64,000 nt of DNA from Chlorokybus atmophyticus (taxonomy: Eukaryota; Plantae; Mesostigma and Chlorokybus algae), in assembly GCA_009103225.1 (NCBI GenBank), contig RHPI01002533.1, positions 1,555,186-1,619,185 on the forward strand. Reading direction: 5' to 3'. How positions within the stretch are numbered: position 1 is the stretch's first letter; the number at the start of each line of letters is the position of its first letter. The translations under genes and the position numbers were made by a program. The notes below the pieces were generated by a model, which saw only the letters and a list, made by a program, of their open reading frames with translations, ran no database searches and was not told where the DNA came from. Positions 1 to 64,000 of this stretch are shown in pieces.

Positions 1-1165
1 CACTGTCATGCGGGCAGGAATTTTGCTCCCCGCATCCTCTCACCTGCAACTTACCTCATCCTCTGCATGCAATCTGCATCCTCCGCATGCGATTGTTGAG
101 TCCACATGGCGTTGCTACTTCAATCATGTTGTGTCCTTTAAAGTGAGGCCTAGCTAACCAGCAACACATTCATTGAACAAAAGGGCATGTGAATGTTAAA
201 CATGTGTGCTGCGATAGACTGCAATGTGTTATCATATTAGTGTATTCCACTTACCGTATTGTTACGGCTCACTGAGCTTATCATGATTTTACGGGTTATT
301 GCCAACAGAAAGCGGTGCACGTAATGCATTTCACTGATCAACTGCTTAGTATCCAATGCAATGTGTAAAATAAGCGTTGTACATTGGCTTAGTCGAGGCT
401 TTTAACATTTAATGTTACAAGGTGAAAGTTATACATCACACGGTTTCAATGTGAGCCAACGAGAGTGTTAGCGTTGAACGGATGCGCTGGTAAACGCGTG
501 TAACTATATGAGGCATAGTGGTAAATGCACTAACATGAGCTAAACTATGGTTGTAAGGAGCTCTGAGAGGATGTATTCTCACTTGCGATATAGCCACTTT
601 GTGAGCTATTAAATTAACAATAGGCACATTGGCTCCGAGGAGCCATCTATCGAAACACGTCATGTTTCGTATTTCTTTCTTTTTTCGTTCGACCAATGAG
701 ATCAGACCGGTTCACACGGTGAATCGCACCACGCGCTTGTTGCATGCAAGTGCTGAGAAAAGCACCAAAAGTTGCTGGGCATGTTCTTCGCTGGTCCGCT
801 GGTCCGCTGACAATGTCAGCTTGACGCTTGCGCGGGCGATGTTGCCTACGCCCACATGCACACATTACACAAGTCGGCACATTTGGGCACTCTGCTGCAC
901 AAACAATTAGCGAGTTCTGGTTAGTCTTTTGCGCACTGTGTATGCGCGGGTGTTGCCTCGCCTTGACACTGTATACACACTCAACTTAGCATTGGCAGCG
1001 TTGAATGCACTGGCTGCAGTAACGTGCTGCTACACAGTGTGTAGCACACACTACGCTTACTGGTTGCAGAAGCTTAGGCCTAGCTGCAGCCTCACGCAAG
1101 CATGGCAACCGCTGCGCTATCGTAGGAAGAGACAGTGAGAGGGCTTAGCGGGCGGACGCTCAGCC

Positions 1166-3134
1166 ATGAGGGTGCTGCTGGCGGCGACTGCGGCCGTCGC
1201 CGTAGCAGCTACAGCAACAGCAGCAGCTGGAGCAGGAGCTGCCGGCAAGGAGGGCGGGGTTGCTGCCGGCGACAGTGCTGTCCTCAGCGACCACCCCATG
1301 CTCGTCGGCACCTTCCTCGCCATCCTTTCAGCTGTAAGCTCCAGAAGCAGTAGTTTTCAGTCGCACACCAGCTTGCAAAGGATGCCATGCATGCCCTGCC
1401 AGCTGTCAACCTGCGCTAACTCTGTCCAACTTGCATGTGCATGGCGAGACAAGCTTCGACTGTGGTTGCTTCCATGAACGCAACGCACCAGTGCAACTGT
1501 AGCCTGGGTAGCATGCAACATGCTAGCTGACTGGTTTGCACATGTGTTAGTGAGCAATAGCATTCTGTACGTTTGCATTGGAAGCGCGTGTTTTGAAGAG
1601 CATGCTGGATGATTGTACATCAACTAGTACAAAGTTAGCTTGCAAATGCAGAAGCAACGCTGCCTGTGTGCATACTGAGGACCATCATTGAATGGCAACA
1701 TGCAGGTGTGCAATGGCACATTTGCTGCATTGTCCAAGTTGGAGCGCGTGCAAGCGGACGGCACAGACCCGTTCATATTCAACGCTTACACGTGCTTGGG
1801 CATTGTTCTAAGGTGCGTTGGGGTTATTCAGCAGCTTAAAGCTGGAAAATGAGCTTGCAGGTTTGGTATTCAGGGTTCATGGCATGCGTGTTGTGTACCC
1901 ACTGCCAGGCTTGCAGCTTGTGTACGATGGCTCTGTTTGTGTAATAATTCACATTTGCGACATAATGTGTACAGCTCCACACTCTTCCTGGCATTCGCAC
2001 CCGTGCAATGCTTCACTTGGTGGGGCGCTCTGAGCGGCGCGCTGTTCGTGCTGTCTGCCGCGCAGGCTTTCATTGCTGTTCGCAGAATTGACCTGTCAGT
2101 GGCACAGGTGCGCACGCAAACAACAACATTCGCTCGCTCACATACACACAACACTTATGACATAGCTTATAGAACGACAGACTGACAAAGTGTGTGAACT
2201 GCGTGCTGCTCACACAAGTGACATTGAAACCTGAACTGGAATGCAGGGTGTCTGGTGTGGGACGGCGATAGTGGTGTCTTTCGTGTTTGGGGCATTCCTG
2301 GACCCGAGCGGCCACTACATCACGCACATATGGCGTGCGCTGGTTGCAATAGGTATCCTCGTGGCGGGAACGGCAGGCGTGGCAGCAGCGGGCACCTTGG
2401 CGCATGACTCTGCGGACGCCGGCTACTTGTACTCCTCTCTAGCCCCATCATATGATGAGGTGTGAGCTGTACTGTGTGCTGCGCTTTATTAGCACAGTGA
2501 CCAGTGCTCTCTGCTCCGTGGATGACTTTGCTAGTAGTTTTCTGGTTGCATGTCAAGCAACAGTTTCCAGCACAATTCTCAAGTTGATGGTATTCAGTCT
2601 AGCAGTGGCTATAACAACATAGGACACAATTCACAGGGCGTTATTATTATTGAGTGCTGATTGACTCTGTTGTGTGCGCAGATGAACAGGGAGCGCTTGA
2701 CAGGTTTCGTGTGTGCAATCGTGGCGGGCTTCTTCGGCGGTTTGGTCCTGGCGCCAATGTCGTATGCTTCACCACTCTGCCAGGGAGTGCAGTACTTGCC
2801 TTCGTTCGGCGTGGGTGTGTTGATCGCAGCGCCTGTTGTCACGGCACTGCCATTCATGTGGCGCAAGGAGTGGCCAGAGTACCACGCTGATGCTGCAGCG
2901 CTGCCGGGCATTACCTCAGGCGTTGTGTGGAACCTTGGCAACGCGTGCAGCATACTCGCTCTCCACCGCGTTGGACTCGCCATTGCCTACCCAATCATGC
3001 AGAGTGGGCTGTTTGTTGCCGGTGCGTGGGGCATCTTCCTCTACCACGAGCTGCGTGGGAAGGCTGCCATGATTTTCTGGGTATCTGGCGTCGTGCTTAT
3101 CATGGGAACAGCGCTGCTAGTGTCTTCACGGTAA
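1166..3134 (+). CDS. TMEM144-like / DMT-superfamily (sugar transporter-type) membrane protein, 5 exons
   Basis: Exons 1166-1333, 1706-1812, 1975-2107, 2247-2459 and 2682-3134 join in frame via GT-AG introns. Many hydrophobic helices. C-terminal GLAIAYPIMQSGLFVAGAWGIFLYHE motif is typical of TMEM144/GlcU-type DMT proteins. Confidence 0.8.
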
Positions 3135-4959
3135 AGGCGCGCGATTCGTGTGCTGTTCTCAAGGTTGCCACTCAACATGGGTGGTAGAGTGTGGGGAATG
3201 TGACATCGGTGTGCTAGTGGGGTGCATTTGGGCATTGCGCAAGGCGTCATTGCCGTTATGCGTGTAGTCGAGCGATTGTGGCATCTGCAGGCATCAATGC
3301 TAGCAAGAGAGATGCAGGTTATGGTCTGCCCATGCAATTCCTGGTGGTGTTGCAGGTGATGTTCACCATTGAAAATGCACATGCTTTGAGGTTGCTGAGT
3401 GGTTCTGAGGATGTTAAGCTTAGCACTTACATGCGGTTCTAGCGGGCTCGAAGCCCAGCGGCTCATGGGCAGGTAATATTGGTATATGCATGCACATACA
3501 ATGTGTGGCGCATGCATGGCTAGCAGGTGTATTAGCGAGATGTAGAATAGCTGAGGCTGAATGGCTGGAGGTGCTGAGTTGAACCCGGTGGTCGAACTTA
3601 TGCAAGAGTGAGCTCGCATGTGTGTATGTGTGTGCTTGCCATGGGCTGCCACGTTGGAGCATGTGAAAGGAGTGTGACACATTTAGCACATGCAGACATG
3701 ATGTTACTAATGGCTGTACGTCTTTCAAGTCTAACAATGGATTGTCTTTTGGTTATGATGAGAAAGTCTTTGCAATAATGCTAAGAATTGCACGCGAGTA
3801 AACAACATTTGCATAATGTTATCTGTCTAAAAAGGCAATAACAATGCATTTTACCAAAAATACAAGCCAAGTAACTGACACGTACACGTATGATATGTAC
3901 AATGTTACGATGCATCATCCCACACAAAATACACTTCAAGCCTTGTGAACCACACTGTCTTTATAAGCATTACATTTTATGTCGCTTACCTAAATCATGA
4001 TGTCACTTCAACCTTACAGCGATGAATGTACATCACGATTAACACGAAACTCAAAAGCAAATTTTGATGAGTCTTTCAATGTCGTTTACCAATGGGTAAT
4101 TAACAAAATGTCAGCAAACAACATTATCAATGATTGTGTAATGTATCAATTCACAAGAGTAACAGTTTTCAATTAGTGATTGATGCGCTCGGAAAATAAT
4201 TGAAACTTCACAACCATGAGAAACATAATGAATGCCATCCACGTTAATAATCAGCACATTCTGATCATAATGTAAAAAAATGTACATGTGTATTTATACT
4301 TGCACGTTGTAGATAATGCGTTGCCCCCCCCCCCCTCTGTACACGCACATGTTATGTTGTAACGTCTTGCAATTGTTGAGCTCGCATCGATGCCATCAAC
4401 ATCCATGTTGTAGCAATGGTACTAAGCTGTCGCAGATGATTAGTATGAAGCACACAGTATGATTACCATATGCATACCGTAAGTGCGTATTTGTATAATA
4501 TTAAACACGTGACGTACCGATGCAACTGTATCAATTTTCTGCACATTGAACTTGTGCCAGCAAGAATGATCAATGATGGTTTATGAGCAACATCAGAGAC
4601 ATGTGACTCGTGAGTCTTAGATAATCCATTTCGTGAATTGGGGCAGGCAATTTCCTTGGTTGTGGCAAACCGTGCCTGTATCCAGCCTAGCACTCCGCAC
4701 AGACGAACTTCCTACTGGCATGCCACATTTGAACTCTGGCTGACGCTCGCCTCATCCGCTGACGGCAAAGCCACCCACGGCGGTAGCGGCGGCGGCGAGA
4801 AGGCCTGCGCTGGTGTCGTTGATGCTGGTGTTGTCTGAGGGGTATATTAGAGTGTGCATCAGGAATCACCATCTCTCGCTTGCATTAAATTGCTCTTGAT
4901 AGAGCTGGTAGCATGCTGGGAAGCGGCGGCGGCGGAGGAGCGGGACAGGAGGCGGCGGG

Positions 4960-7444
<2,485 letters not shown>

Positions 7445-8453
7445 CTCGCTCAACAACACAGAATTGTGCTTGTCATTATTATGACATGTTAACACTTGCA
7501 GCTGCATGCAACCTGCCTGTGCTGCATGGTTGCTGGGAGTGCCAGATATCGAGTACAACACAGGCATATATGCATGCATCTCTAATCTGTACACCATGCT
7601 GTAGCTGGAAGTTGTGGGACATGCACAGATTGTCCAAGTGACCAAAACCACGCAGGTGGCTGTTGTATTGCAAGTAACTTGGCGTAAGAGAGTATGCGAC
7701 ACACAAGCAGCACATGCAAGCACAATCATGGTCAAAACTCACATGCTGATGAGCCCTTTTGCAATGAGGTTGCAATGTGGTTACTTGTCGTCCTTTAACA
7801 TGGGCCTATCGCCCACAGAAGGGAACGTCACTGTTCCGATATATGCAGTTAGTTGGGATATGTACGCAGGTTGCGTCCTTCATGGCGCACCAACATCAGC
7901 AGCGCAGCCAAGCCGTACTGCAGGTACACAGGTATGGCTGCTCGTTAATTCATCACTTCTAGTCATAAGGCTGGGCTGCAGCCTAGAATCGGCCAGTGAG
8001 GATGCACGCAAGCATGCGCACGCACACGTATATATTGGCTGGTGTCTGCGTCTCACGTGTGCGATGCATGTGACTTGCGCTGTAGGGTGCGATACACCTT
8101 GTGCATGCCGCTAGTTGTGCGTCAGATCTTTATACACGTGCGCAATTGCACAGTGAGAATGCACGTGCATACTTGCATGCGTGCGGACACATGCATGGCA
8201 ACGAACTCGTTGTAGCACTTATATCACTCTGAACAATGCCCAGCAATCAACTTCACAGCCACACACATACATGCGCTCTGATTAGAACCACCTGTGGTTG
8301 TTCATTCATAAGCTGGCCAGGTGACAGGTCTCGTTGCCATGCCCAATCAATGCACTGCAAGTGCGCTCTGGTAACAACAGTGTTGTTCACCTATTATAGT
8401 TGTGTCATCATGCTTCATTACACCTCCGCTGACCATACGATGACGTTGCCTAC

Positions 8454-9200
8454 TTAACAACCGCGGCTGCATTCCATCAAGCAGTAATTAACTATCTCCA
8501 TGTCTTTAGTCCAAACATGCCAGCATGCATGCATGAACACTGCGTCGGCTGCATTCGGGTCTTCTTGCCTTGTATTTTCCAACAATAGGAAAAGCGATCC
8601 TGCGTGGTGGATGCTGTTCACCGAACTTGTCGGGATGTAGACATCATAGAAGACAGTGCCTTCATCGTTCTCATTCATGCACGGGGTTTCTTCCGGGAGG
8701 AACTGCGTGTCTGGAACGTGCAGCAGCTCTCCATTTGAATCCCTCACTACAAAAATGTCAATGATGATCTGGTCCGCAATGCCTCCAGCTTTGGATTGCA
8801 GGGTCTCGAGCGCTGCTGGACCCAACACATAGTCCCCTTCCTACCAGTAGCTATAATCGTTGTTGCAATGGTGCTGGGTGTACGGCTGCGACTCTTGCGG
8901 TACAAACAGGTTGTGATCGTTGTAGCGCACCATCATGAAGGCCAACTGATCAAGCTTCCCAGCAAAGCGTGAGAGATTTACATGCGCTATCTCCTTGCAA
9001 CAAACTTGCACGTGAGCCCTTAGTGCGGCGTGCATTGGCCATCTGTGATGGTAGTACTCGTCCTCCACATCACCCGCCGCCTGCTTCCACTGTTAACGCA
9101 TCGCATGCGTACGCCGTCTCTTGGACATGAGAACTTGATGATCAAGCGCACCAGGTCACCATCCTCCAACACAGCCACTTGCACTGCTACGGACTGCCGC
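8454..9200 (-). pseudogene. Disrupted F-box-like gene relic
   Basis: F-box-like segment VLEDGDLVRLIIKFSCPRDGVRMRCVN shifts frame near 9092 into QWKQAAGDVEDEYY. ORFs 9068-8841 and 8828-8454 are in the same frame, separated by a single TAG at 8841-8843. Confidence 0.45.
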
Positions 9201-10519
9201 GCTGTGCTTGAGTCCTGCATGCTGAGAAGCAAGCAGAGCTTTGTCGTTGTCACATGTGGACATAGGCTGACCAGTGAACGCTACTCAAATGCAGGCAGAG
9301 GTTTCACACTTGTTGCAACTGTAACGCTCAGGTGCAGCTGGAGGCCATGCAGTCAAGTACGTTGGCTGGCTTGACACAGGTGACAGCACACAGCTTGCGT
9401 GCCACGAGTGACAGGCAGTGCCAAGCAGCATGCCTTTCATAGTGCATGCACAAACAGCAGTGTCACGTCAATGCTTGTGATGCCGGACAACTGATCTCAT
9501 GCTGCAGGCCATGAGGGCCAGAAGCAAGCAACAAAGGTCAATGCATCGCGCCGGTAGCAGCACATTCTTGTCATCCTCATGCACCTTTACACCGCTATTT
9601 GCCCGGTAGTGGGCTAGGGTTTATGGCCAATTGGCCACCGAGTCCACTGCTCGACTCAGCTGGGCGCCAGCTGAACGCAGCCTCAATGACGCCGTCCGCC
9701 AGCTTGGCATCAGCTGCCACAGCTCCTTGGCTGGTAAGGTTGGCAGCTGGTAAGCCGCTTGCCTAAGCTCAGAACGGTGCCTGCTTTAATGGCCTGCTCG
9801 TGGCTAGTACAAGGTGAGCCAAGCCAATGCTTGGTGTCGGTCGTGTATCCACTTTGCGGCACTCATCTAGTATGCAACGACCTTGCATTTGGCGTGTAGC
9901 AGTGCTGTTAGGCAGCGCTGTGGTTCATTGTCGGCGTCTTGCAGCAGCTTTGTGCTGCAACAACAGTAGCAGCGGTAGCCGTGTTAGCAATGATGGTATA
10001 GCTGTAGTCGCAGCAGTCCCAGCTGCAGTAGTTGTAAGGGTAGAAGCAGTCTGGCCAAATTGCTGTCCTAGCAGCAGCAGGGACAGTTGTACCAGAGTTC
10101 CAGTTTGCAGAAGAGCGCTGTCTGTGTTGCAAAATGCCTGGCAAACGACAAAGTGTTTCCGGCAGCATGTCTTGCAAGGACAATACCGAAAACAGTTGCT
10201 GTGCATCGATGGCGGCCTGTGGCTGTGCATGATGAGCGCAGTAAAGTGAAGTAGTGAGGCCGCTTGCCATGGCATATGCACTCGCAACACTGGCAATTGT
10301 ATAACTTTTTGTCGAGAATGGCATTGAAGATGTGGGTGGCATTTAGCCATTACGTGGAAAAGTACTACCCCAATCCGTCTCAAAAATGTGAATGGCGTAT
10401 AGCCATTGCATGCAAGTGTAACACTCAAATTTCGCTACTGTAGAATGGGTGACGCAACATAACTAACCTCTCAACCTAAGCCAAAATTGTGTTTTGCTCA
10501 CAGCCATGCTGTCTACCAA

Positions 10520-11541
<1,022 letters not shown>

Positions 11542-12709
11542 CGTTACGGATGACGCTGCCGTTGTTTCTACTGTCCGCTTGTTACACGCAGTCTCGCATG
11601 CCACACATTCCGTCGTCGTTATAAGCATGGTGTTCCGTGCCTTAATGGTGGGCTTGGGTGCTCCGTAAGTGCCCGTAAGTTGTAAGTTACAACTTGTAAT
11701 GCCAGGCCCTACCCTAATGTAAGTTTAACAGCTCATGATTAGCGTTGTTGTAAGGCAAGGCATGCTTATGCAATGATTTACGTATTATCTATATGTAAAC
11801 TTGCGATATATGGTATGTTACGCACGTATTCATGCATGCTAAGCAAGTATGTTTTATTGCTAATTACGTTGCCGATTGACAATGTTATGCCATAACTGCA
11901 AAAGAAGGTCCTTTTATAAAACACGTTGAGCATGTGCGCGTGATTGTCAGGCACAATACTTCAGACTTGCATCAGACTTTGCTATTAAAAATGAAGTATA
12001 AATCAAATATTAAGTTCTATGATTCACGGCATGCAAGCTCGCAGCATTTACAATATCAACACCATACATTCAAGATCATTGTATTCTTGTATCGTAAGCC
12101 GTGAGTTATTAGTAAACACATTTGCGTTTAATCTGAACAAAAGCCATTACAACATATTCCATCCTGTGGTCATGATTACCATCGTAACATTTTACGCCAT
12201 ACAATAAGTAATGCGAATGTGAATAAAACGAAACTACTGATGCACATACAAATTAAGACCCAAGAAAATGTGTAACATTCTGACCACTTCGATTAAATAA
12301 CTACATTTGAACATATCCTCGTGCGGCGTTTCACATTTAAGTCGTCATCACACGTGTTCAAATCGCTCTTATACACTATAACACATCATGATCATTGTGA
12401 AAACGTATGAACATGCATCGTAGTTGCACGTGCATCAAAATTGTGCGTATAGTAATATAGCAAATGAGTGTACGGACAAACATAAATGCGATGCATGAGC
12501 ATGCAAACACCAATGCATCTCGCCCATGGTATACTATATGAAAACCTCGTTACTTTCATTTCAAGTATAAAAGATCGATATGAACACAACCTGCCATGGT
12601 GAAGCGCGGAGCTGGCAGGTGAAAGTACTAACCTTGCCCTTGCCTGCTCCCCCATTCTTGGCTGTTGCATTGCAGCCTAATGTACTTGGCTTGATAATCA
12701 TCCCCTCCC

Positions 12710-12851
12710 NNNNNNNNNNNNNNNNNNNNNNNNNNNNNNNNNNNNNNNNNNNNNNNNNNNNNNNNNNNNNNNNNNNNNNNNNNNNNNNNNNNNNNNNNNN
12801 NNNNNNNNNNNNNNNNNNNNNNNNNNNNNNNNNNNNNNNNNNNNNNNNNNN
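12710..12851. other. Assembly gap (142 N)
   Basis: Run of N flanked by C-rich sequence. Confidence 0.99.
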
Positions 12852-13101
12852 CCCCCCCCGCGCGCGCGCGCCGCGCCGCTCGCGCGTTGGTCGTTGTGAT
12901 TGTTGTTAATGCAAGCTTTGCGTGTGCCTGCCTTGTCAAGTCATATAGATTTGCTGTGCCACACAGGCACTCGGTATATCCTTTACAAACATATCATATA
13001 CATCAGTGAATAGGTGCAGTTTTCTGTCCCACTTATGACTTCATAGTCCAAGCTAAGCGTCTCGTATTGACAAGTTCAAGCAGCTATGGGCCTTCTATGC
13101 C

Positions 13102-15440
13102 CTAAGCAAAAGAGATGGCTTGACAATTTTTATTGCATGGGTATGCGCATTTCTCAATGACAGGTTTGGTGTCCTTCACTCTGTCAAAGAACCAATCGGC
13201 GAACACCGCTTGTGCACGCACGCCATCAGCGGTACGCAAGCCACTCCACAATCTGTCAATAAGACTGTTGCAATGCGTCATACAGGCGTGCACAAACACG
13301 CCGTGCCGCGATTGCAGTCCCACTATGTCGTCCAATATCGCCACATTGTCAGCATGGAACTTCTGCACCCATTGAACGCAGAACAGTGAGCAGCAAGGTG
13401 CATAGTGACACCTACAACACATACAATGACTCAGCATGCAGTGTAGTACCTGCACTGCGGTGAGTCTGTCAGCGCTACTGAGGGCCGTAATGACTGCTGA
13501 ATGGGTTCCGCCGGGAAGCAATGCATGCGCAAGCGACCACGTGTCGGCGGCGCTGTTGAGCACGAACACTGGAGTGATGATGTTGGGGAGGAGGTATTGC
13601 GGGAAGGCACACTGCAATTATGCAATCCAGTTTGACAGAATGTTGACCAGTAGAGCATGCACAACTGTAGTAAGTCACTTGCGGTCTGTTAAATTCGTCT
13701 TGCAACTGACCTTCCAACGGCTATCACTCCCGCTTGACCTGATGCATGGAGCGCTAACAGTCGTGTTCTGTAGCTCGTGCACGCCTTGAAACAGCGCACG
13801 TAGTTTCTGCAGGCAGAGCACACATGTTGATCAAACAATCATTACCATGTGTAGTCACGGGCTCACATACAAAAAGCGGTAACGTATGAAAGCCGCATCA
13901 TGGCATGAGCATGCTGTGACAAAGCAATCAACCTGTTGGCCATCAACAGTAGGCGTATTTGTGAAGAAACCGGCATCGGACATGCATTTCAACCCTGTGG
14001 TTGATGGCAGCATAGCGCGCACAGTGTCACAAGAGTAATACACAGCTAAACCGCCTGCCGAACACCCCGTCAGCAGCACCTGCACACTCGCACATAAGTG
14101 TCCATAACATGTTTCACATTTGTTTTGATAACATATGTTATACAGCAGTGATGCAACTACATGAGAGCACGCACGCTTTTTGCCGTGGACAGCCCCCGCT
14201 TCATCAGGCTTGACATGACGGCTTCAAGCACATACTTTCCACGGAAATACACGTCATGGCCGTTATAGTTGGCCGGCTCCGCCACATCGCCATTGAATGA
14301 GCCACCATCGCAGTAGTTCACAAACACCACGCTTGAGTCGTAAAAGTCTACACAAATCACCAGTGTCAGCATATGCATAAGCAAACAGCATATACAAGTC
14401 TCTTTCAGCATTGCACAAGCGTAACGGACCCGGGTTGACTGCCGGGTCTGCGGATAGGATGCCTGAGGTTGGCGTGGTGGTTGACCAATGCCTGTGTGCA
14501 CCGCTGACGTGAACTCAACCCTACTATGGACTTTAAGTGATAATGCACGGAGCGTTACTTCACCTGGAACTGCCCAGACGCGTGCGAGCGCGCTGTGCGC
14601 ATTGCGCAAGATCGTAACACCATCCACCTCCCTGCAATCAAGTTCATCAGTCCAACATAACATCCTGGAACGCGTGGGGCAGTGTAGAACAACATGGGAG
14701 GCTTACAACTGACAAGGAACATGCAGTAACACGTATGGATAGCAAACATGATACGCATGAGGTATTGACATGTAGTTGTGCGTGCTATCCAACACACCTC
14801 TAGGTGTATAATCCATCGCGCAGCTGCAGCTCCCTTCCCTTTGCGCCAGTAGTAACCTGGTGGGCTGCCATCCAAGCATGCAGCGAGCCTGTGCTCGTGC
14901 GGGCTGATGATTACCAGACTGGCAAAGCCATCTGAAAGTGGAGAGTTCTCGGGAACGCCGCTACGTCGCGTATCCAAACGACAGGGTATGAACCTGTTTG
15001 TGCGAACACGCCATGAGCTGCGTTGCTGCCATCACACATGCATGTGCATGTATATGCGCACGCACGCTCACACACACCAGTGTGAACAGTGTACTGTGCG
15101 ACATGACTGGCTACAAGTTTTGCTCCAGCGTGCAAGTGAGCTTTGAACCAGTTACACACACCACACTGAGGCACAATAGCAAGCAAGTCAGTCACCTGCA
15201 CCCTTCAGGACGCAGATCGGTGAGGCCAGTTGCGCCTGAGGTTATCAGGTAGTAAATGGTGGTCAGAGATGCCACCAGAAGGAATGCGATTGCCAAAGTT
15301 CGTGCGGGGCGCCGAAAGCTGTGTTCAGCACTTTGAGCGTCGTCGTGATGCTGCCCCAAAGGTGAAGGCTTCACCTGGTAGGCTCTTGTTGAGGTTTCAA
15401 ACTTCTCCAAGTCTGTTTGCGAGGAACCACGCCGCAGCAT
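13102..15440 (-). CDS. Pectin acetylesterase / NOTUM-family esterase with N-terminal membrane anchor, 9 exons
   Basis: Exons 15440-15196, 14993-14798, 14631-14564, 14491-14430, 14347-14175, 14079-13933, 13806-13711, 13611-13450 and 13362-13102. Motifs [23 protein letters not shown], nucleophile GCSAGG, SDAGFF, CAFPQY, catalytic D (SAADTW) and H (MTHC), and C-terminal CAYPCNKNC. Confidence 0.92.
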
Positions 15441-15952
15441 TGTGCATTGTCCCAAGGAGAAATATCAGTCACGCAACCCTGTCTCTCAAGAACCTATTGT
15501 GAAGAACGACAAGAGTGACACGTGACAGCTTGCAGCAATACAGATTCTTGCAACATGGTCAAGCATCACAACTTGTTGCGCACAACGTTCTACTTCACAA
15601 TGCGTCAACAACAGCCAAAAGCCAACATCAAACATGTTACACGCTGCATGCATGCAGTGGTACAAACCAAATGTCCTTGCTGTATTCAGGGTGCTAGCTG
15701 CATATGAAGCAATAGGCAAACATCTTGTCAGTTGGTGTATGCTAAACTCCGCACTTAAGGCACAGCACATGCAGATAAACATCTGCACTACAGACCAACC
15801 TAGCCAAGCGCAGGAGGTCTCCAGCAAGCCTGCTGCTGGCCACAGCTGATCAGCAAGCACTGAAGTCGCACACCGCAGCTCCTTGAGCAGAAGAAAGGAA
15901 ACACCGTGAACAAGAAGAAGAACTAGAAGCCTAAGCACCTGGCGCCTTAAAA

Positions 15953-16390
15953 ATGCACCAGCGAGCAGCCACCGCCGCCGCTGCTGAGACCAACAAGCAC
16001 AGGCACAGTGACAGTGACAGGCGTTGGCTGTGCGCTGGGGATGAAGAACTGAGTGTGGGCGGCAGTAGCGGTGGCAGGCATGAGGGGGTTGGCGACATGT
16101 CTAGCGGGGGAGGCGGCGACAAGGGCAGCCGGGGAGGGGAGCCGCCTCTTCCCCGCAGCGCCCTGGTCGTGAGCGCCGCCGGAGCCGTGCTTGCTATGGG
16201 CTGGGGAGCACTGGTGCTGTGGAGGGCAGGCAGCAACTTCTACCAGTGGGTTGCGGGCGACGCTGGTACCTCGGCGGCGGCGGCGGTGAAGGTGGAGCAT
16301 CAGCAGGAAGCAGCTACTCCTCAGGACTCGCTTTATTACAATCAATACCGCAACAGCACTCCCTTCCCCCCTCCCAAACCCCGGCTTTAG
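15953..16390 (+). CDS. Hypothetical single-pass membrane protein (intronless ORF)
   Basis: 145-codon GC-rich ORF with one hydrophobic segment (ALVVSAAGAVLAMGWGALVLW), divergent from the pectin acetylesterase gene. No family recognised. Confidence 0.45.
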   Translation: MHQRAATAAAAETNKHRHSDSDRRWLCAGDEELSVGGSSGGRHEGVGDMSSGGGGDKGSRGGEPPLPRSALVVSAAGAVLAMGWGALVLWRAGSNFYQWVAGDAGTSAAAAVKVEHQQEAATPQDSLYYNQYRNSTPFPPPKPRL

Positions 16391-16612
16391 AGCAAGCCTT
16401 CTGCGAAGCTGAGCAGACCAGTAGAGGTAGCTAGTTGATTTTTGGGTTGTTTAACTTGGAACGTTGCTGGCGGCTATGTCGTTTGGTGTGTCTGCCCCCC
16501 CTTTTCGTGGCATTTCGAACGTTTGTACATAACTCTGTTGTTTCTGCTCTAGTTGCAAGCGGTTGTTGTAGTGCGTGATAGCCTACAGAGGAGCAGCAGG
16601 TAGGCAGCAGCC

Positions 16613-19159
16613 ATGTCTAGTGTGTACACTCTTGAGCCCCCCACCAAGGGCAAGGTGGTGATGGCCACGACTATGGGCGATATCGACATTGAGCTTTGGG
16701 CCAAAGAGGTGAGCTGCATTACTGACTGCCCTTCCCAACATTGTCAACATGCACGCATGCAAGGTGCTGTTGCTTTGACAATCTGTGAGCGTTCGTTTGC
16801 GTGGTTACAGCTGTATAGCAGTCCTGCCCAGCAAGTCCCACTCATCATGCATGCGGTAAGGTCGCACTTGACCTGTTCGATGCATTTTGCAGTGTCCGAA
16901 GGCGTGCCGAAACTTTGTCCAGCTGGCTTTGGAAGGCTACTATGATGGCGTCAGCTTCCATCGCGTCCTTCCCAACTTCTTGATTCAAGGAGGAGATCCG
17001 ACAGGTGCTGCATGCTGCATCAAAGCTGATGACAACATCGGTAAAACATGTGACGCATTATACTGAACTGCCTGCATGCATGTAGGTACTGGGAAAGGAG
17101 GTGACACTATTTACGGCGCTCCATTTACTGATGAAGTGCACACGCGCCTGCGCTTCACGCACAGAGGCATTGTAGCATGCGCCAATGCCGGCACGCCAAA
17201 CACCAACAACGCACAGTTTTTCATCACGTTGGACAAGTGAGTGATGAATATTGTCTCATGCTGCTGTTGGTTAGTAGTACCAAACTCATTGCTTTGTGAC
17301 TTCAGATGCGATTGGCTGGACAAGAAGCATACTATCTTTGGGAAGGTGACTGGCGACACTATATACAATGTCACGAGTATTGGCGAGCTTGAAACAGATG
17401 CGGACGACAGGCCGCTTGAACCACCGATCATCAAATCTATAGACGTCATCTGGAACCCATTTGATGACATGGTGCCGAGGGAAGGCTACTGGGCCAACTT
17501 GCGTAAGGCTGCTGAAGATAAGGTGGAGGAGCAGGTGGTCAAGGTCAACAGAAAGAAGGAGAAAAAGAACTTGAGTCTGCTGTCTTTTGGCGAAGAAGCG
17601 CAGGTCGGCCCAACCTTGCATGGCTGTCACTCTGCGCATGTATCTACAATGATTGTGCCATTGTACATCTGATGTTGCTGATGTGAACATGCTCAGCTCG
17701 TAGCACAGCACACAGTTCATTGCCTTGTGCATGCGCGCAGGATACTCTTGGCGGTTTTATGTTATTGCAGATTGCATTGCCTGCAACAGCTTCTGCTTGA
17801 CAGGAAGAGGAGGAATTTGTGACTGCAAAGAAGTCCAAAATCAGAGCGAGCCATGATGTGCTGAACGACCCGCGTTTGGTGGCTGAGGTTCCCGCTGAAC
17901 AGCGTGAGCAAGAAGAGCAAGAGAAAACCCGGCGGCAGGCTCTGAAGGAGTCTGTGAAGCGCGCGTTAACAGGTGCGCGCTTCAACTATTGTGCCTAGTG
18001 TGATTGCATCTTTCAGTACTTCTGCTACATTTCTCATTGCGCTGTCATTTCTGGTTGGCTGTCGTCTGCTACACAGCTACTCGAGAAGATGATGCTGAGG
18101 ACAATGATGCTGAAGACGAGGGTGGCTTTGATGCAATGATGCGCAAACAGCTTATGGAGAAGCGGCAGAAGTTGAGTGAGGCCGGCAAGATACAGGCTGA
18201 GAAGAAAAGGCCTGTTGCACGAGGTGAGGACTGTGTTTATCTTATCTATTGCAGTTCACGGTACAGCTGCATTGTTACAGCTGCATGGCACTGCCATCGC
18301 GTGTTGTTAGGAAATTACTGTTCCTTTGTAACTGCGACAGTGCACTGCCATTGTGTACCTGGTACAATCTTCGTACTCAACTGGATTGATGGGCATTGAT
18401 ATGGGCAGATGCTCCAAGGAGGAGAGCAGATACGGATGAGGACGAGGACGAGGACACTGATGGCAAAGAGAAGAGGGAGAGAAAGGAGCCTTTGCGCTTG
18501 AAACAGACAGGCAGAGGTGCAAAGGGTGCGGAGATGGACAACTTGCTAACTCCCGCTGAGCAGATGAGGCTGAAGTACAAGCAGAACAAAAAGAGTCGGG
18601 CGGAGCGAGAAGCACAGGTCAGTCATTGACACAATCTGTCTGGCCTGAGTGTTGTGCTCAATATGGTGCACAACTCATTGTATGCCTGATGTGGGTTTCA
18701 ACACAACCCATTGAGGCAAGATAGAGTCAGATTGAGGGCTGGCAACACTAAAGTTCCTTCCACTGTGCAGACTCTTGAGCGCTTGAACAAATTTGCCGGT
18801 AGTTTGAAGGCGAAGTCTGTCAACGAGTCCGCAGCTGTGACAACCACCAAGAAAGACGACGAGGATGAGAATGATGATGCCTGGCGCACTCACAATCTGA
18901 AGTTTGCTAAGGACGCATCAAGAAAGGTAAGGAGACTGATGTGCTTCATGCGTGATGTTTCCTGTATGTGCACTTGGCAAAGTGGCAAACTGAATGCTAT
19001 CGATTGCAGGACGACATGGCTCGCAACGACGATGTTGGTCAGTATGTTGTTCTCGACCCTCTTCTTGAGAAGGGCAAAAGCAAGTTTAACAAGCAGGATG
19101 CACTTCGCATGAAGCGCAACAGTGAGTGGGCTATCAAGGCTCAGAAGCCTGTGGATTAA
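16613..19159 (+). CDS. CWC27: Spliceosome-associated cyclophilin CWC27 (CYP57-like), 9 exons
   Basis: Exons 16613-16708, 16893-17004, 17086-17236, 17306-17603, 17804-17972, 18077-18223, 18409-18617, 18771-18926 and 19010-19159. [15 protein letters not shown] start, cyclophilin core [39 protein letters not shown], and a charged C-terminus. Confidence 0.95.
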
Positions 19160-19886
19160 AGTCCTGTTCACTCGTGTTGTCTGCAAGTCATGCCTGATAG
19201 GATGTGTTGCACTGGCCACCCTTGTTTGAGTATGTCTGTCCAAGCTGCCATGGCCTATTGCCCGTCACAACAATCTTGTCAAATGTACCATAGATGCAAG
19301 GGCATAACTGTAATGACCAGTCTCCGTGACATGCCAGTTGGCCAGCAAACGCTCTCAACTGTTTGAGGCTGTCAGCTTTGTTGTAGCAAGAATAACGAGG
19401 AGTGACCCAACAGTAGCGGGGGTTCAGCTGGACTCCTGTTGCCGATGTTGGACAGACTCTATTATCATAGACACGTACATGTTGGCTGGACAGATCTGCC
19501 ACATGCGCGTCACCTCCTGGAAGCTGTGTGCATTGGCACAGAGCGTGTGAGAATGCAGCAGTCGGTGCAGTGCTTCACTGTTGTGCCCGGACTGACCTTA
19601 TGTGCTTTGTCAGATGCCGTCTTCACCAGTTGGTTTCACATATGTGTGACATGTGTACCAGTGACAGCGTCGATTCTAAGCTGTTTTCGTAATGGTGACA
19701 TGGGAGACTGTATGTGCGCGAATGCGGTGTTCCTCCTGGTGCTTTCAAGAAGCAAAGATATTGAGCATCATGGCACTGACAGATACAGCAGCATGCCTTG
19801 TGAAAGGCAGCTGTGCAATGGTATACACAACAGAAATGGAGAATGCGTATCTACATGGTAACTGTGGTTGTGTTCTAGAATAAAAG

Positions 19887-22457
19887 CTAGTCTGAGGGTG
19901 GCAAGTTGGCAGCCTCTTCATCCTGAGTGCTGCTGCGCTGGTCTTGAGCTGGATGATACGCCGAACCAGCACCAGAGTCAGTGCGCCTGAATGATAGGCT
20001 CTTTGTTGTTACAAACCCGGGCAGCCTCGAAATGGCGTCAGCTGCATAGAAGCAATAATGCTTCATACTGAATATGCTAACGGCGAAAGCTGCGGCCCAT
20101 ATCGACAACCGCACCCACCTGATGCCGACTTCCAGCTGCAGCAGCAACCAGACAAACGTTTCAGCACAGCAGTTCAGGTGAGGGTATCAGACTGAAGTAC
20201 AGTATGTACGATGCTATAGAGGCATTGAACATAAATTGACATAAATTGACATTTGGTACTCAGGGCACCAATGCAACCAGTTGATGAGAAAGGGCCATAC
20301 TCCGAACATCAAGCTGCATCAACAGCAAGCTTACTGGTGACTGGAGAGTTCTGGCAATCTTGGGCAGCCTATGCGCTACAGCCTGTTGGATGCGCCAGCT
20401 GGCTTCCACTGCACACAGTGTCAGGATGGCGCCTGCAATCGCTCTCAGCCGTGCCGCCATGATGCGCCTGCGCAGCAGCTGCAACTGCTCTTTTGCCTGC
20501 CCCGTGTCTGTGAGTTGCAAGGCGGCTTCTGAAGCCGCCAGGGACTCGGCATCGAGAAGAATCCTCCTTGCCAAAAAGACGGCTGCAATGTCCAGCTTGG
20601 CCACGCGTGCTAGCAGCCAGTTGAAAACGGACATCAGCATGCCCTTTGCGGTGGGCGGCGCAGCGGCTCGCGCATCATTGAAGTCAGTGCGGAGAAGAGT
20701 GATCTCTTCTCGCAGCCCTGTGGCCGTGTTCATGGCGCCACGCAGCTCAGCCAGCGCATCCTCCAGCATTGGTAGCCGTCTCTGCTCCATGTCAACAATC
20801 CGCTCCGCAGCATTCGATAGAGCTTCTCGCAATGCAGCACCTGTTAAGAACAAAGCAGCTACTCAGTGAACCACGCAGCATGTCCATGTGATACGCTGCG
20901 TGTCAATGGGCCGCATAGCGGAGAAGACAGTACTTCCCACACAACCGACCACCATGCAACGCACACAACACAAGCATTGTCTCACCAGCACTTTCGAGTC
21001 GCCGCAAGCGCGAGGCATCTTCTTGCGACATAGTCTTCATATCCGTCACGTTGGCCTTAAGGGCGCCCAAAACCTCGCGCTGAGGCATGCATTCTCGCAG
21101 AGCACGCTCTAAGGCAGTGCGCTGCCCTAGCAAGTATGACGCCACATCCACGTTGCCGGGCACAGCGGAGAGCGCCTGCATGTCGGACTCAGGCATGCTG
21201 TTCTCCGAGTTGCCGACGTGGTGCAAGTCACTACCATAGCCCTGGCTTGGGACCATACGTGATCCGCGTCGGCCCAGGGTGAACGCTGATGATCCGGAGG
21301 ATTGAGGAGAGTCTTGACACGCGGCATCGCTTGGAGCGGATGACACTGCCGCCGCCCGCTGCGGCCTTGGCAACTGTGGCTGCGGAGAAGATGGGGGCAT
21401 ATCTACAAGGTGCGAACGCTGCGACTGTTTGGAGGAGGTCGTGTGGTTGGACTGTCTGCGATGATGCTCATGAATGAAAGGCTCCTGCACAGCATCGCCA
21501 AGCTTGGCTTCAAGCGAGGCAAAGGGAGGGTATGCGTGCATGTAAGCGTAATCGTTAGTGACCTGAATACCTCTGAAGGCGCTGGAGGAGGAGGTGAGGG
21601 TGGCACAGCACTGTACGCCTTTGCTGAGGGGGCTACATGCTGGTGACGGCAACAGTATAAGCAGATGTCAGAAGTTGCTGTGTGTTGCAATTTGCATTCG
21701 AAAGCATCGAACAGAAGAACACATGCAAACTAGGCTACTCATGCACTGTACGTATCTAGACAGACGTGCGCATGCCGAACTGTAGCTGTGTTGACAATGG
21801 ACCGCAAGAACAGAATCCTTTACTACTTACACTCCTCGCCTCTGTTGAAAACGGAAACAGCACTACCACGGTGTCCCTGAAATATAATCACACTGCCGTT
21901 GACAAGTGTATGTATGTGCGGCATTGTACGCGTTCCAGGGGGCACAATGCGTACGAACACTGCTGTTGAAACATATGTGTGTGGCAGTGTACGCATTCCA
22001 AGGAGGCTCCATGCGTACGAACAGCCTTCTAGCAAACAACAGTCGCCAACTTCCTGTACTCCTCAATGTTGGATTGCTGATCAACATACAACCAAAAAGC
22101 AATCACAAGCTGGCTTTGTGCAATATAGTGTAAGTTTGTACTTATGCATAAATTTTGCAAAAGAGAACGACTGACGGACTCCTCTAACTTGACGTGAACC
22201 GCAGCCTTATGTAAATACTTTCTCACCAGTCCACCCACCTCTCGATAGTGTCTCGCATTGCTGGCATCCGCTCCAATTCCTACAGCGGCATCCAAGGGTG
22301 CTGGAGGAGCAGCATGCCGCGGTGCAGTAGCTGTGGAAGAGGCGGCCACAGCTCCGCTGTCCCAAAAGAACCTCCCACTGTGCGGTGCAGCCTGCTGCTG
22401 GTAACTTTCCTTGTCCTGGTCCGCACTCGTCGCAGCATCCGTACGCTCATAAGCCAT
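19887..22457 (-). CDS. Uncharacterised multi-exon coiled-coil/membrane protein
   Basis: Coding-like exons in ORFs 22457-22239, ~21650-20960, ~20840-20330 and ~20140-19887 with GT-AG borders. Low-complexity N-half, coiled-coil (ALERALRECM...LEDALAELRG) and hydrophobic C-terminal helices. Internal exon borders only partly resolved. Confidence 0.65.
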
Positions 22458-22545
22458 TCCCGACCTCTCCGCCACCGGCTCAGCTCACCAGCGCTCCAAC
22501 CCAACCATGTCACCCACGGCCACACCCACGTCCCCCAGCAGCGCC

Positions 22546-22959
22546 GGGTTAGGGTTTCGCAGCTGCCAGGTGTCACGCTTACAATCAACGCCTCGAAAAA
22601 GCCGTTCGGCGAAAGTACAAACCATTGCATTGGCTGATATCGCAATGCTGTCGCGTATATCGATAGTCTTGAAGTCTAACAGAGTATGTTGGCTACCGAC
22701 CGTCCGATCGCCTTGGCTGTGTCTTGTGCCGTGTGATACGGATGAGAGCACAACCTCGGTCAGTTTCAGAGGCGCAGAGGCGACCGCGCGTCCGTCGTGG
22801 CCTGGGGAGCAAACCCTAGGCGCCATGTGGGACATGAGAGTAGGAATTTGAGGAGTCTTTGTGACTTAACACCCACATTGAGGAGGTAGTTCATGCAAGT
22901 ATCTTGACTGAGGGCTGTTGGGTGAGGCGTCAAATCGGAACGGAGTCCAATTAGGGTTT
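22546..22959. promoter_or_regulatory. Three telo-boxes (AAACCCTA/TAGGGTTT) upstream of RPL6 in a divergent promoter
   Basis: Motifs at 22550-22557, 22811-22818 and 22952-22959. Telo-boxes are established cis-elements of plant ribosomal-protein genes. Confidence 0.55.
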
Positions 22960-23071
22960 GCCTTGGGTTTGGGGTGTGGTCGGCGTTGGCGGCGGCGGCG
23001 GCCGGGTTGGCGGCAGGGGCGTCGCGGGAGCAGGGGAGTGGCGTGTTGGAGGTGCTGGAGAAAGCGCCAAA

Positions 23072-24143
23072 ATGCAGGCGCTCAGCAGCAGTTTCTGCGG
23101 GGAGGCGGTGCGGGTGGCCACCGCCGCCTCTCCCAGCAGCACATCCCAGCAGCAGCCGCAGCGGCTACCCACCCGATGTGGAGAATCCCGCATTGGCAAG
23201 ATGCCTGTGGTCATCCCCAAGGGTGTCACCACCGCCGCCAGCGGTCAGACCCTCACCGTCAAGGGCCCCCTCGGCGAGCTCAGCCGCACCTTCCCTGACC
23301 TTATCAGCATTGTGGTTGAATCCGACGCCATCAAAGTGACCAAGAAGACGGAAAACCGGAAATCGCGCGAGCTTCATGGCCTTTGCAGGTGGGAATTGCC
23401 TTATTCGCATCGCATTTGAAATTGCATTGTTAGACTGCTGTTCTCAAGCATCGTGCCCGATGAAATGGTAATTGCGCAATATGGGGCTGGGGTGCTCATT
23501 TTGGTCATGTTGCAGTGTCAAATTATGCAGATTGTGCCTGGCTCGACTCATCTCTGTGCTGATGTAACATGCATTGCAGCATGGGCACTATTTGTATTTG
23601 TGACTATTCTTGCATTACTATATGTTGTTGCGCTGTGAGTAGTAGACTGTAATGTAAATGCGCGTATCAGCAATGCAGACTGAAAGGAGTTGCATGGTTT
23701 CAAGATAAACTCATGCCGAACTGAGGCTAGCACTGTTGCCAAGATAGTCTGACCCTTGTGCTAGGCCTCGGTCATGTGCTGATTCTCCATTCTCATCAAA
23801 CAGGACTCTCGCATCTAACATGGTCAACGGTGTTGCTACGGGCTGGACAAAGAAGCTGGTGATGACTGGAGTGGGGTACAGAGCTTCCGTGCAGGGCACT
23901 GAGCTAGTGATGAACCTTGGTTACAGCCATCCCATCAAGATGACACCCCCGTCCGGCGTGAGCGTCAAGGTGGAGGACAATGTCAACGTCTTCGTGACTG
24001 GCCGCGATCGCGAGGTCGTGGGCAATTTTGCTGCAATCATTAGGTCGAAACGACCTCCAGAACCCTACAAGGGCAAGGGCGTTGCATACTCGGACGAGAA
24101 GATCCTGCGCAAGGAAGGCAAGACTGGCAAGGGCAAGAAGTAG
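23072..24143 (+). CDS. RPL6: Plastid 50S ribosomal protein L6 with transit peptide, 2 exons
   Basis: Exons 23072-23388 and 23804-24143. [11 protein letters not shown]...GPLGEL, GVGYRA, LGYSHP and [11 protein letters not shown] are uL6 signatures. Confidence 0.96.
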
Positions 24144-25481
24144 GCGTAGCTGGTTTCATTGATGGGTTAATATCTATATATATTGCAGTTGGCTGCGAGT
24201 GGGGCATGGTGTTTTGTTCTTTATGTTTCACAGCAATATGTTGTGCGCGCGGCTTGGTCAAAGGACTTCCGGCCATCTGTGCCATTTGTGACATCGGCAG
24301 TGTCATGGTAGAGCACCAAATTGTTGCTGCTACAATTAGGAATGGTTTGAGTTGTGACATGTAACACCTGTTGACGCATGGCACAGCATGTTCATATTTG
24401 CATGGCATTGTGTTGATGCAAATAACACGCCAAGCCATACTCAATTTGGTACTGTAATTGCACCAGTGGAAACATCTGCTTGCTAATTGTGGTATGGTAT
24501 GGCATACTGGCGTGTATAATGCACTGCATATTCATTGCAGTAGGGTGTATGATATAGTATGCAAGGATTGTGGCATGCATGAGAATTCAGCAAACATGCA
24601 TGCCGTTCGCACACTACACCATCGCACTGTTATAGTCACCACCGGGATGTCCATGCTCACTACTTATCTACCTTCACTACTGCCCATACCCCGTGCAACA
24701 CACATGGTGTATGTGACTGTGTTTGCATGCTGGTTGGTATGCTATGCTGTTGTGACGTCATGCATGTCGCCAATTGTCTCGCGCATATCCTGTACATGCA
24801 TGCACGTGTAGTTACCTGTACAACACGACCAGGTGTACGCACTGGCGTCAACCTCCTAGTAACGAAGGCATATGATCTCAAGGTAATTCCAACGCCTTGT
24901 TTTCAAAATACTTAAGCATCCGGGAGAATTGTAAACATACAGCAACAAGCATGGGTGTTTGTTGCTGTGTGATTGCATGCAAAAGGTCATAAGATATTGG
25001 GATGCATGCCAATGCTAACGAAATCCTATAGCGCAGCGCCATATTGAGGCTGCAGTCGGCAGCAGTGGGAGGTGGCATGCACATTGGGTTGCTGCCATGG
25101 CTGTTAACACTGCCACTGCATGGCCGCAGACCACAGGCGCATGCGCAGGAAAAAGGCTGCAGTGAATGCATGCATGCATGACAAATGGAGGGCGGTTAGG
25201 GAAGGGTAAAGGGTAGAGCTAGCCCACTGGTCGTGTAGGTGACATAAAGATGAGGGTGTTGTGCTGTATGCAGTGCACTGCGCGCGAATATATGTGCACA
25301 ACAGCACTTCGCATATTCTGTACACATGAAGCTGCACTCAAGCTGAGCTTTCACCAGGATTTGCAGCATTATAAATTAAGCTGACTATACTAGCAGCTGC
25401 GGCATTCACTGATTGCCACAACTGCAAAACTAGGTGCGCGTCTGAACAGGTGTTAACACGTGTAAAAAGGGGACACTAGCA

Positions 25482-28400
25482 CTAAACGGCTGCAGGCACC
25501 TTGCCTTGGGCGGGAGCAGCTGGTGCGGGCGAGGAAGAGGCTTCCTCCAGCGTGCGACGCTTTGAAATCATCAAATAGGCCTCCACGACATCACCCTCCT
25601 TCCATTCGCTGAAGTTGTCGCTGCTTATGCCACACTCCAGACCTGCAGACACCTCCTTGACAGACTCCTTGCCTCGTCTCAGGGAGTCGAGCACGCCATC
25701 GTATACTTGCTTGCCATTGCGCATGACAGTAATCCTGCAGTTGCGCTGCAGCTTGCCGCTCGTGATCATGCAACCGGCAACGGTGCGGCTTCCAGCCCCA
25801 AACAGCGCCCGCACCTCGGCCTGGCCTAAGACCTGGCGCTCCTGGAAGGGCTCAAGCATGCCCTCCATAGCGGCGCGCACATCATCCACGAGGCGGTAGA
25901 TCACATCATACGACCTGATCTCAACACCCTTGCTTTCGGCGCTGTTGCTAACGGAGGACCCTGCCGAGACGCCAAACCCAAGCACAACGGCATTGCTGGC
26001 AGCCGCAAGGTCCACGTCACTGTCGCTGATGTCGCCGGCTGCAGCCATGAGGAACCTCAGCGACACCTTGTCTTGCGGCAACACTTGCAGCGCGGACCGG
26101 ACGGCCTCAGCGCTGCCGGACATGTCCACCTTCAGCACCACATTCAGCACGCGATAGCCCTCTGAGTCGGCGTCCGCACTGTCGGCCAGGTTGGCAAGTG
26201 TGACCTTCCCGCCCTGGGTGAGGGTCTTCAAACGCTCTTGTCTCAGAAGAGTTGCCGTTGCCTCAGCCGTCTCGCGCGCAACCTTCTCATTAACAGACAC
26301 CTCGAACTCGTCCCCAGCCAGGGGCACGCCACTCAGCCCGGCCACAAGAACCGGCATGGACGGACCCGCAGCTTCCAATGGCTCGCGCCTGTCATCCACC
26401 AACGTGCGAATCTTTCCGTGTACTTCACCGCACAGCATGGCATCACCCAAGCGCAGGGTGCCGTTTTGCACGATCACTGTGGCGACCGGGCCCAAAGACT
26501 TGTCTAAATGGGCCTCAATGACCGTGCCGCGGGCGCGTGTATCGGGGTTGGCTTGCAGCTCCCCGATCTCAGCCACGAGCATGATTGTCTCCAACAGCGT
26601 GTCCACACTCTCACCAGTAAGGGCGCTCACAGGCACCATCGGCGTGTCACCACCCCACTCTTCCGGCAGCAGCCCCAGCTCAGACAGCTCTTGCATGACG
26701 CGCTCGCGGTTGGCACCGACCTTGTCAACCTTGTTAATGGCGATGATGATGGGCACGCCCGCCGCCTTTGCATGTGAGATGGCCTCCTGAGTCTGCGGCC
26801 TCACGCCATCGTCAGCCGCAACCACGACCACGGCAATGTCTGTGACCTTTGCACCGCGTGCTCGCATCGCGCTGAAGGCCTGATGCCCTGGCGTGTCGAG
26901 GAACACAATAGTTGCGGGGCTTCCCTGCATTTCCGTCTCCACACGATACGCGCCAATGCCCTGTGTGATGCCGCCAGCCTCTCCTTGCGCAACCTGTCAG
27001 GTGCAACCTCATGAGCAAGCTGAGAACATAAATGTGTGATGTAAACAATAACCACATAATGCAATGCATGCGGTTCTACAACAGCAATCTCTGCACACAC
27101 AGACCAGCAACCAACAATGTGTAAACATTTTGATAGGGCGTACCTTTGCGCTTCTAATGTAGTCAAGAAGGCTCGTCTGCAAGCAGAAAAAAGAGTGTGT
27201 CAGTAGGAACGCATGCTGCAGCAAAAGTCTAATGATGCTAGTCAGACCATCGTGATAGCAATTGTTAATATAGAGTGTCGCGCACACAGCCCACCTTTCC
27301 ATGGTCGACATGTCCCATGATGGTCACCACCGGCGGACGGCTTTGCAGATGCTCCAAATCGTAGTCATCCATAAACTCCGTCTTCTTAGCAAGATCTGTC
27401 CTTTCTTCAACAACCTCACACTGAAACAAATGATGCAAATGAGATCAATGACTCCTGGCGCGCCGCACACATTAACACTAACAACTGTATCATACCTCCA
27501 GTTCAAAAGCTGCAGCAACAGTTTTGACAGCGTCCACACTGAGAACTTGGTTCATGGTAGCCATGATGCCCTTCATGAACAGAGTTTTGACGACCTCAGC
27601 CTCTGGAACAGCGAGCTGGCTGGAGAGGTCCGTGACCGTCAAACCGTCATGTGTGGTCTCAATGAAATCAACACGCACGGGGGCTTCCGACAACGCCTTT
27701 GCAGCTCGTTCCTTGCGACTACGCGCCCTGGCTGCAGCATCTGCGCACAGAATTGCATGCAGTTACCAACTGTACAACCCTCACTTGGATGTTGGCCAAC
27801 GGCGTGCATGCTTATGACAGCTGCCAAGTGAGCATGTAATCTCCTTACTTCGAAGTTTGCCGCCAGCTTGATCTGGGAGCCCTTCCGCCTTGCGCCGCCT
27901 CAGTCCATCAAAGTCATCACCATCCTTCTCCTTCTTCCACTTGGTTTCGCCCTTTTTCAAAGGCGCCCTTTGCCGCATGGGAGCTCCTGGCTGCGGTGCC
28001 TTTGACGGCGCATTGGACACATCCACAGCAGAGTTTGTTTTCAACCTGTCATCACAACACAGCACAAACGCTCTTGTTACCTGCTGCCAGCGACTTGAGA
28101 GAAATAACTGCTCATGCGTAGAACCTTGATGCGAGCAATTCACAAATAGAGCATGACAGAAGAAGAAGATTGCGCTCGACAAGCTCAACAGTGAGGCGTT
28201 GGGTGATGACATTGACAGCAACTGCCTTCTCAAGTATTGCTGGAATTGATATGACCTTGGTAATGATAAATCTTGCACTGCAACTTGCAATTGCCAGCAG
28301 CAACTCAGCCAACCTACATGCAACCTACATGCAAAGTTTCTGATCTGAGCCATACCAGCAAACTCAGTTGCGTCGCCAAACTGCTGTGCAATTACACATA

Positions 28401-29179
28401 GTGGCTATTGCATGCACTCGATGCGCCATATATTCGGGGGTGCACTTGATTGCATGCACGACCTACCTTCTTTCCGTCTTGCCAGAGCTGCTGGTGTAAG
28501 TTTCCCACATGGAGCCCTTGGCTGGTCGGTCCTCTTCCGCCTTGCGCACCACCATGGCGGGGCGAGGAGTGAGACTGAGAGGTGTCGACCTAGGGTTGAA
28601 TGAGCCATTGCTGCTGCCATTGGCGTCAGCATGGCCATTGCTGGAGGGGGGTCTGAGCTCAAAGCGAGGGCGGTCACTTGCGCCAGTTGCGCCATTGCCG
28701 TTTGGAAAAGCTGCCGGCCTGCTTTGCTGCTGATCTGGTCGCTCAAAGCGAGGGCTTGGCCTGGCCGACCTGTCGGCCGGGGTGAAAGGAGGGCGCTGGC
28801 CGTTGTTGTCTCTCTCAGGAGCAGCAGGAGCAGGCGATCCAGCTGTCCGTGGCTGGAGCTTGAACGCTGACTTAGGCGCCGCGCTGACAGGTGGCCTTTC
28901 CGCCGGCCGCTCAGGCCGCACAGGCCGGGCGTTGGCGCCGCCGTCGACGCCGTCCTCCGGCCGCCTGTCTGTGACGGCGGCCGACGATGACGATGGCGCC
29001 GACCCCTCCTCTGCCCTCACCGACAAAGGTGCCCTGAAACCTCCCCTAAACCCCACGCTTCCCCCACCACCCCTCAGCTCCCTCCCGGCGCCGCCCCGCA
29101 AGAACCCTGGCCTGGCGCTGCTAGCTTCCAGGAACGCTACAGCACCGGTAGCAGACCCAGCCGCCAATGGTACCACCAT
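25482..29179 (-). CDS. infB: Plastid translation initiation factor IF-2, 6 exons
   Basis: Exons 29179-28467, 28045-27849, 27740-27496, 27420-27295, 27176-27144 and 26993-25482. [28 protein letters not shown] and C-terminal ECG motifs. Long Pro/Arg-rich N-terminal extension. Confidence 0.96.
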
Positions 29180-29700
29180 TATGCGCACCACACCAAATTG
29201 CCGCAAAGGTAAACAATGACACCTCCCCGCCCAACACGATCGCCCACAACGCCGCCGACGCCGCCGCCTGCTGCACACTCTCGACCACCTGGCATGCGTA
29301 TAGCACAGGCGCGCGCACATACCCCGGTTAAAACACTAACCAAGAACTGACTTTGCCTTTTGCATAAACTCCTTCATGCAAGACAACGTCCAACAGAGCG
29401 CTGTACTTTTGTCAACTGCGCGGTTCATCATGAGTCGTGAGTCACACGTGACGAACTCTCCCGGTTAGCTTTCATGGTTGCTTGTGACGGCTGCGATGCT
29501 TCCACATAAAGCAAATCCAGAATCGACCGCGAACAATGGACTTGCTTTTCAACCAATCGTCAGGAAGCTAAATATCTAACAATGTCGATATCGTTGCGAC
29601 TAGATGTCGACAAGACCGCGCAAACCACGGATTTGAACGGCGACTGCAACGCTCCCAACGTGTGACAATTGCTGTTAGCTGCACATGGTGCATAGTGTGC

Positions 29701-29709
29701 AAACCCTAG
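29701..29709 (+). promoter_or_regulatory. Telo-box in IF-2/QCR9 divergent promoter
   Basis: AAACCCTAG 46 bp upstream of the QCR9 ATG. Confidence 0.45.
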
Positions 29710-29746
29710 CTGGGTCGGCCTGGCTGTGACGGCGGCGGCGGTGATA

Positions 29747-30407
29747 ATGTCGACGTACGAGCCCAAGGGGGGCGCCAGGTCCGGCCTGATGGAGACCGCT
29801 TACAAGACGCTCATGAAGCGGAACTCGGTGTATGTCGGCTTCATTGTCGTCGGTGCCCTGGTTGGCGAACGGGTAAGGGCTGGAATAGTGCGTTTGACTT
29901 GTAAAACATGGCCTGAGGGCTCTTGTGCCAGCGTCTGTGGCTTGATCAACCACCTCTGTTTATTGCAAACTTAGACGCCAATGTGATTGTTTGCAGGTTG
30001 TTGACTATGGCATCAACAAGTTCTGGACAATGCACAACAAGGGGGTGAGTTGACTCACATGTCTTTGACACACATGTGCGTGTTTTACCCTGTCATTTAC
30101 TTGGAGCTGTTGGATTTGCTGGTGTTCATAGCTCACAGTATCTTGATGAATATTGCTTGACTGTGCTGCTTGTCAGAATCACACATACTTGTGTGTATGG
30201 TCTAGAAATGTTGACCTTACAATACACAAACGGTGTTATATGTACTGCAGCTCACAGGGACCTCATCAGTTCAGCTAGCCATTAGGGCGCAGTCATTCCC
30301 AGTGTAGTTGGTTAACGGGTCATTCGGCGCCCTCATTCACAATGCTGCTGACTTTGCAGAAATTCTACGAAGACATTCCAACATTGGGCCAAAGACCAGC
30401 AGAATAA
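29747..30407 (+). CDS. QCR9: Mitochondrial cytochrome bc1 complex subunit 9, 3 exons
   Basis: Exons 29747-29872, 29997-30044 and 30360-30407 give YKTLMKRNSVYVGFIVVGALVGERVVDYGINKFWTMHNKGKFYEDIPTLGQRPAE, which matches plant QCR9. Confidence 0.95.
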
Positions 30408-31316
30408 CACGAGGCCTTAGGTGGAAGTACCGTGTATGGATAGTGATAGTGGTTAGCAAGCTTCGCAACACATGTTGCGAGCTGCATGCATGGCATTAGC
30501 TCAGAGCTTGCACGGCTATGCCGCTTGTTTGCGTTTTCGCCATGCATGCACGACTGCTGTACTGTGCAGCAGAATAGTTCCAAGGACATGGGACCAATGG
30601 CAGCGTGGCGTGCCGTGCAGTGCCTGTGCAGTGGGACAGCATTTGTGGATATGCCCATATAGTTTGTAAGCAATCCTAGAGGGCAGGCCCAAGCATTCTG
30701 TGTGCGACACACTCTAAGTTATGGGTGACGTGATGTTGCAAGCATCTTGTCAACCTAGTTTGGTTCCATGCTGAATGGTGGTGTTGTTGTGCCGTAATTA
30801 CTGAATGACACTTGAACAAATTTTATTTTGTGGCATGACATCTACGTATCTGTTTGACAGCAATGGGCATATGCCGAGTGTACGTGGATCGGCACTTTGA
30901 GGCGAATCACCCCGTAGAGCTGCCCTTGTGTTGGTGGTTGCTTGCTGCCTATAGGTGACTATCACCTGCATTGCTGCCGAGAGGCCCAGTGCACAATGAT
31001 GGTCACCGGCTTACCAATCTCGTGCCACTGTCGCTCATACCCATGGCTGAGCTCAACAAAACGCCCTGCCTTGCAACAATTCTTACCTGGTGAGTGTGCT
31101 AGTGTTGGTCAGATTGGATACACTTGCACTGATTGCTCGAGCGCCTTACACATGCATGCATCAGTGCTGTGTGCATGCATGCAGGTGCCCTTCACGGCTG
31201 GGAACTACATCTGTACAGAGTGTGGATGTCCTCCAATCAATTCCAATCGCGCTTCGTGAGATGCGCTGCTGGCAAGGGACAAGCAGGAAAGCAGACACAT
31301 AGGACACCGTGATACA

Positions 31317-33223
31317 TCACAAGAATGTACAGCGTGTACTGTAATCCCTCATGGTGGCTTGCAACCGACCAGGGAAATTTGTAACTACAGCATCTACACC
31401 AGCATCAAGCATTGACAGCATGTGCTGCATGCTGTTGGCCGTCCAACCATAAACCAGCTTCCCGCCCCTAAGAGCATAACACATGTTAGCACCTCTCACC
31501 TTGGACACTGTTCAATCGACTCTCCATGTACTGTTCGCACAAGCAGTTACCTGCGTGCAGCTGTGACCAATTCATGGTCAATCATGGCGAAGTGGACAGC
31601 AACAGCCTCAGGTGTCTGCATTCTCAAAAGCTGATGGAGACCCTCGCGCATAAGTGCTTCCGTCTCATTGATGACCACGTAACCCGCCTGTCGTGACAAT
31701 CAAAAACACAAGTCAAGCAACACTGACCACTAAGTTTTGAGATACTCTGCCATCAGCTGACAAGCACCAGCATGCTTGGGGCTGCCAACTTGACACCTTG
31801 AACAACCATGTCCGACTTGGCCCAAACCAGGCAGTTTGTACAGCCTGTGCGGCGGACCTGCCAGACCACGTATTTGGAAATTGTGGGTGACCACAACGTG
31901 GTCCTTTTGTAAGCAGCTGTGCGCCTTGTTTACCGTGTCAACGACTAGAGCAGCGAGCTCTGAATCGCTTCTTGCAGTGGTCGTCTTGACATCAACAATG
32001 ATTCGAGAGACCTGGTGCTTCAAATACTGCGAGAATGACGAGTGATAAGTGCGAAATGCAGGGTGATGTACGGAGACCAAACAAGTGTGACATACCAGCA
32101 GCGCCTCTTCCAGGAGCATGGGCTTCTGACCAGCATGCTCGTGCCCATACCCAGTACCAGCATCCATATCCCGCAACTGATCTTCACACGCAACAAGCAG
32201 ACAGTCAGCAAAACAGCTTGCACTGCTTTTTGGACCGCATGACATGCTGCTTGGCGTACAAGCGTAATGGAATGACGAGGAAGCGACCCTGGCCATAATG
32301 CAGGTAGAAGTTGTCCAATGCTTTGCGACCAGCAGTTCAGTGTTGGACAGTGTCAATGCATACTCACCTCGTGCAACAGCATGTTGCTAACGTGATGTGC
32401 GCGAGAATGCGACATGCGCTGCAAGTCTCTGCGAAAGAGGCAATGTGAGGAATCTCAAGGCCATATACAACGAACAACTAGGTCTATGTCAGTGCACGAA
32501 GTGCGTCAGCCATGGCAGTTGCACACTAACCTGTCGTGCATGGCTACGAGAGCACCATCTGCTGTCACAGAAGCATCCACTTCTACGCACTCAACTTGAG
32601 ATGCCGCCGCTAGCTTGAATGCATTGACCTGGAGACCCATGCACGACGAAAACATTGTAACCACATGAGAACACCTCACTGTGCAGTTATCATCGTAGTG
32701 ACCCTTTCACACTACCGTATTGGGCGGTGCATTGCCAGAGTCTCCACCGTGCGCACACACCATGGGAAACACAGAGCTTGCGGCTCGCTGGCAAAAGACT
32801 GGCGATGGCACACGACTCTCCTGAAAAAATAACATAATATAATGCTACTTGCATGCTTGCTATCCCCATGCGCAACACGTTTTACGCACACATACAAGCA
32901 CAAGTTCTTCTGCACTTGCAATGCATCCTGTCTAGCTGGTCGTGCATTTGCCCACACATGTCCAGGACATGTGTGAGTCAACGCAGAAGTAGCTGTGCAC
33001 AATAAATGTCTGTAAGCACAGCACATGCCTGGTGGTCTTCCTGAAGATCGCTTATTTGTTCCGGCAAGAACCAGTAACCGAGCAGCAGCGTGACGGCAAG
33101 CAACCCCACAGCCCAGGCGGCAAACCCCGCGAACGTCCTAGGCGCCCACGCCGCCCAGCCCCGCGGCGCCCTCGCTGCACGCCGTCTGCTACTGAACGAG
33201 GTGGTCATTCCGTTCACCCGCAT
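31317..33223 (-). CDS. Glycerophosphodiester phosphodiesterase, GDPD4-like, N-terminal TM anchor
   Basis: Spliced motifs VCAHGGDSGNAPPNT|VNAF, VECVEVDAS..DGALVAMHDR|DLQR, IIVDVK, CTNCLVWAKSD, VYGWT and VDAVVTN. Start could be 33223 or 33208. Confidence 0.85.
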
Positions 33224-33733
33224 CGTACCGACCAGCCCTCCGCCTCGCCACCCGCCCAGGCGGCGGCGGCGGCAGCATAATCTGATGCCACGTGGCACTA
33301 GTGGTCGTTGGGTAGGGTTTTCAGTCGCACAAAGCGCACAAGAGCACAAGAAAGTGACGCCACGAGCACGTGTTAAGCACGGGATCTTGAGCTCGTAACG
33401 CGAGCCACGTCAACGTTGCCAGCTTGATCTCGCCAGCTGGCAAACTCATTTCCCCACAAAAGGGAACAATCACCAATCCCGGTTCAGGTTCCTGGTTGAC
33501 ACCCGACCATGAACCGCGATCACCCTGACTGAATGCATGCCTACAGTCGTACTGGCTCAGCCCAGTCTGGCTGGCAACTGCAGGGACTGAACTGCGTTAG
33601 TGTTTGACGTCGGTTTGTTACAGAGTGCAGTTACAGTGCCGCAAAATTTACTGGGTTCGCAAAGTTGACTGTAAGTTGTGCTTAGCGGCCGTAGCGGCGG
33701 TGGTATTCGTGGCGGTGACATTGTCCATCCAGC

Positions 33734-35347
33734 ATGGCGGCGGTGACGATGTCTGCTCTGGGGCTGGCGAGGTCTGTGACGTGCCCGCTGGGTCGCCAGG
33801 GATTTGCCGGGAAGGCGCCGGCGAGGAGGAGGAGAACGCCCAGGGCGGCGGCGCAGCTGCGCACAGAGGCGGCGAAGGTGCAGACGGCTGCGAGCGTCTC
33901 AGACAGGAGTACCCCAGCTGAGACTCTGCAGCAATTCACAGCTTCTGCGCTTGCTTCTGGCACGCTGCTTGCGCCCTGGCTGCTTGACGCTCAGGTTCGT
34001 TAGGTTCGCCGGCGTGACTCTGCTAGGCCTACAGATAGCATTACACGTTGTCTGTGTTGTAACTTAGAACACAGGTTTTTACGCCATTACCACCTATTGG
34101 CACTGATCCGCTATGCTTCTTTGCTTCTTGTAGACAGTTCCAGCAAACTGACTGTTTGCACAGCTGGTTAACAACTGCATGGCAACGGCGTTTCCTGCTG
34201 GCTTGAAGTATTGCAGGACACGTATCACGGAGGTGTTATCTGTATGCATGTGTCAATGTGCGGGGATAGTAGATTGTTAGAGTTCAACCCGTGTTGTACC
34301 GCCGCTTTCTGTGACTGACCACTCATTGTCTTGCATCAATACTGCGCCTGGTGTCACGTACCGGTTTAGTTGATTCGTTCCATGAAAAGGCCATGCTCAC
34401 CTTACAACTAAGTGGCAGTGGCTGCATTTAGTCGAGTGCGTCACTGTTAGATATGACGTACTTGCTCATTTTCTGCCTGTAAACTCAAGTAACTGTTGTT
34501 GGCCGGCAGGCTGCATTGGCAAAGGATGGCGAGTTGGGCATACTTGAAGGGAAGAGTGTTGCGCTACTTCATCCGCTTTTCATGGGCACCCTGTTTGCGT
34601 TGAGTCTACAGGCCGCATACCTTGGATGGCAATGGCGGCGGGTTCGCACCATCGGCACCGACATCAGCTCATTGAAGGCGCAACTCCCAGCCAAGAGTCA
34701 GAAGGAGGGCGAGGAGAGCAAGCCTCACCCACTTGAGGCGGAAATCACAAAGCTTACTGAGGTTGGCAGACGGAGCTTTGATTTGTCCATGTGTTATAGT
34801 GCTTGTTGCACCAACTAAGACAAGCTTTTATGGATGTGGTAGGAGCGCAAGGCTCTCACAAAGGGAAACTTCCGTGAGCGGCATTATAATGTTGGTTCTA
34901 TCCTGCTTGGATCTGGTGTCCTCCTTGGCATAGAGGGTGCTGCAAACACATACGCACGCACTGGGAAGCTCTTCCCCGGGCCACATCTGTATGCTGGTGC
35001 AGGTATGTCTAAAATCAGAGGTGCATTACTGGTTGCCACAGTCGACTGTGTATTTAGTACTGGATAAAGTATCCATCTCACATGCCCCCAGTGTTGGTGC
35101 TACCTTAATGCCTTGCGCTTGCAACTGTGTGAATGTGGATATGGGACCAACAATGCGCGGTGGTGCAGGCATTGTTGTGTTGTGGGCTATGGCGGCAGCA
35201 CTTGTCCCTGCCATGAGCAAGGGCAATGACAACGCAAGGAATGCACACATTGCCCTCAACGTCCTCAACATTGGGCTGTTCACCTGGCAAATCCCCACCG
35301 GGTTTGAGATTGTACAGAAGGTGTTCCAGTTCGCACCATGGCCTTGA
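33734..35347 (+). CDS. Plastid-targeted DUF4079-family membrane protein, 4 exons
   Basis: Exons 33734-33994, 34510-34761, 34843-35002 and 35169-35347. Motifs GILEGKSVALLHP, LGWQWRRVRT, GKLFPGPHLYAG, ARNAHIALN and WQIPTG. Confidence 0.85.
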
Positions 35348-36793
35348 ACAAAAGCCCACACTTAGTTTCAGCGCAGCAAGGGTTGCTGCGCGATAAGTGT
35401 AACAAAAAACATTTTAGTGCATTCATTGGTTGTAAGTACATGGCCTTCGTCATGAGCTGGTAGCTTAAACCTTGAAAGTCGGCTGGTTGTTATGACAACC
35501 GCAAGGCGTGTTGCCTGTTGGACAATCACATAATCCGCTGCTGGTGATACGCTGCAATTGGTGATGCATAGTATTGTGTGAACATCTGGGGCAACTTGCC
35601 ACCGGCCGCGATTACAAGGTAGGTTGTAATATGCTGAACATAATGGAGTTCCATTGTGCCCGTTATGCCGAGAACCGCAACATGCACACGCGTATCACTG
35701 CTGCTTGTGCACGTGTGCTGGTTGGCTTGCTTGGGCACGCTTGTTTGTTTGCTTGCATGCGTGCTATGCATTTCCCTACTTGCTGTGCTTGCTCGCCTGC
35801 TTACTGGCCTAGCACTAATTCTTGCTGCGTGCCTGCTGGCATCCCCTACTACGAACACCTGCGTGCCCATGCTGTGTTTGCTTGCTGGGTGTTGTTAGTT
35901 GCCAGTGGGTTTGTGTTGTGCGGTGTTGGGTTGGGTCACTATCAGTTGTGCTTATGCATCTTTTGTGCTCACACACCACGCAATCGACTGCGCAACTGCA
36001 TCGTGGGTCAGAGGCAACATCCTCAACCAGGGTTACGGCGACCACATCACATGGACTCGTTTAAATGACTCGTGCATGCATGCATGCGTGCGTGCATGTA
36101 TACGAGATGCTCTGGTATACATGATTACCCCGACTTGGCATATGCCCATACACACTCAGTCGCTGTGTACGAGGTGCTGTATCATAATTGCTCCAGATGT
36201 GTGTGCGAGAATACATTTTTCCTCTACTTTGCACATACAACCTGCCGTTACTCTTGGAATGCAGTAGCTCATCCGCGATGAAACGCAAGCAGCATGCACT
36301 TACACAATCTGGTGGCACAGCGCGTGGGGCATGTGCTTCAATGTTGACATTGTCCAGAGTTTATCGATGTAGGTTTGATAGCGCTGGCATAAGCATGAAA
36401 TGGCTGCAAACGGTCACAGTAAGGGACAAATATCACAGATCCAGATAATTGAGCGTTTACGCATAACCCTACATTTGGCAGGCAGTGCATAAACCAATGA
36501 CACAAGACCGTACCAGAGTGAGCAATATGCAGAGTATAAACCCACATTACAGGCACAACACAAATGTGTCAACATTACGGTGCAGCGGCATGGCCAGCTG
36601 AGCCTAGCTACCCAAGCTCTGTGCCATGCCACTTGCCAGCAGCTTGAGCTACCAAAAATGAAAGTACAATCATAATGAATCGCTACATTACAGCAGAGCT
36701 ACTCCTATACAACCCGTGGTGCAATTGCACCGCACTTTTGCAGTTACAAATTACATCTTGTAGTGGTACACTACACCGGCCGGTGTGCATCGC

Positions 36794-39372
36794 CTATTGC
36801 ACGCAGCGCGGTGAATCTCCCTCTTTTTCGCCATTGATGAGCCGCTTCACGCGCGCATACACTGCGTCGGCGACCTTAGCACCGATGACCCTGCCTTGAA
36901 TGTCACTAACGTGGATGTGAATGCCACCCATGAGACGGGACTCGCCGGCCTGGTCAGCCATCTCCCTGAAAGAAGTCCATTGCAGCGTGACCGCCTTTTT
37001 GGGCGAGTAGTTGTTGGTCGAGTTGTAGCGTGGGTTTGTGGAACACGCTGTGGGAATGCAAGGCAGACCGTATGCATTGAAGCCGTCTTTGCAAAGGGAT
37101 TCCCAGGGAATCCCACCAGCTGGCATTGTGTATCCGAAACTGCCCTTAAGGTTTGCTGGGTTGGATGGGATTGTGGACAGACCAGTGAACAGCTCGAGTG
37201 CATCAGCCGCAGCTCTGCTGAAAGTGGAGTGGCCAGAGACGTACTCTGGGAATGGTGGTGTGATGACCTTAGGAGACTGGTATGGTTGCCAGCTCGTGGT
37301 GCTGATGTCGCCAAAGGGGCAGTAGGGACCGCGATACTGGTGCTTGAGTCGTGTGGACGTCCCATTGACAATGCCGGAAAGCACCATTGGAATGTAGGTG
37401 CAAGGACGCACGGTCTCATAAAACCGCTTGGTGTCCCAGGCAGCCAGACCAGCATCGTAGAGGGAGTTTGCCACCAGGAAGAGCATCTGCACGGACTCAT
37501 CCAAGCTCTGGCACAGGCGTCGGCTCGTCTCACCAGCCAATCTCTGCATTGCAGTTTGCACTTTAACAACAACGCCCAGCCAGAAAACTACAACTGTACA
37601 GGACTCCGCGAATGAATGGTCAAACATAGTGAGGCACTTACCATCCAGTGGCCAGGGGGAGTAGGTGTTCCAGCACCGTCAAGCCAGTAAACAGAAATAA
37701 CCTTCAACAGGTCTCCATTGTCTGGGAGAGAGCTCTGAATGACAGTCAGCTGTGCAAACTGTAGGGCCAACTCATCAGCTGTGGGCGGCACTGGTGCACG
37801 GAAGGCTGATGCAGTGGGCATCGCAAAAGGTTGCGCAGTGGCGGCTTGCGGCATGGTGAACTGCTGGGGCTTATCAACACGACCAGGGAACATGATGGGT
37901 TGCCATTGGAGCACAGACCTTGTGGCCGCGGCATCGGCAGTAAGCATGGAGTCGTTGCCAAGCACGCACACATTGTTCACAGGCATGAACCATGTGTTGT
38001 CCTTGTAACAGCCCTCCTGGTTGAAGCCGTCAACAAGCATCTGATCGTGCAACAATTTTGTGACCTCCGTAATAGCACCATACACAGCATCCCCTTCATG
38101 ACTAGCAGTCACATTGATGTGGAACATTTCCCGGATGCTACGAGCCACACCGCGAACCTGTTACGCATAGATTGCGTGTGTTAGCCACCAACTCTGCAAC
38201 TATCACTGTTCACATGTCTTGCTGCTCGTGCTTCCAGTTTGCATGCACGTCGAGGTCAATGCAAACACATGCATGCGTACCTCAACAGCCTGTGGCAGCA
38301 AAAACTGCATGGTTTGGTATGCAGCGAGTGCAATGGCGTAAGTCTTGATGTCCTTGGTTCCTTCAGCTATGGGAGTCTCAAGGAGTCCAGGTAGCTCAAC
38401 TGTTGGGTTTGCTCGGCCGTTGAATAGTGTCCAGGCATTGTACATGGCAGTAGCAACCGCCCTATAAGCGCGTGCAGCGCTGATAGGAGAGTACATGCCG
38501 GGGCCGAGCCCAGCCAAAACACACGGCTGCGTGACATTCAAGGACTCTGCAGCAACCAAGTCGAGTGCCTGCGTGGTGACAATGTATAAGCACGAGTGCA
38601 CATATCCAATCACTATCGCCACTCAAGACTGTCAATGACCAGTTAATCTTCAAACCATGCTGTCACTTGGTGCTTGCAGTATGCTTTGTTGGGTATGCAG
38701 TGGCAACGTCACACTACACATCACGACCTACCAGTCGCAGGAGAATATCTGGCGCTGTGCGTGCACCATTCTCACACCCTGTTTCAAAGCACTTTCCCCT
38801 CACATTGTTGCCCCATCTACCTTCAGCCCAGCAAGCGCGCGACACCTGCAAGTTGAGCGACGGGTGAGTTGATTGAAACAACTTGTGCGACTGTTTTGCA
38901 CATTGTCGCAACTCATACGAGCATGGGAGTCATCCATACTTTCACAGAACCTGCTGACAAGCTGTGGCTGAAGGAGCATATGCTGCTTGCGCTACGTACT
39001 CGTACTGTGCATTGTGCTTGCAATGCACGGTGGCGACATTGTGCTCGTTATCCTACCACTGGTCAATGACCAAATCTTACGTGGTCTCATGCTTATGGTG
39101 CAATATGCTGTCAATTCAAGCACACATAGGCAGACCGTTAAGCCTTGCTGACTGACCACAGCACACCCTGCTGCCCCAATGCACCAGCTCACCTGTGCGG
39201 TCGAGTTGTGCGGACACTGCACTCGGACGCGCAGTTTTCCCTTCTGTGGTGCAAGTGTGGCTGGCCACTTGACGCCGTGGTACTCCTCCGGCGGACATGT
39301 TCTTTGAGCGCAGCTGTGAGCCGCTTGGAACGCTAGTGAAGCCAGCACCAAAGCTGCCGTCAAGCGCAACAT
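36794..39372 (-). CDS. Secreted vanadium-dependent haloperoxidase (PAP2/VHPO superfamily) with Cys-rich N-terminal module
   Basis: Exons 39372-39193, 38845-38732, 38568-38281, 38158-37642 and 37543-36794 are in phase. Signal-like MLRLTAALVLASLAFQAAHS. The three vanadate-binding motifs are WDTKRFYETVRP, FPEYVSGHS and ESRLMGGIH. PPGHW is also present. The 5' end may extend to ~39950. Confidence 0.88.
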
Positions 39373-40255
39373 CCTGCAGCACAAGAAACACATACTGAAA
39401 TATGCAACGGCGGTAAACCAACAGCACAACAAACAAGCAGGCGAGTAAGCCGCCTCAGCAGTTCTCCACCGCTGAACGTGCTTGTCGCAATGCCCTGGTA
39501 TGCAAACAGCGATGCAAGCTTGACTGGCTAGCTTGTGCTGCCCGTGCGCTCTATCAACCTCACAAACACGTCTGCTCAAAAGCCTTAACAGTATGACCAG
39601 CTGGCTATTCCTACAGAGACCACACAGAGCAGCATACAACAGCTGCGCTCACTACACAGAGCTCTGCCATTCTGCAGTACAGCAGTGCATGAAGACCACC
39701 ATGCCGCGATCGCCTTACGACACAAGATGCACAGCCTCACCTGCTCAAGCGCAAGCCTCTCCGCGCTCCTGCGACTGTGGTGGTCGTGCTCGTAGTCGGC
39801 GGCGGCGTCGGTGTGCCTGCCGTCGGTGTGCTTGCCGCCGCCTTTATCAAGAATGGCGGTAACAACTGACTGGCGAGTCACCAGTGCAATGCTGCAGTGG
39901 TGAAAAGCAGCAACTACCGAGACTCCAATGATCACTCTATTTCCAGAATCCAACCGTTTGTCTTTGGTGGTTTTTTCGCGTCATCGTACGGGCATCAGTT
40001 GGCGGGGGTTGCTCCGGCCGGTAAATCAACCGATCCTGGGTGTGGGGTCGATTGGTTAAACATGTCACAACTGATGACGTGACACCTTTATCGGAAAAGA
40101 TTTCACGGCCTAGCGAAAACCTTGTATGCGGCAAGTCGAGGTTTCGCTTGCGGTCGACACGTGGCGGCAGAGCACGTCGGCACTGACGGCAGTGCTGTCA
40201 CGGCGTACTGTCGGCGGGCAGTCTGCGGCACACTGTCTGCCACCCGCTACGCACC

Positions 40256-40473
40256 GTACAAAAGCCACGTTGCCAGTGCTGCTTTCCATGCTGGCAATGT
40301 GTGCTGAGGACAGTTGCCGTTTAGACTAATTCAAATGGTTGGAACATAGGCTGCATGCTGCAGTGCGTCGTACGAAAGTCACGTAGCCAAATGCTGCCTT
40401 TCCCTGCTGGCAATGTGCGGGGGACAGTTGCCATTTAACTAGATAGATGGTTGGAACGTGCTGCATACTGCAG
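40256..40473. repeat. Two diverged tandem copies, period ~114 bp
   Basis: gtacaaaagccacgttgcc...gacagttgcc...atggttggaac...ctgcag at 40256-40363, repeated at 40370-40473. Confidence 0.8.
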
Positions 40474-40515
40474 AACATGACAATGCGAGCGCTGTCAGGT
40501 TCTTTGCGCAACTGG

Positions 40516-42053
40516 ACTTGCAACCAGACGATAGCTAATGTTAACAACAAGCTTATTCAGCTTGCTCGACTAGATTAAATTATGGCAGTGAGGCTCAGCC
40601 GTGAATGAGAATTCTCATCAAGGCTGTGCGTATTGGCATAGCCTTACAGAACAGTGCGAAATGCACATCCGACGACTAAGAGTGCGCACAAGACCACGTG
40701 AGCAATAGACACCTAGTTGCATGATACTATCCAACATGCGTTGAAAATACTAGTATTTATCGTATTTATCTCACAAATAAAAATACCATTATAATACCAT
40801 CTAAAATATATTGCTTGGAAAGATTCAGTGCTTACACGATGCAATGACTGAATTCCACTTACGTATTGCGTATGTACACACTAACATGAACATCCGCTGC
40901 ACGCGGCGACTGTGGTGAGTTGTTTGGGCTTAAGAATAGTTGCATATACACGGTTGGGCGTCATTATTGATAGCCCATTTTTCAATGCATGGTCACATAG
41001 TGTATCGTATGCGAGTCGTATTTCATATCACATACGTAAAAATTCCTTTAAAACTTATCGTATTGATGTCGTGTCGTATTCGTATCCGTACTTTGTATCG
41101 TGCATGTCATGATTTGGGATACATTGTGACAAACCTCACTCCTGGTAGTGTCTTTTCTTACAATAGCCTAGTGGTCGGGCCCCAATTGTTACGATGGTAT
41201 TAAAGCTTGGCGTCTCAGGTGCAATTTCCGGGGACTGAGGCAGATCCAAGGCAAAGACAAAAACATTTGGGGCAGCTTGCCCTAGGCGCGGGATCACGAC
41301 CTGTGCGCCGAGCCAATTGAACCAAAGGCCGCGTGAGTAGGTGCGATGCGATGGCAAGTCGCGTGGTGAGGACGGCCATTCGATCGGTTTGGGCTGTTCG
41401 TGGGCCGGATCCAACAGGCCGCGGGCAGACCAATCATGGTACGGTCGCGAACATGGCGACATGGGCTAGTGCCTTATTGGATTATGAGGAACTCATGGGT
41501 TAAATTGGGGAGGAAGGCTCATGGTAGCGTGTTTTGCTACCATAGCGTAGTGGTCGGAGCGTCCTTGTTACAGTGCAACTCTGCTGCACCACAAGAATTT
41601 TGCTAAAAATGGTGGCGGCGGCGGTCGCGCCGATGGGTAGGTTGGGTGCGCACTTGAGCAAGCACGGTGTTGATGACGCCCACAGCGCCAACGAGAACAA
41701 GGAACAGCTGCTGCGGCTTCAACCATAGTAGTTGTTTACTTGCCACGCTTGGCAAGGCTGCCAGCTGCTCGGCTTTTGTGCACCGCTCGTTAGGCCGGCA
41801 TCGCTGGCTACGGCGGCATCATGCCAGAGGGCACCAAGATGCGATTGCGCACAACAGGTGCGCACAAGCATACTGTTTCTTGCGCGTCCTCAGAGCCTAT
41901 AAGCTAGCGAGTACTACTGCGTCACATCTGAACTTGCAACCAGATGATAGTTAATGTTAACAACAAGCTTATCCGGCTTGACACGCTTGCTTGAGTAGAT
42001 TAAATTTTGGCAGTGAGGCTCAGCCGTGGATGAGAGTCCTCATCAAGGCTGTG
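40516..42053. repeat. Dispersed direct repeat ~115-120 bp (40516-40628 and 41932-42053)
   Basis: acttgcaaccaga..gatag.taatgttaacaacaagcttat...tagattaaatt.tggcagtgaggctcagccgtg.atgaga.t.ctcatcaaggctgtg occurs twice, ~1.4 kb apart. Confidence 0.85.
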
Positions 42054-42718
42054 TGTTCCAGCAAATCCGATTTTGACATCGCACTCGACGCCAAAATTTC
42101 ACCACTCGCATGCTTACAATACAAATAGCTCAAGCCGTTGACGCTTATCGCCGCACGCTGCGAGTGGCAGCACTGGGTCACAACTCGGAGGAGAGGCCCC
42201 GAGTGGGGACCCAATATAGTCGGGGACAGCTGTTAGCAGCTGTAGCCGCAACACAGACGATTAGCAGGCATGCTACTACTGGTGAGCACCAACGTGCCAA
42301 CACTATAGCATGGAGGCAGAGCTGAATTTGTGCGAGGACACGGGGGAAGTGTACTGGATGTGGGGCCACATTTTGTACGCGCATACCTGCATGGGCACTA
42401 GTTGCCTACGCACGGAGCACGAGCTCGGTGTAACAACAGCACTGGTGGCTCACGTGTAGCAGCTGGCTTATTACGCAATGTTGTCAACCACCTGGCGAAT
42501 GGCTACGCCACACTAGGCCGAGAACATTCCTGAGATCTTGTACAACTTGTTGGCTATCCTTGCAGAGCATAGAAAATACCAGAATAGGCGTGTCGCACGC
42601 GCTGGGGGGACATCTCAAGAACGGAAATGGCGTTCGTGAAGTGCGCTAATTTGTGCGTTCTCGCAACAACTGCTGCCACCATGTTGTCAAACCTTTGCCA
42701 TCTCCGCGGGCAAGCTGC

Positions 42719-42890
42719 TGTCAATACTTTGCCGACTACTCGATGTGATTGGTATAAATTGCCACGTTACAACGCACATGTTGCATTCACTATGTTGTCA
42801 ATACTTGCCAACTACTCTATGTTATTGGCATGAGTTACCACGTTACAACGCACATGGTGCATTCTCTCTGTTGTAAAATCTGTGCCGACA
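42719..42890. repeat. Tandem repeat, ~77-bp unit, ~2.2 copies
   Basis: tgtcaatact(t)tgcc.actactc.atgt.attgg...ccacgttacaacgcacatg.tgcattc starts at 42719 and 42796. Confidence 0.8.
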
Positions 42891-43171
42891 GAATGCCTTT
42901 GTTGTTTACCGTATTTACCCGTTGATAGTGCCCCCTTTCTAATGTAGTGCCCCCCCAAAATTCAAAAGGGGGTAATTGTACCCCGCGGGGGCACTCTATT
43001 CGAAAGGGGGCATTACATGATATGAAGATTACGCTAACTGACCGTATCTGGCTGCATTCAGCGTGATACAAAGCAACAACATAAGAGACAAAACCGTAAC
43101 TCAAGTGTAACTTGCTGTAATCTATGTGTTATCCTACAGTAAGGGGGCACAATTGTACACGAGAAGGGGGC

Positions 43172-43480
43172 TGTAAGAAGAGGGGGTGCTCCCTCCTCCC
43201 TTAATCCCCTACCCCAACACCACCACCAGCCACGCCGCCCACGCCGCCGCCGCCAGGGGCAACTGCCTGAGCAGAAGAACCCCTGGCTATGGCGGCCGAT
43301 ATCCACATGAGAGTCATGTCTCATGTCGATATCAGCGTTACAGATAAGTAACACTACATTAGGGCCTTAACATAGGTTAACGGCCCTAATATGGCTTAAT
43401 AGGCTGTATAATCTCGTTGGGACCCGTATTTAATCCTAAATAAGGGCGGGGAACCTCTATGGAGGTAGCACACCGTTACT
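43172..43480 (-). repeat. E1 3' LTR
   Basis: Aligns to 49723-50057 apart from a ~25-bp deletion and scattered substitutions. Terminal TG is mutated to AG next to the PPT (43481-43495). Confidence 0.95.
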
Positions 43481-43602
43481 TTCCCCCCCACTTAGGTTTC
43501 AATGTGCTTATTAAAGGGTTAGCAAAGCCCCACTACGAGTAAAAAAACGAAAGTAGTAAGAGAATTAGGGCCGAAGCGGTAAAGATGTCTGCCAGCACCC
43601 TT

Positions 43603-46600
43603 TTACCGTCCGCGTCTGGACACAGTACTCCAGTACCCCCGAAAAATCTCTTGGCAGTTGGTAAGATTCCTTTCGGGCTCCCATGTATTGTGCTCAACAC
43701 TATACCCTTTTCATTTCACCAAGTAAGACGGCGCGCGTCCGCGTCGAGGCTTACGATAACTCAGGATTGCTTCCACCACATACTCAAAAGTATCATCGCC
43801 ATCCACTGCAACGGGGGGTGGAGGAGGTTGAACCCGACCGACAGAAAGGTACGGTTTCAGTACACTCACATGAAACACATTGTGAATGCGTATCGATCTC
43901 GGCAAGTCCAAACGATACGCGTGAGTGCCGACCCGATCAATCACTTTAAAAGGGCTTATCCAGCAAGGGAAAAACTTGCGGGTACCCACTCCCTTGATGG
44001 ATATGTTTTTGGTGCTGAGAAGCACCGAAAAGCCCACATCGTAGTTGGCCTCTGTACGATGCGCATCAGCATGGGCTTTTTGTCTGTCTTGCGCTGCGCG
44101 CAGCCAGTCCTTTGCCAATGCTAACCTATCCTGCATGGCCGAAGCCATCCCGCGCGCTGCAGGTACGCGAGTTATGTCGGTAGCGAGCAACTTAATGTTT
44201 GCAGGACTCAGTGGATGCACTCCATAATTCAAGAAAAACGGAGTTTCCTGCACACTCTCTTGCCATGCATGCTTAATCGCGGACTCAGCCATTGGGAGAT
44301 AAACATCCCAATCAGATTGGTTCGGACTCACATGATGCCGGATGGTTTCCTCAATCACGTGATTGGCGCGCTTTGTCTGACCATCCGTCTGTGGATGGTA
44401 AGCTGTGCTCATGTTCTGGTGAATATGTAAAAAGCTGCATAGCGACTTCCAGAACTGAGCTACAAATTGCGGATCGTGATCGGATACGAAGTTACGAGGC
44501 AAGCCATGTAACTTAAACACAAAGGCGACAAAAACCATCGCTAACTCATGGGAGCCTATTTCCGTGCGGCAAGGGACAATGTGAACCATTTTTGTTAAAC
44601 GGTCCACAAAAACTGCACCCGCAGTGTGTTCTAATGCTGTCTCCGGGAGCTCAAAAATTAGATCCATACTCACACTTTCCCACTTGCCATCAGGAACAGG
44701 CAAAGGTCGCAGCAACCCAGCGGGTTTTTGACGTAACGGCTTGTCACGCTGACATTTGTCACACGTGTCAACATCATGCTTCACGACAGGCAACGATAGC
44801 CACCAGTACAACTGTTGCGCTGCCTTAATAATCTTGCGACCCCCAAAGTGCCCAGCATACGGTGGATTGTGTACTTCAGCTATGCATTTCATGCGTTACC
44901 CAGCATGGTCAGGTATCACCAAGCTGGCGCCCATATATTACAAGTTGTCTCTTTTGTTAAACTTTTGTACATTCTCTTGTATAGAGAACCATAGGTCTAA
45001 TGCATACCCCTGTAAAACAGCTTCGACAAACTCATCATCAGGAGGCAATGTACCCTGCGTTGCAAGCAACTGCGCACGCATAACTGCCAACAATGACGGA
45101 CAGCGACTCAGAGGATCTGCCACGTTGGTCCTGCCCGGCCGGTATACCCATTCAAAGGTAAGCCGCGACAGGAACTCATTCCAGCGAGCTTGCCTACGCG
45201 ACATGTTTAGCTGTGTTTAGAAGTACACCAACGGGTTGTGATCGGTCACCACTGTGAACTGAACTCCCTCCAAGTAACATCGCCATGTTTCAAGAGCATG
45301 CACTATACCAAGCAATTCCTACTCAGTGGTAGTGTAGTTCACCTCTCCTGGGATGAATTTCCTACTCTCATAAGCACATGGTCGGCCATTCTGTAGCAAT
45401 ACTGCACCACACTCAAGGGTGGAGGCATTGTTTATCACAGTGAAGTGTTTATCCCAATTTGGCAATGCCAATACTGGTGCCGAAGTCAAAGCCAGCTTCA
45501 CTTGTTGCATAGCAGCTTCTTGTGCTGCTGTCCAAGAGAATGGGGCAGCCTTTCGCAACAGTTTTGTCAAAGGCACCACAACTGTAGAGTACCCCATCAT
45601 AAACTTGCGAACATAGTTGGCCAACCCCATAAATGATCGCAACTGATGGATACTCTTAGGTTGAGGCCAATCTTTTACCTTTTACTTGCACTTTGCGAGG
45701 GTCAGGTTTGACACCCGCTCCACTCACAATATGCCCTAAGAATGGCAACTGTGTCTTGCCAAAGTCACACTTTGACAAGTTGGCAAACAAGCGATGTGCT
45801 TGCAGTCAAGCGAGCATCGCTTCTAGTGCCTTTTGTGCTCTTCTTTTGTTTTACTGAAAGCAATAATGTCATCCAAGTAAACCATAACATGCTTGCCCAG
45901 TATATTACCAAAGATTTTATTCATTTCCTTCTGAAACACCGCAGGTGCATTTCTCACTCCAAAAGGTAACACTTTGTACTGATAATGACCTGAAGGTGTT
46001 CTAAATGCTGTCTTCTAAACATCAGAAGGGTGAATACGGATTTGATGATAACCGCTTGTCAAGTATAGCGTACCAAATTACGCATTCCCCGACAGCTTAT
46101 CAAACACATCATCAGTCCGTGGTAACGGGTATCGATTATTTATCGTGATCTTGTTCAAAGCACAATAATCTACACACATGCGCAATTTCCCATTCTTTTT
46201 CATCACAAACAAAATGGGTGCGCCAAAGGGTGACGAACTTGGTTCAATCAGACCCTTCTCCAACAACTCCTTGATTTGAGTTTCCATTTCCCCCCTCTCA
46301 TTTGGGTTGAGCCTATATATAGGCTAGAACAGAGGTTCACTATCAGGAAGTAATGGTATTGTGTGTCCGACACCTCGATCAGGGGGTAAGCCTGGCAACT
46401 CATCTGAGAATATGTTCTAATATTCTCAATGATGTTTGCAACACCTTCCGTACTGCCTGGCACAAAGCCATCAGACGACGTTACGTGCACAAGGAAAGCC
46501 GGTGTGTTTGTACGCAACGCATGCTTCACTTGCATTGCGGTGAGAAGCGCGGGGTCAGATTGCTTATGTACCAAGCTATAGGACCCTCTCACAGACAGCG

Positions 46601-47367
46601 TCACTCGCTTATGACCCTTTTTCACTGTGCACAGTTGTGCACCAGTATCCAATGTCATATTGACACTTTCCTGCCATTCCTGTCCGAGTACCACATCAAC
46701 ACCAGTTATGTTGATGGACACCACTATGAAGGCGAGGTCGGCATGATAGCTACCAATCTTTACCGTCATTTAACTTCTCCTTTCACTGGCAACGTACCCC
46801 CAGCACCGGCAGCTGAAAATGCTGAGGGTTTACACGCTACTTTATTGCGCACAACCCATTGTTCCTCAATAAAGTTGTGTGTTGCACCAGTGTCAATTAA
46901 GAACGAACTGGTTATCCCTTGCATTGTGCCACTTAATGTCCACAACAGAGGTACAACCGTCCTTGAAAAGTAGCCAAGAGTCCGTGACCAATGCGAGGGT
47001 TGAGTAAAATTGCTGACAATCGCACTATCCATGTTTCACGCTTGCTAAATTGCTTCAACACAGTTCCCCCTCAAGTGTGTTTCAACCATGAGCCATGATA
47101 TTTAGGCACCATCACTACCACACTTAAGGTTCTGTGCTTACTTTGCAACTCAATCAAAGTGTGCAACACATTGGTAAGCATGTTAAACTCCACATGTACC
47201 AACACACAAGCATTCTCGTCCACCTTTTCAACATCAAAAAGTGGCAACCTGCTATGTGCTTGCTATGCATGCGTCATTACATGCACTTGGGACAGCTCAT
47301 TAAACCAGTTTGCTACTAGTACAAGCAACTGGTTATCAACCAATTCTACATCAGTCACGGCGTAATC
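43603..47367 (-). pseudogene. E1 pol (extra N-terminal domain, protease, RT, RNase H, integrase, chromodomain); multiple stops/frameshifts
   Basis: FLIDTGATHNF protease, LRMCVDY and YLDDII RT, CAYESRK RNase H, H-H-C-C zinc finger, WESVSMD and YHPQTDGQT integrase, GPY/F region, and chromodomain EYVVEAIL...YLVK*KGY...NTWEPERNL. Confidence 0.95.
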
Positions 47368-48843
47368 CTATTCAACCTTCTTGGCCTTGCCCTTCCCCTT
47401 GATTGGGCAGTTGTTTGCGATGTGGCCAGGCTGATTACAGACGTAACAGGTGCGAGCAGCAGCAGGCATGGCACCACCAGCAAATGCGCCACTGGTAGAA
47501 GCACCAAATGTCTTCACCTTCTTTGCCAAGTGTGCACTCGGATGAGAGAAACGCTTTCCTCCCACCCCCGGCGGCTTGGCCGAAACTGCCACATGTGACT
47601 TGTCCTGCACCGCCGTGTCATCATTGTACACGTACACGCTCAGCTTCTGCAGCTTGGCCAAGTTCTCTGGAACCCAAGGAAGTCCCGTTGCCGTGTTGTA
47701 CTGCAGCTGATCATGCACACGCGCATCCAAGCCGCGCTTGTACAACTCAAGCTGCTCGGCCTTGTCCATAGGCATGAGGCCGCTGTTTGCACGACCCACC
47801 AATGCCAAAAACTCCTGCAGATAGGCTGAGGCCGCCCGACCATTCTGGCGCAACTTGCTGAGCTTGTTGCGAGCTTGAGTAGCCGGGTCCATGCCACCAT
47901 AGCGTTCCATCAGGAACTGGTAAAGTGCCTCCACTGTCTTGGCAGCACCATCTTCTGTCCGCCTCGCCCATTCGGCGAGAGCATCAGATGGCATGAGCAA
48001 CTCAGCAACAGCAATGTGCTCATTAACCGAGCGCTTGAGTGCCGTCAAGTAGTGCTCGACAGTGACCACCCAGTCGTGAATGCTGACGCTGCCGTTAGGC
48101 TTGAACTTCTTAGGCTTGTTCAGCGCTGTCACCGGCAGACCTGCTGATGCCCCAGCTGCGGAAGTAGCCCCCACCACTTGTTGCCGCAGCGCCACCAACT
48201 TAGATTGCATCGAGTCGAGGCAAGCTGCCAACTTCACCCGAGCAGTTAACTTGTTCTCCAAGTCAAGCCCCAAGTATCAGAACACATCCTTGCAGCGTTG
48301 CTGGGTTTCTATCATCAAGTCGGTCAGAGCCTCAAACGCCAAGCGGTTCCCTTCGTACGGGGGTGGCTTGCCGTATATGGCCATGAGAGCAGCCACCTTC
48401 GAATCACCACACACGAATGGCGGAACATTGTTCGTCAACTTGTGCTCAAGCATGCGGATCACAAACTCCTTGCTTGCGCGAGGGAGTGTACCAAAGTCCG
48501 TCTCATAGCCATCATGAACAGTCTGAGCCCATGCATCCCATGTTTCCTTACGAAGCTGTGGGTGGGCATCAAGCAGAGCTTTACGCCCATCTGCATACTT
48601 CTTAATGGCCCCGCCAATGACATTGTGAGTGTCCACTACAGCTGGTGCAGTGTGAGTGTCCACTGCAATTAGTGCACTCTGAGAAGACTGGTCAGGCAAA
48701 GCATCGCTGTCTTCCTTGTCTTCTTCTTTGTCACTGATAGTAAGCTTATAGCTTTCACTCGTGTCAGAGTAGTTCACTTCCTCTTCACTCGATGGCTCAT
48801 ATGATGTGGACTTCTCCACATCATCCCCTCCTTGGTCAGACAT
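47368..48843 (-). pseudogene. E1 gag with long N-terminal extension and CCHC knuckle; one internal nonsense codon
   Basis: ORFs 48843-48277 and 48273-47368 are one frame broken by TGA, where E2 has TGG. Zinc knuckle CYVCNQPGHIANNC. Ends at TAG 47370-47368. Confidence 0.9.
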
Positions 48844-49722
48844 CTGCCAAAGAATACAAGCCGTCAATAGTAGAATTGTGCAAGTGCACAAAACACACAA
48901 GTTGTGCACTGCAAAAGTGTTAAAATGTATAGATTTTGTCTCGTCAAGTTTCAAGTGCTTAACGTGGAGTATTCAGCTTAGACAAGAGCTCTCCACACAC
49001 CTTTCATCTAGACACTCACTCTGAACCAGACCGCACGCGGCGGTTCACAAGTTACAACTTGTCAAAGTTTTCACTTTGTACAACTCAGTTCAACCCACAA
49101 TTGTAATTGACACACAGGGTGCCAAAATCTCGTTGAATCAATCTTACAGGCTGATATCAGCAAGTTGTGAGTTGTGAGTTTAATATCGGCAGCACAGAGT
49201 GACTCTGGCGGCCTCACCGCACTGACTGGCGGTAACGGCAGCCGATGTTGCCACCGAATTGCCTTACAAGGGTTGGTTTTGTGAATACAATGTCACACCC
49301 TTCACACCACCACGAATCCACGTGGTGGCAAGCACACAAGCACAAGCACAGTAATGTTATCACAATAATGTGATCACAAGTGATGTGCTGCGCATGCAAT
49401 GCTTGGGGGATAGGCTGCCTGAGTGGTCGCCTTCCCCAACAGCAAGCTAGGCTAGGCTAGGCTAAGGCAGCTAGGCTGCGCTACGCTAGCAGGCAAGCAT
49501 GCAAGCTAACTACACCAGCAGCAGCGTTTAACTACTACAACAACAACAACAACAACTAACAACCACCACTACCCACCGTAGTGGGTAGCGGCTGCTAGTG
49601 CCGCCTTTGCCGCCGCTGCAGTCGCTGCCGCCTAAGCCCGCCGCCTGCCGCTGCTGCCGCCTCTGTGCCGCCAGAGCCGCCGCCCCTCCCACAGGCCCTC
49701 GCCGCCCTTGCTCCGATACCAA

Positions 49723-50057
49723 TGTAAGAAGAGGGGGTGCTCCCTCCTCCCTTAAATCCCCTACCCCACCACCACCACCAGCCACGCCGCCCACGCCGCC
49801 GCCGCCAGGGGCAACTGCCTGAGCAGAAGATCCCCTGGCTATGGCGGCCGCGTTAGCAGCACCGCCATGTGGTTGATATCGACATGAGACATGAGTCTCA
49901 TGTCGATAACAATGTTACAGATAAGTAACACTACATTAGGGCCTTAACATAAGTTAACGGCCTTAATATGGCTTAATAGGCTGTATAATCCCGTTGGGAC
50001 CCTTATTTAATCCTAAATAAGGGCGGGGAACCTCTATGGAGGTAGCACACCGTTACA
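49723..50057 (-). repeat. E1 5' LTR followed by PBS (49722-49710)
   Basis: TGTAAC...TTACA ends. Contains a perfect 14-bp-arm hairpin at 49877-49908. Confidence 0.96.
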
Positions 50058-50451
50058 GGGGCATAGTGTAGCCTAACAATGTGCCCCGCTTGAAAATTCA
50101 GGGAGGTAGTAGGGGGGCACTCTGAACGGGTAAATACGGTATGCATGTTTCAACAGTTACCTACTACATGTATATGCGATTGATGTTGGCAAATATGTGC
50201 CAACATCAAACACGCACAACCTGTTGTTATGCATACACATATTATTTTTACAATATTGTTGTGCTAATCATACATGCATACATTTCCCTTAAAGCACTGT
50301 ACAACTGTCAGGAGTCACAAGTTTGCTGTGCAAAAATGACATCACTCGACGTGTTTGGCAAATTTTGCCAGCAATTCGGCGCGCAATAAGACGCTCCCGC
50401 CCACTACAGGCGCATGCATGTAAATTGGTAATATCCGACACTATCACAGCC

Positions 50452-50522
50452 ACGCACGGGACGGGATTCGAACGCACGACCTATGGCTTGGTGAGTGGTG
50501 GACCAACTTGGTCTAAAACGAC
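50452..50522 (-). other. tRNA-like relic / SINE head
   Basis: Minus strand reads TAGACCAAGTTGGT (A-box-like) ... GGTCGTGCGTTCGAATCCCG (B-box/T-arm-like). Acceptor and anticodon stems do not pair well. Confidence 0.45.
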
Positions 50523-51736
50523 TCAATCATAAAGGCAAACACCACACATTTCGCAAACGCTACATTATATCTTGTACAACGCCTTTCCGGCTGTAGCTTT
50601 GGTTTGGCCAATTATCTGGCGGCCATAAACCCCTAAAACAGGAAAGAAGCAGTTGGGCCAAGCGCTTTGGCCCGGGAGTTCGGCGGGGACGCGGACGGGG
50701 TAAACAAAGAGATTGGTCCATTATGTGAATTGTTTGCAATAGTGGTGTTGCTAAGTTTGTAATACAAATAACTTAATAAACTCCTCTGCTTCTATTTAGT
50801 GGCTTAGCGGTTCAATGCGCCGCTTGCGCATCCGTTCAAGCCTGCATTCCTCGCGGGTGGACAACGCCAGGGCTTTGCGTCGATGCGCGCATATGATGCG
50901 CAATAGGCTGAAGCGGTCTACTACGCGACGAGCTTGCAGTTGGTATAATTTGCCCAACACGTTCAGTTTTGCACGCAACATAGAGTGCATGTACACTTGC
51001 GTAATTTGCGTTCGAAGGTCTTTGCGCAAAGTTCGCTGACGTGGCCCCCAAAATCTTCAAATTGCGATACACGCCTTTCCCCAAAACCCCGCCAAATGTA
51101 CACTAGCAGTTGTTGTCAGCAATGGCCGGTACAATCATCAGCAATCGCCGCCATCGGGGGCCGTTGCAAGTCCTTTACAAGGTTTATGAATCGGGACCCA
51201 CCAGTCGTGTCAAAAATTAGCAGCAATCGCAAGGTTCGTTTGCAAAAGCTACGTCGCACGGTGACTGACTATGGACTGAGGGATTAATGGGTGCATGAGC
51301 CTGCCTATGCCTGCTTGCCGCTGCCTAAAATGTGACGTTTAGACTGTTGGGTTTGCCGTTGGCTTATATGGACTGACGCAGACGGCCGCGGGCCGAAAGT
51401 GGTTGTCAGTGGCACTGACTGGCCGAGAGTTGTCAACCAATTACCTTTTCGTCGATGTGCACAGACGGCCGTTAGCCGGTAATAATTACACACAGCTGAC
51501 AGCAATCACCGGCAGTTTCCTTGCCGTTACTCTGCTGTTAATATATGACCCTTACCATTTGACAAAAGTTGAAAATTCTTGCCATAAGGCAACACTAACA
51601 TGCCATGCAGCTTGTACAAACCTTAGACTGATTATTTGGTCTTGCAACTGAGCAGCCGACTTGCGCATGAAACTACCTACAACATTGAGTTTCACTGTTG
51701 CACTTATGCGCAGCTTGTCAACCCGTGGGGCCTACC

Positions 51737-52170
51737 TTAAAACTCCTCGTCAACCCCCTCCTCATGTTCCTCCTCCGACAAGTCTTCTGCTTCAACATCG
51801 GAGTCATCTTCATCTGCTGCCTCGCTAGCTGACAATACAGCGGCTACTTCATCATTCGGATTGAATGTCGGCACCTCGCCGTGCACGCGCATGCGCTTGA
51901 TGGTCGCTCTGAGAGTGACCACCTGCATTTGGTAATGCTATAAGAGTGGCGTTCTGCCAGAGGACCAGCCCATCAGCATACACATGCTTACCTTGTCTTT
52001 CGCTTTGTCGCACTCCGCCTTGCAGACGGTCAGCCAACCGCGCTGCTCTTGGTTCTCTCGGACCGACATGGCAATCGGCAAGCATACTGCTTAATTGCCG
52101 CTGGAAACACTATACTAGGTCATGGATTACCCATTCGTGGTACTACGCAGCTTCTTGTTTGCGACTTTTG
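51737..52170 (-). pseudogene. Small spliced accessory ORF with acidic tail inside the Plavaka element
   Basis: MSVRENQEQRGWLTVCKAECDKAKDK|VVTLRATIKRMRVHGE...DEDDSDVEAEDLSEEEHEEGVDEEF*, joined by a GT-AG intron at 51991-51923. The upstream part contains a stop. Confidence 0.45.
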
Positions 52171-52999
52171 AGCTCCCGCAAGTAGGAATAGGCTATGCAT
52201 TTGTGAGATTAGTCATGCTGTTCATGTGCATGACACTTGAGGTTGTGCATAAGGATGTGCATGTGGTATTGACAGTGTAAGTCATGTGCAAGATACTTGA
52301 GGCCGTGCATGTGCAAGATAAAAGAACCCTAGCATGTGGCATTGACACTGCATCGTAACCCACCTTGGTTATGCCAGCCTTGTTTGGTCCCTTTAATCAT
52401 GTTGCCGTGGTCGCAACTGCTGGTGGGTGGGATGTTCTTAGAGGCATTATTGTGGTGTGCCTTTTCTCACTCGGAGGGGGAGCCCTGTAAGATATCGCCC
52501 AAGTCATTGTTGTTATTGGCTGTGCCCTTGGTAGGCATGGTGGGGTTTGACACCGAGGACACCCCACCTTGCCCGCCCTATGCAAACATGGGCTTCATCC
52601 CGCACCTCGACCACAACACCCACTACGCCCCTGGCAGCGCCGCCAACAATCCACCAAACGAGTCGTACCATCGGCATCACCGCCCTGTAAGGGCATAGCT
52701 TGGCGGAGCCATCAATAGTGTTTTCATGCGCAGGGAATGGCATTGCCAGCACTTGTCAATAGTACAAACTGCCATTGCCACAAAGGTACCATTCTAAGTG
52801 TACCTTTTATATGTACCTTTTGACAAAATCATCTTCGTACCATTGAAACGGAACAATCAGAATATTTATGCAAACTCACCCCACCCTGGACGATCAATGG
52901 CTTGATCGTAGCATCATAATTATGATAATTATGGTCCGACGGAGCCGTCACGCCAGTAAATGGCGGCCAAGTTTCCCGCCTTTGGCATGCAAGGGTAGC

Positions 53000-55210
53000 A
53001 GCGGCTGTGCGTGTTGCTGAATATGATGATGCACGTTACATTGGCGACACCTGTGTCGACGTCAGTAGGGAGCTATGGGAGTCCTTTGTTCGTATTGCCA
53101 CATGCGCTTCGCCACATGCAGCTTGGTCTACATGCACATTATTAGCAGCAGGGTTTGCAAGCAAATCAAGCTGTATGTCGGCCAGCGTCCATTACAGTAC
53201 GATGCGGGTCATGTTGAACCAGGGAGTTCCATCCAGGATGCGCACATGCTGGATGCTGAAGGACCCCTCCAGGAGACACACGCACATCATCAACAGGAGC
53301 AGGAGGAAGTGAACGAGGGCTTTCAATGTGTGCGTGTGCCGAAGAAACTTGTGGCACGCCATATGAAAGTGGAGGCGTCCCCTCGCACGCGTTGAAATCC
53401 GGGTTGTATGGCTCGGAGCATGCTCTTGCAATGGCATTCGTGCAGTGCAACAACGGCCAAGGCCTGTCGGCCTCCGACATGGGGCGGATCATCAACTGCA
53501 TATAAAATGCACATTTCTTGACGGAAGAGCTCCAATGGGAGACCGGTGTGCATGTGGGCAGCTACCTCCGGACCACAATTGCTTTCTCTCAATCTGAGAT
53601 GTGTTCACGGTGTACGGTGCATGTGCTTCAACCATAAGAGCCATGTCACATATACACATGCGAGTGTGCTGCCGTATCAGAACTATGTGACCTACGCAAG
53701 CCTGGAGACCCTGAGGATCACGACATCAGTGTTACATATATGACGACCAAGGTCTGTAAAATGCAGTATCTAATCTGAGGCCAGTATGGCTGTTATGCTC
53801 TTGGTCGGAGCAGGTATGGCTCGCGTGGTTATATGGCAATTCAAATGCCGCTAAGGGCTTCAATCTGCAGTACAGTGGTGACGAGCACAGCTTTGGCCAT
53901 CCTTCCACGGGCAATTGGTGGAAGGATGTTGAGGTGGATTTGAGGAGAGAGGTGGGGGAAGAGTCCTACTTGGCGCCTGCCATTCTGTACAATAACAAGA
54001 CTACGCTAGACAGCGAGGGCAAGCGCTCTGACTACCCTCTGATGGCATCGCTTGCCAACTACAGTTCGGACATCTATGCTAGCAACATGGGGGTAATTAT
54101 AATAGCGCTTCTGCCGGTGGTTCGCGCAGTGGCCGGGCATCTTACCTGGGCGCAAGGCAAGGATTCGTTCCAATTCGGAAACATGAGATTTTCAATGACG
54201 TTTGAATGTAGTGTTAGGGGATGTGAAGCGGGCGAGTTGGGAAGGTCTGCAGCTCATTGACCCGAATGGCATTGAGCATTGTGTGTTTCTCGCACTTACC
54301 TACTACATTTACGACTTGCAGGTAGTGGGCATGCATGCTTGTAACCGGATGCAGCCTGCCGGCAAATAGTGCATGGAGGATGTGGTCACTGCAGCATCTT
54401 AGTTTGTTATATTGCAAGAGACTGCCACACTCGCACGCACTGTGTCGAGCAACCAAACATGACATCCTTGCATTGTTTGTCTCGTCACCATATCTGTTGA
54501 AGATGAATGAGGATGCGGAATTGAGTACCGAGGCTTTCTACAAATCAGCAATACGACAACTGCGGGCGTACAAAATGCGTTGTGGAGTTTGTGACAGTTG
54601 CGGGTGCCGGGAGCTGATTGCTACTCTCGCCTTGCCCTTGACGCAATGCATGTGCTGACAAATATCATGACGACCTGCTTGCTACTGTGTACGACGCTGC
54701 GAAGGAATGCATGTGTTCATCCACGAGACAGATTCTGCAAGCCAAGCACGTCTTTGGTGTTTCCTTTGTGTTGAACACAAAAGCCAACAACACGTGCTCA
54801 CAAGCAAATGTGCATAGACTGAATGCATGCAAGGCGACTCTACGGGTTCGCACTTCAAGGCACCCACAAGCACAGTAGATTTTTTCTTGTCCGACCACTC
54901 CTTTCAGATGGTGGAGAAAGTGGCGGTGCTGCAGCTGCCGGTCCTTGCAGACGGTTTGCTGCTCGACAGTGAGGGCAACGATTTCTTCACCATTGCTGCC
55001 GCATCGCTTGCCCAGTCGAACAAGAAGTTGCTCAAGGTGAATGAACACACAAGAGAGACCCTGATCAGACAGCCAACAACGACCTGGCTGCCTTTAAATG
55101 CAGTGTTGCATCCGCTACTGTCGTCATATTCCGCACAGAGGTCAGGTTCGAAAATCGCAAAGATGCATCAGCTCACTCATTTTGGGTCGGCAGTTATTAG
55201 CAGTGGACAC
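53000..55210 (+). pseudogene. Plavaka-type transposase, intron-containing, degenerate and truncated
   Basis: YMTTK|VWLAWLYGN (intron ~53753-53813), HPSTGNWWKDVE...LAPAILYNNKTTLD...YPLMASLANYSSDI...IIIALLP, and KIAKMHQLTHFGSAVISSGH just before the E2 LTR. These resemble Plavaka core motifs W-W, ILYSDKT, YP-x-Y/M-x-T/S-x-GN and PKxHxxxHY. Confidence 0.7.
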
Positions 55211-55534
55211 TGTAACGGAGTGCTACCGCTATGCGGTTCCCCGCCTTTATTTAATGAGAAATACGGGTGCCAACGGGATAAACACAGCCATTAAAGTCGT
55301 ATTAGGGCTTTTATAGGCCCTAATAAGGTGTTATGTTATTTAACACCGATATCGACTTGAGTTATGAGTCTTAAGTTGATATCGGCCTCATGGCGGCGCT
55401 GCTAACGCACCGACCGCCATAGCCAGGGGATCTTTCGATCCCCTGGCTGCCAGCGGCGGTGGCGGTGACGTGGCTGTGGTTGGTGGTGTTGGGGTAGGGG
55501 ATTAAAGGGGGCAGTAGCACTCCCCCCCCTTACA
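55211..55534 (+). repeat. E2 5' LTR
   Basis: TGTAAC...TTACA. Homologous to the 63708-64000 copy and to the E1 LTRs. Confidence 0.96.
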
Positions 55535-56492
55535 TTGGTATCGGAGCGAGGACGGCGAGGGGTTTGTGGGGGGGCGGCGGCGGCTCTGGCGGCGCAATAG
55601 CGGCAGCAACTACCGGCGGTAGGCGACGCAGCAGGCGACGCAGCAGCGGTGGCAATGGCAACGGCGGCGCTAGCTTAGCTACCCATAAGTTAGGGTGGGC
55701 AGTGGTGTTGGTTGTTGTTGTTGTTGTTGTTGTGCATAACGCTGCTGCTGGTGTAGCTTAGCTTAGCTTAGCCTTGCTTGCTTGCTTGCTTGGCCTAGCC
55801 TAGCCTAGTCGCCCTGGCCTAGCCTAGCTTGCTGTTAGGGGAGGCGGCCATTCAGGCTTTCTCCTCTAGGCATTGCATGTCCAGCACATCACATAGTATT
55901 TTATATCGTTATAAACACTTGTGTGTGCTTGGGACATTGCCACGTGGATTCGTGGTGGTGTGAAGGGACATGTTGCCAGGGACTAACAACTCGCACAGAA
56001 GCTATATTAGCTCTGCCGAGCAAATCTATATAGCCTATGCATATCTATATCATTTACACAATCCTTCTTTGAGAGCAGTCCGATGGCAACATCGGCTGTT
56101 TCGGCCGCCAATCAGTGCCGTGAGGCCGTCATAGTCATTCTGAGCGGCCAATATCAAATTCACGACTCACGACTTGTCGATATCGGCCTGTAGGGCTGAT
56201 TCAACGAGAATTTGGCACCTTGTGTGTCAATTGCAATTGTGAATTATGCTGAGTTGTACAAATTGAAAACTCTGAGTGCCTATAGCTTGTGCACCGTCGC
56301 GTGCATTCGCATGCGATTTGTTTACAAGCGAGTGTCTTGTTGAGAGGTGTTGGGCAGTCATTTTACGGGCTGTTTAACCCAAGTATAGCACCTTGAATTC
56401 AACGAGAAAGAAACAACAAATTTTGACACTTTCAAGGTGCACAACTTGCTCGTGCACTTACAAACTTGTTGACGGCTTCTCTCCTTGGGCAG

Positions 56493-57933
56493 ATGTCTCA
56501 CCAAGGAGAGGAAGGAGGGATGTATCCCGTACCTGAGGATTCATCCTATGAGCCATCGAGTGATGAGGAAGTGAAGCACTCAGACACGAGTGGTGGTTAC
56601 AGGGTCAGTGAGGAGGAAGAAGCCAAGTCCAAGAGTGGTGAAGCTTCTTCAAAGAAATCCTCTCATGATGACCAACCTATGGACGCTCAGAGCATCATCG
56701 GGGCGGCCATAGCGAAGTACGCATCAGAGCGTGAAGCTCTTCTTGCTGCACACCCCCAGCTTCGCAAGGAAGTGTGGGATGAGTGGGCGCAGCAAGTCCG
56801 TAATGCATACGAGACGGACTTCGTGGCACTCCCGCGCGCAAGCAAGGAGATGGTAATTCGCATGATCGAGCACGAGTTGACGCGTAATGTACCGCAACTC
56901 ATGCGCACAGATCCGGCAGTGGCCACTCTTATGGCTACTTATGACAAACCAGGCCCGTATCCAGGCCAGAGGATGGCTTTCGAGGCTCTCATTGACGGTG
57001 GAAACTCAAAAGCGTTGCAAGGACCTCTTCTGGTACTTAAGGCCTGAGCTGGAGGAGAAGTTAGCTCGAGAAGAGCGCTTGACTGCACGCCTCGATGCTA
57101 TGCAGTTCGAGTTGGTGGCATTACGCCAGCAGGTGGCCGGGGCTACCACAACTGTAGCAGGGACATCAGTTGGCCTACCCGTCATAGCGCTGAACAAGCC
57201 CGAGAAGTTCAAACCCAATGGGGCTGTGAACATTCATGATTGGGTGGTGAATGTAAAGCGCTACTTGGCTGCACTTCAGCGACCAGTTAGTGAGCATACA
57301 TCTGTTGCTGAGTTGCTCATGCCACCTGACGCTTTGGCCGAGTGGGCGCGTCAAACGAAGGATGGTGCTTCCAAGATTGTGGAGGCATTCTTTCAGTTCT
57401 TGGTGGAGCGCTATGATGACATGGACCCGGCTACTGCTGCTCGCAACAAGCTTACCAAGCTGCGACACAATGGTCGGGCGGCTTCAGTGTACTTGCACGA
57501 GTTTCAGGCACTTGTTGGCCGTGTTAACAGTGGGCTCATGCCCATGGACAAGGCTGAGCAGTTTGACCTGTACAAGCGCGGCTTGGATGCGCACTTGCGC
57601 GACCAGTTGCAGTACAATATGTCGATAGGGCAACCTTGGGTTCCCGCGGACCTCGCAACCTTGCAAAGGTTGAGTGTGTAACTGTTCAATGACGATGCTG
57701 CGGCTGTGCAGGACAAGTCACAGGTGGTGGCTTCAGTCAAGCCACATGGGGGAGGAGGGAAGCGGTTCCCTCCACCAAGTGCGCATGCCGCGAAAAGGCA
57801 AAAACCTCACTACGCACCTGCGAGTTGTGCTACGCCTATTGCAGCACGCGCCTGCTACGTGTGCCATTAGTCAGGTCACATTGCAAAGAACTGCCGAACC
57901 AAGGGAAAGGGCAAGGCCAAGAAGGTTGAATAG
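56493..57933 (+). pseudogene. E2 gag (frameshift ~56995, further stops, broken CCHC knuckle)
   Basis: Collinear with E1 gag. A ~5-nt deletion at AFEALID, CYVCH*SGHIAKNC, and an end at TAG 57931-57933. Confidence 0.9.
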
Positions 57934-58875
57934 GATTACATCGTGACTGATGCACCTTCATCTAGTGGCCAATTGCTAGTGTTACATGCAGCAACGTCGC
58001 AAAATGTTTCCCCAATCGGCCGACTAAATATTGGCAACGGCCGTGCACCTGAGGATACTCAGCTAGACTGTCGTGGCTCAGTCCACCTGTAATCTCGATA
58101 CAGACACCTGAGTATAACTTCCGTTACTATCGGGCCCTAACCGTTACAATTTAGTCCCTATTAGGTGACTGTGCGTAACTAACAGGTGCCTGTTAGTTAC
58201 GCACCGGCAACTGTATGATAACTATGCTCGACTGTCAGGCTGGTCAATTACACAGTCACTTTCAGGTACTTATGCGTAACTAACAGGCAATCGTACGCTG
58301 CCTAAGCGTGACTGACAGGCACCTCATGGTACCTGCCATTATTGATGTGTACCTTAGAAGGTACCTATTGGTACCGTTCCATCATGATTAGGTACTACAC
58401 GTGCGTGTCATGCTGTGAACGTGATTATGGAAAAACACATATGATAATATAAAGTTAGTCTGTTACAATTGTAACGTTGCTATGCGCAATGTAAACTACA
58501 CTAAGCTACAACAAGTACCTGCAGTAGTAGTCTACCACTACTACTGCAACTATCCTTATACTATTCTTCATCGCCGCTCCTCCTCCTCCGCTCCTGCGCC
58601 GCCGCCGCCGCCTGGCCTGGTCGGCCTGGCCTGGTCGCCATGAGGCAGCAAAGGCGGTTAGCTTGAGCAAACAACACAACGTCATGACACACAAGCAAGC
58701 TTACCTCGCCATCGCCGCCGCCTCTCACACTGCGCCGCCGCCGCCGCCTGGCCTAGCCTGGTCTGGTTGGTTGGTCTAGCCGCCGCCCTGAGGCAAGAAG
58801 GGCGGTTGGGCTGCAGGTGTACTTGCGCACAACACAACTATAACACACAAGCGGACAGACTCACCTACTGTCGAT

Positions 58876-58906
<31 letters not shown>

Positions 58907-58927
58907 GCCGCAGCCGCAGCCGCAGCC
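58876..58927. repeat. (GCC)n/(GCAGCC)n microsatellite
   Basis: cgccgccgcc...gcagccgcagccgcagcc, directly visible. Confidence 0.95.
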
Positions 58928-58974
58928 CCTGCACAACGCTCAAGTCAAGTGTCCAACTTGAACATGACGGTGTT

Positions 58975-59293
58975 GAAGCCGTTGGGCGTTTGAATTGCCG
59001 AAGACACGATGGCACAATCGTACCATTACAATGGTACGATTGTGCCATTGCCACAATGGAAGCATCGTATTATGTCAATGGTACGTTAATTGCATCGTAT
59101 GATAGACTATCATACGATGCAATCAACTATCAANGAAGCCGTTGGGCGTTTGAATTGCCGAAGACACGATGGCACAATCGTAACATTGTAATGGTACGAT
59201 TGTGCCATTGCCACAATGGAAGCATCGTACTATGTCAATGGTACGTTAATTGCATCGTATGATAGACTATCATACGATGCAATCAACTATCAA
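58975..59293. repeat. 160-bp tandem duplication joined by a single N; each unit has two long palindromes
   Basis: Copies at 58975-59133 and 59135-59293, with N at 59134. Palindrome arms are 18 bp (loop 2 nt) and 17 bp (loop 1 nt). Confidence 0.9.
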
Positions 59294-62200
59294 TAATTCA
59301 TTGATACTCCCGACTTGCCGGCAGTACGCGGCGACAAATAGGAACTGCTGGTCACGTGCTTGTCAGTATAAGACCGTCGCCGAGCATAATGTGTCACGGT
59401 TAGGTGACGACCGACGTCGACCGGCACCACAAGTCACTCAAAGGCGACTTGCTTGCCACAACAGGCAGGCCGCCGCGCATACAACATGCCGGCTAGGCTA
59501 CGACCGACGGTCGGCCGTTACTATACATAATGACCAAAAGGTGATTTGTTTGCTACAAACAGCAGTCGCCACCGCGCAATGGCCGACCAACAATCGGCCG
59601 TTACTATAAGTGACCGAGAAGTGACTTGTTTGCCACAATAGGTAGGTCGCCATCTGGCACAATGACCGACCGGCGGTTGGCCGTCACTGTAAGTCACGTG
59701 CTTGCCATATTAGGCAGGCCGCCGTTGTATGTACCCATCGACCGTCGGTTGGCCGTCAACAACAGTCCACATTAGCCGACGGCAGACCCAACAGTTCAGG
59801 AGTGACATGTTAGGCAGGGTTGGGTAGGGTCAGGCACCCGTCAGTCCCTCAGTCCCTGGTCAGTCACCGTGCAAAATTTGCGACGAAACTGGTTTGATGA
59901 ATTGTCTCGTGTACATGTAATGACACATGCATGGCAAGCACATGATAAGCTACCACTTATTTATAGTGGAAAAGTGGATGACCAGGCTTGTGTGCTAGTG
60001 CATGTAGAATTTAACATGCTGGCAGACGTTTTGCGCATATTGTGTGAGTTATAAAATAAACACACGACACTGAGTGTGGTTGTCATGGTGCCGAAGTATC
60101 ATGGACCGTGGCTAAAGCATACTCGGGGGGGAACTATGTTGAAACAATTTACAAAGCGTGAGACGGGGACGGTGCGGTTGTCAGCAACATTGATTAACCC
60201 GCGCATTCGTCACGGAATCTTGGCTACCTTTCAAGGGCGAGTAGTACCTTTATTGTGGACCTTCACAGGCACGGCACAGAGTATCACAAGCTTATTCTTG
60301 GTTGACACCGGGGCAACGCATAACTTCGTTGAAGAAAAATGGGTTATGCGCAATAAGATAGCGTGTAAACCCTCAGCATTCTCAGCTGCTGGTGCTGGGG
60401 GTACGTTATCGGTAAAAGGTGAAATCAAGTTGAAAGTTAAGATTGGTAGTTATTAAGCCAGTTTATCTTTCATCGTAGTACCCATTGACATAGTTGGTGT
60501 TGATGTGGTATTTAGCCAACAATGGCAGAATCAAGTGTCTATAACATTGGATACTGCTGCACGGCTGTGCACAGTAAAGAAGGGGCGTAAGCGCATCACT
60601 TTGTCCGTGCAGGGGTCGCATAGCTTGGAATACAAGCAAACAGACCTTGCGTTACTTACGGCGCTTCAAGTGAAGCGTGCGTTATGTAAAAACACACCTG
60701 CTTTTCTAATGCACTTAACGTCGAGTGATGATGTAGTGCCTGGCAATACAACAGGTGTGGCGGACATCATTGAGAAATTTCAGGATGTGTTCTCAGATGA
60801 GTTGCCGGGCTTGCCCCTTGATCGAGGTGTCGGACACACAATACCTTTAATCCCTAACAGTAAGCCTCCATTTCGGCCTATATATAGATTGAGCCCTCGT
60901 GAGAGGGGGGAAATGGAAACATCGATAAAAGAGTTATTGAAAAAGGGATTGATTGAACCAAGTTCTTCACCCTTTGGCGCACCCATATTGTTTGTTATGA
61001 AAAAGAATGGGAAGTTGCGAATGTGTGTGGATTACCGTGCTCTAAATAAGATCACGGTACAGAACAGATACCTGTTGCCAAGGAGTGATGATGTGTTTTA
61101 CAACTTGTCAGGGAATGCGTACTTTAGTACGCTAGACTTGACAAGCGGCTATCATCAAATCCGGATTCATCATTTGGATGAATACAAGACAGCATTCAAG
61201 ACACCTACGGGCCATTATCAATACAAAGTTTTATTTTTTGGATTGACTAATGCCCCCGCTGTGTTTCAGAAGGAAATGAATAAAACTTTCGGTGACATGC
61301 TTGGTCAACATGTCATGATGTACTTGGATGACATCATTGTCTTCACTAAAACAAAGGAAGAACATAGGCAACACTTGGAAGCGGTGTTTGCAAGATTGCG
61401 CAAGCATCGTTTGTTAGCAAATCTCATCAATTGTGATTTTTGTAAAACGGAGTTGCCATTTCTTGGTCACATTGTGAGTGGTGCATGTATTAAACCTGAC
61501 CCTCGCAAAGTGCAGATTGTGAAAGATTGGCCCCAACCTCAATATCCATCAACTAAGGTCGTTTCTAGGGTTGGCAAACTATCTTTGCAAGTTCATGATG
61601 GGGTACTCGACAGTTGTCATCCCTTTGACCAAACTGTTGCGTAAAGATGCCCCGTTCAATTGGACAACAGCACAAGAAGTTGCTATGCAAAAGGTGAAGT
61701 TGGCTTTAACATCGGCGCCAGTGTTAGCACTGTCAAATTGGGACAAACACTTCACAGTGATCAGTGACGCATCAACACTTGGGTGTGGTGCGGTACTATA
61801 GCAAGATGGTAGACCTTGTGCTTAAGAGAGTAGGAAGTTCATTCCTGCAGAGGTGAACTACACTACGACAGAGCAAAAACTATTGGGTATAGTTCATGCT
61901 CTCGAGACATGGAGATGTTACTTAGAGGGTGTTCAGTTCACTGTTGTGACTGATCACAACCCGTTGGTATATTTCTCAACACATCAAAACTTGTCGAGGC
62001 GGCAAGCGCGCTGAAATGAGTTTTTGTCCAGGTTCACCTTTGATTGGGTGTATCGGGCGGGCAAAACCAATGTGGCTGACCCTTTAAGTTGCTGCCCGAC
62101 ATTACGAACGGTGGTGCACGCGCAATTACTCGCGTCACGCAGCACATTGTCTCCCCATGATGAGTTTGTGCAAACTGTTGTACAGAGGTACACTCTTGAC

Positions 62201-63707
62201 CCGTGGTTTTCTAATGCAGACAACTTACAAAAGTTTGACAAACGTGACAATCTGTATTACATGAGCAACAGGTTGGCGATCCCTGATCATGCTGAATGGC
62301 GTGTAAAATGCATAGCGGATGTACACGATCCACCTTACGCTGGGCACTTTGGTAGTCGCAAGACCACTAAAACAGCGCAACAGTTGTACTGGTGGCCATC
62401 GTTGCCTGCTGATGTGAAGGGTATGTGGACACGTGTGACAAATGTCAACGTCACAAACCGTTACGTCAAAAGCCCACGGGGCTACTGCGGCCGTTATCAG
62501 TTCCTGACAGCAAGTGGGAAAGTGTGAGTATGGACCTTATCACTGAGCTCCCTGAGACAGCGTTGGGTCATACTGCGGTTGCAATGTTTGTGGATCGTTT
62601 GACCAAAGTGGTTCACATTGTTCCTTGCCGTATGGAGATAGGCTCCCGTGATTTAGCAATGGTTTTTGTCGCGTAAGTTTAAGTTGCATGGCTTGCCTCG
62701 CAACATTGTCTCTGACCGTGACCCCAGGTTTGTGGCTCAGTTTTGGAAGTCGCTATGCAACTTCCTGCAGATACAGCAGCACATGAGTACCGCTTATCAT
62801 CCGCAGACGGATGGTCAGACTGAACGACCCCAATCAAGTGATCAAGGAAACCATTCGGCATTATGTGAGTCCGAATCAGTCTGATTGGGATATTAATCTT
62901 TCAATGGCTGAGTTCGCGATTAACAATGCATGGCAAGAGAGCGTGCAGGAAACTCCGTTATTTTTAAATTACGGAGTGCATTCACAAAGTCCTACGGGTA
63001 TTAAGTTGCCAGCTAACGACTTGACTCGTGTGCCTGCAGCGCGCGAGATGGCTGCGGCCATGCAGGACAGGTTTGCAAAGAGCTGTCTACGCGCAGCGCA
63101 AGACAGACAAAAAGCCCAAGCTGATAAGCATCGTAGGCAGGCCGACTATGATGTGGGCAATTCGGTGCTTTTAAGCACTTAAAACATATCCATCAAGGGA
63201 GTGGGTACCCGAAAGTTTTTCCCTCGCTGGATAGGCCCCTTCAAAGTGGTTGATCGGGTCGGCACTCACTCGTATCGGTTGGAGTTACCACAATCCGTAC
63301 ATATTTATGTGAGTGTATTGAAACCGTACCGTTCAGACGGTCGGGTTCAACCTCCTCCACCCCCAGTCACAGTGGATGGCGATGATACTTTCGAGTATGA
63401 GGTAGAAACAATTCTGAGTCACCGTAAGCCCCGACGCGGACGCGCGCCGACTTACTTGGTGAAATGGAAAGGGTATGGTGTGTTCAACACCATACCCAAC
63501 ACGTGGGAACCCGAAAGGAATCTCACCAATTGCCAGAAGACTCTTCGGGCGTACTCGAGTGATGTGTCCGCACGCGGACGGTAAAAGGGTGCTGGCAGAC
63601 ATCTTTATCGCTTCGGCCCTGGTTCATTTCTCACTCAGGTTTTTAGTGCTCACGGTGGGGCCTTGCTAACCCTTGAATAAGGACATTGAAACCTAAGTGG
63701 GGGGGAA

Positions 63708-64000
63708 TGTAACGGAGTGCTATTGCTATGCAGTTCCCCGCCCTTATTTAATGAGAAACCCCAACGGGATAAACACAGCCATTAAAGTCGTATTAGGGCC
63801 TTTATAGGCCCTAATAAGGTGTTATGTTATTTAACATCGATATCGACTTGAGACATGAGTTTTAAGTCGATAACGGCCTCATGGCGGCGCTGCTAACGCA
63901 CAGACCGCCATAGGCAGAGGATCCTTCGATCCCCTGGCTGCCAGCGGCGGCGGCAGCGGTGACGTGGATGTGGTTGGTGGTGTTGGGGTAGGGGATTAAA
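63708..64000 (+). repeat. E2 3' LTR (truncated by window end)
   Basis: Starts TGTAACGG after PPT AAGTGGGGGGGAA. Differs from the 5' LTR by roughly 15-20 substitutions and 2 small indels, counted by eye. Confidence 0.96.

Follow-up and report, generated by a model that had tools for sequence, protein, structure and literature searches.

A transcribed, intron-bearing gene for a putatively secreted protein of the vanadium haloperoxidase family in the streptophyte alga Chlorokybus atmophyticus

The 64-kb stretch of DNA analysed here (the window) carries on its minus strand a haloperoxidase-family gene of 615 codons, comprising five coding exons and a 5′UTR exon. A neighbouring katanin ORF shares 99% identity with a protein of Chlorokybus atmophyticus (jgi/Chlat1), and the host is therefore a streptophyte green alga; the next-best matches of this ORF are in land plants, Chara, and Klebsormidium. 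The same stretch also holds the host IF-2 gene and retroelements of host type. In public run X1, one spliced contig of 2,212 nt matches the window with 0 mismatches, and all five junctions are spliced in it; two of these junctions were also seen in run X2, which belongs to a separate study, and unspliced pieces of the gene are present in DNA run X3. The features of the gene are as follows.

39741..39859, minus strand: 5′UTR exon (run X1 piece 39740-39859, junction 39372/39740, cut +1)
39193..39373, minus strand: coding exon 1, one UTR base and then 60 codons
39372-39370 and 36794-36796, minus strand: ATG start codon and stop codon, read from the sequence
39313-39372, minus strand: signal-like peptide MLRLTAALVLASLAFQAAHS, codons 1-20, recognised by eye (Arg3, 12 hydrophobic residues, AHS)
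39193-39312 (exon 1) and 38774-38845 (exon 2), minus strand: first and second parts of a Cys/Trp module that straddles an intron
38732..38845, minus strand: coding exon 2, with 38 codons; X1 and X2 both cover its junctions
38281..38568, minus strand: coding exon 3, with 96 codons that open the DUF6851-like N-terminal helical bundle
37642..38157, minus strand: coding exon 4, 172 codons, remaining N-terminal bundle and interconnecting region
36797..37543, minus strand: coding exon 5, whose 249 codons specify the catalytic helical bundle at the C-terminus (VCPO_2nd)
37403-37429, minus strand: motif 1, K-x6-RP, with Lys405 and Arg412, and Trp402 three residues ahead of the Lys
37229-37237, minus strand: motif 2, SGH, Ser469-Gly470-His471 in PPFPEYVSGHS, with Phe464 five residues ahead of the Ser
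37001..37108, minus strand: Cys-rich insert WESLCKDGFNAYGLPCIPTACSTNPRYNSTNNYSPK of ~36 residues, three of them cysteines, located between motifs 2 and 3
36917-36940, minus strand: motif 3, SR-x5-H, Ser568-Arg569-x5-His575, with His575 the predicted vanadate ligand
36550..36793, minus strand: 3′UTR, to the transcript contig end (X1 contig from 36550, X2 contig from 36529)
37544-37641, 38158-38280, 38569-38731, 38846-39192, and 39374-39740, minus strand: introns, all GT..AG

The full-length residue numbers are derived from summed exon lengths. All four coding introns are in phase 0. The 5′UTR exon contains no ATG, and its outer limit (39859) is the end of the transcript contig, such that the real 5′ end may be further upstream. 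The initial annotation had described the gene as intact, intron-bearing, and apparently integrated in its host, and had proposed that expression be confirmed. The spliced contigs of two studies (X1 and X2) provide this confirmation and demonstrate that the introns are genuine, all five being removed in the X1 contig and two also in X2, while host integration is borne out by these transcripts together with the host katanin on the same 64-kb piece. On the other hand, the span given for the gene (36794-38568) covers the last three coding exons only; two coding exons and the 5′UTR exon had been missed, and position 38568 is a splice acceptor rather than the start of the gene. A signal-like N-terminus is indeed present, although in an exon that lies outside those coordinates. 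The GC3 of the gene is 0.60, as compared with 0.70-0.72 for its neighbours, a difference that is uninformative.

Downstream of the Cys/Trp module, the conserved region begins within exon 2 (APDILLRL). When the N-terminal exons were compared one by one with the Pfam profile of the hormone-receptor (HRM) domain (PF02793), no match was obtained even at E<=10; the module is itself divided by an intron. Exon 4 ends in YWLDG....PPGHWM, with PPGHW at 37645-37659 (minus strand), and D160, G161, P167, P168, and G169 of the YWxDG...PPGHW signature are invariant in the exon 4 alignment. In the last exon, alignments of 12 and 45 homologues show W36, K39, R46, P47, F98, S103, G104, H105, S202, R203, and H209 (last-exon numbering) to be invariant. 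Thus, the three vanadate-site motifs and the PPGHW that had been noticed earlier are all found on the minus strand, with the residues of the vanadate site conserved throughout both alignments. Trp402 and Phe464 presumably correspond to W350 and F397 in the halide pocket of the Curvularia inaequalis chloroperoxidase (CiVCPO). The Lys and Arg of motif 1 correspond to CiVCPO Lys353 and Arg360, and the Arg and His of motif 3 to Arg490 and His496 (PMC10278073). The Cys-rich insert is common to a clade of eukaryotic homologues and is missing in bacterial ones, as indicated by a gap in the alignment with the bacterial homologue P0014, by the alignment of 12 homologues, and by a regex survey. The signal-like peptide suggests export, and the product is probably a soluble, secreted protein of the VHPO family. 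Its mature form would contain 16 cysteines and 7 N-glycosylation sequons.

The family assignment rests on searches that were run exon by exon and on a fold model that covers the catalytic bundle. On its own, the last exon matches the Pfam model VCPO_2nd with 34.1 bits (PF22778; cut-off 27, E 3.5e-8) and has 929 relatives at E<=1e-10 among 1.84 billion representative proteins; because the score lies above the cut-off and the relatives are so numerous, a chance match is excluded. Exon 3 alone reaches E 0.004 against Pfam DUF6851 (18 bits, below the cut-off of 27); its BLASTP match to P0014 has an E value of 4e-8, and it is 34-44% identical to eukaryotic homologues. Since exons 3-5 are colinear with P0014, which is a bacterial protein of 418 aa, the gene product has the two-bundle DUF6851 + VCPO_2nd layout. 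Exon 4 had no match in the PDB as a single sequence (phmmer), and a profile was required to relate it to the VHPO structures 9l8x (2.7e-25) and 9ptr (2.3e-23). No exon matched any NCBIfam model. In the PDB profile search, the best matches were esVHPO (9e-36), XhnO11 (1.9e-32), NapH3 (2.1e-30), and NapH1 (3.6e-25), with Zobellia VIPO (3.4e-22) and CiVCPO (5.6e-9) further down; all of the well-matched structures are VHPOs. The AF2 model of the catalytic bundle (last exon; pLDDT 91.8) retrieved the same enzymes with Foldseek, namely NapH3 (5.5e-10), XhnO11 (1.4e-9), NapH1 (6e-9), Zobellia VIPO (5.5e-5), and VCPO (2.7e-4), with TMq values of 0.65-0.69 for the NapH and XhnO11 VHPOs, 0.53 for Zobellia VIPO, and 0.49 for CiVCPO. 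The algal-type VBPO/VIPO enzymes of Ascophyllum, Corallina, and Laminaria gave marginal profile E values (5e-4 to 1e-3), confined to motif 3, and Foldseek E>=0.026. The catalytic bundle is therefore predicted to adopt a VHPO-like fold, nearer to solved VHPOs than to acid phosphatases.

We favour, with some reserve, the view that this intact and transcribed nuclear gene of C. atmophyticus encodes a secreted VHPO-family enzyme whose haloperoxidase activity is suggested by sequence and predicted fold, this activity being extrapolated from relatives at ~20-25% identity. A feasible mechanism may be that, after export, His575 binds vanadate, H2O2 converts the cofactor to peroxovanadate, and halide is oxidised to hypohalous acid (HOX), with the acid-base role falling to His471, as it does to the corresponding His of Curvularia VCPO and Zobellia VIPO, both of the SGH type. 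Our searches found no characterised enzyme of the exact subfamily, which is defined by YWxDG...PPGHW and the Cys-rich insert. It is unlikely, although to be taken seriously, that the product is instead a secreted acid phosphatase, perhaps engaged in extracellular phosphate scavenging, or a different enzyme with the PAP2/VHPO fold that does not halogenate, perhaps one with a halide-free reaction like that of NapH3. The Lys/Arg/Ser-Gly-His/Arg/His set is common to PAP2 phosphatases, and apo-VCPO, lacking vanadate, hydrolyses phosphate esters as a phosphatase (PMC4859513). The best Foldseek match, NapH3, is a non-halogenating VHPO homologue, and some bacterial relatives are named “phosphatase PAP2 family protein” or “phosphoesterase.” Moreover, Chlorokybus is terrestrial and halides are scarce on land, which counts against a haloperoxidase. 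However, the match to Pfam PAP2 (PF01569) amounts to 10.1 bits, below the cut-off of 27.2, and the protein has two bundles as opposed to the single ~230-aa bundle of class A phosphatases. The PDB profile search returned no acid phosphatase at E<=1e-3, and with Foldseek the acid phosphatases reached TMq values of 0.35-0.41 and E>=0.05 only, those of the PhoC type E>=0.055. In addition, the Trp and Phe residues that align with the WDxK and PPFPEYTSGHS motifs of Zobellia VIPO are invariant.

Comparison with characterised enzymes bears on the kind of halogenation to be expected. The best profile and fold matches among solved structures are esVHPO (9PTR), NapH1 (3W35/3W36), NapH3 (8CXL), and XhnO11 (9L8X). 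In esVHPO, the K329/S429 Lys-Ser dyad carries the haloamine, Lys329 being the halogen-carrying residue (preprint 10.1101/2025.10.24.684477). In the Chlorokybus protein, the invariant Gly of YWxDG occupies the position of Lys329 and the His of SGH that of Ser429, and the dyad is thus absent. Because the dyad of NapH1 and esVHPO is lacking, release of diffusible HOX is more likely than site-selective halogenation; in algal mucilage, such HOX might serve antimicrobial defence, matrix cross-linking, or peroxide removal. The vanadium iodoperoxidase of Zobellia galactanivorans (4CIT) shares the SGH-type site, the PPFPEY(T/V)SGHS motif (T in VIPO), and two helical bundles, but it is a bacterial, marine enzyme of ~21% identity with FWDCNP...RGHLM in place of the YWLDG...PPGHW of Chlorokybus. 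C. inaequalis VCPO is likewise secreted, comes from a terrestrial eukaryote, and has the same vanadate ligands, whereas its N-terminal bundle is of another kind (VCPO_N), its identity is ~15%, and its fold match is weak. Bacterial-family vHPO genes have precedents in eukaryotic algae, where they have been attributed to gene gain from bacteria and many encode signal peptides: bacterial-type vHPOs are described in brown algae (Phaeoexplorer preprint 10.1101/2024.02.19.579948), and transcripts of putative Zobellia-type vHPOs are reported from red and green macroalgae, including B. plumosa, presumably Bryopsis (PMC13198595). By their descriptions, these are set apart as proteins of stramenopiles and marine macroalgae, none of which is a streptophyte or a terrestrial alga.

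The initial annotation called the enzyme “bacterial-like.” This description is apt insofar as the two-bundle DUF6851 + VCPO_2nd family is overwhelmingly bacterial, with only bacterial VCPO_2nd clusters in the ESM Atlas, and the best solved relatives are bacterial VHPOs. The nearest relatives, however, are eukaryotic, namely Pellita, Endostelium, Ambispora, and unlabelled eukaryote-like contigs, at 42-51% identity, whereas the closest named bacteria reach 33-38%; over the catalytic bundle, identity is 51% with Pellita, 46% with Ambispora, and 44% with Endostelium. The homologues from Pellita catalonica (EP01090_P003643; P0121), Ambispora leptoticha (CAG8553113.1; P0122), and Endostelium zonatum (EP01088_P004010; P0124), for which no characterisation or description was found, agree with the Chlorokybus protein in the two-bundle layout, the signal peptide, the GPYCP cysteine, and the insert with three cysteines that lies between motifs 2 and 3, but lack its N-terminal Cys/Trp module. 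Several eukaryotic relatives carry a hydrophobic C-terminal tail or other N-terminal extensions. The bacterial DUF6851 + VCPO_2nd proteins (Capilliphycus salinus P0140; Acidobacteriota and Chloroflexota MAGs), which are uncharacterised and named “vanadium-dependent haloperoxidase” by PGAP, are colinear over exons 3-5 and share the YWxDG...PPGHW, K-x6-RP, PPFPEYVSGHS, and SRxxGGIH motifs; by contrast, they are without the Cys-rich insert, the introns, and the N-terminal module.

In the phylogenetic tree, the eukaryotic clade comprises 20 rows on a long stem (support 100/99), and most of its members bear no taxon label; those that are labelled are all non-green. The window protein is sister to the other 19 rows (94/69) and is thus the first branch, and a set of eight eukaryote-looking sequences is sister to the clade. 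With a divergent bacterial protein as the outgroup, the clade is nested among bacteria, the root itself being weakly supported. A long-stemmed group containing Acidimicrobiaceae appeared as the sister in FastTree (support 100) but not under the site-heterogeneous model of IQ-TREE; this placement was therefore attributed to long-branch attraction, and no bacterial donor is named. The full-length product of the gene is seemingly missing in the public protein collections searched. P0127, considered as a protein of the same genome, was rejected: it is a bacterial tandem-domain protein of 1,415 aa, with 28% identity in tblastn, and is not encoded by the window. The gene thus belongs to a eukaryotic, apparently undescribed branch of a bacterial-type family and is integrated in its host.

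An earlier arrival in eukaryotes, with subsequent loss or transfer from one eukaryote to another, fits these data. The eukaryotic clade would have derived from the bacterial family, and the Chlorokybus copy may have been received or kept long ago; it is likely to be old in this lineage because four private coding introns have been gained and no close relative is present. A purely vertical history, in which an ancient eukaryotic gene was lost many times over and never transferred into the green lineage, appears rather unlikely to us. It is consistent with the span of the clade, which covers Amoebozoa, Fungi, and Streptophyta and has the eight eukaryote-looking sequences as its sister set, and with the position of the window protein as the first branch. 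Nevertheless, the two Amoebozoa in the clade do not pair together, and no intron position is common to the window gene and its genomic homologues. The initial annotation had allowed for broad green-lineage orthologues, yet no other green member was recovered from a protein collection that holds land-plant, Chara, and Klebsormidium proteins, which is weak evidence given that the window protein is itself absent there and that most members of the clade bear no taxon label.

A direct and fairly recent bacterial transfer into the Chlorokybus lineage, as the initial annotation had implied, is improbable. The bacterial preponderance of the family, the basal position of the window protein, and the nesting of the clade among bacteria under the divergent root would all accord with such a transfer. 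However, the window protein falls within a strongly supported, long-stemmed eukaryotic clade, whose members exceed bacteria in identity and alone share the three-Cys insert and the GPYCP cysteine, and nothing about the gene is recent since five introns interrupt it and close relatives are lacking altogether. Contamination or an assembly artefact involving bacterial or other foreign DNA, for which solely the bacterial look of the family could be adduced, is ruled out with near certainty by the five spliceosomal introns removed in transcripts of two studies, the unspliced pieces in the DNA run, and the shared 64-kb piece with host katanin, IF-2, and host-type retroelements.

No literature linking Chlorokybus with haloperoxidases was found. 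It is tempting to speculate, with rather less than even confidence, that this is the first green-lineage VHPO with genomic and transcript support, and that it founds the green part of a hitherto undescribed clade of “bacterial-type” haloperoxidases, secreted and braced by disulfides, that spans the eukaryotes and takes in amoebae, arbuscular-mycorrhizal fungi, and unnamed protists. If so, one of the land-plant relatives that diverged earliest would conduct enzymatic hypohalous-acid chemistry at its surface, and the enzyme might be tethered or targeted within the mucilage by its private N-terminal Cys/Trp module. The “bacterial-like” label of the gene masks a eukaryotic history, and the clade with the Cys-rich insert, which comprises Amoebozoa, Glomeromycota, Chlorokybus, and environmental sequences, is apparently uncharacterised and may be a source of new enzymes for biocatalysis. 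As an expressed, predicted secreted, and active-site-complete protein, the Chlorokybus product is a specific candidate for carrying out halogen or oxidant chemistry outside the cells of a terrestrial streptophyte.

The vanadium-dependent haloperoxidase (VHPO) family gene is encoded on the minus strand; it was read from the reverse complement of the window with each exon translated separately, giving a total coding length of 615 codons over five exons.

Features of the VHPO-family gene
39741 to at least 39859, minus strand: 5′UTR exon, without an ATG
39193–39373, minus strand: coding exon 1, ATG at 39372; 60 codons
38732–38845, minus strand: coding exon 2; 38 codons
38281–38568, minus strand: coding exon 3; 96 codons
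37642–38157, minus strand: coding exon 4; 172 codons
36797–37543, minus strand: coding exon 5; 249 codons; stop at 36794–36796
39193–39312 plus 38774–38845, minus strand: N-terminal Cys/Trp module, spanning coding exons 1 and 2
37001–37108, minus strand: three-cysteine insert of ~36 residues, located between motifs 2 and 3

A search for public sequencing runs, with contigs placed on 36300–40300, yielded four that match the gene. In run X1, a single 2,212-nt contig with 0 mismatches omits precisely the five predicted introns, each bounded by GT..AG in minus-strand orientation, and includes a terminal 3′UTR of 244 nt; two of the same splice junctions are present in run X2, which comes from a separate study. 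Pieces from run X3 read through introns and thus represent genomic DNA. That X1 and X2 are RNA libraries is a guess, but both are taken as mRNA-derived because spliced contigs arise only from mRNA. The expression check proposed in the initial annotation is therefore answered by spliced contigs spanning five junctions in X1 and two in X2, and the clean in-phase introns that it described are borne out, since X1 skips all five without mismatch and the four coding introns are all in phase 0. Its span of 36794–38568 holds the last three coding exons and falls short of the whole gene: 38568 is a splice acceptor, beyond which lie two more coding exons and the 5′UTR exon.

Contamination as the source of the gene is excluded. 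A katanin ORF of 593 codons in the same window (5663–7441, plus strand) is 99% identical to the EukProt entry "jgi/Chlat1/288/Chrsp1S03177," and its next-best matches are from land plants, Chara and Klebsormidium, which identifies the host as Chlorokybus atmophyticus. The identity of this katanin p60 ORF to the Chlat1 model covers only 66% of its length; therefore, either one or more in-frame introns are included in the long ORF or the public model is different. Between the VHPO gene (39.9 kb) and a Ty3-type integrase ORF at 43711 (43.7 kb), no gene-like ORF of at least 90 codons was found, in keeping with the earlier description of the gene as the last before the transposon cluster. This upstream retroelement cluster (43711–44892, minus strand; 46353–48954; 56887–61644) contains the integrase, which carries an SH3_Tf2-1 domain, as well as ORFs for gag and RVT_1.

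Family searches were run on separate exons. The last exon alone passes the Pfam VCPO_2nd model (34.1 bits vs. a cut-off of 27); the PAP2 model gives just 10.1 bits, and the DUF6851 match of exon 3 is sub-threshold. Exons 3, 4, and 5 align colinearly with a 418-aa bacterial DUF6851 + VCPO_2nd protein. A separate bacterial protein of 1,415 aa (P0127) consists of two tandem copies of the complete DUF6851/VCPO_2nd unit, with a beta-rich tail after each. Against solved structures, the catalytic-bundle profile matches VHPOs only (esVHPO, E = 9e-36; XhnO11, 1.9e-32; NapH3, 2.1e-30; NapH1, 3.6e-25; Zobellia VIPO, 3.4e-22; Curvularia VCPO, 5.6e-9), with no acid phosphatase at E ≤ 1e-3, and the exon 4 profile matches the same bacterial enzymes. 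Foldseek, queried with the last exon as modelled by AlphaFold2 (pLDDT 91.8), retrieves NapH3, XhnO11, NapH1, Zobellia VIPO, and CiVCPO, and PhoC-type phosphatases only at E ≥ 0.05.

The vanadate-site motifs are intact, as first described. In 12- and 45-sequence alignments, Trp36, Lys39, Arg46, Pro47, Phe98, Ser103, Gly104, His105, Ser202, Arg203, and His209 (last-exon numbering) are all invariant; summing exon lengths gives the full-length positions Trp402, Lys405, Arg412, Phe464, Ser469-Gly470-His471, Arg569, and His575. The CiVCPO counterparts are Lys353, Arg360, Ser402, His404, and Arg490, with His496 as the vanadate ligand (PMC10278073). Judged by its residues, the protein falls outside the site-selective NapH1/esVHPO type, because at the alignment position of Lys329, the halogen carrier in esVHPO, it has the invariant Gly of its YWLDG motif, and at that of Ser429 it has His. 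Zobellia VIPO shares the SGH-type site, its PPFPEYTSGHS being nearly identical, but differs at the upstream YWxDG...PPGHW motif. The most likely chemistry would be vanadate- and H2O2-dependent halide oxidation with free release of HOX; a serious rival is that the same fold serves a phosphatase or other activity.

The N-terminal sequence MLRLTAALVLASLAFQAAHS resembles a signal peptide. It is followed by a private module of ~64 residues with six cysteines (WP...CP...RxCWxxGxW), found in no homologue seen; no Pfam match to an HRM domain was obtained with the N-terminal exons, each scanned singly, and the module straddles exons 1 and 2. A soluble product is expected, given that the protein has no hydrophobic tail at its C-terminus. 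The three-cysteine insert is missing from aligned bacterial homologues.

When 1.84 billion cluster representatives were searched exhaustively by HMMER with the last exon, 929 proteins came up at E ≤ 1e-10, none more than 51% identical to it. The labelled best matches are eukaryotic: Pellita catalonica (Amoebozoa, 51%), Ambispora leptoticha (Glomeromycota, 46%), and Endostelium zonatum (Amoebozoa, 44%). Other close matches come from contigs of eukaryotic appearance, where U-box, 7tm_1, and LRR_TMOD genes are neighbors, and the top named bacteria among 185,579 species genomes reach 33–38%. In an IQ-TREE analysis of 81 rows and 226 columns under a site-heterogeneous model, the protein and 19 others form one clade with a long stem (support 100/99), within which it is sister to the remaining 19 (94/69); the group branching next to this clade consists of eight unlabelled sequences that look eukaryotic. 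The other labelled members of the 20-row clade are eukaryotic and non-green. All clade members whose sequence was read have the Cys-rich insert and the GPYCP-type cysteine. Rooted on a divergent bacterial protein, the clade nests among bacteria with weak backbone support. An Acidimicrobiaceae sister group in FastTree disappeared under the better, site-heterogeneous model, and no bacterial donor is therefore named.

Three genomic homologues are intronless or have one intron placed elsewhere, so the four coding introns are private to the Chlorokybus lineage. The homologue at L001:9145–11074, on a eukaryote-like contig with U-box and 7tm_1 neighbors, has its own signal peptide and a single intron after ...CFADTTNFR, a mid-exon position in the Chlorokybus gene. 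The ENA metagenome contig L083, from the unlabelled sister group, bears two intronless VHPO-like genes 3 kb apart (1311–3059 and 6001–7698; 582 and 565 aa), adjoining PhyH and cytochrome b5 genes. The protein-collection matches include no green-lineage relative, and most clade members are without a taxon label. The full-length product itself is absent from the 15-billion-protein collection, although Chlat1 proteins such as katanin (P0388) are present; its public model is probably missing or wrong. With the clade mostly unlabelled and the gene's own product missing, absence from protein collections is weak evidence.

The best-supported reading is that the gene has long resided in its host, is expressed, and encodes a secreted enzyme of the VHPO family; it belongs to a eukaryotic branch of the bacterial-type family, and this branch would have passed from bacteria into eukaryotes and would now be patchily distributed. 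Acquisition of bacterial-type vHPOs is already known in brown algae (10.1101/2024.02.19.579948), and putative vHPO transcripts of the Zobellia type are on record for red and green macroalgae collected in the field, including one from B. plumosa (PMC13198595). We found no literature linking Chlorokybus with haloperoxidases. The gene is thus of a known kind, but its host is new and phylogenetically interesting.
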